From NCBI GenBank assembly GCA_965223985.1, contig OZ245030.1, forward strand, positions 2,240,082 to 2,304,081: a DNA stretch of 64,000 nucleotides, in the 5' to 3' direction. Positions within the stretch are counted from its first letter, which is position 1. Each line of letters opens with the position of its first letter. Below, piece after piece: positions 1 to 64,000 of the stretch. The notes beneath the pieces were generated by a model that was not told where the DNA came from, searched no databases, and saw only the letters and a list, made by a program, of their open reading frames with translations. This stretch comes from Candidatus Poribacteria bacterium (GTDB taxonomy: Bacteria > Poribacteria > WGA-4E > PCPOR2b). Made by a program: the position numbers and the translations under genes.

Positions 1-1
1 T

Positions 2-1855
2 GTGGAGAATCTGTTAGCGTCACCTCGATATGGCGAACGCTGGGGGCGGCATTGGATGGATGTAGTGCGCTACGCTGACACCGCAGGTGACAACGCAGAT
101 TATCCAATACCGGAGATTCATCACTACCGAGACTATATCATTGATGCGTTCAATGCCGACAAGCCGTACAACCAGTTTATCCAAGAGCAACTTGCCGGCG
201 ACATCCTCGCTAAGGAAGAGGCGCCAGAACGATTTGCCGAGCAGGTGATTGCCACGGGTTTCGTTGCCTTGTCCCGCCGGTACGGCACCGCTCCCTACGA
301 ATTGCGTCACCTCATAATTGAGGATACCATTGAGTCGATGGGGCGTGCGTTCATTGGATTGACACTCCGGTGCGCACGCTGCCACGACCACAAGTTCGAT
401 CCTGTTACTATGGAAGACTACTATGCGCTCTATGGCATTTTCGCTAGCACACAGTATCCCTATACTGGCTCCGAAATATTTCGGTTCGGGAGCGAACGGC
501 GTATGAATTTCGTGCCGTTATTACCGCCGGAGCAAACTCAGCCAATAGTCGATTCACATCGAAAACAGCTTGCACAGATTCAGGTTGAGATAGATCAACT
601 CGAACGTGAAAGTTTGCTGGCGAAAAAACGTGATGAATTGAATCTCCTTGTCGAAAGTGTTGGCAAAGAGATTGCTGCATTGATGGAGACGGGTAAGGAT
701 ATAAAGGCCATCGAATCGCAGAACCAGATGCTCACAGAGCGCCGTGACAGAGTTAAAGGGCAAATTAACAAAAAGAAAGAAGAACTCAAACAACAACTCG
801 CACGTTCGGACCTCCCTGGCGATTTACCTCAAGCCTATGCGGTTCAGGATGGTCCCCCTGTAGATGTCCCCATTCAACTTCGGGGGAATCCGCGCGAGTC
901 GGGTCCGGTGGCGATGCGAAACACTCCCCGATTTCTTAGCGGTAACAGATCGCTTGACATTCCCAGTGGGCAGAGTGGTCGCTTACAGTTGGCGGAGTGG
1001 CTGACCGACCGAGCGAACCCCTTGACAGCGCGTGTCATGGTCAATCGTATCTGGCAATATCACTTTGGGAAGGGAATTGTATCAACGCCGTCCAATTTCG
1101 GACGTAGTGGTGCCATGCCAACGCACCCAAAACTGCTTGACAATCTAGCAGAGCGATTCGTCGAGAGCGACTGGTCGATTAAGGCGATGCACCGACTGAT
1201 TATTTCATCGAAGACATATCAGCTCGCGAGCGATTATAATGCCCAGAATGCCTCCAAAGACCCCGCCAATGCCTATTATTGGCGATTCGACCGCCGCCGA
1301 CTGGAAGCGGAAGCGATTCGGGATGCGATGATGGTGACTAGCGGTATGTTGCGGTTCAACCGACCAGGAGGACATCCATTTCCACCCGTAAGCACGTGGA
1401 GATGGACGCAGCATTTCCCGTTCAAGAAGAAGACCTATTCATCTAACCATCGCAGCGTTTATCTGATGACGCAGCGACTTCAACGTCACCCGTTCCTCGG
1501 CCTATTTGATGGGCCAGACACGAACACGACAACGGGCAAGCGTATGCATTCTACAGTTCCGCAGCAATCGCTGTTTTTGAGGAATCATCCGTGGGTGCAG
1601 GAGCAGGCGGAGGCTTTTGCCAACCGATTAATTGAATCTTCCAAAGATTTTGCTCAGCGTGTCAACCGCGCACATCAGTTTGCTTATGGACGTGAGGCAT
1701 ACACTCACGAACAGCAGCGGGCAACGGAATATATAGCACAGGTGTCTCAAGAACTCAATGCGTACGGCATGTCGTCTGAACAACGCGAGCTGGAGACCTG
1801 GGCAAGCTACGCACGAGTCGTATTGACAGCCAACGAATTTCTTTACATTGACTAA
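2..1855 (+). CDS. DUF1549/DUF1553 (PSD1, planctomycete-type) domain protein, 5'-truncated by the window edge
   Basis: Contains SPRYGERWGRHWMDVVRYAD, CARCHDHKFDP (CxxCH) and NPLTARVMVNRIWQYHFGKGIV, all typical of DUF1549/DUF1553; directly followed by DUF1501. Confidence 0.9.
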   Translation: MENLLASPRYGERWGRHWMDVVRYADTAGDNADYPIPEIHHYRDYIIDAFNADKPYNQFIQEQLAGDILAKEEAPERFAEQVIATGFVALSRRYGTAPYELRHLIIEDTIESMGRAFIGLTLRCARCHDHKFDPVTMEDYYALYGIFASTQYPYTGSEIFRFGSERRMNFVPLLPPEQTQPIVDSHRKQLAQIQVEIDQLERESLLAKKRDELNLLVESVGKEIAALMETGKDIKAIESQNQMLTERRDRVKGQINKKKEELKQQLARSDLPGDLPQAYAVQDGPPVDVPIQLRGNPRESGPVAMRNTPRFLSGNRSLDIPSGQSGRLQLAEWLTDRANPLTARVMVNRIWQYHFGKGIVSTPSNFGRSGAMPTHPKLLDNLAERFVESDWSIKAMHRLIISSKTYQLASDYNAQNASKDPANAYYWRFDRRRLEAEAIRDAMMVTSGMLRFNRPGGHPFPPVSTWRWTQHFPFKKKTYSSNHRSVYLMTQRLQRHPFLGLFDGPDTNTTTGKRMHSTVPQQSLFLRNHPWVQEQAEAFANRLIESSKDFAQRVNRAHQFAYGREAYTHEQQRATEYIAQVSQELNAYGMSSEQRELETWASYARVVLTANEFLYID

Positions 1856-1880
1856 TTTCAATCGACAAGCAGGTGAAGCC

Positions 1881-3260
1881 ATGAACGAAGAGCATCGAGT
1901 CAATCGGCGTCAATTTCTGAACTATGCACTCACCGGGTGCGCCACGACTATGCTTGGGCCTGTTACCAAACTGTGTCTCGCTGCAGAACTCCACAACGGA
2001 CATCCACTGGCGCCCAAGGTGACCCATCATCCGGCGAAAGCCAAAAATCTGATTTTCGTCTTCCTAACCGGCGGATTCTCGCATGTCGACACTTTTGACT
2101 ATAAACCGAAGTTACAGCAGGATCACGGCAAGAAGATTCCGGCGTGGGAAAATACTACACAGCCGGCAATGGGCTCACCTTTCAAATTCCAGGCATACGG
2201 CGAATCTGGGCTAATGATTAGCGAGTTGTTCCCTCACCTGGGAGGTGTAGCAGATGACCTGTGCGTCATAAAAAGCATGCACACGGATCTTGTTGAGCAT
2301 TTTCAAGCGACGCTTGCCATGCACACCGGATCCGCAACGGTTCCGATGCCAAGCATTGGCGCATGGTTGAGTTATGGGCTGGGCACAGAGAACCTGGAAC
2401 TGCCGTCGTACATGGTTTTGTGCGAACGTATCCCATACTCGGGGTCGCAGGTGTGGGACAGCCATTTCTTGCCCCCGGTGCATCAGGGTGTACGTGTCAT
2501 CCCGGGTGACGAACCGGTAGGCAATCTAAAATCCCCTGCGCGGTCGCTAAAGCTGGCAGAGCTTGAACGAATCATGCTGCACGATGCCAATGAACTTCAC
2601 GCGCGGCGGCGCCCCGGCGATTTGGAACTGCTTGCCCGAATGAACGCTGACAACACCGCTAGAGGAATGATGCGTGTCGCACCTCAGATGTTTGACGTAT
2701 CGAAGGAGAGCGATGCGACGCTGAACCTGTACGGACTAAAACGTGACGATAACAAATCGTTCGCTTGGCAGTGCTTGGTTGCTCGACGACTGGTTGAGCA
2801 CGGGGTACGGGTGGTAGAACTCATCGACACTGGCGCAAACGACAACTGGGATGCTCACGGCAATATGGAGGAACATCGTCCAAAAGCTCGGCGGGCAGAT
2901 TTGCCGCTCTCAGCACTGATTAAGGATTTGAAGCAACGCGGTATGTTTGATGAGACGCTCATCGCTATCTGTACCGAGTTTGGTCGCACCCCATTTTCGG
3001 ACGGCGCTGGGCGCAACCATCATGGCACGGCGTTTTCCTGTTTGCTCGCGGGCGCCGGTATTAAGGGCGGAGTGACATATGGTGAAACAGATGAATATGG
3101 CTTAGGAATCGTCTCGCAGCCGTGCCACGTCCATGACTACCATGCTACCATCTTGCACCTGATGGGCATTGACCACACGAAACTCACCTACCGTTATGGT
3201 GGCCGTGACTTCCGGCTAACCGATGTGCACGGCAAGATTATCCCAGAGGTTCTTGCATAA
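1881..3260 (+). CDS. DUF1501 domain protein (Tat-like signal)
   Basis: N-terminal NRRQFL; AKNLIFVFLTGGFSHVDTFDYKP, TEFGRTP and GRDFRLTDVHG motifs. ATG 1881 follows AGGTG. Confidence 0.9.
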   Translation: MNEEHRVNRRQFLNYALTGCATTMLGPVTKLCLAAELHNGHPLAPKVTHHPAKAKNLIFVFLTGGFSHVDTFDYKPKLQQDHGKKIPAWENTTQPAMGSPFKFQAYGESGLMISELFPHLGGVADDLCVIKSMHTDLVEHFQATLAMHTGSATVPMPSIGAWLSYGLGTENLELPSYMVLCERIPYSGSQVWDSHFLPPVHQGVRVIPGDEPVGNLKSPARSLKLAELERIMLHDANELHARRRPGDLELLARMNADNTARGMMRVAPQMFDVSKESDATLNLYGLKRDDNKSFAWQCLVARRLVEHGVRVVELIDTGANDNWDAHGNMEEHRPKARRADLPLSALIKDLKQRGMFDETLIAICTEFGRTPFSDGAGRNHHGTAFSCLLAGAGIKGGVTYGETDEYGLGIVSQPCHVHDYHATILHLMGIDHTKLTYRYGGRDFRLTDVHGKIIPEVLA

Positions 3261-3441
3261 TTCTCGGTCTGTCTCCCTCGTGCATCGCAGGACTGTCTTT
3301 ATGCCCATCCACGGGTTGCTCGTTTCATATCGAACCTTGCAGCGATTGATGATAGAAGCCCTTTTCGTCAGTATTTACCAAGCGAAGGCAACCCTCAAAC
3401 TAGCATACCTACCAATTCACCAATAACACGAGGAGTTTCAC

Positions 3442-5907
3442 ATGAAAAAAAAGCGACCCCCCTTGCTTTGCGGAATCCTTGGAGTTACTTTAATTTGGGC
3501 AGTAACTCTCATCACGAGCGCCGTGCGTGCAGATGATAACATTGTAAGGAGAAAAATGATGAATAATTATCAGAAGCTTTTTCCGACAAATCTTCCTGAA
3601 CGTGAGTGGTTAAGGTTCGAGGCGGAAGGTTTTACAGCGCCGGTTAACGGGATGATTTTTACCACAAAGCGGACTCGTAGCTCGAGCGGGATTGAAATGG
3701 GCCCTCCTATCAATGGTATGCCGCTAGGGGTAATTGACACCGGATGCATAGACCTCGAGGTTGATGGAACGTTCGGCCTGTGCACACTTTTCAATTCTCA
3801 TGTCCCTCGGCGACTCATCAACCGCCCCTTCCTAGGTATCAGCGTTGAAGGACAGCCACGGTTGCTAACGAAGGCACACTCTGCCCAAGACTGGATATGT
3901 TACTGGGAATCGGACACCCCGAAGCTACGGAGCCTGCCACGCGATCCGCTGCGTGAAATCTATTACTGGGGGCATTATCCGGTGGTCGACGTAGAATACG
4001 ACCTCCAAGACACGCCAGTCAGCGTTGGGTTAAGAGCCTGGGCACCCTTTATACCGGGAGACATCAATATATCCCTCCTTCCCGGTGCGGTCTTCGAGGT
4101 ACACCTGCGCAACGTGAAAGATACTCCGCAGCGCGGTACCGTCGCCTTCAGCTTCCCCGGTCCCTCCGATGAGGAATCGGAAGACGCGACAATATTTTCT
4201 CGTAAATCGGTAGATGGCATCTTCTCAGGCATCTCAGTGACCAATAGCCGTGACATCGGATATGCGCTGGGAGTTGTAGGAGACGAGAAAATCCGTTCTG
4301 GTGGGGAACTTGGAATCAACGGAGAAGCCTGGGCTAACATTGAAAACAAGCTGCCTGAAGCCAAGGAATATAGGTCGGGTTCATCCCTAGCGGTCGACTT
4401 TTCCCTAGCCCCTCGTGAAACTAAGATTGTCCGGTTTGTCCTCGGTTGGTATAGTCCACGTTGGAAAGGCGGGGGAACGCCCACGGCAGGTGGAAATACC
4501 TACACGCATATGTACACCACAAGATACCGCAGTGCGTTAGAGGCGGCGAAGTGCTTGGCTGAAAATCATGAATCGTTATTGAAACGGATACTGGCTTGGC
4601 AGCAAGTCATCTATACAGACGAGAAGCTGCCTAGTTGGCTGCAAGATTCGCTGCTGAATGGCCTAAACCTCATCACTGAGAATAGCATGTGGGCAGTGGC
4701 AGAACCTCCGATTGGAGAGTGGTGCCGGAAGGAAGATGGTATTTTCGGCATGAATGAATCTCCCAAATATTGTCCTCAGATTGAATGCCTGCCCCCAACC
4801 TTCGAGGGGAACATCCCAATCGTCTACTTCTTCCCCGAACTGGCGTTGTCTACGCTTCGCGCATTTAAGGCGTATCAGAGCCCGGAGGGTGCGACTGCCT
4901 TTATGTTCAGCGGGTTTAGTTACCATTCGCCCCCCTGCGGCATGGTGAGTCCGACGACTGGCTGGCAGACCGCTACCAATGGACCCCAATATGTGGATAT
5001 TGTGAATCGGTATTGGAATTGCACCGGCGATGATGAGATGCTCAAAGAGTTCTATGAATCCGTCAAGCAGACCACAATCTACACCATGAATTTGAGACCA
5101 GACCTTGGCCCCGATGGCATAATTAGCGTTGCTCACGAACAGAACGCATCTGTGCTAGGTTTCGCACCGGGTTTCGGGACCGACTGGATTGAGATGTGCG
5201 AGTTCCACGGTATGACGGCTCATGTGGCAGGCATCCACTTAGCACAGCTGAAGATGGCGGAACGGATGGCTGAGGAGATGGGTGATGAAGAGTTCGCTGA
5301 CCAATGTAGAGATTGGTTTGCTCAGGGAAGTAACTCGTTGGAGAACAAACTGTGGACCGGAAATTATTACTTGAACTATTACGAGCCCACAACCGGCAAG
5401 AAGTCCGACTTAATCCTTGCCTACCAGCTAGATGGCGAGTGGATGGCGAGATCTGAAGGGTTAGACGGCGTCTTCCGAAACGATAGAGTGAAGACCACTT
5501 TGGAAACCATAAAGCAGACAAATGTCGCCCTTACGGATTTCGGCGCGCTCAACTACGCTAACCCCGACGGGACGCCGGTGCAAAATATCGGTTTCGGGAC
5601 CTATACTGTACTCACGTGCTACCTTCCGTTCCTCGCCATGATGTATATGTATGAAGGAGAGCCCGATTTCGGATTGGAGCTAGTTCGCCGTGACTACGAC
5701 ACCATCATTAAACAAGGCTTCATCTGGAGTGCTGCTGGCGGAACTCGAGGTGATAAAAATACTGGCGAAGTTTTCGGCGATTATGGTTCCCATTTGAACT
5801 TGATACTCTGGGGCTTGCCAGCCGCGCTGAATGGGGAAGACCTTAGCGGTCCAGCCAAACCCGGTGGATTGGCGGACCGTATACTCCAAGCCGCCCGTGG
5901 CGGATAA
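3442..5907 (+). CDS. GH116 (non-lysosomal glucosylceramidase-like) glycoside hydrolase
   Basis: GMPLGVIDTG N-terminal motif, 'YWGHYPVVDVEY...APFIPGD', and a C-terminal (a/a)6-type region 'LWTGNYYLNY...YQLDGEW'. Confidence 0.7.
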   Translation: MKKKRPPLLCGILGVTLIWAVTLITSAVRADDNIVRRKMMNNYQKLFPTNLPEREWLRFEAEGFTAPVNGMIFTTKRTRSSSGIEMGPPINGMPLGVIDTGCIDLEVDGTFGLCTLFNSHVPRRLINRPFLGISVEGQPRLLTKAHSAQDWICYWESDTPKLRSLPRDPLREIYYWGHYPVVDVEYDLQDTPVSVGLRAWAPFIPGDINISLLPGAVFEVHLRNVKDTPQRGTVAFSFPGPSDEESEDATIFSRKSVDGIFSGISVTNSRDIGYALGVVGDEKIRSGGELGINGEAWANIENKLPEAKEYRSGSSLAVDFSLAPRETKIVRFVLGWYSPRWKGGGTPTAGGNTYTHMYTTRYRSALEAAKCLAENHESLLKRILAWQQVIYTDEKLPSWLQDSLLNGLNLITENSMWAVAEPPIGEWCRKEDGIFGMNESPKYCPQIECLPPTFEGNIPIVYFFPELALSTLRAFKAYQSPEGATAFMFSGFSYHSPPCGMVSPTTGWQTATNGPQYVDIVNRYWNCTGDDEMLKEFYESVKQTTIYTMNLRPDLGPDGIISVAHEQNASVLGFAPGFGTDWIEMCEFHGMTAHVAGIHLAQLKMAERMAEEMGDEEFADQCRDWFAQGSNSLENKLWTGNYYLNYYEPTTGKKSDLILAYQLDGEWMARSEGLDGVFRNDRVKTTLETIKQTNVALTDFGALNYANPDGTPVQNIGFGTYTVLTCYLPFLAMMYMYEGEPDFGLELVRRDYDTIIKQGFIWSAAGGTRGDKNTGEVFGDYGSHLNLILWGLPAALNGEDLSGPAKPGGLADRILQAARGG

Positions 5908-6180
5908 TAGTTCGGTTGAACGATAAGATCTTGTTGCACTGGTGACGGATTTACCATCGCTGCGTTTGGCTATGCATATGGCTGCTGCTATGTAGCCGGC
6001 ATTTGCTCTTGCGGGAGGGTGCCTGTTGTGGTAGAATACTGGGTATACATAAAGAATGCCGGATCCTCTACTTCGGCTCAATATCTAAGTCACCTGTATA
6101 AACTATAGGTTGGCATTTCTCAAGACTCATGATTCCATTAAATTGACTGAACAATTAGGAAAAAAAGAGGGCCATTTACG

Positions 6181-6996
6181 ATGAAACCGACATACGACTG
6201 CGAACCCACAATGACGGACACGCAAGTTCTGGATTTCTGCAGAAAAGGGTTTCTGATGTTGGAAGCTGTCGTTCCTGATGAGGTTAACAAAAAATCGTGC
6301 GATTACTGCGAACTCTATGCTTCAGGCGGCCCCTTCAAGGAGGACTCCGCTCGCCTGCCTGACGAGATCTTTGAACTAGATTGGTTCGCCGACAATGTAA
6401 TTCTCAATTCGGGAGCAATTGGTGTCGTCCGATCGTTATTGGGCAAAAATTTTCAACTGCCGACTTTCATGGCAAACCATAGTGTGGTGTGCCCAGGAGG
6501 GACGGGCGAGTGGCACCGAGATGCCGGCTCGCTTTACGGTCCCAAGATAGATTCCTTGAAGGTGTTCTATTATCCGCAGGATACCCCTTTGGAAATGGGT
6601 CCAACCGATTTATTGCCCGGTTCACACTTCCTCTTTGCGGGGGGATATATGGGTCATTATACTGGAATCCGGGAGACCATTCCAACAACAGCACCAGCGG
6701 GTTCTATCATCGTCTGCTTCTATAATATTTGGCACCGAAAGGGAGTGGCTACCGCAGCGGGCACTCGTAATCTGCTGAAATACCACTATGTCCGAAACGT
6801 ACCGCCGGAGCGTGATTGGATCATCGAGTCGGATTTCAACGTTGAACAGATATATAACATGCGGTCGGGTCACTACTTCTACGCTCGGGAAGGGCACAGA
6901 GCGTTTAATGACGCCGCTGAGATTTTCTTCTGGTTATGCGGCGAACATGCCGACTTTCGTGGCACCGACAGCAGTCTGCCCGTTTATTTGGCGTAA
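6181..6996 (+). CDS. Phytanoyl-CoA dioxygenase (PhyH) family Fe(II)/2OG oxygenase
   Basis: WHRD...GPTDLLPGSH...APAGS...IWHR facial-triad pattern. Confidence 0.85.
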   Translation: MKPTYDCEPTMTDTQVLDFCRKGFLMLEAVVPDEVNKKSCDYCELYASGGPFKEDSARLPDEIFELDWFADNVILNSGAIGVVRSLLGKNFQLPTFMANHSVVCPGGTGEWHRDAGSLYGPKIDSLKVFYYPQDTPLEMGPTDLLPGSHFLFAGGYMGHYTGIRETIPTTAPAGSIIVCFYNIWHRKGVATAAGTRNLLKYHYVRNVPPERDWIIESDFNVEQIYNMRSGHYFYAREGHRAFNDAAEIFFWLCGEHADFRGTDSSLPVYLA

Positions 6997-7216
6997 CAGT
7001 TGTGTTGAAGGACAGAGATAGCTCACAAGTACGTCACTAGACAATCCGGGAATCCCTTATAGGGGGCGAGCCGCTCGTTTACCTGCACTAGGAGAAGGTA
7101 AGCATTGCGAAGTGTCGGGACGAGATTCCGCCTGCCTGTGTGTGGGTGTATCCTGACAGGCACATCGGAAAAGCCTAATTTAGCGAAATCTAGAAGGTAG
7201 TTGAGGAGGATTATAC

Positions 7217-7960
7217 ATGTCTGTACAACTCGAATTTGTTGGTCACGCGTGTTTCCGCCTTTGGGAGAATGGTAAGCCAACAATCGTAACGGATCCATAC
7301 TCCCATCACGATACGAAATTGGAAGATGACGGTTCGCGTCTCGACGCAGACACCGTCATCGTAAGTTCCCTCACGGACGAATCCCACAACAACGTTTCGC
7401 TCGTTCGGGGCAATCCTCGCGTCATCAACGCGTTGGACGTGGCGACGGGGGCGGATTCGGCAACAATCAATGGCGAACCGTTACTAGCAATCGCGACAGC
7501 CGAGGCTGCAGACCATGACCTGCATGATCCGATGGACAACGCGATGTACGCCTTCAATGCCGGTGGATTATGGTTCGCACACCTCGGCGATCTCGGCTAC
7601 GGACTTAGTAACGAAGAGTTAGCGCCGTGGGAGGACAAGTGCGATGTGCTGATACCGATTGTCGGTGAGAGGAACACAGTCAAGCTCGACGACCTCGACG
7701 AAATGATTGAGTTTCTAAAGCCGACGTGGATCGTGCCGATGCACTTCGCATTGCCGCCGCTCGGAGGTGCCAATGCAGGTGGAATGAAGCCCGTCGATGT
7801 ATTCATCAATCGCCACCCCCGTGCTACAGTTTACATCGCTCGGCACCACACAGTGACCCTTCCGATGGCGAAGTCTGCGGTGGGGCGGTCGACCATCATC
7901 GTGCTGGAACCTTCAGGTTACAAGCCCACGGGCGGATTTCTGGAGTTCCGGGCATCCTGA
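7217..7960 (+). CDS. MBL-fold metallo-hydrolase
   Basis: FVGHACFRL, IVTDPY, AHLGDLG and IVPMHF motifs; RBS GAGGAGG upstream. Confidence 0.8.
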   Translation: MSVQLEFVGHACFRLWENGKPTIVTDPYSHHDTKLEDDGSRLDADTVIVSSLTDESHNNVSLVRGNPRVINALDVATGADSATINGEPLLAIATAEAADHDLHDPMDNAMYAFNAGGLWFAHLGDLGYGLSNEELAPWEDKCDVLIPIVGERNTVKLDDLDEMIEFLKPTWIVPMHFALPPLGGANAGGMKPVDVFINRHPRATVYIARHHTVTLPMAKSAVGRSTIIVLEPSGYKPTGGFLEFRAS

Positions 7961-8057
7961 TGTGCCGTTCGAATTCGTTTAAAGGGCAAACCCTTCGACA
8001 AGATCAGAGGTTTCCCGTTGAACGTCACATTCATCGGAACCAAGATGGACGTGTTTT

Positions 8058-9065
8058 ATGGAATACAGACAACTCACGAGAGATGGAACGCAGGTGTCGG
8101 TTATTGGGCTCGGCACATGGCCGTTCGGCGGTGGTATGGGCGCCATGGACGATCAGACAGCGATTGCCATTACCCGAGCCGCTATTGATAATGGCATCAA
8201 CCTGATCGACACGGCTCAAGTATATGGCGAGAGCGAGGAACGGCTCGGCAAAGCGCTGAAGGACGGCTATCGGGATCGATGTTTCCTCGCAACCAAAGTG
8301 TGGCGAGAACAGGACAACGACTACTCACCAGCGGCAATCTACGCCGCCATGGACGACAGTCTGCGCAAACTGGATGTAGACTATGTGGACCTCTATCAGA
8401 TCCACCACCCCGATCCGTCCTATCCGCTCGATCAGACGATGGAAGCCCTCGACCGGCTTCGAGAACAGGGCAAGACACGATATATTGGCGTCTCTAACTT
8501 CTGGGTCGAACATATGGAGGAAGCCCTAAAGACAACTCGCCTCCACACTAACCAGCCGCGCTACAACATGCTCGACCGTCGTATAGAAGCCGAGGTGCTT
8601 CCCTTTTGCGAACGTAACGGGATTGGAATCATGGCTCACAGTCCGTTAGCTAAAGGATTGCTAACTGGTCGCTACCGTGTCGGTCATAAGTTCCCGGAGG
8701 ACGACGAGCGATCGCGCCTGTCACGCTTCCGTGGCGAGCCGTTTGCCCATTACGTCAAGGTTGCCGACCAGCTTAAACAGATAGCGGCGCATAAAAGTCT
8801 CTCCCTCATTCAGCTAGCTATTGGGTGGCTCCTGCGGCTGTCGTCGGTGAGTTGTGTACTGGTCGGTGCAAAACGCCCCGATCAGATCCACGAGCATCTC
8901 GGCGCGGCAGGAGTCACGTTCAGCGATGACGAACTTGCCCGAATCGAATCGATTCTTCAAGACACCCCCGCAACGCTGTATGATGATTATGGACGGAACT
9001 ACCTTAGCGACAGTAGAGGATTTATGATTGCTGGCAAAGGGAGGGACGATGGACGAATACAGTAA
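8058..9065 (+). CDS. Aldo/keto reductase
   Basis: IGLGTW, IDTAQVYG, LATK, DYVDLYQIH, IGVSNF, SPLAKGLL. Confidence 0.95.
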   Translation: MEYRQLTRDGTQVSVIGLGTWPFGGGMGAMDDQTAIAITRAAIDNGINLIDTAQVYGESEERLGKALKDGYRDRCFLATKVWREQDNDYSPAAIYAAMDDSLRKLDVDYVDLYQIHHPDPSYPLDQTMEALDRLREQGKTRYIGVSNFWVEHMEEALKTTRLHTNQPRYNMLDRRIEAEVLPFCERNGIGIMAHSPLAKGLLTGRYRVGHKFPEDDERSRLSRFRGEPFAHYVKVADQLKQIAAHKSLSLIQLAIGWLLRLSSVSCVLVGAKRPDQIHEHLGAAGVTFSDDELARIESILQDTPATLYDDYGRNYLSDSRGFMIAGKGRDDGRIQ

Positions 9066-9417
9066 AATCAAGGCGCAAGTCGAGCGGTGCTTAGAGGAGT
9101 TTATGCGAGGGGACCTCACTCAGGCTAGTCTGAATGGCATTCTCGAAGCGATGGACGAAACGCCGCCGCGGCAACAGTTGTTGTTCCTGCGCGTTGAAGG
9201 GTGGACGATTCATTCAGGTGTCATCGGCATGTTGATGCTGGACAACGGCGAGATTAACGAAGGCCCATTGAATCCGGAGGACTGGCCGTACAAGACTGTG
9301 ATTGATGCTATTCAGGATGGCTGGCGTGTAATCAAATTTCCTGAACTCGCCCTCTGGGTCGATGAGACGCGGACCTATGAGGTCGGTGGCGAGTTTGTGC
9401 TTGAAAAGTGGAGATGA
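9049..9417 (+). CDS. Hypothetical protein, translationally linked to the AKR and PhyH genes
   Basis: RBS GGAGG before ATG 9049; overlaps the AKR stop and ends 3 nt before PhyH. Confidence 0.7.
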   Translation: MDEYSKIKAQVERCLEEFMRGDLTQASLNGILEAMDETPPRQQLLFLRVEGWTIHSGVIGMLMLDNGEINEGPLNPEDWPYKTVIDAIQDGWRVIKFPELALWVDETRTYEVGGEFVLEKWR

Positions 9418-9420
9418 GTA

Positions 9421-10335
9421 ATGAGAACTACAGATGATATTCGCCCAACGTTGACCGACTCCCAGATTCTCGATTTTTGTAAGAAAGGTTATATGATACT
9501 TCCGGCGGTCGTGCCGGATGAGATTAACCGGAGAGTCATCCAATACACCAATGAAATTGCGCAGACTCGGCCGGAGTTCCGAGCGCCGCGGCGCTCCGGC
9601 GAGATTGAATTTCACCTTCCACTAATGGAGGAGGACTGGTTCGTCGAGCATGTTCTGCTCAACACGGAAGCAGCAGGCGCTGCACGTTCGCTGCTTGGGA
9701 GCGGCTTTACGCTCCCCATCATTATCAGCGACCACCGTGCCGAAACACCGATGCCGAAGCCAGGAGGTTGGCACCGTGACGGCAATTACGTCCTTGAAAA
9801 GAAACTGAACTATGTCGAGGTATTCTACCACCCGGAGGACGTACCGATGGAAAACGGCCCCACGGCGATTTTGCCAGGGTCCCATCACCTAGCCTCCGCG
9901 CCCGTTGGTCATTACGGCAACCTCAAGGGTGTCGCGTATTTCGCGCCGCCGGAGGCGCCAGCCGGATCTATTCTGATTATGTCGTATAACTTGTGGCACC
10001 GTCGAACCCCGTCGACAGCAAAGGGATATCGACATATGTTCCGCTTTAACTATTGGCGGACGACGCCGCCGGTCAGGGATTGGGTCATTGAACCGGAGTT
10101 CGATCTGCGAACCGCGGACTATGAGTTCTTCGATCGCCCCACGACGCGGCCGCCGACCCGGGATTGCAACGACGCAGCTGAAATGTTCTTCTGGTTGTGT
10201 GGGAAGGGCAACGAGTTCGCGGTAATGGGCGGACAGTGCTGGCCCAGTCCGCATAAAGGTCTTGATGGTGCCGTTCGAGGCTTTCCCGGCGACATCACCG
10301 ATGAACGCGTGTGGTTCAACCAGAAGCCTGCATGA
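9421..10335 (+). CDS. PhyH family Fe(II)/2OG oxygenase
   Basis: WHRD...GPTAILPGSH...LWHR; paralog of 6181 and 13833. Confidence 0.85.
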   Translation: MRTTDDIRPTLTDSQILDFCKKGYMILPAVVPDEINRRVIQYTNEIAQTRPEFRAPRRSGEIEFHLPLMEEDWFVEHVLLNTEAAGAARSLLGSGFTLPIIISDHRAETPMPKPGGWHRDGNYVLEKKLNYVEVFYHPEDVPMENGPTAILPGSHHLASAPVGHYGNLKGVAYFAPPEAPAGSILIMSYNLWHRRTPSTAKGYRHMFRFNYWRTTPPVRDWVIEPEFDLRTADYEFFDRPTTRPPTRDCNDAAEMFFWLCGKGNEFAVMGGQCWPSPHKGLDGAVRGFPGDITDERVWFNQKPA

Positions 10336-10425
10336 GGTGAACACAAGCCGTCGACTGGACGAGGCGCACCTTAATTTAAAAGTGAGAGTGCGCCTCTTTG
10401 TGCGCTCATTCCAAAAGGAGAAGAA

Positions 10426-11265
10426 ATGCTGGAGCTTTCGGCGAATATCGAATTTCTCTTCCGTGACCGCGATTTCGTGAACCGTATAGATGCCGTGGCA
10501 GAGCTCGGTCTGACTGCCCTCGAATTCGGACCTGACCCCGAAGCGACATCGGGTGACCTGGACATGTCGGCTATTGCTGATCGAGTCAGGCGGCACAATC
10601 TAGTTGTTGCAAACATCAGTGTCCAGCCCCGCATGCGTTTAATCGACGGTGACCGAAACGATGCCTTAGCCCAAGCCGTACGGCAGTCCTGCCAGTTGGC
10701 TCGGCAATTGAGGTGTTCGCTGATGGGCGTGCTGGTCGAAGAGGTGAAGTGGACACCTGGACAGCCGTGGTACGATTACCAGCGCGACGAAAAACAACGC
10801 GACCTTCGCCGTCGCCAGCGAGACAATATTGTTCGCGCTGTGAAAACTGTGGCGCCAATTGCGGAGGGAGAGGGGATGACGCTCCTTATGGAGTGCCTGA
10901 ACACTTTAGTCGACCACGCGGACTATTTCATCGCGTCTTGGCAGGAGGGCGTTTCCATCGTTAGAGAAGTGGACAGCCCGGCTGTCGCGTTGACCTTTGA
11001 CGCTTATCATCACCAAATCAACGAGGGCAACTTGATAAGCAGCCTGACGCAGGACATTGACGTGGTTCGGCACATCCATATCGCCGATGTGCCAGGTCGG
11101 CACGAGCCCGGTACGGGTGAAATCAATTATCTAAACCTGCTCACTGCAGCGAAGCGGGCGGGCTACGAAGGATATCTCGGTCTCGAGTGTGTTCCGACCA
11201 TGAGTGATGTGAGTGTTGCGCTTGCGCCTATCAGGGAGATTGTCGACCAAGTTAATCGCACTTAA
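10426..11265 (+). CDS. Hydroxypyruvate isomerase-like xylose-isomerase TIM-barrel protein
   Basis: LSANIEFLF, LMECLN, FDAYHHQINEG, HIHIADVPGRHEPGTGEINY. Confidence 0.85.
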   Translation: MLELSANIEFLFRDRDFVNRIDAVAELGLTALEFGPDPEATSGDLDMSAIADRVRRHNLVVANISVQPRMRLIDGDRNDALAQAVRQSCQLARQLRCSLMGVLVEEVKWTPGQPWYDYQRDEKQRDLRRRQRDNIVRAVKTVAPIAEGEGMTLLMECLNTLVDHADYFIASWQEGVSIVREVDSPAVALTFDAYHHQINEGNLISSLTQDIDVVRHIHIADVPGRHEPGTGEINYLNLLTAAKRAGYEGYLGLECVPTMSDVSVALAPIREIVDQVNRT

Positions 11266-11351
11266 TCAGACCACCGGTTGCGGCGGGGAGCGTGGAAAGA
11301 GGTGTCAGGAAGGTTTCGGTAATTTCGCAAATGTTCGGCGTGTTGGAAAAA

Positions 11352-11383
11352 ACCTTCGGAAGATTCAAAAACCTTCCGAAGGT
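11352..11383. terminator. Palindrome between convergent genes (terminator or REP)
   Basis: ACCTTCGGAAG-attcaaaaac-CTTCCGAAGGT, a perfect 11-bp stem; a related hairpin lies at 12187-12217. Confidence 0.55.
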
Positions 11384-11393
11384 CGAGTAACGG

Positions 11394-12161
11394 CTATTTG
11401 GAAGCCTTCATTTTCGCCCATGTGCTCGTGAGTCTGCCAGCAGCATCTACAGAGGTTGTTGACTCCAATCCTGCGAGCGCCTCATAATTCTGTGTGGCTT
11501 CCTCTGCGCTGAGCGCGCGGTCATAAAGGCCGACATCATCAATCAAGCCCTCCCAGAACTCAGCAGGGTCTGGATTCGCTCCGATGGCGCCACTCCCCAT
11601 TGGGGTGTCAATGGGTTCACCTAAATCGTTGTTTGTGACCTCTGCTCCATCCAGATAAATGACGTTGGTACCAGCTCCATCATAAACAGCCGCCACATAG
11701 TGCCACTCCCCTAGAGAAACGGTAGGACCATCCGTATCAAGACCCCATTGGGCAATAAAAATCTGCTCGGGGCTCAAACGCCCGGTCGCTACGCCAAAGC
11801 CGCGGGCCTTTCCGTCCCAAATTCCGTATGCCGCAATATACTGAGACGTACCGCGGTCAGTAACTTCTCTTTTGAACCAAGCAGACCAAGTCCTGGCGTC
11901 ATTTCCAGTGGGGAAGCCATCCATGGCAAAAGCCACAGCATCATCGCCGTCAAATTTCATAGCATTAGCACCGATGTAACCGGCGACCATCTCTGGATCG
12001 CCTACGATTGTTCCATCGTTAGTTCCAACTTTGTCTGTGATGTCTCCACCCTCGAAAGACCAGTAGCTAACAAGTCCATCTGTGACGACTTGGGCTTCTG
12101 CGGTATAAGCAAAAGCAACCACCATTATCACCACAAAAAGGAGCGCTAAGTTTTTAAACAT
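11394..12161 (-). CDS. Secreted LamG-like (concanavalin A-like) domain protein
   Basis: Signal peptide, LVSYWSFE, EWHYVAAVYDG, GLIDDVGLYDRALS; C-terminal VDAAGRLTSTWAKMK tail. Confidence 0.85.
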   Translation of the reverse strand: MFKNLALLFVVIMVVAFAYTAEAQVVTDGLVSYWSFEGGDITDKVGTNDGTIVGDPEMVAGYIGANAMKFDGDDAVAFAMDGFPTGNDARTWSAWFKREVTDRGTSQYIAAYGIWDGKARGFGVATGRLSPEQIFIAQWGLDTDGPTVSLGEWHYVAAVYDGAGTNVIYLDGAEVTNNDLGEPIDTPMGSGAIGANPDPAEFWEGLIDDVGLYDRALSAEEATQNYEALAGLESTTSVDAAGRLTSTWAKMKASK

Positions 12162-12407
12162 CGATCGTACCTCCTCAAACTGTTTGGACCTCCGACGTTT
12201 CGAGCACTTCGGAAGTCTGTAATATTATAGTGGAATGATTGAAAGTTAGCCTAATTTGCCGCGCCAATGGATTTAAACCCTCCCGACAAAATATCGCCAA
12301 TCAGTAATATTCGTATTCTAACACACAATTCAGTGCCTGCCAAGCGAAAAATCCGCCCTTGTTTAATGAATGACTGCAGTAGTCATTAAGGTTCATTTTA
12401 TGAAGTG

Positions 12408-13187
12408 TCATGGTCTTGCTTTCATTTTGCCCCATGTGGTTGATACCTTTCCAGCGGGATTCACCCCAAACTTTATGTCCGAATTGAAGTTCTGAACGAC
12501 TTCCTCTGCAGTTAGCGCGCGATTATAAAGCCCGACTTCATCAATGAAGCCCTCCATTGATTCTTCGAAATTTGTATTTGCTCCGATTACTCCCTGGTTG
12601 TTATTTGGTACGTTTGGCTTCATCGCTAGATCCCGTTCAGCCACCACTTCTCCGTCTAAATACAGCGTATTGTGCAACTTTCCGTCATAGACAGCCGCCA
12701 CATAGTGCCATTCGTCGAAAGTGTCGATATTGGGACCAAAAGTATCAAAATTTGGGCCCCATTGCGTCATAAAGAGCCGATCAGCCCTATTATGCCCAGT
12801 TCCAATTCCAAAACCTTCACCGCCAGGTTCCCTCCAAAAGCCGTATGTAACAATATACTGAGACAAGGGAGCACTGGCTTCTCTTTTAAACCAAACGGAC
12901 CATGTCGTAGCTGCATTTCCATTCGGGAAACCTACGTTTTCAAAAAATACGGCATCGTCCCCAGAAAACTGCAGGGCTTTTCCGGATACCCCTTCAACAA
13001 ACTTCGGATTGCCTCTGATTGTCCCATTGTTTGGTCCAACCTCGTCCCGGATTTCTCCACCCTTTTTCTCATCTAAACGCCAGTAGCTCACAAGCCCATC
13101 TTCGACGATTTGGGCGCCCGCCGTATAGCAAGCCAAAGCAACTAAACCGGCAACGACAAAAAGTACAGCGAACCTTCTGTTAATCAT
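12408..13187 (-). CDS. Secreted LamG-like domain protein (tandem paralog)
   Basis: Signal peptide, LVSYWRLDE, EWHYVAAVYDG, FIDEVGLYNRALT; tail VNPAGKVSTTWGKMK. Confidence 0.85.
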   Translation of the reverse strand: MINRRFAVLFVVAGLVALACYTAGAQIVEDGLVSYWRLDEKKGGEIRDEVGPNNGTIRGNPKFVEGVSGKALQFSGDDAVFFENVGFPNGNAATTWSVWFKREASAPLSQYIVTYGFWREPGGEGFGIGTGHNRADRLFMTQWGPNFDTFGPNIDTFDEWHYVAAVYDGKLHNTLYLDGEVVAERDLAMKPNVPNNNQGVIGANTNFEESMEGFIDEVGLYNRALTAEEVVQNFNSDIKFGVNPAGKVSTTWGKMKARP

Positions 13188-13606
13188 TAGTCTTACCTCC
13201 CGATTTTTCCGTTGAACCGACTATCCTCCAACCCAGAGAATTCTTGGATAGGTTCGACGTTTTTCGCCTAATCCTCGACTCGGATTTGAATGCCAAATAT
13301 CCCATGCCTTAGACCAAGGCTCTATTATCTCTTCAATATAACACGATCCCCTAAAAAAATCAACGGGAAATTGGATATACCCCTTTTAATTGCCTCAAAT
13401 CACCTGCTGTGTCAAATCCGCCTTTCATAGCGCGAACCCAACCGACACCTCCGTAAATTCGTGTTTCTTTCACAGAGTCCGAGCGTTCGCCGCGCTTTTT
13501 TGAACTTCAGTGTTTTTTTTCTCGACAAAAAATCAGACTTTATAGTAAACTAATTGTGTAGCATCACAATCACCATTCATGTATGAATGACACCGACTTT
13601 AGGTTC

Positions 13607-13666
13607 GTAGTGGAGGTGTTTTATCCTCGACTCCCTCCTTAAAACGGCGATTAATCGCCCGACTAC
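13607..13666. repeat. GTAG-type REP doublet
   Basis: GTAGTGGAGGTG..CCTCG ... GGCGATTAATCGCC-CGACTAC: two small palindromes bracketed by GTAG/CTAC. Confidence 0.45.
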
Positions 13667-13832
13667 AAACCGTTGTTGTATTGATGTTAGTGCCGTTTAG
13701 ACTACTCTCGTGTGTCGAACGAAACAGCAATCCTTTGGGTACCTTCAGCTACTTGAGAAAATCTGAGCTCAAACATGTTTGCCCCGATAGGTTCCGAGAG
13801 GATAAACCGTCCCAACATGGAGACAACTCACT

Positions 13833-14663
13833 ATGGAGAATACATACGACTGCGCACCAACACTAACGGACTCGCAGGTGCTAGAATTCTGCAGGCGGGG
13901 CTTCCTGATGCTGGAGGCCGTCGTTCCCGATGAAATCAACCGGAAGGTGGTTGAATTTTTCGAAGAGCAGCCCAGGGGAGGTAACGCTGCGAGTATAGAT
14001 GGAGTCGCCGAGAATGTGTTGCTTAATCCGCAAGCAACCGGTGCGGTACGATCCCTCTTAGGCAAAAATTTCACTTATCCTTTTCACCTGGGTGAGGGAC
14101 CTCGAGCCCAGTGTCCCATGCCCGCAGGTCCATGGCACGTCGATGGCGGTGCGGTGTTCGGACCCAAACTGGATAGTCTCCTAGCCTTCTACTATCCACA
14201 GGATACCCCACCGGAACTGGGACCGACCGAGATATTGCCGGGTTCTCATTTCCTCATCGCCGACGGAATCCCTTCCATGGCGCATTACGGCAGCATTCGG
14301 GGCGCAGTTTCTACCACTGCCCCGGCAGGTTCTATCTTCTTAACCGCCTACACCGTCTGGCACCGTCGCCCCGCGTCCACGGCAAAGGCTGTCCGCAATC
14401 TGTCGAAGTATGGGTATACTCGAACTGTGCCACCGGAGCGCGACTGGATTCGAGAACCGGATTTTGAGCCTATGAGTGCCAAAGGTCTGCCCGCAGGTCC
14501 CACCTACCACCGCGAATACCATCGCGCTATCAATGACGCTGCCGAGATGTTCTACTGGTTGTGTGGGAAAGAGGATGAATATCGCTTGTCCGCGCAGCAC
14601 AATCAGCCTGTTTTCCTTTCCAAATACCACAATGTAAAGATGTCACAATCTGTAAATGAGTAA
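13833..14663 (+). CDS. PhyH family Fe(II)/2OG oxygenase
   Basis: WHVD...GPTEILPGSH...VWHR; strongly similar to 6181 (YDCxPTxTDxQVL, FYYPQDTP). Confidence 0.85.
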   Translation: MENTYDCAPTLTDSQVLEFCRRGFLMLEAVVPDEINRKVVEFFEEQPRGGNAASIDGVAENVLLNPQATGAVRSLLGKNFTYPFHLGEGPRAQCPMPAGPWHVDGGAVFGPKLDSLLAFYYPQDTPPELGPTEILPGSHFLIADGIPSMAHYGSIRGAVSTTAPAGSIFLTAYTVWHRRPASTAKAVRNLSKYGYTRTVPPERDWIREPDFEPMSAKGLPAGPTYHREYHRAINDAAEMFYWLCGKEDEYRLSAQHNQPVFLSKYHNVKMSQSVNE

Positions 14664-14728
14664 CCGATCGGCGGTTGTCACCCCGCCGGAACCGGCGGAC
14701 TCAATTCTAGTTTCAATCAGCCCTTCCG

Positions 14729-15688
14729 ATGAAATACCAGAGCTTTTCGACGCTCATGGATAAAATTGTCCGTTTTACCGAGTCGCCGTTCTACACAACC
14801 CTGACCCCGCTGATTTCGACGCTTTTACTGTTGGTAATGGGTGTACTCACTGTCGCCAATATTAGCGCTGATGACGACGTTGCAGAGGGACCGCCGGCGG
14901 AGATTACCTCCCCGACCGACGGGGCTTTGATGCGCCTGATTCCCGCCGGCGAGTTTGAGATGGGAGACCATTTCGATGATGGTGCTGACGACGACCTACC
15001 GGTGCACACGGTCTATCTCGATGATTTCTACATCGATGTCTATGAAGTGACCAACGCTCAATACAAGGCGTTTATGGAGGCGAAGGGACACCGGGCGCCG
15101 CCCTTTTGGAGCGATCCGCAATACAACCAACCCAACCAGCCGGTTGTCGGCGTCAATTGGCATGATGCCGTCGCCTACGCCAAATGGGCGGGTAAACAGC
15201 TTCCCACCGAAGCCCAATGGGAAAAAGCCGCCAGAGGCGGGTTGGTGGGTAAACGTTATGTGTGGGGCGATTCACCGAACCCTCCCGCAGAAGCAGGAAA
15301 TTTGGCTGATGAAGCCGCAAAGAGAGCGTTTCCCAGTTGGACAATCTTTGAAGGGTATGATGACGGTTACGCACGTACCGCTCCCGTTGGCAGCTTCTCG
15401 CCCAACGGCTACGGCTTATACGATATGGAAGGCAATGTCTGGGAGTGGTGCATGGACGAATACCAAGGAAGCTTCTATACGACCAGCCCAAAGAACAATC
15501 CGGTGGCAGGTGGGTTGCTAGACTTTGTGAATGGCAATCTCAGAGGTCTTACATCCGATCGCGTTCTGCGCGGTGCGTCTTGGTTCAATATTCCGAGCGA
15601 CCTGCCCGTGGGGCTCCGACTCAACTACGATCCATCGGACACGCAGAACTTCCGCGGGTTTCGTTGCACAGGGCTTAATTCCCTTTAA
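14729..15688 (+). CDS. Formylglycine-generating enzyme (SUMF1/FGE-sulfatase) family protein
   Basis: IPAGEFEMG, YEVTNAQY, LPTEAQWEKAARGG, NGYGLYDMEGNVWEWC, RGFRC; N-terminal hydrophobic helix. Start uncertain. Confidence 0.9.
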   Translation: MKYQSFSTLMDKIVRFTESPFYTTLTPLISTLLLLVMGVLTVANISADDDVAEGPPAEITSPTDGALMRLIPAGEFEMGDHFDDGADDDLPVHTVYLDDFYIDVYEVTNAQYKAFMEAKGHRAPPFWSDPQYNQPNQPVVGVNWHDAVAYAKWAGKQLPTEAQWEKAARGGLVGKRYVWGDSPNPPAEAGNLADEAAKRAFPSWTIFEGYDDGYARTAPVGSFSPNGYGLYDMEGNVWEWCMDEYQGSFYTTSPKNNPVAGGLLDFVNGNLRGLTSDRVLRGASWFNIPSDLPVGLRLNYDPSDTQNFRGFRCTGLNSL

Positions 15689-15769
15689 CTCCTTAACCCC
15701 TTCGCCGCGCAGCATACCATCCTGATACCTCGTAGATTAGCCTCGTGTCCAACCGATGTGGAGGCATAG

Positions 15770-17170
15770 ATGCACACACGACTTGAGAAAGACAGTATGG
15801 GCGAAGTGGAAGTCCCCGCGGATCGATACTGGGGCGCACAAACCCAACGGTCCATCCACAATTTTAAGATTGGCGGTGAGCGTTTCCCGCGCGAGATGAT
15901 CCGGGCGCTCGGAATCGTGAAGTATTCCGCCGCCGAAGTGAACGCCCAATTGGGGGAATTGGAACAAGCTAAAGCGGATGTTATCATCACAGCCGCTCAG
16001 GAAGTGATTGGCGGTATCCTTGACAATCATTTTCCCTTGGTCGTCTGGCAGACCGGCAGCGGCACTCAGACGAATATGAACGTGAACGAAGTGATTGCCA
16101 ACCGGGCGATTGAGATGCTCGGCGGCGTTTTAGGCAGTAACCATCCCATCCATCCAAACGACCATGTTAACCGATCTCAATCAACCAATGACATCTTTCC
16201 GACCGCTATCCACGTTGCCATGGTGGAAAGTATTCACCATCACCTTATTCCCGCAGTGACAAGATTGCAGAACGCGCTCGCCAATCAAGCCGAAGCGTTC
16301 AAAGACATCGTGAAGATCGGGCGAACACACCTGCAAGATGCAACCCCGCTGACGCTCGGGCAAGAGTTCTCTGGGTACGCATCGCAGCTGACCCATGCAC
16401 TCCGCACAATACATAGCTGTCTCTCTCATCTTTATGAATTGCCGATTGGAGGAACGGCAGTCGGCACCGGTTTAAATACCCATCCCGAGTACGCGGTAAA
16501 TGCTGCGGCGGCAATAGCAAGGCTAACCGGCTTCCCGTTTATAACCGCGCCCAACATGTTTGAAGCCCTTGGTGGACGAGATGCTGTTGTCGAAGCGAGC
16601 GGCGCGTTCAAAACGCTGGCGTGTTCGCTCAATAAGATTGCAAACGACATCCGGTGGCTGGGGAGCGGCCCGCACTGTGGAATTGGAGAACTTTTCCTAC
16701 CGACAAATGACCTGCAGAGTTCCATTATGCCGGGAAAGACCAATCCAACGCAGTGTGAAGCAATGACTATGGTTTGCGCGCAGGTTATCGGAAACGATAC
16801 TACCATCGCCATAGCCGGGGCTTCCGGCAACTTCGAACTCAATGTGTTTATGCCCGTTATCGCTTTTAACGCCTTGCAATCGATTCGTCTTTTGGGGGAC
16901 GTTTGCAACTCATTTACCCAAAATTGTGTCCTTGGCATTCGTCCAAACTTGCAAAAAATCAATCAATATCTGAACGACTCCTTAATGTTGGTAACCGCAC
17001 TCTCGCCCAAAATTGGCTATGACAACGCCGCCCTGGTGGCGAAAACTGCGCATACTGAAGGTAAAACGCTGCGACAGGTTGCCCTCGAACTGAACCTCTT
17101 GACCGCGGCAGAATTCGATCAAACTGTAGTTCCCAGCAAAATGACTCGCCCAAACGTGAAGGCAGATTAA
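15770..17170 (+). CDS. fumC: Class II fumarate hydratase
   Basis: [53 protein letters not shown]. Confidence 0.9.
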
Positions 17171-17853
17171 CCCCTCCCACTTTCAGACGAGGGATCCTAA
17201 CGATTGAGGTAAGTTCAAACAGCAACCTTTCAATGTCGTTTTTATCGGCATGCAAGGGAACAAACCCGCCTTTTCTTGAATATTACCACGAACACTTTCA
17301 AATAACAGTTCAAGTATAGAGAGGGTTGCCTCAGTGATGTTTATTAGGTATAATATGCCTACTAATCTGAAGTTTACAAGAAATTTAGGTCTATGAACGT
17401 GTCTAAATGTGAACATGACCTATTTGCATCAATAATAGTGAAATCAAGGGTATGAAACGGTACAAGTATTAAACCCATTGCATTGCTGAATCACCTTCTT
17501 AACGTCTGCAGAACACGGTAGTTTTGAAAGCTACTTCAAAGTTAAAGTGGGTACTTAGCATTTGCAAGATTTTGTTCATTCAATATCCTCTATTTCTCAA
17601 CAACTGTGATTGCCAATAATGTAATTCTCGCCCCACACATCGCACCTCACTTCGAGTGCACACCCAGTCTGGAATTGGAGAATAGATAACAACTAGCTTG
17701 AGCTGTGGTGCTTGGATTCTGCCAATCCACTACGCGCAGCCGTCGCCTCATTCTGCGAAAAATGTCGGCCCCTGAGAGCAGATAATCCCAACAGGAATTG
17801 GGCGAAATGTTTTTGAACAAGACGAATCTTAAACGAGAAAGGAATATCACCGA

Positions 17854-19698
17854 ATGACCGAAGACCTGAGGGCGCTTCTGAAGCAGAAAGCCAATAACTT
17901 GCGCATTCACTCAATCATATCCACATCCGAAGCCGAATCCGGCCATCCAACGACGTGTATGTCAGCCGCAGATATCGTTTCTACGCTCTTTTTTCACACC
18001 ATGCGTTATGATCGTCGTAACCCGCGTAACCCTAATAATGATCGCTTCGTCTTATCAAAAGGTCATGCTGCACCGATTCTCTACGCCGCTTGGGCAGAGG
18101 CAGGCATTATTCCCGCCGCGGATCTACTCGCTTTGCGCCGAATTGACAGCGACCTCGAAGGTCACCCCACCCCGCGTCTTGACTGGGTCGATGTGGCAAC
18201 CGGATCCTTGGGGCAAGGATTGTCAATTGGCGTCGGAATGGCGCTCAACGGGAAATACTTGGATAAATCCGATTATCGCGTCTACGTCCTTATGGGCGAT
18301 GGCGAATCGGCTGAAGGCGCGGTCTGGGAAGCGGTAGCATTGGCTTCACACTACAAACTCAACAACCTAATTGGTATTGTTGATGTCAACGGCAGAGGAC
18401 AGAGCCAACGCACGATGTATGGGTTCGACACCGATTCTTATTGCCGCCGTTTTGAGTCGTTCGGTTGGAACGCAATCGCGATCGATGGACACAATCTTGA
18501 CGAAATTTTATCCGCGCTGGATGAAGCGAAGTCGTCCACAATTCAGCCAACAATGATTGTCGCAAAGACTCTTAAGGGCAAGGGGGTCTCATTTGTTGAG
18601 GACAAAGAGGGTTGGCACGGAAAAGCGATTCCCAAGGGCGAACAACTCGATGCAGCGCTGAATGAACTCGGTCCTCTCGGCTCAAATGGCGGGTTTCAGA
18701 TTGAAACGCCGCCTGCTCATCCAACAACCGTGAAGCAGGAAATACGCGAGATAGCACCGCCCGATTACCAGATTGGCGCAGAGATAGCGTCTCGAAGTGG
18801 ATACGGCGCAGGGCTTGCAAAATTGGGAGATGTAAACCCGCAGATTGTTGCGCTGGATGCGGATGTAAAAAATTCCACCTACGCCGATCAATTTATGGAG
18901 AAACACAGTAATCGGTATTTTGAAATGTTTATCGCAGAACAGAACCTCGTCGGTTCAGGAATTGGGCTGTCAAAGTGTGGAAAGGTACCGTTTGTCTCAA
19001 GCTTCGCCGCATTTCTGACCCGATCCGCGGATCAGATTCGTATGTCCGCAATCTCCCAAGCGAATATCAAATACGTCGGCTCCCACTCTGGTATCTCGAT
19101 TGGCGAAGATGGTCCCTCACAAATGGGCTTAGAGGACTTGGCGATGTTCCGCACGCTTCCAGGTTCGGTTGTTCTCTATCCGAGCGATGCAGTCGCAGCG
19201 GAGCGTCTAGTCGTTGAAGCCGCGCGGCATGAGGGCATCGTTTATATCCGCACCTCACGTCCCAAAACGCCCGTAATCTATTCGAACGATGAACGCTTCC
19301 CCATCGGAGGCAGCAAGACCCTTCGCAAAGGTCCGAACGATCAAGCTACCGTCGTCGGGGCGGGCATTACGCTCAACGAGACGCTGAAAGCCTACGAGGA
19401 TCTCAAATCAGAGGGCATCTCCATTCGCGTAATCGATCTCTACTCCGTCAAGCCCGTAGATACGGAGTCGCTCCTTCGGGCAGCCGCTGCCACCAATAAC
19501 ACACTGATTACGGTCGAAGATCACTATCGAGAGGGCGGGCTTGGCGACGCTGTCCTCGACGCAGTCGCTTCTGAAGGAATAAAAGTTCACAAACTCGCCG
19601 TTACCAGCCTTCCCCGATCCGGAAAACCTGAAGAACTCATCGAGGTGCACGGCATTAGCGCGGCTTCCATCGCTCGCAAGGTGAAAGAGATTGTTTAA
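17854..19698 (+). CDS. tkt: Transketolase (614-aa, TKT-like type)
   Basis: SGHPTT, DRFVLSKGHAAP, GDGESAEG TPP-binding motif, SIGEDGPSQM. Confidence 0.9.
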   Translation: MTEDLRALLKQKANNLRIHSIISTSEAESGHPTTCMSAADIVSTLFFHTMRYDRRNPRNPNNDRFVLSKGHAAPILYAAWAEAGIIPAADLLALRRIDSDLEGHPTPRLDWVDVATGSLGQGLSIGVGMALNGKYLDKSDYRVYVLMGDGESAEGAVWEAVALASHYKLNNLIGIVDVNGRGQSQRTMYGFDTDSYCRRFESFGWNAIAIDGHNLDEILSALDEAKSSTIQPTMIVAKTLKGKGVSFVEDKEGWHGKAIPKGEQLDAALNELGPLGSNGGFQIETPPAHPTTVKQEIREIAPPDYQIGAEIASRSGYGAGLAKLGDVNPQIVALDADVKNSTYADQFMEKHSNRYFEMFIAEQNLVGSGIGLSKCGKVPFVSSFAAFLTRSADQIRMSAISQANIKYVGSHSGISIGEDGPSQMGLEDLAMFRTLPGSVVLYPSDAVAAERLVVEAARHEGIVYIRTSRPKTPVIYSNDERFPIGGSKTLRKGPNDQATVVGAGITLNETLKAYEDLKSEGISIRVIDLYSVKPVDTESLLRAAAATNNTLITVEDHYREGGLGDAVLDAVASEGIKVHKLAVTSLPRSGKPEELIEVHGISAASIARKVKEIV

Positions 19699-19725
19699 TT
19701 GAGTGGCATGATACTCGCCAAAATC

Positions 19726-19757
19726 GAAACCGAGTTTTTTCTTGAAAACTCGGTTTC
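19726..19757. terminator. Hairpin downstream of tkt
   Basis: GAAACCGAGTTTT-ttcttg-AAAACTCGGTTTC, a perfect 13-bp stem. Confidence 0.6.
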
Positions 19758-19876
19758 TGTAAACGGGTGTCCTATAGCCAAGCGGGCGTTGCTTTCAGCA
19801 CGATCCGAGAGTGTTCACACATGGTTGGATCGGCGTGAGAACGAGGGTTGAATTGCAACAGGAGGGAATTTCTATC

Positions 19877-20611
19877 ATGACAGACGAAGAAAAATTTGTC
19901 GTCGATCTTGAAGGCTATCTCGTGATAAAGGACGTTCTATCCGACGATGAAGTGGCTGAAATGAACGCCGCCATCAATCAGGGTAGCCTTGAGGGACCAC
20001 CGAGTCTCTGGGGAGAGCCATTTAAGAGACTCATTGACCACCCCAAAATCCTCCCGTATCTCATTGAACTCTTGGGTCCTTATGTCCGTCTCGACCACGA
20101 TTACCCGATGTTTATGAACAGCGGTGAAAGCCGCGGTGAGTTGCACGGCGGCGAGGCTGGCGGTCGCCCCGGCGGTCCCGAAGGCGACCATTGGTACATT
20201 TACCGCGACGGTGTCATGCGAAACGGGCTGTGTGTGGTGGCATATAATTTAGCAGATGTGCCCGAAGGTGTAGGTGGGTTCGCCTGCATTCCTGGGAGCC
20301 ACAAGAGCAACTTCCTGGCGAATATTCCTCCGGAAGTCCGGCGGCTCGAGCGTTCGGCTCACTATGTCGTCCAACCCGCACTCGAACCGGGTGATGTTCT
20401 GTTCTTCACCGAAGCTATCATACACGGGACGATGCCGTGGCGGGGAGAACATCAACGCCGATCGTTGCTCTACAAATACAGCCCCGGAAACTCTGCTTGG
20501 TCAGGAAGCTTTTATGACATCAACAGATACGGTGAATTGACCGAACAACAGAAACGGATGCTTTTACCGCCGTCAATTGGAAATCGTCCGCGCGTTGTGC
20601 AAAATGATTGA
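19877..20611 (+). CDS. PhyH family protein with H-G-G in place of H-x-D
   Basis: DLEGYLVIKDVL, LHGG, GGFACIPGSHKSN, GDVLFFTEAIIHGT; RBS GGAGG upstream. Confidence 0.8.
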   Translation: MTDEEKFVVDLEGYLVIKDVLSDDEVAEMNAAINQGSLEGPPSLWGEPFKRLIDHPKILPYLIELLGPYVRLDHDYPMFMNSGESRGELHGGEAGGRPGGPEGDHWYIYRDGVMRNGLCVVAYNLADVPEGVGGFACIPGSHKSNFLANIPPEVRRLERSAHYVVQPALEPGDVLFFTEAIIHGTMPWRGEHQRRSLLYKYSPGNSAWSGSFYDINRYGELTEQQKRMLLPPSIGNRPRVVQND

Positions 20612-20922
20612 GAACAGCTGAAGTGTCCCAATACTGACAACACCTATGTGGGAGGATAAAAGTTGTTCGCTGTGAGAGAGGCGTCCCTGCCTCGATTTCC
20701 AGAGCATCACGCTTTCCCTCTGTCCTCATCTTCCTCCTTAGCGTTATGCGCTCGTGTTCTGCATGAACCAATATCAATCGAAAAATCTCGCGTTTTGCGC
20801 CCAAATCAGGATGCCCAAAAATCCTCCCCCTTGCGAATGGGAAACGAAAGGGGGTCTGCTCCGCCGCGTAGTGTACGCCTCGCTGCATTCCCGATTAACA
20901 TCGGCAACTCTGCGGTAGTAAT

Positions 20923-20992
20923 GTAGGTTGGATTGAGCGATGAACGGAGTGAATAACGAGCGCGATAGTATTCCGATGAATTATACAACCTA
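20923..20992. repeat. GTAG-type REP-like element A (left edge of island)
   Basis: GTAGGTTGGATTGAGCG...CAACCTA with an internal GAGTGAATAACGAGCGCGATAGT module shared with 25097-25118. Confidence 0.6.
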
Positions 20993-21099
20993 GGGCGCAT
21001 GGACGCAGGAGCGGATTCTGTTAGAAAGCCGTTGCACTGTAGCGTAACCGAACAATCAACTGAACGGATAGATCGACTTAGATCTATGAGGAGGTTGTA

Positions 21100-22083
21100 A
21101 TGTCAGACTGGTTTGAAATTCAGGAAGAGTTTGAAAGTATGTCTCCCGAGTTGCCAGGACACGAGAGATATAAACGGATAAGACACAAATATCTAAAGCA
21201 GCTACATGAACAAACTGGGCGTAGTGTCATTACATATTATTCGGGTGCTATCCAGCATCCGCAATTGTGGGAAGAATGTATGGTAGATGATTCAGATACT
21301 TTGGCATTTATGACACTATCAAAGCAATTGAAACATAAAGAAGGGCTTGATTTATTTCTTCACACCTATGGGGGAAATATTGGGGCTGCACAAACCATAA
21401 TTAGCTGTTTGAGGCAATTATATGGAGCAAACATACGAGTGTTTGTTCCACAAATTGCTATGTCTGCGGGTACATTATTAGCATGTGCTGCGAAGCAAAT
21501 TATAATGGCAAGCCAATCTAGCTTAGGCCCCGTGGATCCACAAATAGGCAGATACCAAGCACATGGTGTAATTAGAGAATTTAATCAAGCAAAAAATGAT
21601 GCAGTGACAGAGCCAAAGAGCCGGCATGCGTGGAAACCTATTCTTTCACAATATCAACCAACACTTATAGATATGTGTAAGCAAAATATTGAGTGGTCAA
21701 AGGATTTATTGAAACAAACGCTTTCAGAAAGTATGTTCCTAATTGAGGACGATGATGAAGAATACGTGAAATCATTAAAGGCGAAAAAGGTAGATGAGCT
21801 AGTGAATATCTTAACGTTATCTGATGAGGCTAGAGCAAGTGTGCATCAACAACGCTTTTCACGTGATGTATGTAAAGACGCCTTCGGAAAAAATTTGAAA
21901 GACATTTATCAGTTAGATACTACAATGAACGCAGAAGGTAAGCACGAAGGCAGTAAGCCCACAGTCTATGCGATACATTGGGCAAATATTTGCACTTTAG
22001 AATCGAAACGTATTGTAAAGATTATTGAAAACCATGAAGGCAAAAGTTTGGTTAGACCTCCTTATGAGGACAGAATTTTGTAA
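21100..22083 (+). CDS. S49/SDH-family (ClpP-fold) serine protease
   Basis: GLDLFLHTYGG, VPQIAMSAGTLLA, SLGPVDPQ; AT-rich relative to the flanks. Confidence 0.85.
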   Translation: MSDWFEIQEEFESMSPELPGHERYKRIRHKYLKQLHEQTGRSVITYYSGAIQHPQLWEECMVDDSDTLAFMTLSKQLKHKEGLDLFLHTYGGNIGAAQTIISCLRQLYGANIRVFVPQIAMSAGTLLACAAKQIIMASQSSLGPVDPQIGRYQAHGVIREFNQAKNDAVTEPKSRHAWKPILSQYQPTLIDMCKQNIEWSKDLLKQTLSESMFLIEDDDEEYVKSLKAKKVDELVNILTLSDEARASVHQQRFSRDVCKDAFGKNLKDIYQLDTTMNAEGKHEGSKPTVYAIHWANICTLESKRIVKIIENHEGKSLVRPPYEDRIL

Positions 22084-22120
22084 TTACCCCCCCAAACCCT
22101 GTACAGTTTAATAAGTTCTT

Positions 22121-22270
22121 GTAAGTTGGGTTGAGATCAACTGAGCGGATAGCGATGGCGATAGTTTTCTGCTTAACCTACCGATTTACAATACACATTC
22201 GAAATATCCAAAAAGCGTTGGGTTCGCTAAATCCAAAAAAACGCCGTCCGACTTAAAATACCAATATCTA
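22121..22270. repeat. REP-like elements B and C (C truncated by IS701)
   Basis: GTAAGTTGGGTTGAG...AACCTAC at 22121-22181; 22211-22270 (GTTGGGTTCGCTAAATCCAAAAAAACGCC...AAATACCAA) parallels 25165-25218 and stops at the IS end. Confidence 0.6.
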
Positions 22271-23316
22271 TAGGAGTTACGCAGTTGAGAGCAAATAGGT
22301 TATAATTTGAGCATGAATCCACCGAAATATAATGACATTGACTATATCAATTTCTTGGTTGGCACTCAGAAAAGTTACAGTTGTCTTGAGGCAGAAAAAG
22401 TTCAACCCCAAACCGATGACTCACCGGCTCATGATTCGATAACCAGACTTTTGCATCGAGATGAACCCGATACCGGCAAACTGTGGCACGAATCAAAAAG
22501 TCAGGTGAAATTGAAATCAGGAATCCTAGTTATAGATGATTCGACCCTAGATAAACCTTATTCCCAAAAGATTGACCTAGTGACAAAACACTGGTCGGGG
22601 AAACACCATCGAGTTGTGCATGGCATTAACTTAATCACTTTGCTTTGGACGAATGGCGATAGACATATTCCATGTGATTATCGAATCTATAACAAAGCCA
22701 AGGACGGCTTGACGAAAAATGACCATTTCCGTGCCATGCTGGGCGGAAGCGAAGAACCGTGGCTTTGTTCCCGAATGTCTTTGCTTTGATAGTTGGTATG
22801 CTAGCCTAGAGAATCTAAAAGCCGTCCGAGATTATGGTTGGAGATGGCTGACTCGTCTAGCTGCCAACCGACGGGTCAGTAAAGATTACTCCGGTAATCG
22901 TCCTGTGAGTACAGTGCCGATTGAATCAACGGGTACGATTGTTCATCTTAAGGGTTATGGATTGATTTTGGTATTCAAGGTGGACACTCCAGAAGGTGAC
23001 ATTGAATATTGGGCAACGAACGACTTACAGATGAACGAGTTAACACGTCTCAAATATACGGAATGGTCTTGGGCAATAGAAGAATATCATCGTGGAATTA
23101 AGCAATTCGTTGGCGTCGAACGGGCACAAGTGCGGTCGACTCGCACTCAAAGCAATCATATCGGCTTAGCGCTGAGAGCCTTTCTGAGAATTGAACATTA
23201 CTGTTATCACACCGGCACCAGTTGGTTTGAAGCAAAACTCCCAATTGTCAGAAAGGCTGTCCGTGATTATTTGGCTCAACCCCTTTTTACGCTTCAACCA
23301 AGTGCGTAACTCCTAT
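22270..23316 (+). mobile_element. IS701-family insertion sequence (~1.05 kb)
   Basis: Terminal inverted repeats ATAGGAGTTACGCAGTTG (22270-22287) and CAAGTGCGTAACTCCTAT (23299-23316), 17/18 match, enclosing a DDE transposase. Confidence 0.85.
22313..23309 (+). pseudogene. IS701-family transposase with +1 frameshift
   Basis: MNPPKY..DYINFL, LVIDDSTLDKPY, FDSWYASLENLK, WAIEEYHRGIKQ. Removing one G from the GGG at 22741-22743 restores RAMLAEAKNRGF. Confidence 0.85.
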
Positions 23317-23350
23317 GTGTAATTAAAATTGGTGGCGGCTGAGTGATTCG

Positions 23351-23460
23351 AAAAGCGTTGGGTTACGCTTCATCACAACAGATTTTAAACCGCGTCAGCT
23401 CTCGAAACCCGTTCGCGCTATGTGGCACCTCTTGCCGACACCGCTCAACCCAACCTACAA
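23351..23460 (-). repeat. REP-like element D (inverted copy of 24985-25088)
   Basis: Reverse complement TTGTAGGTTGGGTTGAGCGGTGTCGGCAAG...GCTGACGCGGTTTAAAATCTGTTGTGATGAAGCGTAACCCAACG aligns closely with 24985-25088. Confidence 0.8.
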
Positions 23461-23647
23461 CTCAAGAGCATTGGCCGGCAAGGTCTAATAACGGTGTCCT
23501 TGGCCCAACTCGTGAACCAATTTCTGAAGGTCATTATATCGCATTGGGAATTTTAGGCGGCATCACATTATTTGGAATCGGTTACGTTCTTGCGAATTGA
23601 AGGTGGATAACGTGTGGATAGGTTTAACTAACAAAAAGGAGAATTCT

Positions 23648-24475
23648 ATGATACGCCAAGCAGGTATTGTAACACTGTCAATAGTATTTGGACTGTTTAT
23701 GTTCAGTTGCAGCAGTGAAACTGTTCGTGAAGACGTTGTGGTTGTTGAAGAAGATGTTAATGACGTTAATGATATTGAGAATGAAACAGTATCATCCGTG
23801 TCTTGGGTTGATACATGGGAATTGGTAAGTGTTTTTAGTCATCGCATACAATCTCGCCAAGGCGGGGCGGTGGTCGATGGTCTCATGGTTGCCAGTGATT
23901 TTGACATGTCGTATATCAACGTTCCCGATCCCAATCCGTGGCAACCATTTGATGGCGGCGAAAACAAACGCAAATTCGATACACTACCCCTGAAAGACAT
24001 CTTAATCGATGGTGAAGACCTCGGACACTACATCATGGATAAGAAAGCCTTCTTCCCCGGAGGCTTTTTGTTTAGAAATACGAGTGAACAACGAGCCGGG
24101 GTGAAAACGCTTGATGGGCTGGTGATTACCATCCCTGCGGAAATTAGTACTTATTTTCTTACGTCCCATATTTACTTTCACGCTTCCGGTAAAATGTATG
24201 TGAAACTCCTTCGGTTTGTTGTGGAATATCCCTCTGATACTGATATCCCCCTTGCTACCTTGATTCAATCGGACGCGGTGCTCCGGGGCGGTACTTACTC
24301 CGCAGATACGTTTCCAGAAGACGGCTCGAAGCCTACCCCGTATACGTTTACCTTTGGTAAATCAACAATAACTGGCACATGGACAAGGCGAGGGAATACG
24401 CTTGTACTGTTACGTGATGACAGTCGTGTTAGTGCTGTCTTTGAAAAGGTTGATAACCGTAACGAACTGTGGTAA
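23648..24475 (+). CDS. Hypothetical lipoprotein
   Basis: RBS AAGGAG; signal peptide ending in a lipobox-like MFS-C. Confidence 0.7.
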   Translation: MIRQAGIVTLSIVFGLFMFSCSSETVREDVVVVEEDVNDVNDIENETVSSVSWVDTWELVSVFSHRIQSRQGGAVVDGLMVASDFDMSYINVPDPNPWQPFDGGENKRKFDTLPLKDILIDGEDLGHYIMDKKAFFPGGFLFRNTSEQRAGVKTLDGLVITIPAEISTYFLTSHIYFHASGKMYVKLLRFVVEYPSDTDIPLATLIQSDAVLRGGTYSADTFPEDGSKPTPYTFTFGKSTITGTWTRRGNTLVLLRDDSRVSAVFEKVDNRNELW

Positions 24476-24487
24476 AATCCACTTATT

Positions 24488-24877
24488 ATGGAGACTTTTA
24501 TGGATATCGCTCAAGCAAAAGTAAACTCGCAAGCCCGAGAATTATGGCAAGAGGCTATCAAACGTGGTATTAAATTCTCATATGACTATGCTGTCCAACC
24601 TGAATTGCGGATTGATTATAGTCGTTTGCTCGTTGATCACGGTAGTTCAGACGATGCGATTCGATATCAAGATGCTGAAGGATTAAAATGCAGCTTTGCA
24701 AAACGGATAGAGGAAGAACATGACAACATTCTTGTATTGGTTATGCAAGACCAAATCCTCAACGCAGCCATTGATTTAATTCCACATAGCCGTGATAGCT
24801 ATAGTCCCCATAGGGATGCAATAAAACGTCTGCATGAACGCGCAGAAACTTTTGTCAAGCCAAGATCTGGATTCTAA
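24488..24877 (+). CDS. Hypothetical protein
   Basis: 129-aa ORF 12 nt after the lipoprotein gene; no recognisable motif. Confidence 0.55.
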   Translation: METFMDIAQAKVNSQARELWQEAIKRGIKFSYDYAVQPELRIDYSRLLVDHGSSDDAIRYQDAEGLKCSFAKRIEEEHDNILVLVMQDQILNAAIDLIPHSRDSYSPHRDAIKRLHERAETFVKPRSGF

Positions 24878-24983
24878 GCAAACATCCCCGAATAAACAGG
24901 TCAAACAGGTCTTCCACGTCCCGATTATTGTACTTCCAGCACGATTCGGCGATGTATAGGTGTGCGTACTTCTTGGAGTAGCT
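24875..24983 (-). pseudogene. 3' fragment of an IS1595-family transposase
   Basis: Minus strand reads SYSKKYAHLYIAESCWKYNNRDVEDLFDLFIRGC, resembling the IS1595 'SxKYLxxYxxExxxxYNxR' terminal motif; cut off at REP element E. Confidence 0.6.
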
Positions 24984-24984
24984 C

Positions 24985-25272
24985 TTGCAGGTCGGGTTGA
25001 GCAGTATCGGCAAGGGGGCAACATAGCGCGAATTGGTTTCGAGGGCTGACGCGGTTTAAAATCTGTTGTGATGAAGTGTACCCCAACGATCAAGCGAGTG
25101 AATAGCGAGCGCGACAGTCTTGTTGTCAGTGAAACCTGTCGCCATCGCCAATTGTTCCGTTGATCGTTTGGTTCGCTAAATCTAAAAAACGCCAATCAAT
25201 TTCAAATACCAAAATCCATTCTACATGTTTCGCGCATTTCATTTACTCCGCTTACCCCAACCTACAAAAACT
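24985..25272. repeat. Composite REPIN-like element E
   Basis: Left arm GCAGGTCGGGTTGAGC...CCCCAACG; nested hairpin GATCAA...GCGACAG/CTGTCGC...TTGATC (25088-25165); right arm ending CCCCAACCTACAAAAACT. Confidence 0.75.
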
Positions 25273-25369
25273 GGAGTGCAAGACATTGCTACCCAAGTAC
25301 CTTAATGGTGCTAGAAGGGTTGCGCTCCAGCGGAGCGGTATGTGAACATACACGATAAAACAAACATCT

Positions 25370-25394
25370 GTAGGGGCACCACTCGTGGGCGCCC
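25370..25394. repeat. Short GTAG-type REP
   Basis: GTAG-GGGCACCAC-tc-GTGGGCGCCC imperfect palindrome. Confidence 0.5.
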
Positions 25395-25500
25395 GCCCTG
25401 CTAACTGAGGAAGAAAATGCAAGAGAAAACATCCTAGTTTGCGCTCGCACTATATTTTGTTCCCCTCCTTTGGTATAATATAGAAGTTTGGAGGTCGGCT

Positions 25501-27149
25501 ATGAATATGTTGTATTATGGAGATAACCTTGAAATCCTACGAGACCATATCGCCGATGAAAGTGTAGACTTAATCTACATCGATCCACCCTTTAACTCGA
25601 ATCAGGCATATAATGTGATTTTCAGCGAGACGGACGGCACGGCATCGCAAGCGCAGATACAAGCCTTTGATGATACGTGGCATTGGGGTGAAATTACGGA
25701 GCAGGCGTATCATAATCTGGTTGAGACAGGTCCATCTTCTGTGGTGGAGACTGTCAAGAGTTTTCGCGGTTTTCTTGGTGAAAACAATCTGATGGCGTAC
25801 CTCGTGATGATGACGGGGCGGTTGATTGAACTTCATCGCGTTCTGAAACTTACGGGTAGTTTTTATCTCCACTGCGACCCCACGGCATCGCACTATCTGA
25901 AGATTGTATTAGATCAAATCTTCGGCGTTGAGAACTTTCGGAATGAGATAGTGTGGCAGCGAACAGAGAGTCATAACACAGCCGATCGATACGGCAATAT
26001 AGCAGATATTCTTTTATACTATACAAAGTCGGGCTTAGCTAAATGGAATCGCTCGTATCATAGCTATTCTGGCGGAACTCAGCTATACAGTGAACAACAA
26101 CTAAAGCGATTCCGCTACGTTGCTGAGGACGGGCGCCGCTACAGACTTGATGATTTGACAGCGCCAAGACCCAACAGTGATTCTGGGAAATTTGAATGGC
26201 GCGGGACTATGCCGAGCGGATCGCGCGGGTGGGGTTACAGATTTGAGCAATTGGAAAATTGGTGGACGGAGGGCAGGATACATACGAAAAAAGATGGAAC
26301 GCCACGAATGGATGGATTGAAAGTCTACCTTGATGAATCAGAAGGGAAGCCGCTTCAGAATATTTGGACCGATATTCCAAGAATTCCAAACACGTCAAAT
26401 GAACGATTGGGATTTCCAACTCAGAAACCCGTTGCATTACTAGAACGAATTATCCAGGTGAGTAGCAACGAAGGGAATCTTGTGCTTGATGCATTTTGCG
26501 GTTGTGGTACAACCGTAACCGCAGCTCAAAAACTCAAGCGAAGATGGATAGGCATAGACATCACATACCTTGCGATTTCCTTGATAGAATATCGATTACG
26601 GGATAGCTTTGTGGCGACGCGAATTATAACGTGATAGGTGACCCTGTTGATACAACGTCTGCGCGAGATTTAGCGGACCGAGACCGCTATCAATTCCAGT
26701 GGTGGGCGTTGAGTCTAATCCGGGCGAGACCACATCGGGAGAAAAAGAAGGGAGCGGACCAAGGTGTGGACGGGGTAATCTATTATCAAGACGTTGATCC
26801 GGATAACACAAAAAAGACGTTAACTCGGAAGATTGTCATTCAAGTCAAAAGTGGGAAGGTCTCCGTCAGGGACATACGGGAACTGAAGTCGGTTGTCGAG
26901 AACCAAGGGGCTGTGATTGGCATCTTTATCACTCTAAACACGCCAACCCAGCCGATGCTCAAAGAAGCGACGGCAGCGGGGCGATTTCAATGGCTTCACG
27001 TCAAGGACACAACGTATCCTAAGATTCAGATTCGCACGATTCAAGAATTACTAAATGGCAGGGGTATCGAGTATCCGCGGACGCCAACTGATGTCACGTT
27101 TCGCAAGGCGAAGCGAACGAACCCAAAAGCCGATCAGTTGGAGCTTTAA
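25501..27149 (+). pseudogene. Beta-class N6/N4 DNA methyltransferase fused to an Mrr-like endonuclease, split by a 1-nt deletion (ORFs 25501-26634 and 26631-27149)
   Basis: IDPPFNS and DAFCGCGTT (MTase); ADQGVDG...IQVKSG (PD-(D/Q)xK). Adding one base near 26611 gives a continuous RDSFGGDANYNVIGDPVD. Extended -10 TGGTATAAT at 25471-25479. Confidence 0.8.
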
Positions 27150-27256
27150 CCGAAATTTTGGATTCCCCGTGCATCACACCGTCTTAAACGGAGGCTGTGA
27201 AACTCAACACTCGTTCCAAACTACTTTTTAACTACACCTTATAAACAGAGAAGAAT

Positions 27257-28147
27257 ATGAGGCTATCAACTTTAAAAAAGGAAGAGTGCGAGAATATTAC
27301 CGTTGCGGAACTGTCAAGGTTCATTTTTCGTTGGTTCAAGGAATTAAAAAATGCCGATCCTCGCGAGAAAATGGCGGTAACGGACGATGGGGGTTATCAT
27401 TTGTCGAGTGTGCTGAAAAAAAAATGTCCCGAGATTGTAATTGAGTTCAATGGGAAGGTAATCAACGAGCGCTTTTTTCTGAAATTTTACGAAGCGATAT
27501 CACGTCTCACGCAGCGAGGATTGTTGATGTATGTGGATACGTTAACGACTAGAAGAACAAATGGTCTTCATGGTCTTAGGGTACGCCTCACCTCAATCGG
27601 TGAAAAGTCGGACTTTCATGATGGGATACTGATTCTTATTGATGATGCTCAGGAGATTGTCAACGCAGTCAAAGAAAAAGTCCCGAATCTCGACCAGAAT
27701 GTTGAGAGGTACTACTTGGAAAGCCTACGAGCTTGTCAAGGGGGTCACTATATTTCATCGGTAATGTCTCTAGGGGCAGCGTCGGAGAGAGCGATACATT
27801 GTCTAGCTGTCGCGGTGGTTAAGCATGATGAAAGTCTTAAGAACGTCATTGAAAAGAATAAGGGACAAATATCATCATTAACGAGATGTCTTGGAGACAA
27901 TGTAAACCAAATTTTCAAATCAATAGCAGAGCCGTCATTTCGGAGTGAACTCAGGGATAAGTTGAAAGGAGTTGCTCGGATTTATCGTCTCAACCGAAAT
28001 GAGGCTAGTCATCCCGACGATGGACTGCAAGACTGGCGAAGAGACGAACTGGAATGTTACCTGAACCAATTTCGTCGGTATGTTTACACGGTTTTTAAGG
28101 CGATAGATATTCTCGAATACGCGGTAAAACGGAAACATACCGAATAA
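27257..28147 (+). CDS. Putative HEPN (DUF4145-like) domain protein
   Basis: C-terminal helical region 'YYLESLRAC..GHYISSVMSLGAASERAI' and R-x4-H motif RNEASH. Confidence 0.6.
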   Translation: MRLSTLKKEECENITVAELSRFIFRWFKELKNADPREKMAVTDDGGYHLSSVLKKKCPEIVIEFNGKVINERFFLKFYEAISRLTQRGLLMYVDTLTTRRTNGLHGLRVRLTSIGEKSDFHDGILILIDDAQEIVNAVKEKVPNLDQNVERYYLESLRACQGGHYISSVMSLGAASERAIHCLAVAVVKHDESLKNVIEKNKGQISSLTRCLGDNVNQIFKSIAEPSFRSELRDKLKGVARIYRLNRNEASHPDDGLQDWRRDELECYLNQFRRYVYTVFKAIDILEYAVKRKHTE

Positions 28148-28180
28148 ACTATAATTTATTACCCCAAATATCGATTTTAG

Positions 28181-28438
28181 ATTGACAACGGCAAATGGCG
28201 CCTGAAGGTAGAACGTCTTCCGAAGGCATCGCAACCACGGCTTGCTCTAACTATCCTAAAAGCCGATATTGCAAATATGTCTGGCGATACTCGGAAAGCG
28301 GCACAACTCATGAAACAATTCGAGCGCGAGTTTTATGCCGAAGTCGATAAAATTATGGATGAAACTAAAACCCGGAAGTCTAAACCTAAGCCTAAAGTAG
28401 ACACATCATATCTATTTGCAGGCTTACTAGACGACTAA
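28181..28438 (+). pseudogene. Probable 5'-truncated gene fragment (or 53-aa ORF from ATG 28277)
   Basis: Open frame IDNGKWRLKVERLPK...MSGDTRKAAQLMKQFEREFY...LLDD* begins directly after a TAG, with no start codon or RBS. Confidence 0.35.
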
Positions 28439-28490
28439 TTTACCAACTAACCCTAACCGCGCACGGTCCTTCCGGGCGCACAACTTCCTT

Positions 28491-28685
28491 ATGGTGATTG
28501 AAATGCAAAATGAAACCGATACGAAAAATATCCGCGAGATAATAGGCGAACTTAATGCACATGAAGAGCTAACAACTAAGGCACTTATTGAAGTGCTTTT
28601 GCTAACTAATGTGAGAATTGATGCCATGGTAGAATTGCTTGAGATTGTTAAGGCGGATATTGAAGCTATAAAGAAGCAACTCTAA
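28491..28685 (+). CDS. Small helical hypothetical protein
   Basis: Follows the hairpin repeat at 28457-28480; GGTGA RBS before ATG 28503. Confidence 0.55.
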   Translation: MVIEMQNETDTKNIREIIGELNAHEELTTKALIEVLLLTNVRIDAMVELLEIVKADIEAIKKQL

Positions 28686-28720
28686 ACCTCTGGCACACAA
28701 CACTTCAATAGGAGATTACG

Positions 28721-28930
28721 ATGTCGAGTTATGAAATGTTAGGCGAAGGTCATCAAGCTCTTAAGAGTTTGGTCATCATTGATGACAATGAACAACCAAT
28801 AGCAACTATTAGTAGTGAAAACGGAGCTTTAACGATTGACTTGCTAGGTACTCGAAAAGTGTCCCTTAGCCAAGATGCTATCACAGTTTACGATGGTCAA
28901 GGCAATGAAAGGTCTATTCCTTTTCGCTAA
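28721..28930 (+). CDS. Small beta-rich hypothetical protein
   Basis: RBS AGGAG inside the repeat CTTCAATAGGAGATT. Confidence 0.6.
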   Translation: MSSYEMLGEGHQALKSLVIIDDNEQPIATISSENGALTIDLLGTRKVSLSQDAITVYDGQGNERSIPFR

Positions 28931-29068
28931 AATCCATTTTACGATAAGTTAGCCTGGGTTGTTTCTTAATATATCTTATTGGGATGCAACCCATTACTAC
29001 CAAAACTATTGGCAACAGCACCACATCAAGAATTTCAAGTAACATATTTTCACCTCTAGCGGGAGGTA

Positions 29069-29404
29069 ATGACTATTTGTGAATTATCTACGAATCTTAA
29101 TGAGTATGTTTCAGGTTTAAGTGGAGTCAAAATGACTTCGACCACTAAGCAGAAAGGATTGTTCAAATTTAAGTCCTCGGATATGAATAGGCATTTTATA
29201 AGAATCCAATCGCAACAAACGTTGATAAATGTAAAATTGGCTATTCCGCTTAATCAATTAAACGATCCTGCAGGCCTTTGTAAGAAAGCACCAGAAAGTG
29301 GTAGTTGGGGATCCCAATGTGCTATACGTACACCTGAAGAACTGGATGACCTTAAGCCGATTATATTACAAGCATATCAATATACAAAACGGCAATCAAA
29401 CTAA
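29069..29404 (+). CDS. DUF5655-like protein
   Basis: 'LNDPAGLCKK...GSWG...IRTPEELDDLKPIILQAY' matches the DUF5655 pattern as recalled; not searched. Confidence 0.55.
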   Translation: MTICELSTNLNEYVSGLSGVKMTSTTKQKGLFKFKSSDMNRHFIRIQSQQTLINVKLAIPLNQLNDPAGLCKKAPESGSWGSQCAIRTPEELDDLKPIILQAYQYTKRQSN

Positions 29405-29457
29405 ATCACCCGCGCCCGGTCCTTCCGGGCGCATACTTCTTTTCAAGAAAGGTCAAT

Positions 29458-29691
29458 ATGTTTATCCAAGTGAAAGACTTCGGAACCTTAATTAACATTG
29501 AAGAATTGATTTTCATAACTGTTCAACCGTTAGAAGAAGACAAAGAAAGAATGACATTAGAATTATATTTAAAAACTAGAGACGAGCCAATACGGTGGAA
29601 AATGGATAATAAATTCGCTTTGGCACAACTGGATGACATTGCCAACGCAATTCCAGATGAGTATAAACTCACTATAAATCCAGACGCGTGA
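29458..29691 (+). CDS. Small hypothetical protein
   Basis: Follows the second hairpin repeat (29410-29433); RBS GAAAGG. Confidence 0.6.
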   Translation: MFIQVKDFGTLINIEELIFITVQPLEEDKERMTLELYLKTRDEPIRWKMDNKFALAQLDDIANAIPDEYKLTINPDA

Positions 29692-29712
29692 CCTTCAATA
29701 GGAGATTTGCCA

Positions 29713-29862
29713 ATGAAACCCGAAAACTATGAAACAAAATTATTGGAACACCTTGAATCTATAGACACCTCTTTGGTAACACTATGTCAAGTACTGTCCG
29801 ATCTTGTTACGATAATAAAAAGGCTTGAAACGGATTCAAAGGTTGATTCCCATAGTCAATAA
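29713..29862 (+). CDS. 49-aa hypothetical protein (not in the ORF track)
   Basis: MKPENYETKLLEHLESIDTSLVTLCQVLSDLVTIIKRLETDSKVDSHSQ*, after the second CTTCAATAGGAGATT copy. Confidence 0.55.
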   Translation: MKPENYETKLLEHLESIDTSLVTLCQVLSDLVTIIKRLETDSKVDSHSQ

Positions 29863-29944
29863 GTGCTTCGGCTTCGCTCTTGGCACGAATTAACAACGTC
29901 TGACATATAGAATCGTCTGGTGGTGTTTCGTTAAACGGATTTTC

Positions 29945-30058
29945 TAGTTTTTGTAGGTTGGGTTGAGCGATGATGTTGAAACAGGTGGATTATGACGAAT
30001 CGGTTTGTTGGTTAATTGAGTTCGAGAATTGTTGGATGAAGCGAAACCCAACGCTTTT
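29945..30058 (+). repeat. REP-like element F
   Basis: AGTTTTTGTAGGTTGGGTTGAGCG-(variable ~65 nt)-GATGAAGCGAAACCCAACGCTTTT: same ends as D and E, different interior. Confidence 0.75.
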
Positions 30059-30286
30059 CCTGTGTGTAATTTTGAAAGTGACGAGAGTTCATCGCAGGAT
30101 AGCTGGAGCCATCAAGCGGGAGAGCCACGGCTGCTTTCCCATAGATATCTATCCCACCCCCAAATCCCCGCTTTTACTACCGAAGTAATACGTGTTGCAA
30201 AATAGAAACAGCAGTAAATTAGCGAATCTCTGCATATAGGTCACTCCATTCGCTTTAACGAAAAATAACGAAATGATAAAAATTAC

Positions 30287-30316
30287 TTGACAACCGGTGA
30301 TGCCGTAGCGTATAAT
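30287..30316 (+). promoter_or_regulatory. Consensus sigma70 promoter
   Basis: TTGACA-N18-TATAAT. Confidence 0.8.
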
Positions 30317-30321
30317 AGGTT

Positions 30322-30478
30322 CATTAACCTTTGGAGTTCGTTAAAGGCTATTCTCCAAACCCAAAGAGGTGTCCTGCATAATTATCGCTACAACTGAATA
30401 ACTAGCGCGCAAGCGCGAAAGACAAACCCATAGGAGGCAGTCTTGAAACTAAAAACTGTCGCTTTTGGGTTTTTTTTT
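30322..30478 (+). ncRNA. Putative ~155-nt structured RNA or attenuated leader
   Basis: Starts after the consensus promoter; TTTGGAG/CTCCAAA stem, GCGC-GCAA-GCGC GNRA hairpin, and a terminator-like AAACCCA..GGCAGT/ACTGTC..TGGGTTT stem followed by a T-tract. Confidence 0.55.
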
Positions 30479-30753
30479 GCGCACTGTCTCCATAACCGAG
30501 ACTTCAAAGCCTCAAATGTACACACGCTGAAAATGGATTAAGAATGGATTACTGTCCAAATCTAATCGCCCGGAACCGCTCCACAACTGAGTTAAAATTT
30601 CTCGCATTTTATTTCTAATCCATTTCCACAAATTTTAGCATCGCGCGAACCCGCTCCACTACGAGATCGCGGCACGGAAAAAAGGAAGATCGGACAGCCA
30701 AAAATGGATTAGAACAGATTGAAGCTAAATCTTAAAGCAATGAGGTGATAATA

Positions 30754-31272
30754 ATGAACACACAGATCCAAAACGAATTCAAAAAACCGATGAGACGTCA
30801 AAATTGGGCGACCAAACTCAAAGATGACGCCCTCAAAACTGAAGTCGCATGCGACATCGTCGTTGACGGCGTGGCTAAAGTCGTCAGTTCGTTGTATGAA
30901 CGGTTCCCCAAGTGCCAACGTCACGACAGCGACCCAAAATCCGATAGAGCCGCCGACGAGACCGACATTCGCAACGCAATCCGTAGTTGCAACCCCCGCA
31001 ACCGTCGCTTCCACGGAGAAAAATTCGGCGAAGTCGTCCGTGAAGAATTCTTCAAAATGCTGGATGTCGCGCTTGTCCGTTCAATGCCGGAAATCGTTAA
31101 AACCATCAATTGGTTCCAAGAAACCAACCAACTCGCAAGCCAGATAAACGGCACCGAACAATTAAACCTGCTGCACCGCGCACGAATACACAAGCTATTT
31201 CTTGAATTCTATGCCAAGCATCTCAACATCTTCACAGACATTCCTCATCAGCCCTATTCGGAAGAAGAATAA
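30754..31272 (+). CDS. Hypothetical protein in the small-terminase position
   Basis: RBS GAGGTG; helical 172-aa ORF overlapping or abutting terL. The TerS role is positional inference only. Confidence 0.6.
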   Translation: MNTQIQNEFKKPMRRQNWATKLKDDALKTEVACDIVVDGVAKVVSSLYERFPKCQRHDSDPKSDRAADETDIRNAIRSCNPRNRRFHGEKFGEVVREEFFKMLDVALVRSMPEIVKTINWFQETNQLASQINGTEQLNLLHRARIHKLFLEFYAKHLNIFTDIPHQPYSEEE

Positions 31273-33028
31273 AGCGCCGGTCCGACCGAACAGAAGCCTG
31301 ATTCGGGAATTTCGGCAGATGACGATCGAGGAAGCGCGGTCGCGCGCGAACAACCGCGAGTGCCGAGCCCACGCCGCATTCGTCTATCCCGAATTCTTTG
31401 TGGAATTTTACCTCCACAACCCGGAAACCATGTCGCCGTTGCAGCCGCACCATGTCAAACTGCTCAACCTCATCCCTTATGACACAACAGGTGTGAAAGT
31501 TAACGTCCAAGCCCCGCGCGGCTCCGCAAAGACTACATGCTGCGCCCTCTGGTACCCGCTCTGGCGAATCTGCTTCAAAGCCTTCCAACTCGCTGAAGGC
31601 GTCCCGGACGAAAAATTTATCCTCATCATCAGCCGCAACGAACTCATGGCAAAGAAGATTCTGCGCGGCATCAAACGCCTTATGGATAAACCCAAAATTG
31701 CCCGTGACTTCGGAGTCCTCCGAGGTCCAGTCTGGAAAACGGTTGAATGCGAGACCGCAAACGGCGTAACACTCTTGCCGCTCGGACGCAACCAATCCCC
31801 GCGCGGCGCGCTCGTTGACGAAAAACGCCCGTCACTCGTCCTCGTCGATGACCTCGAAGACCCGAAACGCTGCCTGAACCCCGACCTGCGTGCAGAAGAT
31901 TGGGATTGGTTCTTTTCAGATGTCATGTTCACTTCCGACATCGGCGGAAACCTTAACTGTATCTACTCCGATACCGTCAAACACCCGGACAGCTTGTCCA
32001 TGCGGCTAACGAAGACCGCCGGCTGGAAGACCGTCCACTTCAAAGCCATACCCGACCCCGAAGACCTGTACCACCCGACGCACGAATATCTCTGGAAAGA
32101 ATGGGAGGGAATTTATGGAGATTTGACATTAGATGACGAAGAACGGAAAGCGAAGTCGGACCAATTCTATAACGCCAACGCGGAGGCGATGAACAGCGGC
32201 GTCGTTGCCCTCTGGCAGGAGAAGCTGTCCTATCTCATAGTCCGAAAGGAGATTGTTGAGCGCGGATACCACCTGTGCATGAGAGAACTTCAGAACATCG
32301 CACGCGACCCCAGCATGGCACTCTTCGATATGGAAAACGCCGTCACATTCCGAGTTGAAGACAACGGACTCAGGCGTTCGGACGGACGGCTCGTCTTTTG
32401 GCATGAAATCGGCGGATTCACCACCTATCTCGACTCGATGGGTGGGAAGGATAGTCGCCAAAACGCTTTCGCCTGCGCAGTCGTTGTTGCTTGGGAGCCT
32501 CTTCAGGGTGGATATAAACTGAATGCCGACTCCCTCGCAGGTGTCAGCGGATACATCTTGCTCTGCTGGATGGACCGCGTCCCGCTCACAGAACAGATGA
32601 AGAATGCCATCCTTCTCCACCAACGCGCGCTATCAATGCTAGCAAATCTAAACCCAGAATCCAACTTCGTTTGCGAACAACGGCCCGACCCGGATGGTAC
32701 GATTCTCACTTCTAGTAACCTTGCATTTCACAAAGCCGCGCAAGATTTGATGTTCAACCAAAGAATCTATTACCATCCACAGAACCAAAACAAAGAAGCG
32801 CGAATCGAAACCCTTCAACCCGCAATCGCTAGCGGTTGGCTGGCGTTCAATGCCCAGGGCTTGCCTGCGGAGTTCTGGACGCAGTTCCGACAGTTCCCGA
32901 CCGCAGAGCATAACGACGCCCCCGACGCCGTTCAAGGTGCATGCCGCGCACGAATCCACACCACCGCACGCCAACGTGAATATGAAGAGCGGCGGCGCGA
33001 AAACCGTAGGAATATCGTTCACATATAA
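31202..33028 (+). CDS. terL: Phage terminase large subunit
   Basis: Walker A QAPRGSAKTT, Walker B LVLVDDLED, RNase H-like nuclease YLDS...E...KEARI...QFPTAEHNDAPDA. The real start is probably ATG 31211 or 31319. Confidence 0.85.
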   Translation: MNSMPSISTSSQTFLISPIRKKNKAPVRPNRSLIREFRQMTIEEARSRANNRECRAHAAFVYPEFFVEFYLHNPETMSPLQPHHVKLLNLIPYDTTGVKVNVQAPRGSAKTTCCALWYPLWRICFKAFQLAEGVPDEKFILIISRNELMAKKILRGIKRLMDKPKIARDFGVLRGPVWKTVECETANGVTLLPLGRNQSPRGALVDEKRPSLVLVDDLEDPKRCLNPDLRAEDWDWFFSDVMFTSDIGGNLNCIYSDTVKHPDSLSMRLTKTAGWKTVHFKAIPDPEDLYHPTHEYLWKEWEGIYGDLTLDDEERKAKSDQFYNANAEAMNSGVVALWQEKLSYLIVRKEIVERGYHLCMRELQNIARDPSMALFDMENAVTFRVEDNGLRRSDGRLVFWHEIGGFTTYLDSMGGKDSRQNAFACAVVVAWEPLQGGYKLNADSLAGVSGYILLCWMDRVPLTEQMKNAILLHQRALSMLANLNPESNFVCEQRPDPDGTILTSSNLAFHKAAQDLMFNQRIYYHPQNQNKEARIETLQPAIASGWLAFNAQGLPAEFWTQFRQFPTAEHNDAPDAVQGACRARIHTTARQREYEERRRENRRNIVHI

Positions 33029-33129
33029 CTCAACGGCTTGAGCTCCGACGTTCTCCCCCGTTTTGACTTCACCCTTGACTTCTGTTTCGACATTATGACA
33101 TAATCTTAAACCAATCCGAAATAAAACTT

Positions 33130-33166
33130 AGTTTTCGTAGGTCGGGTTGCGCAATCAACCGACTAC
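33130..33166. repeat. Short REP-like element G (right edge of terminase module)
   Basis: AGTTTTCGTAGGTCGGGTTG-cgcaat-CAACCGACTAC. Confidence 0.6.
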
Positions 33167-33204
33167 ACACTCTTTTTGTGTTGACATTTATGTGGAGGGC
33201 GTTT

Positions 33205-33627
33205 ATGCTGAAGTACATTCATACGCTGGAAGATTTGAAGAACAGTTTTACGGGATGGGGCGACGAAACAGTTCCCGGAATACCTCGTGAAGAAGCAGGA
33301 TACTCGGTCGTCATTACCTGCCCCGAGGGCGAATTGTACGAAAAACAAGACTCCAATCCGTTTCCCACGAAACGCCTAATCGTTGGCATTCACACATGGC
33401 CCCCAGGGAAAGCGCACGGGAGCCACCACCATCCAAGCTGGGAACAGTGCTATTTCATCTTTGCGGGGCAAGCGGAAATCACTGTCGGCGATGAAAAACA
33501 GATTGTCGGACCAGGAGGCTCAGCGTATATGCCGGCAAAGGTAGAACACGACGTTGTTGCAGTCGGCGACGACACGATGGTCGCCGCAGTGATTAGTTGC
33601 GTGTTGGACGAAGACGAACTCGACTAG
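33205..33627 (+). CDS. Cupin domain protein
   Basis: HHHPSWEQCY...MPAKVEHDV; RBS GGAGG. Confidence 0.85.
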   Translation: MLKYIHTLEDLKNSFTGWGDETVPGIPREEAGYSVVITCPEGELYEKQDSNPFPTKRLIVGIHTWPPGKAHGSHHHPSWEQCYFIFAGQAEITVGDEKQIVGPGGSAYMPAKVEHDVVAVGDDTMVAAVISCVLDEDELD

Positions 33628-33928
33628 TACACTGAGAAACAAGTTTAGAACGATTCTATTACTCCTCTGTAGAATCAACTGAGCGAATAGATCAAGCGAC
33701 TGGATAAGGAGTGCGATAGCGATTTTAGGCGATAGTCATTGTAGTTCTTCATAGAGATCTTAGGCAATAGTCTTCTAAAGCTATAGCGCTCCCTATGCGG
33801 TTGCTTGTCCCGACCAGCGGGTCTAGGAAGCCCCGCCTACAGAAATTGTAATTATTTACCTGACGCTGTCTTATAACACGGGGTGGACCATAGTACCATT
33901 CCCTATGTCATCCAAAGGAGATAATTGC

Positions 33929-34993
33929 GTGGAATCTACGCTTCGGATTCAAGCAGATACGCTTCGAGATTATTGCGCACGCCTCTTTGAGGCGGTTGGG
34001 ACACCGCACGAGGTCGCTGAAGTGGTAGCCCAAATCCTTGTTGACTCTGACCTCAAGGGACATACCTCGCACGGTGTGTCGCAAATCCCAACTTATACAG
34101 AGCCGGCTCGAGCGGGCTACATAGATGCAATAGAAAATGAAAGGCTAATCCCTGACGGGATGCCCGAGCTAGTCCGAGAAACGCCCAGCACCGCGCTGGT
34201 CGACGGTCATGTAGGTTGGGGGCACTATGCTGGACGATGGTGCATGGACCTCGCGATGCACAAAGCACGCGCCACCGGGATAGGCGCCGTAAGCCTCACA
34301 CGCACGCATCATATCGGCAGACTCGGGGAGTTCGTTGAACAAGCTGCCGCGGACGGATTCATCGGCATGGTAACGTCGGGCTGGGGCGGAGAACGTCGAG
34401 GCGGTGCCGTGCCGTTCGGTGGTGCTGATGGAACGTTGTCGACTAATCCCATAGCGCTCGGCGTGCCGTCCGCGGATGGCAGACACTTTATTTCCGATTT
34501 CGCAACAACTATGCTCTCCGGTGCAAAGATTCACATCGCCCGTGTAAAAGGAGCAGAGCTTCCCCCAGGCTGCATTATTGACAAGCACGGACAGCCAAGC
34601 GTCGACCCCGGCGACCTCTTTGACGGCGGAAATATGCTAGTCTTCGGCGGATATAAGGGTTATGCTATCTCCCTACTGACCTGTCTGATTGGCGGGCTTG
34701 CCGCCGTTAGCCCCGAATCGGAACGTATGGGCGGCACCTACTTTCAAGCAATCGACATCAGCGTTTTCCAACCGCTCGACGCTTATCAACAAGCTGTCAA
34801 CGTTTTCCTGGATGGGATTCGATCTGTCCCGCCAGCGCCCGGTTTCTCCGAAGTGCTCGTTCCCGGTGACCTGGAACGGCAAGCTGAAGAAAAACACTCA
34901 CGTGAGGGTATCGAACTGCCCGAAATAGTGTGGAAGTTAGTCTTGGAGCACGGAAAAAAGTACGGCGTACACGAAAACGAATCAACTGACTAA
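33929..34993 (+). CDS. Ldh_2 family (type 2 malate/L-lactate/sulfolactate dehydrogenase-like) oxidoreductase
   Basis: DLKGHTSHG, HHIGRLG, LSTNPIA, GGYKGYAI; GTG start after AAGGAG. Confidence 0.9.
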   Translation: MESTLRIQADTLRDYCARLFEAVGTPHEVAEVVAQILVDSDLKGHTSHGVSQIPTYTEPARAGYIDAIENERLIPDGMPELVRETPSTALVDGHVGWGHYAGRWCMDLAMHKARATGIGAVSLTRTHHIGRLGEFVEQAAADGFIGMVTSGWGGERRGGAVPFGGADGTLSTNPIALGVPSADGRHFISDFATTMLSGAKIHIARVKGAELPPGCIIDKHGQPSVDPGDLFDGGNMLVFGGYKGYAISLLTCLIGGLAAVSPESERMGGTYFQAIDISVFQPLDAYQQAVNVFLDGIRSVPPAPGFSEVLVPGDLERQAEEKHSREGIELPEIVWKLVLEHGKKYGVHENESTD

Positions 34994-35021
34994 CCCACAA
35001 ACCTTCTTAAAGAGTAGACAC

Positions 35022-35888
35022 ATGCAAATCGCGCTTGACCCCTGGATGATACGAGACCGTTCGCTGACTGAAGTTTGCAGATTTGCCGCCGAAACTGGAC
35101 ACCAGTGGATCGAACTGTCGCCGCGTGACGATTTCTTGCCCCTGTTCGTAGCGCCCAGAGCAAATCGCGAAAACATTGCCGAGTTTAAGCGAGCGTTGCG
35201 CAACTGCAACGTCGGATTGGCATCCATGTGGACAGTTTACCGATGGTCTGAACCGAATAACCCTGAAGCACGCGCAGCGGCTGTAAACTACTGGGATAAA
35301 GCGATCCAGGTGGCGATTGAGCTCGGATGTACACACTTAAATTCGGAGTTCAGTGGGAACCCGGACGCACCGGAGGCCTGTGACGCCGCATTCTGGCGTT
35401 CCATGGAGGAGATCGTCCCCATCCTTGAACGGGAACACATCACCATGGCGATTGAACCGCATCCAGGCGACTTTGTTGAAGATGGTAACAGTGCAGTAGA
35501 CATTATCCGTGCGATTGGGTCGCCATATATCAGATACCTGTACTGTGCCCCCCACACCTATCACATGGGCGGTAATATGACCGAGATGATTCGCTACGCA
35601 GCCCCGGTTCTGGATCACGTCCATGTCGCCGACACACTCGATCACCGGATTCCGGTTCGGTATATCGTCAATCCGCTTGGTTCCTCAGTCCGTATTCATC
35701 AACATCTCAATATCGGGGAGGGAGAGATTGATTGGGATACGTTCTTCCGTACACTTCAGGAGGTCGGGTTTGATGGAGTTATGACCAATTCGGTATTTGC
35801 ATGGCCCGATAAAGCCGAGGAAGCTGCGACGTTCATGGCAAATACCATAAACCAGTATCTTGAAAGGTTCGACTTTGGAAACCGATAA
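35022..35888 (+). CDS. IolH-like sugar-phosphate isomerase/epimerase
   Basis: IALDPWM, IELSPRDDF, IEPHPGDF, YLYCAPH, HQHLNIGEGEIDWD. Confidence 0.8.
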   Translation: MQIALDPWMIRDRSLTEVCRFAAETGHQWIELSPRDDFLPLFVAPRANRENIAEFKRALRNCNVGLASMWTVYRWSEPNNPEARAAAVNYWDKAIQVAIELGCTHLNSEFSGNPDAPEACDAAFWRSMEEIVPILEREHITMAIEPHPGDFVEDGNSAVDIIRAIGSPYIRYLYCAPHTYHMGGNMTEMIRYAAPVLDHVHVADTLDHRIPVRYIVNPLGSSVRIHQHLNIGEGEIDWDTFFRTLQEVGFDGVMTNSVFAWPDKAEEAATFMANTINQYLERFDFGNR

Positions 35889-35970
35889 TCAAGAATGAAA
35901 GTTGTTTCGTGTGCACGGTAAGCTTTAGCCAAAAGGAAAACGGATTCAACGGCATTGTCAGGAGCAGTTC

Positions 35971-36384
35971 ATGATGCGTGTTGAGAACAATAACCGCTGT
36001 TTCGCTTGTGGTAAAGAGAACCCATTTGGTCTGAAAGTTCATCCTGATATCGCGCCAGACGGAACACAGGTCAGGATTGAATGTACCCCGCCAGACCACT
36101 TCCAAGGATGGGCAAACATCGTACACGGCGGTATCTTGAGCACCTTGTTGGATGAGGCGATAACATACGTGGGCATCGCCAGTTTTGATAGTCCCGCGGT
36201 AACTGCTCAACTCGATATTCGATTCAAAAGTCCCGCGCCCGCCGGACAGAAACTTATTGTGACCGCCAATCGGCTGAAAATCGCAAAGCGGCTCATTGAG
36301 GTAGTGGCGGAGATTAAGCTGCAAGATGGAACACAGGTCGCTGAAGGAACCGGAAAAGTCATGAAGGTCGCTGGGGTATTCTAG
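35971..36384 (+). CDS. PaaI-family (hotdog) thioesterase
   Basis: CFACGKENPFGL, HGGILSTLLDE. Confidence 0.9.
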   Translation: MMRVENNNRCFACGKENPFGLKVHPDIAPDGTQVRIECTPPDHFQGWANIVHGGILSTLLDEAITYVGIASFDSPAVTAQLDIRFKSPAPAGQKLIVTANRLKIAKRLIEVVAEIKLQDGTQVAEGTGKVMKVAGVF

Positions 36385-36475
36385 ATATAGTTCGCTCCGC
36401 TCTCTAGCTTGAGCCATGTAGGTAAACTGTTACGAAGGAGTATTATATGCGATTCCCGAATCGCATTAGAGCCAA

Positions 36476-38113
36476 ATGAGTCGCCGATATCTCATCCATT
36501 TTGATTCTGCGAAGCTCCCGAGAATCGACACCGATATTTTGGTTGTTGGAAGTGGCAGCGCTGGATTAAGGGCAGCCATTGAAGCCAATCGTCATGGGGA
36601 TGTCGTGTTGATCACAAAAGGCGCGCTTCAAGAGAGTAGTTCGCGCTATGCGCAAGGTGGCATCGCCGTTGTCATGAGTGCGGATGACGAAATCGGTTTC
36701 CATGTCGAAGATACCCTCAACGCAGGAGCTGGACTCTGCAACGAAACTGCTGTACAGATCATGGTTGAAGAGGGAATTGAACGGGTCTCGGAACTAATTC
36801 AATGGGGCGCAAATTTCGATAAAGAGGGTGAAGCCCTCGGTTTCACCCAGGAAGCGGCGCATCAACGCCGGCGTATAGTTCACCGAGGCGACGCCACTGG
36901 CGCAGAAACCACGCACGTTTTAGTTACGCATCTCATGAAGCAAAAGCGGATACAAGTTATCGAGCACGCCTTCGCGGTCGACTTTATGACGCAGGACAAC
37001 ACATGCTACGGGGTAGTCGCCCTCATCAATAACACCCTCCATTGCATCTTTGCCAAAGCCACAATCCTTGCAGCAGGTGGGCTTGGGCGTATCTATAAAT
37101 GTACGTCGAACCCAGAAGTTGCAACGGGCGACGGCTTCGCTCTCGCGTGGAGGGCGGGCTGTGAAATGATGGATATGGAGTTTGTCCAATTTCATCCAAC
37201 GACCCTGTTCCTAATGGGTGCACCCCATTTCTTAATCTCTGAAGCCTTGCGGGGTGAGGGCGGAACCTTAATCAGCGGGCGTGGAGAACGGTTTATGGGA
37301 AAATATCACGAACTGGAAGAGCTCGCACCGCGAGATGTGGTGAGCCGCGCCATCCTAAGTGAAATGGAATTGACGGGTTTGCCCTGTGTCTATTTGGATA
37401 TCACACATCTATCCCCGAATTTCATACAGAACCGCTTCCCGACAATCTATCAAACGTGTAGTCAGTACGGAATCGAAATTTCAACAGATTTAATCCCTGT
37501 TCGACCTGGAGCGCATTTTATGATGGGCGGTGTCCGAACCAATATGAATACCGAGACCGTTATTCGCGGACTTTCCGCCTGTGGAGAAGTTGCCTGCACA
37601 GGCGTCCATGGCGCGAATCGACTCGCGAGTAATTCATTGCTTGAGTGTATCGTTTTCGGCACTCGTGCGGGGACAGCCGCGGCTGAATATGTGGGGACAC
37701 TCGGAACAAAAGTGTATGCGAATGTTCGGATTCGGTCAGATGACGAATCAGAATCTAGCGACGATGAATTCAATGGCGTAGCCGCTCCGACTGGTGAGGT
37801 CAACTCAGCCCAAGATATTGTCCGTGAGCTGATGTGGAAACACACCGGCATCCTCAGGAATGGGGAGGACCTAAAGATAGTTGCCGATGCGTTGGCAACA
37901 TTGGATCAGTCAATATTGGGAAATCAAGTTAAAGCGCTCGAACTTCAGAATATGCTTGAGGTCGCGAGGTTGATAACTCGTATAGCAATTGTACGCACCG
38001 AAAGCCGGGGAGGACACTATCGGGAGGACTTCTCCGAAAGAGATGACACGCATTGGCGAAAACACCTCGTCGTTCGTCGAAATGAGCAAACGTTGAGATT
38101 TGAGCCGGTGTAG
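36476..38113 (+). CDS. nadB: L-aspartate oxidase
   Basis: GSGSAGL, YAQGGIA, EAAH, MEFVQFHPT, TGVHGANRLASNSLLE, ESRGGHYR. Confidence 0.92.
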   Translation: MSRRYLIHFDSAKLPRIDTDILVVGSGSAGLRAAIEANRHGDVVLITKGALQESSSRYAQGGIAVVMSADDEIGFHVEDTLNAGAGLCNETAVQIMVEEGIERVSELIQWGANFDKEGEALGFTQEAAHQRRRIVHRGDATGAETTHVLVTHLMKQKRIQVIEHAFAVDFMTQDNTCYGVVALINNTLHCIFAKATILAAGGLGRIYKCTSNPEVATGDGFALAWRAGCEMMDMEFVQFHPTTLFLMGAPHFLISEALRGEGGTLISGRGERFMGKYHELEELAPRDVVSRAILSEMELTGLPCVYLDITHLSPNFIQNRFPTIYQTCSQYGIEISTDLIPVRPGAHFMMGGVRTNMNTETVIRGLSACGEVACTGVHGANRLASNSLLECIVFGTRAGTAAAEYVGTLGTKVYANVRIRSDDESESSDDEFNGVAAPTGEVNSAQDIVRELMWKHTGILRNGEDLKIVADALATLDQSILGNQVKALELQNMLEVARLITRIAIVRTESRGGHYREDFSERDDTHWRKHLVVRRNEQTLRFEPV

Positions 38114-38217
38114 GTGATAAGAAACCCTACACATTACAAAGTCGCGGGGATAAAGACAAATTCTTTACAGAAAGGACACCTTTTTTCGCCGTTACAGAAA
38201 TGATTTGGGAGATTTAA

Positions 38218-38805
38218 ATGTCAGAGATAACAACTCAGGATGCAATTCAGAATTACAAAGGGGTGCTTCAACAACTCTGTCATGAGAGGAACCTTGGAGA
38301 ACCGTTGTATGAGTCTATTCAGCAAGGAAAACCGGATTCGCCTAGCTGGATGGTTACCGTTGAGTATGGACAATCCAGTTATACAACGCCTGCCCCGATT
38401 CGCGGCTCAAAGCGGCTTGCGGAACAGATGGCAGCCGAACAGGTTCTTGAAACGATCGAGTCTCGCCAAGAAGCATTTTTAGCGGGTAATCCCCTTAACG
38501 GTGAGCCAGAGGCAGTGCAGTCAGTCGAAGCCGTTGCCGAAGTTGAACTGCCAACAAGTGAAACGCCTTCGACGGAAACGCTTAATGTGCCAATCGAACT
38601 GGTTGCAAGCGCACTCGGTATTGCGAATCATCGGTTGGTAACGTTACGCAGTGGAACCCGATATCGTGAGACGGCTGAGTCCGAGAACGCTAGTCAAATG
38701 TTTGCACAAAACCTAGCCGATTTAACCATGAGAATCGTGCGTGAGGTTTTTACTGCTGCAGAGAGGTCAAATATTAAATTTGGCGAGAATGCTGGAAAAA
38801 ACTGA
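38218..38805 (+). CDS. Stand-alone double-stranded RNA-binding domain protein
   Basis: NYKGVLQQLC..LGEPLYE...GSKRLAEQMAAEQVL (RNase III-type dsRBD), with no RNase III catalytic domain. Confidence 0.75.
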   Translation: MSEITTQDAIQNYKGVLQQLCHERNLGEPLYESIQQGKPDSPSWMVTVEYGQSSYTTPAPIRGSKRLAEQMAAEQVLETIESRQEAFLAGNPLNGEPEAVQSVEAVAEVELPTSETPSTETLNVPIELVASALGIANHRLVTLRSGTRYRETAESENASQMFAQNLADLTMRIVREVFTAAERSNIKFGENAGKN

Positions 38806-38912
38806 GTAACACTCAGGAAAAGTCGAGCGATTGCTTTAACGAACACCCAATATCTAATTTGAATTCAAGGTAGAATACTTGAAACATTCAAACAAAAGTG
38901 TTGCAATAATCT

Positions 38913-38941
38913 TTGACATACAATTATCTAGATGCTATAAT
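38913..38941 (+). promoter_or_regulatory. Consensus sigma70 promoter pointing antisense into bfr
   Basis: TTGACA-N17-TATAAT. Confidence 0.85.
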
Positions 38942-38960
38942 TATGCGTTATCACTAAAAT

Positions 38961-38979
38961 GATAATGAGTCTCAATATC
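38961..38979. promoter_or_regulatory. Fur box
   Basis: GATAATGAGTCTCAATATC, 15/19 match to GATAATGATAATCATTATC, just downstream of the promoter and beside iron genes. Confidence 0.8.
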
Positions 38980-39205
38980 ATATCCCTGGCAATTCATGAA
39001 GAAAATTCTTCTTGTGCGGGCGGAAGGCAATCAGATGGTACGGGTTCGAATATAATGGAGGTTGATTTATACACTGTCCTTCGTGCAATCAGACGGTTCA
39101 GACTGTTCTGAATCAGGGGCGTCAAGCACCCCCCGGGCAAAAGTGGTACTACTGTCACCTCTAGCTTAGCGCCTCGCTAACCTTTGGTGTCATAAGGGTA
39201 CATGG

Positions 39206-39685
39206 TTACGCTTCTTCGGTGCCAATTTGTTGCGCAAGGTAGTTTTGGATTCCCATCTGGTTAATCTGGTCTAACTGGGCTTCAATCCAGTCGACGTGGT
39301 CTTCCTCATCTCTGAGAATCTCTTCCAGAAGTTCTCGCGAACCGGCGTCTTTGTGCGTAATTGCGAGCTCGATGAACACATTCAGCCGCTCAACAGCTTC
39401 TTTTTCAAGGTCAAGATCGTTTTCCATCATCTCCTCGACGGTCGTGCCAATCCTAATCTCAAAATAACGCTTCATGTTGGGCATGGCGTTGAGATACAGA
39501 ACCCGCGCGATCAGTTTTTCCGCATGCTTCATCTCACCAATCGCATGCTCACGTATCGTTTGATGGAGATGATTGTATTGCCAATTTTCACAAATTTCGG
39601 AATGGGCGAAATACTGATTGATTGCAGTGAGTTCGGATGTCAAAACTTCGTTGAGAACATCGATGATTTCGGGATGACCGTCCAT
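39206..39685 (-). CDS. bfr: Bacterioferritin
   Basis: ELTAINQYFAH, EMKHAEKLI (heme Met), EEDHVDWIE ferroxidase motifs. Confidence 0.95.
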   Translation of the reverse strand: MDGHPEIIDVLNEVLTSELTAINQYFAHSEICENWQYNHLHQTIREHAIGEMKHAEKLIARVLYLNAMPNMKRYFEIRIGTTVEEMMENDLDLEKEAVERLNVFIELAITHKDAGSRELLEEILRDEEDHVDWIEAQLDQINQMGIQNYLAQQIGTEEA

Positions 39686-39754
39686 TGTTTTCTCCTTTAC
39701 ACTTGGATGAGTTAGCCTTTATCAGAACCCTTCAAATTTAGGTGCACACATAAT

Positions 39755-39784
39755 AGTATAGTTGAGCGTGGTTCGAGATGTCAA
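39755..39784 (-). promoter_or_regulatory. bfr promoter
   Basis: Minus strand TTGACA-N18-TATACT. Confidence 0.65.
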
Positions 39785-39846
39785 GCGGGGAAACTAGAAA
39801 ATCCTTGGCGCATCGAATCCAACAATACATTGATTTGGAGATTACA

Positions 39847-40845
39847 ATGTTCAGATATTCCGCTGGTGTTCTGAGTTTACTCCTAAGCGCGGCAATATTC
39901 GGAACAACAGATGCCAAGGAATTGGTGATTTATTCTGGAAGAAGTAAAAGTCTAGTTGAGCCAATCATCAAACAGTTTGAGAAGGAGACCGGCACCGAAG
40001 TCAAAGTACGGTACGGCGACACTGCGCAGTTGGCGGTTGCTTTACTGGAAGAGGGCGCAAAAAGCCCGTCAGATCTGTACTGGGCGCAGGACGCCGGTGC
40101 ACTCGGAGCGTTGAGCAAGCAAAAACTCTTTAGCCGATTGCCCGACTCGATTTTATCTGAGGCGCCGGAGCGTTTTCGAAACGTAAACGGAACTTGGGTC
40201 GCCACCAGCGGTCGTGCGCGCGTACTTGCCTACTCACCTGAGCGTGTCAACCCGGAAGCGTTACCCAATAGTATCTTCGATCTCACTCAGCCCATGTGGA
40301 AGGGACGAATCGGTTGGGCGCCACAGAACGCATCATTCCAAGCTTTCGTAACCGGAATGCGAGTTCTAGAAGGCGAGGAGAAAACCGAGGGCTGGCTGCG
40401 AGGTATGAAGGCAAACAAATCTAAAAGCTATGCAAAAAACACCCCGATCATCCAGGCGATTGCCGCCGGTGAAATTGATATGGGATTGCCAAACCACTAC
40501 TATCTCCTGCGCTTCAAAAAGAGCAATGCGAAGTTCCCTGTCGAGCAGACCTTCTTCAAAGCCGGCGACCTAGGAAATCTGGTCAACGTAGCTGGCATAG
40601 CTCTCCTGAAGAGTAGCAGGCGGTCTGAAGACGCGTTGGCGTTCATCAAATTTTTGCTATCCACCAAAGCCCAGCAGTTCTTTACCAGCGAGGTCTTCGA
40701 GTACCCAGTCACGGATAAGGTGATTCCAAACGCAAAACTGTTATCGCTGGATGACCTTCAAAAGCAGATGCCAGCTCTTAACCTAGAGGATTTAGACGAT
40801 CTGGATGGCACGCTGAAACTACTGAGGAAGGTCGGTCTTCTATGA
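39847..40845 (+). CDS. fbpA: Fe3+ ABC transporter substrate-binding protein (FbpA/FutA-like)
   Basis: LVIYSGR, EGAKSPSDLYWAQDAG, SGRARVLAY, NHYYL (Tyr-Tyr iron ligands). Confidence 0.85.
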   Translation: MFRYSAGVLSLLLSAAIFGTTDAKELVIYSGRSKSLVEPIIKQFEKETGTEVKVRYGDTAQLAVALLEEGAKSPSDLYWAQDAGALGALSKQKLFSRLPDSILSEAPERFRNVNGTWVATSGRARVLAYSPERVNPEALPNSIFDLTQPMWKGRIGWAPQNASFQAFVTGMRVLEGEEKTEGWLRGMKANKSKSYAKNTPIIQAIAAGEIDMGLPNHYYLLRFKKSNAKFPVEQTFFKAGDLGNLVNVAGIALLKSSRRSEDALAFIKFLLSTKAQQFFTSEVFEYPVTDKVIPNAKLLSLDDLQKQMPALNLEDLDDLDGTLKLLRKVGLL

Positions 40846-42419
40846 GAACTCTTCTCGCGCGGCAACTCTCTCCATGGTATTTAACGCTTCCTGCGATTGC
40901 GGTCGGAACAGCAATACTCTTGCCATTGGCTTACCTACTCGTCCGAGCCTTCCAAGCGGAAGCAGCGGATCTCATGCAGATTGTCTTCCGTGCGAGAAAT
41001 CTGTACCTCTTCGTGAATACATTTCTCCTCGCTGCTGGGGTACTAGCTGTCGGCGGGTTATTGGCGACCCCTCTTGCGTGGCTCACCACACGTACAGAAC
41101 TCAAAGGCAAACGGATTTTTACCTTGTTGGGCGTTTTGCCACTGGCGATTCCGGGTTACGTAATGGCGTATACTTTGTTGGGACTGAGCGGTCCCGATGG
41201 AATTGTTGCGAGTCTCTTTGGGCTCAAGTTGCCCCGTCTAAGTGGCTACTGGGGTGCGCTCATCGCACTCAGTTTCTACACGTTTCCTTATCTCTTTGTG
41301 AATATACGTTCAGCGCTGTTAGGGCTTGATGCGGCGCTCGAAGAATCTGCTCGCAGTCTCGGTTACCGGACATGGGAAGTTTCCCGATATGTGGTTATCC
41401 CACAGCTTCGCCCAACCTTTTACGCTGGCGGGCTCATCGTCGGACTGCACGTTCTCGGTGATTTTGGCGTGGTTTCATTGATGCGCTACGAAACCTTTAG
41501 TTACGCGCTTTACTCGCAGACCCAATCCTTCGATCGCACTTACGCGGCTTGGCTCGCATTGATGCTTCTCCTCCTCGCTGGCGTCTTCATCTACACTGAA
41601 GCTAAACTGTTGCGTGGAACTAGGCTTCACCGCACAGGAAGTGGTCCACCTCGTAAAGTATCACTTATCCCCCTTGGTCCTTGGCAGGGACCTGCCTACA
41701 TTTTCCTCGGCGTTTTAGCGTTTGCCAGTGTGATTGTTCCCACTGTAACAATCTGTTTCTGGATGCTGAAGGAAAACGTAACTTCAAATTTTCAAGCCCT
41801 GCACGAAGCACTCCTTGGATCGGTCTTTGCTTCAACACCTGCCGCGCTTATCTCCACCTGCTTCGCTGTGCCGCTTGCCTATTTGGGCGTGCGTTACCCC
41901 ACGTTCCTCTCCCGAATCCTAGAACGTGTGGCATATATCGGTTACGCCACTCCACCTGTGGCTCTCGCACTTGCATTCATCTTTTTCACACTACAAATAC
42001 CTGGGATTTATCAGACACTTTGGGTCTTGATCTTTGCTTACACATTGCACTTCCTCGCTGAAGCAATCGGTCCCGTCCGTAGCGCGCTCTATCAAGCGCC
42101 GCCTCGCTTGGAGGAGGCCGCTCAGTCTCTTGGCTATGCCCCTCTAAAGGCGTTTATCAAGGCAACTTTTCCGCTTTTGCGCGGCGGACTTACAGCGAGT
42201 ACCGCCTTAGTTTTTCTCTCTGCCATGAAAGAACTCCCCCTTACAGTCTTGCTTTCTCCCGCGGGATACGAGACGTTGGCGGTAAACGTCTGGGGTTACA
42301 CAACAGAAGCTGAATTTGCCAAAGCTGCACCGTACGCACTCGTCATTCTGCTTTTCTCGGCACTGTTTCTGGGACTTCTACTCATCCAGGAAAGGATTCA
42401 CCATGAAGCCCTTGCTTAG
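40842..42419 (+). CDS. fbpB: Fe3+ ABC transporter permease (FbpB-like)
   Basis: Two EAA loops (LEESARSLG, LEEAAQSLG), DFG, MKELPLT. Confidence 0.85.
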   Translation: MRTLLARQLSPWYLTLPAIAVGTAILLPLAYLLVRAFQAEAADLMQIVFRARNLYLFVNTFLLAAGVLAVGGLLATPLAWLTTRTELKGKRIFTLLGVLPLAIPGYVMAYTLLGLSGPDGIVASLFGLKLPRLSGYWGALIALSFYTFPYLFVNIRSALLGLDAALEESARSLGYRTWEVSRYVVIPQLRPTFYAGGLIVGLHVLGDFGVVSLMRYETFSYALYSQTQSFDRTYAAWLALMLLLLAGVFIYTEAKLLRGTRLHRTGSGPPRKVSLIPLGPWQGPAYIFLGVLAFASVIVPTVTICFWMLKENVTSNFQALHEALLGSVFASTPAALISTCFAVPLAYLGVRYPTFLSRILERVAYIGYATPPVALALAFIFFTLQIPGIYQTLWVLIFAYTLHFLAEAIGPVRSALYQAPPRLEEAAQSLGYAPLKAFIKATFPLLRGGLTASTALVFLSAMKELPLTVLLSPAGYETLAVNVWGYTTEAEFAKAAPYALVILLFSALFLGLLLIQERIHHEALA

Positions 42420-43518
42420 TGTGCGCAATCTTACCAAGCAACTTGCTCCTCACCTTGGCCCTGTAGTAGTGCGGGTGAGCTTTGATGTTTACCCCAGCGA
42501 AATCTTCGCGCTTTTAGGTCCGAGCGGCTGTGGGAAGACAACGACATTGCGAATGATTGCCGGCTTTGAGCGCCCTGATGCAGGAGAGATTTATCTGGAA
42601 GATCGGCTTCTTGACAGCCCCGAAGTACACCTGTCACCGAAAACACGGGGAATCGGATTTGTCTTTCAGGACTACGCCCTTTTCCCGCATCTCAACGTCA
42701 TGGACAATGTCGGATTTGGACTCAGGAAACTGCCCGCAAAATCGCTTCGTCAGCGGTCTCTAGAGGTGATGGAGTTGGTCAACCTGATTTCAATCAAAGA
42801 TCGGAAGCCTCATGAGCTTTCGGGGGGAGAGCAACAGCGGGTCGCGTTGGCTCGTTCAATTGCTGCAGGTCCCGAGTTAATCCTGTTAGACGAGCCATTT
42901 TCTAACCTTGATGCTGAGTTGCGTCATACAACCCGTGAAGAGGTGCGGGGGCTGTTGAAAAAAACCGGGATGAGCGCGGTGTTGGTCACACATGACCAAG
43001 AGGAAGCTCTCTGCTTAGCCAATAGAATCGCTGTAATGCAGAACGGACAGATTGAGCAAGTCGGGACACCCGAATCAATCTATCACCGTCCACAAACACC
43101 ATTCGTGGCGGAGTTTCTTGGTAAGACAAACCTGATTGCTGGAGAAGCTAAGGGCGATTGTGCCGACACTCCGCTGGGTATACTGCCACTCGATTGCAAT
43201 GTGGTGGGGAAAGTGCTGCTTTCGATTCGCCCTGAGCACCTTGCTATTGAGCATTCCAATAAGGTTCACCTGAATGGTTTCCGAGGTAAAATCGTGATGC
43301 GCGAGTTTAAGGGGCATGATTTGACGTATCGGGTACAAATCGGAGAACACAGTTACTTTGTGCAGACTGACCACCGCTGCCCGTTTAAGGTCGACGATCA
43401 AGTGCAGCTTAGAGCCGTTGAGACCGCAGTGGTGATACGTGGCAGCGACGAGTCCGGTACGCTTAAATCGCCACCCAGTATGCATAGCCAAGATACGAGC
43501 GCGGCGAAATCTTTTTGA
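42403..43518 (+). CDS. fbpC: Fe3+ ABC transporter ATPase (FbpC-like)
   Basis: GPSGCGKTT, FQDYALFPH, LSGGEQQR, LLDEP, TOBE-type tail. Confidence 0.85.
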   Translation: MKPLLSVRNLTKQLAPHLGPVVVRVSFDVYPSEIFALLGPSGCGKTTTLRMIAGFERPDAGEIYLEDRLLDSPEVHLSPKTRGIGFVFQDYALFPHLNVMDNVGFGLRKLPAKSLRQRSLEVMELVNLISIKDRKPHELSGGEQQRVALARSIAAGPELILLDEPFSNLDAELRHTTREEVRGLLKKTGMSAVLVTHDQEEALCLANRIAVMQNGQIEQVGTPESIYHRPQTPFVAEFLGKTNLIAGEAKGDCADTPLGILPLDCNVVGKVLLSIRPEHLAIEHSNKVHLNGFRGKIVMREFKGHDLTYRVQIGEHSYFVQTDHRCPFKVDDQVQLRAVETAVVIRGSDESGTLKSPPSMHSQDTSAAKSF

Positions 43519-43890
43519 GAACTGTGCGAATGAGGATTGTTAGCTAATGGAATACAGATTATTGCTTAACACGCTGGCTTACCTTGGGACACCACATGCT
43601 TTTCAGGACGCAAGTGAAAAGTAGGAAGTCCTTTGCTCTCCACCGTCCTTTATCTTCCATAGTCTTCCTTATGAGGGACGAAGCGGGACATTGCTCCGAT
43701 TTCATGGGAAGTTTTCTATCAGAAATGGTATGATTCACCAATCTGAACCTATCGTCTCAACCCCAAACATCTCGAAACAGGGTTCATCTCTACGAAATCT
43801 TTCCAACCGGGGGATTATGGGAGCACGGAGAACTTCTCTCGGCTTCCCTTTTGGCTATATGTGGAACAGTCTATTTTTGAAGGAGTAATC

Positions 43891-45162
43891 ATGTCTAGCG
43901 AGAACATACTAACGCAGCCGGTGCAACCTGCTGTGAATATCGTTGACCCCATCCACGATTTTGTAAAAGAAGGTGTTGATTTACATGTCGAGCGTCTTGA
44001 CACCGAATCCGATCCATTTTGGAAAACATTGTGTGACCTTGGTACCGAGCTCTGGCTCGACACAGGTGACATCGACGGAGCAACGCCGCTATGGACTGAT
44101 GAATTCACCGCCCTAACGACGAACAACACCCTGCTTAACGCCGAAGTCCAAAAAGGTATCTACGACGATCTGATTCAGAGAGCTGCCGATGCGCTTTCTG
44201 GGTTGGATATGCAGACTCGGATTATCGAGATTGCGTTTGTACTAAATGCCTATCATGGACTTCGTCTAGCTCAGCGATTTGGCGGCAGGGTAAGCGTAGA
44301 ACTACATACAGATCTGGCACATGACATTGAGAGAAGCGTATCCTATGGTTACCGGTATTACAACATTTGCCCCGAGTCCTTTATTATCAAAATCCCACTG
44401 ACACCAGCTGGTCTAATTGCCACACGACGCTTGCGAGAATCAGGAGTACCAGTTAATTTCACTTTGGGGTTCAGCGCACGACATAATTACATAGCAACGG
44501 CATTTAGTGCGCCTTCGTACGTTAACGTCTTCCTTGGTCGGCTCAATGCTTACATGGTTGATAATCAATTGGGTGACGGCAAGTCGGTCGGTGAAAAGTC
44601 TTCACTTGCGAGCCAGCGAGCCGTCAAAAACCTTACTCGGGGTACTCGCGAACCGACTCGGCAAATCGCCGCGAGCTTGAGAGGGGCTGAACAGCTTGCG
44701 GATTTGGCAGGAATTGATGTTATCACCATGCCTGTTAAGGTTGCATCTGCTGCCAAGAATGAACTCTCCGGAGAGTGGAAACACAGTGTTGAAAACGATT
44801 ATTCGATACATCTCAACGACGATGTCAGTGCATCGGATGTCCGTATACATACGTTCTGGGAAGTTTCAGAGTCCGAGCGTCGGTTCGTTGACGGTCTCAC
44901 AACCGATGTCCCTCGGACAGCGGAGGAGTTGATGAAGCAAGCGCATGACGTTGGTGCCGGCGATCTGTTCCCCAGGCTTTCTGAAACAGACCTCGACCAA
45001 ATCGCATCCGACGGAAAAATTCCGAATCACAAAATCTGGGCAGATCGCGTCAAATCAGGAGAACTAGCGATTGACACGCTCTTGAACCTCGCTGGACTAG
45101 CCTCGTTTGCCACCGACCAAAAGGCGCTCGACGAACGCATCCACAGACTGATTGGCGGGTAA
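43891..45162 (+). CDS. Transaldolase family protein
   Basis: LWLDTG, LTTNNTL, VSVEL, IIKIPLTPAGL, VNFTLGFS. Confidence 0.8.
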   Translation: MSSENILTQPVQPAVNIVDPIHDFVKEGVDLHVERLDTESDPFWKTLCDLGTELWLDTGDIDGATPLWTDEFTALTTNNTLLNAEVQKGIYDDLIQRAADALSGLDMQTRIIEIAFVLNAYHGLRLAQRFGGRVSVELHTDLAHDIERSVSYGYRYYNICPESFIIKIPLTPAGLIATRRLRESGVPVNFTLGFSARHNYIATAFSAPSYVNVFLGRLNAYMVDNQLGDGKSVGEKSSLASQRAVKNLTRGTREPTRQIAASLRGAEQLADLAGIDVITMPVKVASAAKNELSGEWKHSVENDYSIHLNDDVSASDVRIHTFWEVSESERRFVDGLTTDVPRTAEELMKQAHDVGAGDLFPRLSETDLDQIASDGKIPNHKIWADRVKSGELAIDTLLNLAGLASFATDQKALDERIHRLIGG

Positions 45163-45281
45163 TGGGTCGTAAAAGCGCTCTTCTGTTCGAGGAGAGTTAG
45201 AGAGGTAGTCCATTAGTCGCCGCCCGTGTATTTATTGCTTCAACCGGATTAACCAGGTTTTGCTGGCGAAGGAGAGGAACC

Positions 45282-46490
45282 ATGACGCGTACGATTGGCA
45301 TCGGCGTAATCGGGTTGGGTTGGATGGGGATGACACACAGCCGCTCCTACCGAGAAATTGCGCATCGTTTTCATGACAGTGGTATCCAACCCCGCCTGGT
45401 GCTTTGCGCAGATGAGGTAGAAAGTCGTGCACGCCAAACGAAAGCGCGGTTCGGTTTTGAGCGGTGCACTGCGGATTGGAAGCAAGTAATCGCCGATCCG
45501 GCTGTTGAGGTGGTGAATATTGCTGCATCGAACAACGTGCATCTTGAAATTGCCCGGGCAGCAGCCGAAGCAGGGAAACATATCTTCTGCGAGAAACCTG
45601 TCGGTCGAAACCCGCAGGAAACGGATGAAATTGCTCGGGCAGCGCGCCGGGCCGGTGTTTTAACTTTTGTGGGTTACAATTACAGGTGGGCGCCGCTTGT
45701 ACAGTATGCGCACCAACTGATCCAGACAGGGCGACTGGGTAAGCTAACCCACTACCGGGGCAAATTCTTTACGGGTTGGGCTAGTAATCCTAATACGGTA
45801 CTGACGTGGCGGTTTCAGCGAGAACTTGCTGGGCTAGGAACCTTGGGAGATTTGCTATCGCATGTGATTGATATGGCGCATATGATTGCCGGCCCCATTA
45901 TGCGTGTGATTGGAAATCGTGAGACGTTCGTCTCCAAACGCCCGGTCCCAATGTCCGGCGAAGGTACACATACCACAACTCGCACAGAGGGACCGATGGG
46001 TGATGTCACTAACGAAGACTATGCGGGAGCATTGGTCCAATTTGACAATGGGGCGCATGGCACGCTAGAGGCATGCCGGATTATAAGCGGTATGAAATCT
46101 CCGATGGCGTTCGAGGTGAACGGTACACGTGGTGCGCTGAGCTGGGACTTTGAGCGGATGAATGAACTCCATCTCTATCTTCCAGATGAGAGCAGTACCC
46201 ATGACGGTTATGTCCGCATTGTCGGCGGACCAGAGCATCCTTTCCATGCCCGGTTTAATCCCGGTCCAGGTATTGGCTTAGGCTATGAAGAGCTCAAGAT
46301 CATTGAAGCCCACCAATTCTTGAAATCTATCCTAGATGGTCAACAAGTTGCACCCGGCTTTGCAGAAGCTTCAGCAGTGGCACAGGTGCAATCTGCGATT
46401 CAACACTCGTGGGATACCGGGCATTGGGAAGACGTAGGACGACTGCGGAAGCAGTCGGAGGCTAGCCATTCGATTCACAAGTCTGAATAG
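45282..46490 (+). CDS. Gfo/Idh/MocA family oxidoreductase
   Basis: [29 protein letters not shown]. Confidence 0.9.
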
Positions 46491-46707
46491 TGCCTATCGG
46501 TAGCCAATTTGTGAGAATTTGGACATGCCAGTGAATTCTTAACAGCCTACGATTTCGGTTGAGCGTCCAAGCCTGGCTTTAATCTTCAGCCATTCGGTCG
46601 GTTTTCCGTACTCGACGCACAATCCTACGAATCGCATTTCCTTTGACAACACGCTTGAGCGCTGAAACACTGTGCCGAGATAGTATTCGTTGTAACTGTA
46701 CGATATG

Positions 46708-48270
46708 TTAATCGAGTGAATCGAAGAACGTAAGATCCGCACCGAAGTTCTGCATGGCAACTACCGCATCGCCCCGAATCCGGGTACGAATCTCCCTTGT
46801 GCGATGTTTGAGTTGGATTTCCTGCTCAGAGATGGGGAACTTAATGGATAACACCCGATTCACTGGAGGCGCGCCGATAAAAAGATAGCCGTTAGTGTGC
46901 CGTGGCGATTCAGTTGTCCCCTCTACCGTTATACTCGCTGGATCAACCCAAGAAGGAATGCGGACAAACAAGGGTGCTGGATGCTTTGTCCGAATACGTA
47001 ATCCCGAGCCCGTATAAGGAGATTGAACCTTGATTGCATCGGTTTCGTGGTCAAAGAGAAGGTTGACCCAGTGTCCGGCGGCGTCAAATCGTGTGACCTC
47101 CCGGTAGGCCTCGCACAGCGAACCCACGGCACCGCCGACGATGTCCATGTTGAAACTCACGTGGGAAGTGTCGATTGCCTGGTGACCATAAGGTGCTGGG
47201 AAGCCGAAGGCCCCCAGATGTCTGTTGGCAACATCCCGCTTGCCATCCTCGCCTTCTGGGTTGGGTGGCTCTTCGATAAAGGAGATGTCGCGCAATTGAG
47301 AAGGCAGCAGGTGCCCGCGCAAAATTCGCTCGGCGTCTTCGTAATAATCTGTGTAACCCCAACTGCCTAGAATCAACGCAGTTTCGACGATGTCCCCGGT
47401 GTTATTCACTTCGCCGTTATCCGGAGATGTATCCTCCCGGCTAGACTCGATGACCCAACCAAGAGCATCGCGAATGTCCCACAGACCGTTGTCGTAAAAA
47501 GTTTTCACCCGATTCATGAGTGTTGAATCACTTGTCAGGTCCGCGAGTTGAGCAAGCGATGACATGGTACACGTTGTCGAATGCGTGTGTGACGCAAAAA
47601 TCATCGGGTCGTATTGACCTTCTTCAGTAAAGATTTCGTTAATAGCTTTCTCCTTGAGAACAATCGCCAAATCCAAGGCGGGACCATATCCTGTGGCTTC
47701 GTAATACTTCACAAGTGGACCAATGGCACGCGCCAAGCTCGTGGCAAACGCATCGCCTGGGGCTCTCAACCCCATTTCTTCTATGCGTTCCCGATCCCAG
47801 CCGCGCGATGTGTCCCAGTGTTCGAAGATGGCAGCGATGGAGTCTTCAGCTAAGCGGCAAGCCCGCTCGGATTTGCGGTACTTGGCAAGAGCGTAGAGCG
47901 CATGAAAGCCTTCTCGAATGTTGTGTGCAATACAATTTTTTAGTTCGCCGTCGATTGTCTCGCGGTTCAAGGGCAGCGGTATGGGCCCGCTATAAGAAAA
48001 GAACGCGGCATTGGCATGCTTTTCGATAGAATCCTCGGCTAGTTCAATTCCGATAGCATCTTCAGCATTTAACAGTGCGTTCAAGTGGCGGCCTGGAACA
48101 TGGGATTCCGACGCATAGGGAGCGAAGCTTAACTTCGCGTCAGGGCGCACGAGCGACCCGAAAAAGGGGATGTCATTGTCGTCCGCATCGAAAACGTTAC
48201 ACATGGTTCGACAGCCCAGAGATATGGCGTCACGAATATCGGTTGTGTTTACGTCGTTGAGTTTCGCCAT
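46708..48270 (-). CDS. Hypothetical six-hairpin glycosidase-like protein (GH127-like)
   Basis: HTHS, GEVNNTGDIV, YYEDAERILRGHLL and a C-terminal LFVRIPSW segment, reminiscent of GH127/GH146. Confidence 0.45.
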   Translation of the reverse strand: MAKLNDVNTTDIRDAISLGCRTMCNVFDADDNDIPFFGSLVRPDAKLSFAPYASESHVPGRHLNALLNAEDAIGIELAEDSIEKHANAAFFSYSGPIPLPLNRETIDGELKNCIAHNIREGFHALYALAKYRKSERACRLAEDSIAAIFEHWDTSRGWDRERIEEMGLRAPGDAFATSLARAIGPLVKYYEATGYGPALDLAIVLKEKAINEIFTEEGQYDPMIFASHTHSTTCTMSSLAQLADLTSDSTLMNRVKTFYDNGLWDIRDALGWVIESSREDTSPDNGEVNNTGDIVETALILGSWGYTDYYEDAERILRGHLLPSQLRDISFIEEPPNPEGEDGKRDVANRHLGAFGFPAPYGHQAIDTSHVSFNMDIVGGAVGSLCEAYREVTRFDAAGHWVNLLFDHETDAIKVQSPYTGSGLRIRTKHPAPLFVRIPSWVDPASITVEGTTESPRHTNGYLFIGAPPVNRVLSIKFPISEQEIQLKHRTREIRTRIRGDAVVAMQNFGADLTFFDSLD

Positions 48271-48420
48271 TAGGTTTTTTCTCCTTGTTGGTTATTTTGA
48301 ACCCGATTATGAAATCAACTTGTGGGGAATCATTTTCTGAGTAAAAAGGAGCATGTTAATATCAGCGCGTTATCGCTTAACTGGATAGCGAACATAATTT
48401 TATGCTAGCCGTCCGATTGA

Positions 48421-49257
48421 TTACAATCTATCATCTCCTTCTAAATAGCTGTTCATGATTCTGTGTGTTTTTAGGGTGGACCAAGTGGTTGACAGTTTGC
48501 CTTTGGGATTCACGGCGAATGCACTGACAGCCGGCATTACGCCTTCCTTCATGACGGTTTGGATTTCCCTCTGTACCAAAGCCCGGCTGAAAACAAAAAC
48601 TTCATCGATAACACCGCCTTCCAGCGTATGCATTCCGTCGGACTCCCCTCTACCGACATATAGCGTCGATGGGCTAGCAATGGGTGGTTTTATCGCTTCA
48701 TCAACACCCGTTAATTGTTTCCCATTGACGTAGACATTTCCCCTTTGACCATCATAAGTTAAGACGTAATGGTACCATGTATTCAACTTAAACTGAAAAC
48801 CGGCAAAGGTTCTGTCATTTGGCGGCCCATTTGACGCGTTCCAATATGGATTGAAACCCGGACTCACCAGAATGCGATATTTGCAACACCCGGCGCCCTC
48901 CATCTCAACATTGATAATCGCGTCAAAACCCTTGTGCTGCGTAAGTTTGAAATACGCGCCTAGGGAATATTGACCTGTTTCTGAGATTGGGTCAAGAATT
49001 TCCCCCACTGCTGCTACATGAGAATTGTCCCCGTTCCCAAATTCTACGGCGCTTCCACCCTTCCCGTTCTCCGTCCACCTAGCTCCATTCTTGAGTTTGC
49101 CGTCAAAACCATTTCCCGATGCGTCTTCAGTCCGAACTCCATTTCCTTCATTAAATGGGAGGTAAATCAACAAATTCTCCGGCGGGCTGGCTGAAACCAC
49201 AAAAATTTTCCCAGCGGAAAAGAGTATAGAAACAGCAAACACGAATCGCACCTTCAT
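48421..49257 (-). CDS. Secreted LamG-like domain protein
   Basis: Signal peptide, YLPFNEGNG..DASGNG, WYHYVLTYDG, IDEVFVFSRAL; tail VNPKGKLSTTWSTLK. Confidence 0.85.
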   Translation of the reverse strand: MKVRFVFAVSILFSAGKIFVVSASPPENLLIYLPFNEGNGVRTEDASGNGFDGKLKNGARWTENGKGGSAVEFGNGDNSHVAAVGEILDPISETGQYSLGAYFKLTQHKGFDAIINVEMEGAGCCKYRILVSPGFNPYWNASNGPPNDRTFAGFQFKLNTWYHYVLTYDGQRGNVYVNGKQLTGVDEAIKPPIASPSTLYVGRGESDGMHTLEGGVIDEVFVFSRALVQREIQTVMKEGVMPAVSAFAVNPKGKLSTTWSTLKTHRIMNSYLEGDDRL

Positions 49258-49316
49258 TTTGTTCTCCAAAAAGCTCGTTAGGTTTCCAGCAGATAATCGT
49301 CTCGGTAGATGACTGT

Positions 49317-50786
49317 TTAGCGAAGGTGTTGGAACATAGTGTGTGTCCACGCTATGCTCGGCATTTCGCCGAGGAACGGGCGATCGGATATACCGCTCTG
49401 GCTATGACCAACGGCCCAATTTCGTGGCCATACAAGGTTTTCCGCGCCCATTGATGCAGATGATTGCAATGACGACCAAGGCGATGTGTCATCATGCCGA
49501 TACAGAACACCACCAGGCCCCATCCCGCTGTGTAGAGCGAAGTGGAAATCAAAAGCCTCTCCTGGTATCAACGCCGGACCCGTCCAAGTCTGTGTTCCCA
49601 CTCCAGATTCTGTCAAGAGTTTAGTCGTGAGCACCGGTGGACAACCCTCAAATCCGATCCAGATTGTCGCGGGTCCCTCAAGGTCGTCCCATCCACAGAG
49701 GAGGGTCTGTATGTTCGTGTCATTCTTATTATCGCGCAGCATTCCTGAAAAGCGCCATACACAAAGCCAATCATTACCGGGTTTGTGTATGGAATTGTCC
49801 CAAGCGCACCCGAACTTTGTCGCCGCTTCCTCTGGCTTGACCTTTTCCCATTCATCTGCCGGCGGTAGTAATAAAGGCCATTCAAGCCGCTCACACACTG
49901 CACCATTTGAATCGAGCACTTGGTAACATACGCCGCCGGAGTCAACAGCGAACTGCACGGCGTGGTGATATTCTGTTCGACCGGGCATGAAGCCGCCTGG
50001 TCCATAATTGGTTCCCGCTCCACCTGTGCAAATTTGAAGGACTCCGCCGCGCGCCTGAACATCAAATGCAATGATGTGGCTACAAAGGTAGGCTTGGACA
50101 CGATGTTTAACCAATACGTCCCAGAACGCTTCTCCTTCATCTGGGAATATCCGCCAGAACGGATACCGCTCGTAGCCATTGACAGGTCGCACCGGATGGT
50201 GGCCCGCGACAATCTTGTAGGTGGCATCGTCGTTTGCACTCAGCACTTGATCTAGCCATTCATGCTCAACATGGCCGTTACCCCCTAGTCCGGAGAACGC
50301 CGTATTAACACACACAAGCAGGAAGTCGTTGCGTCGCACGACATAAGATAACCCTTCCTGACCCGCGGGGCCATTGCGGGGAATTCCAGGAAAGACTGCC
50401 CGCCACACTTGTTCGCTCTCCACGTCATATGTGTTGTGGTTGCTGGTTGTGTGGAAGATTTCTACAGACCGGTTCTTGAGCCAGCCCATTTCCGTCTGCA
50501 GCCAATAATTCCACTGGTGACGCAACGAGGAATAGTCCTGGGTCAGCCCCATGATATGGTCGCCAGGAAAAATTATAAAATCAGGTTGGGGATGAATCTT
50601 CGCTACCACGGCGTTCACCGCCGCGAAGTTTTGTTCGAATTTGCCGCCGGGCACGCCTGAGCAACAATCGGCATAGACGACAAACTGATGCCCATGCTCG
50701 TCACGGGGCAGAAGAGCTGGAATCAACCGCTTACTGTCGGCGGGATGTTGCACGTTGAAATGACTAGGTTCCTCAGCAAAAAACAT
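49317..50786 (-). CDS. Metallophosphoesterase with C-terminal extension
   Basis: YAD, PGD, SNH, GHHP, CSHI calcineurin-like motifs. Confidence 0.8.
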   Translation of the reverse strand: MFFAEEPSHFNVQHPADSKRLIPALLPRDEHGHQFVVYADCCSGVPGGKFEQNFAAVNAVVAKIHPQPDFIIFPGDHIMGLTQDYSSLRHQWNYWLQTEMGWLKNRSVEIFHTTSNHNTYDVESEQVWRAVFPGIPRNGPAGQEGLSYVVRRNDFLLVCVNTAFSGLGGNGHVEHEWLDQVLSANDDATYKIVAGHHPVRPVNGYERYPFWRIFPDEGEAFWDVLVKHRVQAYLCSHIIAFDVQARGGVLQICTGGAGTNYGPGGFMPGRTEYHHAVQFAVDSGGVCYQVLDSNGAVCERLEWPLLLPPADEWEKVKPEEAATKFGCAWDNSIHKPGNDWLCVWRFSGMLRDNKNDTNIQTLLCGWDDLEGPATIWIGFEGCPPVLTTKLLTESGVGTQTWTGPALIPGEAFDFHFALHSGMGPGGVLYRHDDTSPWSSLQSSASMGAENLVWPRNWAVGHSQSGISDRPFLGEMPSIAWTHTMFQHLR

Positions 50787-51203
50787 TAAGTGAGCCTTTT
50801 GAAATAGATGTCGATGATTGATTTTGTTTCCGAGAGTGGCGTCGTACCGCGCATCAGCGGGTTGGCTCTAAAGAACTTCTCCGCATCACGTGTAGGCGCC
50901 TACTCATGACGACCCCACCCGTTGTGATAAGAACAGAGGAGCAAGTTGGTTTTAAACTAAATCAACCCTTGAAAATATTTGCCTGTATCCGGTAATCTGT
51001 AATTTTATCAGATGTGCTCCATACCCAACTCAAGTTCAAGAGTCCAAGCATTATAAGAACCTTCGTACTAAAAATCAAGAGAAAAATCCGCATCTTGGGA
51101 AGAAATACCAGGAATGTTGTCGTGCCACGTAAGGACACAATTATCGCAAAGCTTCTTCTTTTTTCGAGGGGCAACGAGTGTTGTTCCTATTTTTTCTTTA
51201 TAC

Positions 51204-51231
51204 TTGACTTTAGGATGAATTGGCGTATAAT
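51204..51231 (+). promoter_or_regulatory. Putative sigma70 promoter of the SDR operon
   Basis: TTGACT-N16-TATAAT. Confidence 0.55.
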
Positions 51232-51280
51232 ATGCACGAAATAGGGCGGCGATTAATCCCGATACTGCTTCAACAGGAGG

Positions 51281-52078
51281 ATGTCAATGGAGGATGAATC
51301 ATCAAGTAGCAGTCAATTGCAGGATAAGGTCGCAATCGTCACAGGTGGCGCGTCGGGTATCGGCGAAGGAATTTGCATGGAGTTCGCTCGACAAGGTGCC
51401 GCATTGATCGTTATGGACATTGATGGTCCTGGAGGCATCAGGGTAGCCAAGGCAATTGTACAACTCAATGGCGAAGCTATTGCTTCAAGAACAGACATAA
51501 CAGACTGTGAGCCATTGAAAGCGGAAATAGAGAAGATTATGCAGCAGTTTGGCACAGTTGATATCCTGGTCAACTGTGCGGGCTGGAACCATTTTGTGCC
51601 ACCTGATGCCTATTCAATGGAGCTTTGGGAGAAGATACGTTCCACCAATCTCGATGGCACGTGGAACACCTGTCACGCAGTGATGCCAGAGATGATGAGA
51701 AAACGAAGCGGCAAGATTATAAATATCGGGTCAGCGGCGGCGGTTCGAGCAATTCCACAGGCTGCTTCGTATAGCATTGCTAAACACGCGGTTGTGGGGC
51801 TCACGAGAGCTCTCTCCGTAGACTTGGGGCCATATAACATAAATGTCAACTGCATTTGCCCAGCAACGATTGAGACGCCGTTGTTAGCGGAAGCAACGAG
51901 TCCGGCGTTCAAGGAAGGAATGCTACGATCAATCCCAATGGGCAGACTAGGTAAGTTATCGGACGTCGCGAAAGCTGCGCTCTTCCTTGCATCCCAAGAT
52001 TCCTCATGGATAACCGGTGTTGTGTTGCCGGTGGATGGTGGGTTAACTGCATGTATTCGCGCACATCACTTTGAGTAG
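51281..52078 (+). CDS. SDR family oxidoreductase
   Basis: TGGASGIG, NCAG, YSIAK. Confidence 0.92.
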   Translation: MSMEDESSSSSQLQDKVAIVTGGASGIGEGICMEFARQGAALIVMDIDGPGGIRVAKAIVQLNGEAIASRTDITDCEPLKAEIEKIMQQFGTVDILVNCAGWNHFVPPDAYSMELWEKIRSTNLDGTWNTCHAVMPEMMRKRSGKIINIGSAAAVRAIPQAASYSIAKHAVVGLTRALSVDLGPYNINVNCICPATIETPLLAEATSPAFKEGMLRSIPMGRLGKLSDVAKAALFLASQDSSWITGVVLPVDGGLTACIRAHHFE

Positions 52079-52147
52079 ATCGAAGCATGTGTTGTCACCA
52101 GAGGAACCGACATCCCTCAATACCACCCCAACGTCAAGAAAAATTCC

Positions 52148-52933
52148 ATGAAACTACAGAACAAAATTGCCATTATCTCGGGCGGAGCATCAGGCATGGG
52201 TGCATCTATCGCTCAATTTTTTGCCCAGGAAGGGGCGAAAGTCATCATCGGTGATATAGATGATGAGAAAGCGAACGATGTCGCGTTGAAAATCGAAAAA
52301 TCAGGAGGTCATGGCTTAGCGGTAGAACTAGATGTGGTAGATGAGAACCAGGTGTTAAGGTTGGTCGATTTCGTATTACAGAAATTTCATAGGATTGACA
52401 TCCTCGTCAACTGTGTCGGCATAGCAGAGTTCGCACCGACAACAGAAGTCTCCTTGCAGCAGTGGCGGCGAGTGCTTGACGTAAACTTGACGGGGGTTTT
52501 CTTGTGCTGTAGGGAAGTTGGAAAGGTTATGATTAATCAGCGGTCTGGGAAGATTGTGAATTTTGCATCCACAGCGGGACTTAGTGGTGTGCCCTATATG
52601 GCACATTATACAGCTTCAAAGCACGGTGTCGCAGGGCTAACTAGAGCACTAGCTGTCGAATGGGGAAAGTACAATATCCACGTCAACTGCATCTGTCCTG
52701 GGGCAACTGCCACGCCGATGCTGCTAGAATCGACAACTGAGGAATATCGCGCCGATCGGGCAAAGCGAGTACCACTTCAAAGACTGGGCAAACCCGAAGA
52801 ACAAGCACGCGCCGCCTTGTTCTTGGCGTCTTCGGAATCGGACTATGTGAACGGCTCTCTCCTCTGTGTGGATGGTGGCGTATACGCCCTGTCACCAGCT
52901 ACGAGCACAGAGGCGTTGGCAGAGGAAATATGA
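52148..52933 (+). CDS. SDR family oxidoreductase
   Basis: SGGASGMG, YTASK, VNCICPG. Confidence 0.92.
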   Translation: MKLQNKIAIISGGASGMGASIAQFFAQEGAKVIIGDIDDEKANDVALKIEKSGGHGLAVELDVVDENQVLRLVDFVLQKFHRIDILVNCVGIAEFAPTTEVSLQQWRRVLDVNLTGVFLCCREVGKVMINQRSGKIVNFASTAGLSGVPYMAHYTASKHGVAGLTRALAVEWGKYNIHVNCICPGATATPMLLESTTEEYRADRAKRVPLQRLGKPEEQARAALFLASSESDYVNGSLLCVDGGVYALSPATSTEALAEEI

Positions 52934-53012
52934 AGGAATCAAATGGTAGAACGTTGGCGAGAGATGTAGTGTCAGGGACGATGTACCAATTGGAAAAAAG
53001 GGGGAAAAACCG

Positions 53013-53411
53013 ATGAAGGATGTTGTGAATACGAATGAGTGTATGCTATGGAAAGCGCCACTTCCCCACCGGCGGTGTATGGGCTTGATGTTCGAAAGGG
53101 ACATCACACCCACTGCCAATATCGCTGCCGGTATCGTGATATTGCCCCCTGGTGAGGAACAAACGAAGTTGAGCGTGCACGAAGGAGAAGAAATCTATTA
53201 CGTTGTGCGGGGTACGGGGCAATTTGTTTTGGACGAGCGTGTGGTGGATGTTGAGCAAGGAACAGCAGTTTACATCGCTCCTGGCGTTGGTCATCGCGCC
53301 ATCAACACTGGGGATGAGGAGATCGAACTCTACTGGGTGAATACGCCTCCTGTATTTGGCCCGGTTGGATCCTATCGGGACTTGATGAAGGATTGGGAAC
53401 GTATACGGTAA
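53013..53411 (+). CDS. Cupin domain protein
   Basis: VHEGEEIYYVVRG...IAPGVGH. Confidence 0.85.
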   Translation: MKDVVNTNECMLWKAPLPHRRCMGLMFERDITPTANIAAGIVILPPGEEQTKLSVHEGEEIYYVVRGTGQFVLDERVVDVEQGTAVYIAPGVGHRAINTGDEEIELYWVNTPPVFGPVGSYRDLMKDWERIR

Positions 53412-53475
53412 AGACAGAATCACCTAATATCCATGACTCTCGGCATGATTAACTTTTATACGCGCTATAAGTCCT

Positions 53476-54372
53476 ATGATAAACGGTAAGAAAAGATCCA
53501 CACGACTCCGTGAGTTATTGGAACAGCCCGGAGTGATTGTTGCGCCCTGTGCTTATGACTGCCTTTCCCTTCGTATCATAGAGCGCGCCGGGTTCAAGGT
53601 GGCGTTGCACGGCGGCTACAATACAGCAGCAAGTTTTCTGGGTATGCCAGATATAGGGATGCTTACCGCAACCGAAATGGTAAACTATGCCAGAAACATG
53701 GCAGCCGCAGTAGACTTCCCTGTAATTTGCGATGTGGATGATGGATTCGGAGACATCTTCAACGTAATGCGGACAACGCGAGAAGTCATTCGGTCAGGAC
53801 TGGCGGGCATGTATATTGAAGATCAGGTGTCGCCCAAGCGATCGCCATCTTTAGGAGGCAGCAACGTTATCCCAGTGGAAGCGATGGCTCGTAAACTGAA
53901 AACCGTCGCCAAGGTGCGAGCGGAGATGGACCCAGATTTCGTGGTGATTGCCCGAACACACGCAAGTCGGGCTGTAGGACTGGAAGAGGGGGTGCAGCGA
54001 GGCATCGCCTACGCCCAGGCAGGCGCTGACATCATCTTTGTCGATCCGGGTTACTCGGAGGAAACTATCGACGATTTAAAGATTGTTGCCCAGAGAATTG
54101 GTCCTTATGCCCATGTATTAGCAAATATGACAGAAACCGTCGGGAGACCGTTGCTCACTAGCGACGAACTGTACCATATGGGATTTAAGGTTGTCATTTA
54201 CCCCATGACCGCACTCATGGCAGCAGCGAGGGCGGTTACTCTAGTCATGAAAGAACTTCAGGAAAAAGGTACTACTAAAGCGTTAGTGGATGAGCTAATG
54301 CCCCTTAAAGAAGTCGCGCAGCTCACAGGGATGGATAAAGTGCGAGCGTTGGAACAGGAGTTTGACGAATAA
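53476..54372 (+). CDS. Isocitrate lyase/PEP mutase family protein
   Basis: AYDCLS, LGMPDIG, CDVDDGFG, IEDQ, IART, AGADIIF. Confidence 0.85.
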   Translation: MINGKKRSTRLRELLEQPGVIVAPCAYDCLSLRIIERAGFKVALHGGYNTAASFLGMPDIGMLTATEMVNYARNMAAAVDFPVICDVDDGFGDIFNVMRTTREVIRSGLAGMYIEDQVSPKRSPSLGGSNVIPVEAMARKLKTVAKVRAEMDPDFVVIARTHASRAVGLEEGVQRGIAYAQAGADIIFVDPGYSEETIDDLKIVAQRIGPYAHVLANMTETVGRPLLTSDELYHMGFKVVIYPMTALMAAARAVTLVMKELQEKGTTKALVDELMPLKEVAQLTGMDKVRALEQEFDE

Positions 54373-54521
54373 CCGTTCTGATTATTTTCTTGAGGTTCAA
54401 ATAGATTATTGCGCTTGCGGCTAAGCGACATTTTGTCGACGATTACAAATTATGGAAATTCTTGAGTCAATCGGATTGTAGTTGCAGGCTTAAAGGAGTT
54501 GTGCTAAAATGAGATAACCTA

Positions 54522-54998
54522 ATGATAATGGAGGAAATTCGATTGAGTAGGATTGATAATCAACAGTCTGGTCTGACATCCACCCAACTCCTCGTTGTAA
54601 TTGCGATCGTCGGCGTTGTGGCGGCAGTCATTTTTGGCGGCGGTCGCTTACTTGGGCAGGCGGGAAAAGCCCTGCAAGCGCAATCGGCTGAAGAGATTGA
54701 AACAATCGGCATTGCACTCGATAGCTATGCAAAAGACAATGGGGATTATCCATCGACCGCACAAGGGCTTGCTGCGCTCTGGGAGAAACCTGAGAAACCG
54801 CCTATTCCAGTCAATTGGAATGGCTCGTATTTGAAGATTCCTTACACAAAAGATCCGTGGCAGAATGAATACATCTATATTCGTCCCGGCGTCCATGATC
54901 GCTACGGCTACGATTTAATCTCTTTTGGAAGTGATGGACGCGAAGGTGGAGCCGGCGAAGCAGAAGATGTAGTAAGTTGGATCCGTCCAGATGAGTAA
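54522..54998 (+). CDS. gspG: Type II secretion major pseudopilin-like protein
   Basis: ALDSY..DNG.YPST.QGL.AL, WNGSYL, DPWQNEY.Y..PG, SFGSDGREGG; atypical prepilin motif. Confidence 0.75.
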   Translation: MIMEEIRLSRIDNQQSGLTSTQLLVVIAIVGVVAAVIFGGGRLLGQAGKALQAQSAEEIETIGIALDSYAKDNGDYPSTAQGLAALWEKPEKPPIPVNWNGSYLKIPYTKDPWQNEYIYIRPGVHDRYGYDLISFGSDGREGGAGEAEDVVSWIRPDE

Positions 54999-55015
54999 AA
55001 GGGGTCGTTTTCTTT

Positions 55016-55729
55016 TTAGTGGGCAACAGCAATCGCATCTTTAAGATTTATAGCGTTCGTATAAAGCGCGCGACCTATGATAACGCCCGCTGCTCCGCAT
55101 GTTTTGAGGGCTGCGATATCTTGAATTGACGTGATTCCACCTGAAGCAATGACATCAATCTGTACCGTCTCAATCACCGCTTGAGTTGCCTCCAGATTAG
55201 GCCCCTTCAGCATGCCATCGCTTTTAATGTCCGTGTAGATGATGGTTTGAATCCCATGGGCCTCTATCTCTTTGGCGAATGCAAGGGCGGATTTTCGAGA
55301 TATATTCAGCCACCCCTCTGTTGCAACCATGCCATCTTTTGCGTCAATGCCGACAGCAATTCGATTCCCATATTTTTGGGACGCCTCCTCAACCAACTGC
55401 GGATTTTTGAGCGCAGCTGTTCCAAGAATTGCTCGTGATACGCCGAGGCCCAAAATCTGATTCAACCTCTCCATGGTGCGTATACCGCCGCCCAACTGCG
55501 TAGGGATTTGAACTGTGTTGGCGATTTCCTTGACGATGGGAAGGTTGCCCGCTGTACCTTGAAAGGCGCCATCGAGATCTACAAGATGCAGATATTTGGC
55601 GCCTTCCTCTTGCCACTGCTTTGCCATTGTTACTGGCTGATTCGAAAAAATTGTCTCGTCCTCCGGGCGTCCTTGTAACAAATTGACACATTTTCCATTT
55701 CTGAGATCGATTGCTGGTAAAATCAACAC
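55016..55729 (-). CDS. hisA: ProFAR isomerase
   Basis: ILPAIDL..GKCV, LHLVDLDGA, QLGGGIR, TDIKSDG; GTG start after AAGGAGG. Confidence 0.95.
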   Translation of the reverse strand: MLILPAIDLRNGKCVNLLQGRPEDETIFSNQPVTMAKQWQEEGAKYLHLVDLDGAFQGTAGNLPIVKEIANTVQIPTQLGGGIRTMERLNQILGLGVSRAILGTAALKNPQLVEEASQKYGNRIAVGIDAKDGMVATEGWLNISRKSALAFAKEIEAHGIQTIIYTDIKSDGMLKGPNLEATQAVIETVQIDVIASGGITSIQDIAALKTCGAAGVIIGRALYTNAINLKDAIAVAH

Positions 55730-55807
55730 GGTTGCGACAACCTCCTTACTGGTGTATTCGGTGTTACGCACAAGCTGATATTTGATATCTAAACAAAGGA
55801 GTGGCAA

Positions 55808-56536
55808 ATGCGTTCCGTTATCGGCATCACTTGTAGTTTGACAGTTACCAATATCGAAGGCACAATGCATTTCTTGGAACGCAACCAAATCGCGCGTGAC
55901 TATGTTCGCGTGATTGAATATGTTGGCGGAACACCGCTCCTTCTGCCGCACGTTGAAGATTCGGACTGCATTGACCACTACCTCGGGCTGCTTGACGGAC
56001 TCCTATTGTCCGGTGGGGGAGATATCGATCCACTGCTGTTTGGTCAGGAGCCGCACCAAAAGATTGGCAACGTCGACCGAGTGCGTGATGAAATGGAACT
56101 CCAGCTGACGCAAAAAGCATTGCATCAGAACTTGCCAATTTTCGCAACGTGTCGGGGTATGCAAGTTTTGAGTGTTGCCGCAGGTGGAACAATATACCAA
56201 GATATTGCGTCGGACATGCCCCAGACGACTTTGTGCCATATGCAGAAGGGGCCAGGCTGGTATGCATCGCACACGATTGATATTCTTCACGGCAGTCGCC
56301 TGCAACAGATTGTCGGCAGCACGTCGACACGAGTCAACTCATTTCATCATCAAGCGGTGCGACACCTTGGAGATGGGTTTGTTGCCACAGCACACTCCAA
56401 AGATGGTGTCATCGAAGCCATCGAAAATCCGAGGCACCCGTTTGCCCTAGGGATGGAGTGTCATCCGGAGTTGATGTGGGAACGCCACCCTGATGCGCTG
56501 AATTTGTTTACGTCATTTGTAAAAGCGTGCCGATAA
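55808..56536 (+). CDS. Peptidase C26 / gamma-glutamyl-gamma-aminobutyrate hydrolase family
   Basis: LLSGGGDIDP, CRGMQ, VNSFHHQAV, CHPE. Confidence 0.9.
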   Translation: MRSVIGITCSLTVTNIEGTMHFLERNQIARDYVRVIEYVGGTPLLLPHVEDSDCIDHYLGLLDGLLLSGGGDIDPLLFGQEPHQKIGNVDRVRDEMELQLTQKALHQNLPIFATCRGMQVLSVAAGGTIYQDIASDMPQTTLCHMQKGPGWYASHTIDILHGSRLQQIVGSTSTRVNSFHHQAVRHLGDGFVATAHSKDGVIEAIENPRHPFALGMECHPELMWERHPDALNLFTSFVKACR

Positions 56537-56629
56537 CGAATTGTCAAATCAGTGTTTTAGCAATATCCCTGCAGTACACGCGTGCCTGTTGCAAACGGCA
56601 AGTATTGTGCGATATTCATGGCAGAATTC

Positions 56630-57670
56630 TTAATACTCTCGTTCAATGACGAAATGCATTAGACGCAAAAAGAGATTTTTTGCCCGGCTATCCGGTAGAT
56701 GAACAAATTCTTGATTGAACTGTTCGTATGCCTTCTGCGCGAGTTTTTTGGACTGCCGTTGTGCATATTGGATCGACTTGTACTTCCCCATCAAGTGTAA
56801 CACCTCTTCAATTTCGTCTTGATTCTTATCCTCTCGAGGTTTATCCATAATCTCGATTACACGTAGCGCCTCTACCTTTGTACATGAACTAAAGAGGTGG
56901 ATGAGAACAAGCGTGCGTTTCCCCTCACTAATATCCCCGGCAATCTCCTTGCCATATCGTCCCACTTCGCCGACAAGATTGAGCACATCGTCTTGAATCT
57001 GAAAGGCAACCCCGAGATTCATACCGATATCGTTGAATCGATCAGCTTCGGTTCTCGTTGCCCCAGCGATAAGTGTACCAATTCGACAAGGGGTGATACA
57101 TGTATACCAAGCAGTCTTCTGCACACACATTGTCCAGTAATCCGCTTGAGTAAGGTTCCAACGATTATTGCTAACCCAACTTAGTTCGATATGTTGTCCT
57201 TCGACGACTTGATTGCTGAGTCGTGAGAACTCCGATAATATCTGAAATGCAATCTCATAGCCAAGCGAATCTGCGTTCCCATGGAGCATTTCCCACATTT
57301 TGCAGTGGAGCGCATCACCAACGTTTATCGCCATTGGAATGCCATACTTTTGATGCAGACACGGTTGACCACGACGCAAATCCGACTCATCTTCAATATC
57401 GTCATGGATTAAGAGCCAATCTTGCAATAGTTCTAGTGCCGCAGCAGTATTGAGAGCTTCTTGTGGATTTCCACCGAACGCTTCGCAAATAAGCAGACAG
57501 AGTGCGGGGCGCAAACGTTTACCAGATCGCAGCGGATAATCCCTCATCATTTCATAGAGCCAATGCACTTCAGTGCATTCATGGTCTCGAGGTAGAAAAT
57601 CGAAGATATACGTATCAATTTTCTCTTTTGTTTCTTGGAGAAATTTGTCAAGAGGGTCAACTTCTGGCAT
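56630..57670 (-). CDS. Polyprenyl diphosphate synthase
   Basis: GKRLRP, LIHDDIED..LRRG, FQIQDD, DISEGK. Confidence 0.92.
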   Translation of the reverse strand: MPEVDPLDKFLQETKEKIDTYIFDFLPRDHECTEVHWLYEMMRDYPLRSGKRLRPALCLLICEAFGGNPQEALNTAAALELLQDWLLIHDDIEDESDLRRGQPCLHQKYGIPMAINVGDALHCKMWEMLHGNADSLGYEIAFQILSEFSRLSNQVVEGQHIELSWVSNNRWNLTQADYWTMCVQKTAWYTCITPCRIGTLIAGATRTEADRFNDIGMNLGVAFQIQDDVLNLVGEVGRYGKEIAGDISEGKRTLVLIHLFSSCTKVEALRVIEIMDKPREDKNQDEIEEVLHLMGKYKSIQYAQRQSKKLAQKAYEQFNQEFVHLPDSRAKNLFLRLMHFVIEREY

Positions 57671-58163
57671 ACGTCGAAATACCTTTCCGTCGAGAACTAA
57701 TGAACTGATTCGTTAAATGTCTATACACTTTCCCCTTCCATAATACCCTATTACAACTGAATTTGCAACTGTAGATAAAGCTGCCGCCTGCGTGGATGCT
57801 ACGTTTCAGAAAAAATTGGTGAACTCAAGATCGCCTAGCAATGTATTCACAGATTGATGCCTGACAGCATGAGTCTATCGCAAAACCCCATTCAATCGGA
57901 GTTAAGTCGGACCATTGAACCCTGACTTTGAACTTACCCCCATCCTTTGGAGAGCGATGTGAAAGGGCGGTAGTTGTAATAATCTTCGGAATAAGCCGTT
58001 ACAGGCTTTTAAAGAAAACGTAAGGATGCCAGGGTGCTTAGTCCCAAAGAAAATCCAAAAGAACCCCTCCAACCTCCCCTTCGTAAGGGGCGGCATGCGA
58101 CATTGCGTTAAATTAAGAAAAAAGCCTTTACCTACTGATTGCGATTTGGGGGGGGAAGGTAGG

Positions 58164-59120
58164 TCAGCGTTCCTGCTTTCCTTCGCGTTCTGCTCTCTGG
58201 ATGAGCGCCTCTGCGGCTTCCGGAAGTTCTATATTTATAGGCTCAATCTCCACCGATTTTTTCTTTAATTCACGAATCAGATCGATTGCTAGCTCGCGGT
58301 TATGTTCAGCCGCCAACGCTTTCGCACTGGACCGATTGCGCCAATAGAACCACGAACCTACTAGGGAAATCCCCACTGCATCTACATAACGCTCGTCACG
58401 AGTCGCGTCTGCCGCTAGATACAAAAAAGCGGCGTTGACTACAGTAGAGATGAGTCCGTTTCGGAATTGACCTGCGTAGATTTGCCCGACCCCGGGGAAA
58501 AAAGTAGACAGCCATTGGGCGCGTTCAGGAGATTTGAGTGGTAAAGGAATATTCGCTAAAGTCGCGTCTGCAAGTTGGTTGGATACCACACTTAGGGAAG
58601 TGTCGGGTTGGAACCGACGGACCTTGCGAAATTCTGCAATCCCTTTCAACCAATTCCACTCATGAACATAACACCAACCCCGTAGATATTGTGCTTGTGC
58701 AGATAGCTGTTCATTGGCATCCGCATGGATAATTCGGGAATAAATGATGCGAGCGGTCGCGTAATCATCGGCGTCAAAGTAGGACTTTCCCAACATCAGT
58801 TGAGCGTGGAAATAGAGCGGGGAATTCGGATGAATCTTCGTAAGTTCTCCGAGCATCTGCTGGGCTTTTTCACTGTCTTCTTGATAATAGTAGCCCTGTG
58901 CAATACGGTAGCGCACGACGTCAGTCACACCTGTATCCGGATGATAAAAGAGAAGGCGCTTGTATTCGAGGATTGATGATTTATAGTCTCCGTGATTGAA
59001 GAGAGAATCAGCATATCGCAGAAGAGAATCTTCTTGCCCTCCCCAGGCCTGTTGACCAATGACGACGATGGGAAACAAAAGGAGAAAAAACGTGGTAGGG
59101 ACTGAAGTTCGTAGATTCAC
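58164..59120 (-). CDS. Secreted/membrane TPR protein
   Basis: Signal peptide, TPR helices, C-terminal LSTFFPGVGQIYAG membrane segment. Confidence 0.75.
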   Translation of the reverse strand: MNLRTSVPTTFFLLLFPIVVIGQQAWGGQEDSLLRYADSLFNHGDYKSSILEYKRLLFYHPDTGVTDVVRYRIAQGYYYQEDSEKAQQMLGELTKIHPNSPLYFHAQLMLGKSYFDADDYATARIIYSRIIHADANEQLSAQAQYLRGWCYVHEWNWLKGIAEFRKVRRFQPDTSLSVVSNQLADATLANIPLPLKSPERAQWLSTFFPGVGQIYAGQFRNGLISTVVNAAFLYLAADATRDERYVDAVGISLVGSWFYWRNRSSAKALAAEHNRELAIDLIRELKKKSVEIEPINIELPEAAEALIQRAEREGKQER

Positions 59121-59231
59121 GATAGCGATACAAGAAAAAGGAAAGATTGGAGGGTTAGATTTACCAATTACTAACTACAATTCGTAGTGCTTAAAACCAA
59201 GACTGTCAATACGCGAGAGTTTTTTTGACTA

Positions 59232-60131
59232 TCAATCCGATGCGCCGAATAAATTGGATTCGTGAATCTGCGTTCTCAGTGTGTTGAGGAATTTGCTTTC
59301 TTGTAGTCGATTAAAGGTTTTCGCGGATTGTACACCGCTATAAATGTTACGCAGGTGAAGAGAAAACCCAATCGCAGCCAATGGAATTGCAACCCTGTAG
59401 CGCTCCTCATCAATATAATATATAGTTCCACTAACTACCGCACCAACGGCTAACAGCGCGCGCAATCCATCAGAAAAACGGCTGCTATATGTCTGTCCAA
59501 GCCCCGGAACCAACGTTGAGAGCAGTCCGGCCAACACCGGAGAACGGTTGGGCAGAGATTCACCATGCTGAACAATTCGTGAAAGCGGATTGCTCATCGC
59601 TCCGAAAGGCACTTGGGCGTATCTGATACTGCCCTGTTTCCATTCCCGTGCTGCACTTGACCAGTCCCTATTTTCCATGTGAATCATGCCAATAATAAAT
59701 TGTGCACGGGGAGCTGACTCGCTATCTGGAGAATCTGACAAAAGCTGCCGCAATGACGAGATAGCAGTGGTTTTCTTACCCTGCAGCAGTTGGCATTGTG
59801 CAATATTAGATCTTGCCCTCTCGGTCAACGGTCCCCTCGGATAGGTGACAGTCAACTTCTGGTAAGATTCTATTGCGGCTTGCAGTTGGTTGGCGTTTTG
59901 ATAAGCTGCAGCGATGCGAAATTGAACGAGATTGTTTTTATCGCCTATCGGGTAGAGAAAGAGATAGCGCTGATATTCATGAACGGCATTGGGATAATCT
60001 CCTTCTTGAAAAAGTGAATTGGCAAAGGCGAGTAGATTCTCTGCATCAAAGTGGGAATATGCTGGAGGAGAAACAAATGGCAGGAGACAGAAAGAACAGA
60101 CCCAAGAGAACTCAAGAAAGGACGATTTCAT
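59232..60131 (-). CDS. Secreted/membrane TPR protein (paralog of 58164)
   Basis: TPR helices, LSTLVPGLGQTY segment. Confidence 0.75.
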   Translation of the reverse strand: MKSSFLEFSWVCSFCLLPFVSPPAYSHFDAENLLAFANSLFQEGDYPNAVHEYQRYLFLYPIGDKNNLVQFRIAAAYQNANQLQAAIESYQKLTVTYPRGPLTERARSNIAQCQLLQGKKTTAISSLRQLLSDSPDSESAPRAQFIIGMIHMENRDWSSAAREWKQGSIRYAQVPFGAMSNPLSRIVQHGESLPNRSPVLAGLLSTLVPGLGQTYSSRFSDGLRALLAVGAVVSGTIYYIDEERYRVAIPLAAIGFSLHLRNIYSGVQSAKTFNRLQESKFLNTLRTQIHESNLFGASD

Positions 60132-60192
60132 TTCAGTGTGAAGCGTGATGAGTGAGAAGGGACATTAGGGCTCAACAAGCAGTTTCCAATAA

Positions 60193-60681
60193 TTAACCTG
60201 CTTGTTTTTCAATAACCTCTTTGCCGAAATTAAAAACCTGATGGGCAACATCTAAAAGCGTCGGTGAAAATCGGGAGGACACAATAGCTTCTTGAAACGC
60301 CTTTCCACCATAGCGATTGAGCAATATCAGTGCCAATCCAATTAAAATGCCGCTGATAGCAACTCCAAACAGCCCCCCGACAACGTTGTCTAGCCAGCCT
60401 AAAACGCCTCGACGCATAATTTTCTGAATCTGCTCAAAAACCTTGTCTATCGCTACACTCACTCCGCCTGCAATAGCGACGACACTCACCCATTTCGCGA
60501 CACCTTCGTGCTTAATTACGCCCTGCAAGATCAAGGCAAGCTCTCTCCATAGTTGACTCGCAACAAACACTCCTACGGAGATGGCCGTAATCCCCCAAAC
60601 GCTGCGGGTAAAGCCAACTCGAAAACAATTCAAGCCTCCCAAACCGACAAGGACTAAAATAACGATATCAAGCGTTTCCAT
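60193..60681 (-). CDS. cvpA: CvpA family membrane protein
   Basis: LDIVIL, GF, LGWLDNVVGGLFG. Confidence 0.75.
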   Translation of the reverse strand: METLDIVILVLVGLGGLNCFRVGFTRSVWGITAISVGVFVASQLWRELALILQGVIKHEGVAKWVSVVAIAGGVSVAIDKVFEQIQKIMRRGVLGWLDNVVGGLFGVAISGILIGLALILLNRYGGKAFQEAIVSSRFSPTLLDVAHQVFNFGKEVIEKQAG

Positions 60682-61782
60682 TTATACAAATGGATTCTCT
60701 CTTCGAGGGTTACTCTGAGTTTCACGCCTTGTCCCGTCGTTGTCCAGTTGCCACGAGGTTACAATTTCATCCGGCATTTTCCCCAAAGTTTCCTGAATTG
60801 CGATGTCTGACGATTTTCGTTTTCCGATTCGATTGAGAAGTTCACGGATGAGGGAGATTCCAAACTGTTTTATCAAATATTCCACTATCGCGCTTGACTG
60901 AAGATATGCTAATCGGCGTTGCTCCGAATCTAGCTGGTGGAATGGACTTCTCAACACATCCATTGTCAAAAGTGTCTGGTTTCGTCTTGCGTTTAGCAGG
61001 TATTCGTGCTCAAAATTCATAAGAGGACGAGCAATAGTTTGAGCAAGACCCTCATCAAGCCACCTTGGGCACTGTCCTTTTGCTAGTAAATCAACGGTCA
61101 GATGAACCCATTCGTGGCAAATCAGCGTTGATAAAATCCCGAAACCAGTGTTTCCAGGACGGTAGATGAGTTGAATGCCGCCATTATATCGAGCTGCAGC
61201 CCAAGCAGGAAGTGTGCAATTGAGAGCAGAATAGGATGGTAGACTTGTGTCTTCGATAGAAACGGGGATTGGGTAGTGGGGATAACACTGAAACATTTCG
61301 CCAACCTCATGGTAAATCCGTTCAACTAGTTGGCATAAGACTGAAACGGTTCTTTGGGTGGTAGTATTAGGACAAGTGAGGGTGAAGCAGGAGTGTTCGA
61401 TTGCGGTGATTGTACCTGTTGAAGATTCGCCTTCAGGGTTATCACATCCCATCTGGTGATACTGGAATGGGGGTTCATGATTTAAGTCTAGTTGATTTTG
61501 TCGCGCTGCATATACCTCTTGCTCTTCAAGGATTCGCTGCTTCCGTCGTAGGGCTGGCGGATATCCCGGTTGTAGTCGCAAGGCAGTTTCTAGTGATTTA
61601 AGCGCACGATCCCAGCAGCCCAGCATTTCATACGCTTTTGCAAGGTCTGCGTGTATTTCGGCACGCGTCGCGTCAATTCTTAAGCCTGCAAGGTAATGGT
61701 GAACTGCCTGAACGTAAATCGCTTTTTGGTAATACTTTGCGGCACGGTTGAAATGAGCTAATGCACGATGTCTATGATTCAT
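60682..61782 (-). CDS. TPR + peptidase MA-like metalloprotease
   Basis: N-terminal TPRs; HEWVH (HExxH) and PRWLDEGLA. Confidence 0.8.
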   Translation of the reverse strand: MNHRHRALAHFNRAAKYYQKAIYVQAVHHYLAGLRIDATRAEIHADLAKAYEMLGCWDRALKSLETALRLQPGYPPALRRKQRILEEQEVYAARQNQLDLNHEPPFQYHQMGCDNPEGESSTGTITAIEHSCFTLTCPNTTTQRTVSVLCQLVERIYHEVGEMFQCYPHYPIPVSIEDTSLPSYSALNCTLPAWAAARYNGGIQLIYRPGNTGFGILSTLICHEWVHLTVDLLAKGQCPRWLDEGLAQTIARPLMNFEHEYLLNARRNQTLLTMDVLRSPFHQLDSEQRRLAYLQSSAIVEYLIKQFGISLIRELLNRIGKRKSSDIAIQETLGKMPDEIVTSWQLDNDGTRRETQSNPRRENPFV

Positions 61783-61881
61783 GCTGGTGTGTCGAATTGG
61801 CGTTATATATTTTTCTAGATTATTTCTCCAGCGGCATGCCTAAACCGACCATCACCGTCTCTTTCGTTGGGCGGAGAAAAC

Positions 61882-63006
61882 TCAAACAGAAACCGATGAA
61901 GCATGTTCTATATCAATGACATCACAAATGACACTGCCAAGTTGAACGGTTGTGCCCTTTTTGAGCACGGTCGGTTTTTCTATGCGAACTCCATCCACAT
62001 AGACCCCGTTTGTACTGTCGAGATCTGTAAGATATATTTCTCCATTTTTCAACTCGAATCTCGCATGCAGGCGCGAAAGGGTTCCGGCTGAATCAGAGAA
62101 TCGGAGACACGCAGCCCTTCCACGTCCAACTGTGATCTCTTTGATATAGACAGTGTAAACCTGTCCAACATCTTCACCTTCGATTTCCGTCAAAGAAAGA
62201 CGGAGAGTGCTTTCCTCCAGCCGAATTTCGGAGACTTCAAGCAATTGCTCAACAATTGCAATCGTAGATGCAACCTGAAGCCGAGTCGGTTCAGAGATTC
62301 GCACGCCATTGACGTAGGTTCCGTTACCACTGCCAAGATCGGTAATGTAAATATTATCGCCATAGGCTGTGAGCAACGCATGTCGCCGTGAAGCCGCTGC
62401 ATTCGTCTTTAACTGAATCGTTGCCTCAACACTACGTCCGATGATTATCTCTTTGAACGCGATTTTATACTCCTGTTCCAACCCATCGCTTTGGGTTGTC
62501 CTTACTTTCAGATTGCAACTACCTTCCACCGGTGCAAGCGTTACTCCTTCAGGTTCACCCTCTCTTTCGATAATTACCGTCTCAGCAAACGGATCAACTT
62601 GTTCTGGAGGCGGCGGATGGTAGTCAACACTCGGTGGATTAGCCAGCTCACTATCGCTTCCTACTGGATCGATACTGTATGCAGGTTGCCATTCGATTCC
62701 TTCCGCTTCAGAGGAAAGATTTTCAGTTTCTCTGCGACCAATTCGCCGCATTACCTCGTCGGCGATTCGTTGTTTTGCGCCAAGACGGGGTATAACACTT
62801 TCTGTTTCACGGAAGCGGTGGTGGGCAAAATCGATAAGTGGCTTCAAATTCCCGAACGTCGTATCTTCTCGACTCAATTTAAGCAATCGTTTTTGCCTGC
62901 GTGAGAGCTTCTCTCCTTTGAGCCAACGGGTGTAAACCTCTAACATCTCTGCGTTCTCAACCTCATCACTGCTGTAATTCGGTCTTGACTTTTTCCAAAG
63001 GTTCAT
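61882..63006 (-). CDS. Double-FHA domain protein with N-terminal putative anti-sigma region
   Basis: Two GR...SRxH...DxxSxNG motifs; no transmembrane segment; starts 19 nt downstream of the ECF sigma gene. Confidence 0.8.
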   Translation of the reverse strand: MNLWKKSRPNYSSDEVENAEMLEVYTRWLKGEKLSRRQKRLLKLSREDTTFGNLKPLIDFAHHRFRETESVIPRLGAKQRIADEVMRRIGRRETENLSSEAEGIEWQPAYSIDPVGSDSELANPPSVDYHPPPPEQVDPFAETVIIEREGEPEGVTLAPVEGSCNLKVRTTQSDGLEQEYKIAFKEIIIGRSVEATIQLKTNAAASRRHALLTAYGDNIYITDLGSGNGTYVNGVRISEPTRLQVASTIAIVEQLLEVSEIRLEESTLRLSLTEIEGEDVGQVYTVYIKEITVGRGRAACLRFSDSAGTLSRLHARFELKNGEIYLTDLDSTNGVYVDGVRIEKPTVLKKGTTVQLGSVICDVIDIEHASSVSV

Positions 63007-63025
63007 GACTAAAGCCCCTCCAAGT

Positions 63026-63634
63026 TTAGTATAGCCAATGCATCCCTTTTCTGATTAGGATTTGTTTCAACTCTTGTGCACAACGAAAGATCCAAATCTT
63101 AACTGTACCTTCTTTTCGTTGAAGCGTTTGCGAAATCTCAGCGATACTACACCCCTCAAGATGACGTAAAATCCAAGCAGTTCGATGATTCGGCTTAGTC
63201 ACCTGGTAAAGCGCTTGTTCAAGAATCTCCTGAGCTTCTTGGGATTCAATCTGTCTGTCAGGTGTCGGTCTGCTGTCCTCGTACTCACTTGGCATGTCAC
63301 CTTCAGCCTCTACATTCAATAGCGATTCTCGAATTCTTTCTTTCTTGCGTATTGCATCAATAATCGTGTTCTTTGCTACAACATTCAACCATGCTTGAAA
63401 ACTCCCCTGATCGGTATCCCACTTATTGATTTTCTGCCACATTTTGAAAAAGATATCCGTGCACACTTCTTCTGTGTCCTGATGGTTTTGAAGCATACGG
63501 TACGTCTTGCTATAAACCCAGTTATAGTGCTTGTCATACAACAAGCGGAAAGCCGACTCATCCCCTGCCTTCGTGAGTGTGGCCAAATGGGTATCTTCTT
63601 GATCCGAAGGGTCATCCGTAATTTGGCGCGCCAA
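63026..63634 (-). CDS. ECF RNA polymerase sigma factor
   Basis: GDESAFRLLY, DTEEV, SFQAWL..VAKN..ID, EG.S..EI...L....GTVK; TTG start after GGAGG. Confidence 0.9.
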   Translation of the reverse strand: MARQITDDPSDQEDTHLATLTKAGDESAFRLLYDKHYNWVYSKTYRMLQNHQDTEEVCTDIFFKMWQKINKWDTDQGSFQAWLNVVAKNTIIDAIRKKERIRESLLNVEAEGDMPSEYEDSRPTPDRQIESQEAQEILEQALYQVTKPNHRTAWILRHLEGCSIAEISQTLQRKEGTVKIWIFRCAQELKQILIRKGMHWLY

Positions 63635-64000
63635 AATGGGTGTCCTCCATATCGTTTTCAAGCATGTGCTAACCAATGGTTATACTACCCATCCCAACGC
63701 TTTTGGGGAAAATCCGTTTCAGGAAATTAATCTCTTCGAGGCAAGCAATGAACAAATGACAAAAAATTGATAAGTCACTCCTAGAGGGTTCCTCTCTGGA
63801 ATTACACATTCATCCTAAAACTGCATCAACCTTATTGACGGCTGCTGCTATCAATCTCGCATGTGTGCTGTGCGTGTTGACATTGAATCCGAACCGTAAG
63901 GCTCTACTAAGGATTGAAAGGGTTTGTGGGCACATATCCCACGAATACTCAACATTTCCTTTGTATCGCGGGTCTTTCCATGGATACCCTGATGGGTGCG

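Follow-up and report, generated by a model that had tools for sequence, protein, structure and literature searches.

A conserved iron-box promoter facing the bacterioferritin gene of sponge-symbiont Poribacteria may link iron storage to ferric-iron uptake

What does a perfect promoter do when it stands over an iron-type operator, has no gene of its own and points at the 3′ end of a bacterioferritin gene (bfr), beyond which the ferric-iron uptake operon fbpABC lies on the promoter's own strand? This arrangement occurs in a 64,000-nucleotide stretch of a Candidatus Poribacteria genome (the window; contig OZ245030.1), and a preliminary description had read it as an excludon-like iron switch. The explanation we prefer, held tentatively and at somewhat less than an even chance, is a non-contiguous, excludon-like unit in which low iron would fire the promoter and the resulting RNA would overlap the bfr mRNA and probably reach fbpABC.

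The promoter (Table 1) bears out the first claim of that description, scoring 12/12, with TTGACA at 38913–38918, a 17-nt spacer, TATAAT ending at 38941 and a TG ahead of the −10, and it is the sole perfect site among the seven promoter-like sites of a scan of 38000–44000. Perfect TTGACA-N16-18-TATAAT sites number 59 genome-wide against about two expected from composition, and the organism therefore uses promoters of this kind. Placed from the −10 element, + strand transcription is predicted to start near 38948. The promoter is an orphan aimed at the bfr 3′ end: searches behind it for an ORF, an Rfam family or a conserved RNA body found none, and it has no substantial gene downstream, as previously stated. 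Within 38942–39205 the + strand has just two ORFs of at least 30 aa, of 50 and 35 aa. That it drives a small protein gene in 38959–39169 strikes us as highly improbable in spite of these two ORFs and another of 18 aa, for the 50-aa ORF starts within the operator and its string MIMSLNII is also produced by the operator at an unrelated locus, the 18-aa ORF has no ATG in the aligned genome G003, and a stretch of about 60 nt in the region is missing from two congeners (G001 and G002), with no frame conserved.

Table 1. Coordinates of the features at the bfr–fbpABC locus
Feature	Position	Strand	Remarks
Terminator-like hairpin (38816-38802) then TTTTTT	38794-38816	-	6 pairs, tail TTTTTTCCAG
Sigma-70 promoter, TG-extended	38913-38941	+	12/12 consensus; 83-97% identity to congeners
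21-bp palindromic operator TGATAATGAGTCTCAATATCA	38960-38980	n/a	order-specific iron (Fur-type) box
Non-coding leader, unconstrained sequence	38981-39165	+	56-66% identity, no Rfam match
Weak terminator-like hairpin TTAGCG-CCT-CGCTAA, tail CCTTTGGTGT	39166-39190	+	6 pairs, 3 G-C
bfr, bacterioferritin, 159 aa	39206-39685	-	TIGR00754, Pfam Ferritin
bfr promoter TTGACA-18-TATACT, without operator	39755-39784	-	11/12; 90-95% identity in congeners
fbpA-proximal part of the gap	39791-39832	+	no conserved promoter or operator
fbpA, periplasmic ferric-iron-binding protein	39847-40845	+	PDB 7w3w match, Pfam SBP families
fbpB, permease, 525 aa	40842-42419	+	BPD_transp_1, two matched stretches
fbpC, ABC ATPase with TOBE domain	42403-43518	+	ABC_tran, TOBE_2

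The operator had been described as a Fur box matching at 15/19 in 38961–38979. That score stands (the two strands give 15/19 and 16/19 against the 19-bp consensus of E. coli type), but 19 sites in the genome, counted on both strands, reach at least 15/19, so that the match alone is not above chance; the true site is the 21-bp palindrome, centred at about +22 relative to the predicted start. With a clade-derived matrix it scores 31.6 bits and is the best such site of the 4.69-Mb genome by 13 bits, the runner-up reaching 18.1. Of 176 genomes from the phylum, 146 contain the strict operator pattern, and these belong without exception to four families of one order; a reversed-pattern control gave no match in any genome searched. 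Elsewhere the same motif lies 14–24 nt past the −10 of promoters of porin–imelysin, TonB-receptor, nitroreductase and fbpA units, frequently in two copies 70–170 nt apart. The classical Fur box is the 19-bp GATAATGATAATCATTATC. Our operator resembles it in being an AT-rich palindrome with outer arms TGATAAT and ATTATCA, in a genome encoding a Fur-family protein, and differs from it in its core (TGAGTCTCA), its greater length, its position downstream of the −10 instead of over the promoter, its frequent duplication and its restriction, among the genomes searched, to a single Poribacteria order. Regulon content and the single Fur-family gene suggest the name Fur box and make Fur a candidate for the binding protein; one DtxR-type regulator gene is encoded as well.

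Judged by the genes that it adjoins, the operator is part of an iron regulon. In relatives it comes after near-consensus promoters, both those of units for a porin-like protein, an imelysin, a di-haem oxidoreductase and a NUDIX protein and those of TonB-receptor, nitroreductase and multicopper oxidase–fbpABC units, and ABM monooxygenase and PepSY_TM genes also lie next to it. In relatives fbpABC itself belongs to the operator's regulon: in 19/19 intact loci of the sister genus g5, fbpA is served by a strong promoter of its own and by an operator of 26.7 bits 45–65 nt upstream, one genome (G005) has two operators ahead of fbpA, and the bfr-less family f2 places an operator before fbpA or a multicopper oxidase–fbpA unit in 26 of 30 loci. 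The orphan promoter is not significantly similar to that of g5 fbpA, their resemblance being equalled by 63 of 1000 shuffles.

The genes beyond the promoter are as first described. The − strand gene at 39206–39685 is bfr, its product scoring 180 bits against TIGR00754 (cut-off 125.55) and 123 bits against Pfam Ferritin, and the translation contains Met52, Glu18, Glu51 and His54, which we take to be the haem and ferroxidase ligands. On the + strand, FbpA matches solved ferric-binding proteins (7w3w, E 1.5e-112; 3wae and 4elo, E ~2e-80), and permease and ATPase are recognised by Pfam. The 160-nt gap between bfr and fbpA holds only the bfr promoter, again as claimed, with no + strand promoter of at least 9/12 and no operator-like site (best score −0.1 bits); its fbpA-proximal part shows the neutral level of identity, 64–71% to G001 and G002. 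Among bfr-bearing genomes, 21 of 22 have no operator-like site between bfr and the next gene (≤4.9 bits; null 95th percentile 6.3). That fbpABC has its own operator in relatives where bfr is not its neighbour, and none here, is what a one-transcript model predicts. The gap also carries, among the genomes compared, a poorly conserved TAGAAA, TATAAA or TACAAA at 39795–39800.

A weak fbpA promoter at 39795–39800, or one overlapping the conserved bfr promoter, is possible, and with it an account in which fbpABC is expressed independently of the operator and the orphan transcript, ending before or inside bfr, acts on bfr only, as a cis-antisense RNA against its 3′UTR or 3′ end or through interference. 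We rate this as a serious though rather unlikely alternative: it would leave fbpABC without the operator that those g5 and f2 loci carry, and dependent on a gap that offers neither a + promoter of at least 9/12 nor, near fbpA, more than neutral identity.

Conservation of the layout bears on both accounts. An operator-controlled unit converges on the bfr 3′ end in 37 of 39 bfr-bearing genomes, the other two having too little flank; in these 37 the operator is found beyond the 3′ end of bfr and any ORFs in between read towards bfr, the exception being one 141-aa opposite-strand ORF among seven in G006. The nearest operator match of at least 18 bits is weak or inside a gene in G026 and G011, and in G026 the operators heading the converging unit sit further upstream. 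Since relatedness makes these genomes non-independent, the effective sample is about seven genera. The gene-less form of the unit is found in 16 genomes from three genera of three families (4/4 of this genus, 10/10 of g11 and 2/2 of the bfr-bearing g12), at an operator–bfr distance of 92–247 nt, and in this genus a 29.7–32 bit operator and a 12/12 promoter are present in 4/4 genomes. The order promoter, Fur box, bfr (−), fbpABC (+), whose conservation the preliminary description had proposed to check, is kept in 4/4 genomes of the genus and 10/10 of g11, which belongs to another family and has a small Rieske gene ahead of fbpA. A full operon lies between operator and bfr in g5, g3 and g4, and coding genes flank bfr on both sides in g5, all on the promoter's strand; inherited gene order could account for the convergence in these three genera. 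In G026 (g9) the converging TonB-receptor gene is separated from bfr by a strong 15-bp hairpin, and an operator-like site of 12.9 bits lies downstream of bfr, so read-through is not universal. All of the convergence holds for an antisense effect confined to bfr too, which also draws on g12, where the orphan promoter is kept and the genes past bfr and its Rieske neighbour are not evidently for iron uptake, and on g5, where the unit facing bfr is an operon complete in itself, with no call for anything downstream.

The full operons of g5, g3 and g4 also invite the reading that the orphan promoter is a functionless relic of operon rearrangement in an iron gene island, its convergence merely inherited. 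In this genus that operon is elsewhere (the porin operon of the present genome lies about 1 Mb from the orphan promoter), and a rearrangement must therefore have taken place. Against a relic, which we think improbable, promoter and operator keep their full strength throughout the genus as the leader decays to neutral identity, an orphan unit of the same kind is retained in ten g11 and two g12 genomes, and the leader contains no remnant of operon genes, showing no similarity to porin-operon proteins.

Fur-repressed trans-acting sRNAs (RyhB, PrrF, NrrF, FsrA) lower bfr at low iron; in this logic an RNA made at iron starvation cuts iron-storage and iron-using proteins, and Fur seems an indirect activator of bfr. 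The orphan transcript would share that logic, and the preliminary description had offered as its alternative a discrete Fur-regulated sRNA, here taken as an RNA of RyhB or PrrF type and about 240 nt (38948 to ~39190) that lies next to bfr by chance and would base-pair with the mRNAs of bfr and of further genes. The strong, regulated promoter, the lack of an ORF behind it and the hairpin with its short T-tail would suit such an RNA, as would the separate RNA-library contig 38894–39198 of run X10, an unstranded piece that begins upstream of the predicted start. Our comparison weakens this proposal, and we consider it unlikely. The leader is 56–66% identical to G001 and G002, with 72–73 gapped columns besides, against 72–74% identity at bfr third codon positions; lying below synonymous-site identity, the RNA body has no conserved seed. 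An Rfam search of the leader gave no family, its folding is nothing unusual against shuffles (z-score −0.8), a DNA query of the entire intergenic region aligned in g11 over the operator part alone, the g11 and g12 loci L006 and L043 have no terminator-like site on the promoter strand, and a search for Hfq did not find it. A trans-acting RNA would have no need of the constant placement beside bfr, in one orientation, that three genera show, and this one, unlike RyhB-type sRNAs, is encoded opposite its target and has no good terminator. Retention of promoter and operator (83–97%) but not of the RNA body fits a function set by the direction of transcription instead of by RNA sequence.

How far each transcript extends can be estimated from terminator-like signals, of which the region holds no more than expected (5 against 6.7 in shuffles). 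On the bfr strand, the first one past the stop codon is at 38794–38816, beyond the orphan promoter, as it also is in L006 and L043. It overlaps the stop codon of the dsRBD gene upstream, and its hairpin is kept in 4/4 congeners with the full + strand A-run in 3/4; the bfr mRNA may end there, making this the candidate 3′ end of a long 3′UTR. On the + strand no strong terminator precedes bfr, just as had been noted: the weak hairpin (stem 39166–39180) is followed by only three T in all four congeners and is probably leaky. It could still stop many transcripts, and its partial retention in congeners favours an RNA confined to bfr. No promoter-strand terminator-like site before bfr was found in L006, L043 or L045 (g5). 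The RNA data are unstranded assembled contigs, from which strand, starts and single transcripts are not readable, so that contigs 39661–39868 (X10) and 38966–40255 (X5) are weak hints of read-through; contigs of X1 and X2, and the X10 contig at 38894–39198, extend over the orphan promoter as well, and this points to carry-over of DNA or transcription of the − strand.

Starting from sequence elements, conservation and a regulon context that are directly seen, the non-contiguous unit that we prefer would work as follows. With iron plentiful, a Fur-type repressor on the palindrome, just past the start site, would hold the promoter off; with iron scarce, the derepressed promoter would send a transcript towards opposite-strand bfr. 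Because the long bfr 3′UTR appears to cover the promoter region, this RNA and the bfr mRNA would overlap even if the transcript stopped at the weak hairpin, and polymerases passing the hairpin would collide head-on with bfr transcription; by overlap or collision, bfr expression would drop. We infer that the same transcript probably crosses the gap, joining the orphan leader to fbpABC, and a single derepression event would then give less iron storage and more Fe3+ uptake.

The S. aureus non-contiguous operon menE-menC-MW1733-ytkD-MW1731, as presented in PMC7154746, likewise embeds an opposite-strand gene between co-directional genes, and in both cases the mRNA of the embedded gene would overlap and oppose the transcript of the operon. 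Relative to that account, co-transcription is here a prediction, the upstream half in this genus is promoter and leader only, bfr has the opposite role (storage against uptake) and a metal-responsive operator stands over the unit; RNase III, part of the mechanism described for S. aureus, was not found here in a domain search, and the usual excludon processing route is therefore not evident. The Listeria excludon (Sesto et al. 2013, as cited in PMC7154746) has a long RNA that starts at a regulated promoter, overlaps and represses its opposite-strand neighbour and may double as mRNA for downstream genes, 3′UTR overlap of convergent units being one layout listed there; the overlap proposed here draws on layout conservation in about seven genera of an uncultivated phylum. 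Fur-regulated antisense transcription, responsive to intracellular iron, controls the sense gene ler of enterohaemorrhagic E. coli (PMC4090186), which, unlike bfr, is a virulence regulator and in that account is apparently not tied to any uptake operon downstream. The layout described here recurs in sponge-symbiont Poribacteria, where under iron scarcity it probably gives up iron storage in favour of uptake.

We read this locus, at a little short of an even chance, as a non-contiguous, excludon-like unit in which a single promoter and operator on the plus strand face the bacterioferritin gene bfr on the minus strand, with the Fe3+ ABC transporter genes fbpABC beyond it on the plus strand again, which is the layout of an excludon or non-contiguous operon. 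The sigma-70 promoter, which has no gene of its own, proves to be perfect, as the preliminary description had it (see table); the genome under study (G000) has 59 such perfect sites where base composition alone would give about 2, which marks them as genuine signals of this organism. The 15/19 match of the adjoining palindrome to the Fur box also stands as a match, but it is not significant on its own, since 19 sites in G000 (both strands) reach 15/19. The significance of this operator comes instead from relatives, through a clade-specific 21-bp matrix and not the canonical 19-bp Fur consensus: a matrix built from six clade sites gives it 31.6 bits, with the runner-up in 4.69 Mb at 18.1. Of 176 genomes from the phylum, 146 carry the strict pattern TGANNNTGAGTCTCANNNTCA; all of these belong to four families (f1–f4) of a single order, the 17 genomes from other families lack it, and its reversed control is absent from every one of the 176. 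Copies per genome run from one to six among the matches listed. When the intergenic region was used in a DNA search, only the short operator stretch was matched in other genera, at 96–97% identity.

Features of the bfr locus (window positions), with identity to G001 and G002, the two more distant congeners used for segment comparison
Feature	Position	Strand	Identity to G001/G002	Remarks
dsRBD-protein gene	38218-38805	+		195 aa
Terminator-like signal	38816-38802	-		with TTTTTT; first on the bfr strand past the bfr stop, beyond the promoter
Orphan promoter	38913-38941	+	83-90%	sigma-70; TTGACA, 17 nt, TATAAT, TG ahead of the -10
Operator	38960-38980		86%	21-bp near-palindrome TGATAATGAGTCTCAATATCA; begins 18 bases past the -10
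Leader	38981-39160		56-66%, plus 72-73 gapped columns	
Weak hairpin	39166-39180	+		followed by CCTTTGGTGT; only terminator-like site before bfr
bfr	39206-39685	-	72-74% (third codon positions)	bacterioferritin
fbpABC	39847-43518	+		Fe3+ ABC transporter

In relatives, the motif lies 14–24 nt past the −10 of near-consensus promoters, frequently in two copies, and heads several types of unit: porin-like protein, imelysin, NUDIX protein and di-haem oxidoreductase; TonB-dependent receptors; nitroreductase; and fbpABC preceded by a multicopper oxidase gene. Operators there also adjoin genes for ABM monooxygenase and PepSY_TM. Recurring upstream of iron-acquisition genes across relatives, the motif is an iron-regulon site. 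A single Fur-family protein, 163 aa long, is encoded in G000 (Pfam FUR 100.6 bits; its top NCBIfam matches are Fur models, below their cut-offs), together with one of DtxR type, so that a Fur-type protein is the presumed binder of the operator. The only other intergenic operator locus in G000 (G000:C1:1283350-1289016) has two weaker operators (16.1 and 17.9 bits) ahead of porin-like, imelysin, NUDIX-like and di-haem oxidoreductase genes, the first two at G000:1283350-1285825; its NUDIX-like gene, matched as two pieces that overlap, may carry a frameshift. In the sister genus g5 (loci L030, L032–L037) the regulon has an unexpected member, a nitroreductase-family gene, which has a consensus promoter and operator and is divergent from a putative aldo-keto-reductase-like gene, read from sequence. 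Operator-like sites (21.4 and 16.7 bits) also occur inside fbpA itself, within its first 130–200 coding nucleotides, in two genomes of the related genus g11 (L048 position 3444; L049 position 2595).

The layout around bfr is widely retained. The Bfr protein scores 180 bits against TIGR00754 (cut-off 125.55), which identifies it as a bacterioferritin, and its translation carries M52, which we take to be the haem ligand, and E18, E51 and H54, which we take to be the ferroxidase ligands. The gene was found in 39 of the 159 genomes of the order (7 of 18 genera), and its surroundings were examined in all 39 at an operator threshold of at least 18 bits. An operator lies on the 3′ side of bfr, with intervening ORFs reading towards bfr, in 37 of them, the other two (G018 and G066) having too little flank; this count carries the caveats that the nearest hit of G026 is within a TonB-receptor gene that real operators precede, that the nearest hit of G011 is weak (20.0 bits) and that one of seven ORFs in G006, of 141 aa, is on the opposite strand. 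No gene separates operator from bfr in 16 genomes, namely 4/4 of the genus under study (g1), 10/10 of g11, from another family, and both bfr-bearing genomes of g12, from a third, the distance to the bfr stop being 92–247 nt. In g5, g3 and g4 the whole operon from porin and imelysin to oxidoreductase ends 26–130 nt from the bfr stop, and in g9 the gene converging on bfr encodes a TonB receptor. The porin operon of G000 lies about 1 Mb away, yet the bare promoter and operator still face bfr. Beyond bfr the next genes are always on the promoter's strand (g1, g11, g9 and g5): fbpABC in g1, a Rieske gene and fbpABC in g11, an ABM gene and fbpABC in g9, and Rieske and ABM genes in g5, where coding genes flank bfr on both sides. 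The order promoter–Fur box–bfr(−)–fbpABC(+), first described from the window, is kept in 4/4 genomes of the genus and 10/10 of g11; support for the layout as a whole spans about seven genera, which are not independent.

FbpA matches solved ferric-binding proteins (7w3w, E 1.5e-112, plus many FbpA, HitA and SfuA chains), and a duplicated permease and an ATPase with a TOBE domain (Pfam) mark the transporter as of FbpABC type; the NCBIfam equivalogs for FbpABC all stay below their cut-offs. In g5, with fbpA away from bfr, 19/19 intact loci have an 11–12/12 promoter and a 26.7-bit operator 45–65 nt upstream (a twentieth genome, G065, in which fbpA is in two pieces, was left out). In the bfr-less family f2, 26 of 30 fbpA loci have an operator, which directly precedes fbpA in 4 and one co-directional ORF of 279–385 aa in 22, a multicopper oxidase in both loci scanned. 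fbpABC is therefore a core member of the regulon. G005 has two operators ahead of fbpA; in G006 and G008 the 1.5 kb before it contain no operator, but a co-directional ORF lies upstream. As had been claimed, the bfr–fbpA gap of G000 holds no Fur box or other operator-like site and no clear plus-strand promoter (none of at least 9/12). Similarly, of the 22 bfr-bearing genomes tested, 21 lack any operator-like site between bfr and the gene that comes next (at most 4.9 bits; 95th percentile of the null, 6.3), the exception being G026, with 12.9 bits and also a strong 15-bp hairpin ahead of bfr. What is conserved in the gap among congeners is the bfr 5′UTR (84–87%) and the bfr promoter (90–95%); the fbpA-proximal part (39791–39832) is at the neutral level, 64–71%. 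With no operator in the gap, the nearest one on the fbpA strand is the orphan operator, about 870 nt upstream across bfr. This absence is as a single-transcript model predicts, and indirectly points to it; the narrower reading that the promoter acts on bfr only, by antisense, is somewhat less likely in our view.

In a separate candidate history, the orphan promoter may be orthologous to that of g5 fbpA, with bfr inserted in the fbpA leader. Similarity between the spacers falls short of significance, being equalled in 63 of 1000 shuffles, and is comparable with that to porin and f2 promoters. Over the whole region the orphan promoter aligns best with that of g5 fbpA (14.1 vs 10.0 and 7.2 for other regulon promoters). 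In g11 (L006–L008, L014, L015, L019, L048) the interval separating the bfr promoter from the start codon of the Rieske gene contains a conserved inverted repeat, GAATTCCGCACACTCGATT ... AATCGAGTGGAATTC, of about 19 bp, which might act as an insulator or form a structure in the RNA of a long leader. The bfr gaps of L050 (G006) and L049 (G059) and the region upstream of fbpA in L162 (G008) have an inserted palindromic element, GAAACCGAGTTTTTC..GAAAAACTCGGTTTC, which looks like a small mobile repeat.

Transcription from the orphan promoter towards bfr would meet no strong terminator, in agreement with the preliminary description; the weak hairpin is partly retained in congeners, in each case with only three T, and no terminator-like site on the promoter's strand is predicted before bfr in L006 (g11) or L043 (g12). 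Reading on from the bfr stop codon, the earliest terminator-like signal of that strand lies beyond the orphan promoter in G000, where its hairpin is kept in 4/4 congeners, and likewise in these two loci. These predicted signals suggest that the bfr 3′UTR covers the orphan promoter, in which case the transcripts would overlap whatever the weak hairpin does. In g5 (L045–L047 and other loci) the 26–44 nt between the converging di-haem oxidoreductase gene and bfr contain a small hairpin, GGGAGC-N7-GCTCCC, that spans the stop codon of bfr and is followed by no T-run on either strand.

RNA-library evidence comes from unstranded Logan contigs of four RNA libraries aligned to 38200–41000, which show neither strand, ends nor single molecules; the RNA runs containing the stretch include sponge metagenomes. 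All four libraries contain it at 95–99% identity or better, and contigs cover the region and bridge the junctions of bfr with its neighbours. Those of runs X1 and X2 are continuous from 38200 past the fbpA start (to 39910 and 40410), X5 has one contig (38966–40255) after a break at 38892–38965, and X10 has separate pieces at 38894–39198 and 39661–39868, the second of which bridges the bfr and fbpA starts. Because neither strand nor ends are shown and DNA carry-over is possible, we take these contigs as weak hints, and the uncovered parts of X10 and the X5 break are not interpretable. The break coincides precisely with the promoter, the predicted start site and the first operator bases and has a loose end of 18 nt at 38891; a strain variant or the start of a transcript could account for it.

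The leader holds no substantial gene, again as first described, the only plus-strand ORFs of at least 30 aa being of 50 and 35 aa. That the promoter serves a small protein is barely credible, as no ORF is kept: the 50-aa ORF begins within the operator, an 18-aa ORF lacks a start codon in G003, and the region holds a stretch of about 60 nt missing from two congeners. Since leader identity falls below that of bfr third codon positions, the RNA body is unconstrained; 38948–39205 folds no better than shuffles on either strand (z −0.8 and −0.6), and an Rfam scan of 38700–39950 with E up to 10 returned only chance-level matches (CRISPR repeats, snoRNA and lncRNA models), far below gathering scores. 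A discrete, trans-acting Fur-regulated sRNA of RyhB/PrrF type, the alternative originally entertained, is weakened accordingly and appears improbable: an unconstrained body leaves no conserved seed, there is no match to a known family, the intergenic DNA search matched the operator part alone in g11, and Hfq (PF17209) was not found in the 96% complete G000. The terminator for such an RNA would be the weak hairpin with three T in g1, with none predicted in L006 and L043. Still less credible is a functionless relic, since no remnant of the porin-operon genes was found in the leader; compared with the g5 porin, imelysin, NUDIX and di-haem oxidoreductase genes by tblastn and blastn, it gave a best E of 0.12, the sole exception being an 11-nt identity adjoining the bfr stop codon.

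RNase III processing of the duplex is the usual excludon mechanism, not a strict requirement. The RNase III domains PF14622 and PF00636 were not found in G000, and PF14622 was found in 0/55 sampled genomes of the order vs 4/6 from other families of the phylum, by a search of imperfect sensitivity whose control genomes included bacteria that it missed. The order may have lost or replaced RNase III, and antisense control would then need transcriptional interference or another nuclease. The product of the gene upstream of the promoter has a dsRBD at its N terminus, and its C-terminal 115 aa match nothing in Pfam or PDB. A tie between this gene and an antisense mechanism was considered and rejected: it is single-copy in 153 of the order's 159 genomes and, except in g1, is situated a long way from bfr, and we therefore treat its adjacency to bfr as coincidental.

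For the excludon-like unit we envisage that at low iron the repressor would leave the operator and the consensus promoter would fire; the resulting transcript would pair with the tail of the bfr mRNA, or its polymerases would collide with those from the bfr promoter, and read-through past bfr would then supply fbpABC. More generally, we put forward as a tentative possibility that in sponge-associated Poribacteria the trade-off between storage and uptake is set by gene order and not by a RyhB-like sRNA. bfr would be kept as the lone opposite-strand gene within Fur-controlled uptake units, where one derepressed promoter would silence it by convergent or antisense transcription and by read-through express uptake genes (fbpABC in g1; Rieske and ABM, or Rieske and fbpABC, elsewhere), and the bare promoter and operator would be kept by selection where the upstream operon has been lost or moved.

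In many bacteria Fur seems to “activate” iron-storage genes, the textbook route being a trans-acting sRNA with Hfq. If our model holds, an entire order of sponge symbionts not yet in culture would arrive at this Fur-storage logic through a cis arrangement. Excludons and non-contiguous operons (definitions in PMC7154746) and Fur-controlled antisense transcription (PMC4090186) are already in print. In our literature search we met neither antisense control of bfr nor any account of iron regulation in Poribacteria, and the bacterioferritin passages of PMC3516471 do not mention an antisense RNA to bfr. Under our model the locus would represent a metal-regulated non-contiguous operon with its antagonist, bfr, embedded antisense, a case backed by conservation over several genera and not by one transcriptome, and excludon-type control would be predictable from sequence alone. 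The analysis also yields a Poribacteria iron operator and a small regulon, with one to six sites per genome among the matches listed, which aid in reading iron status from sponge-holobiont metatranscriptomes.
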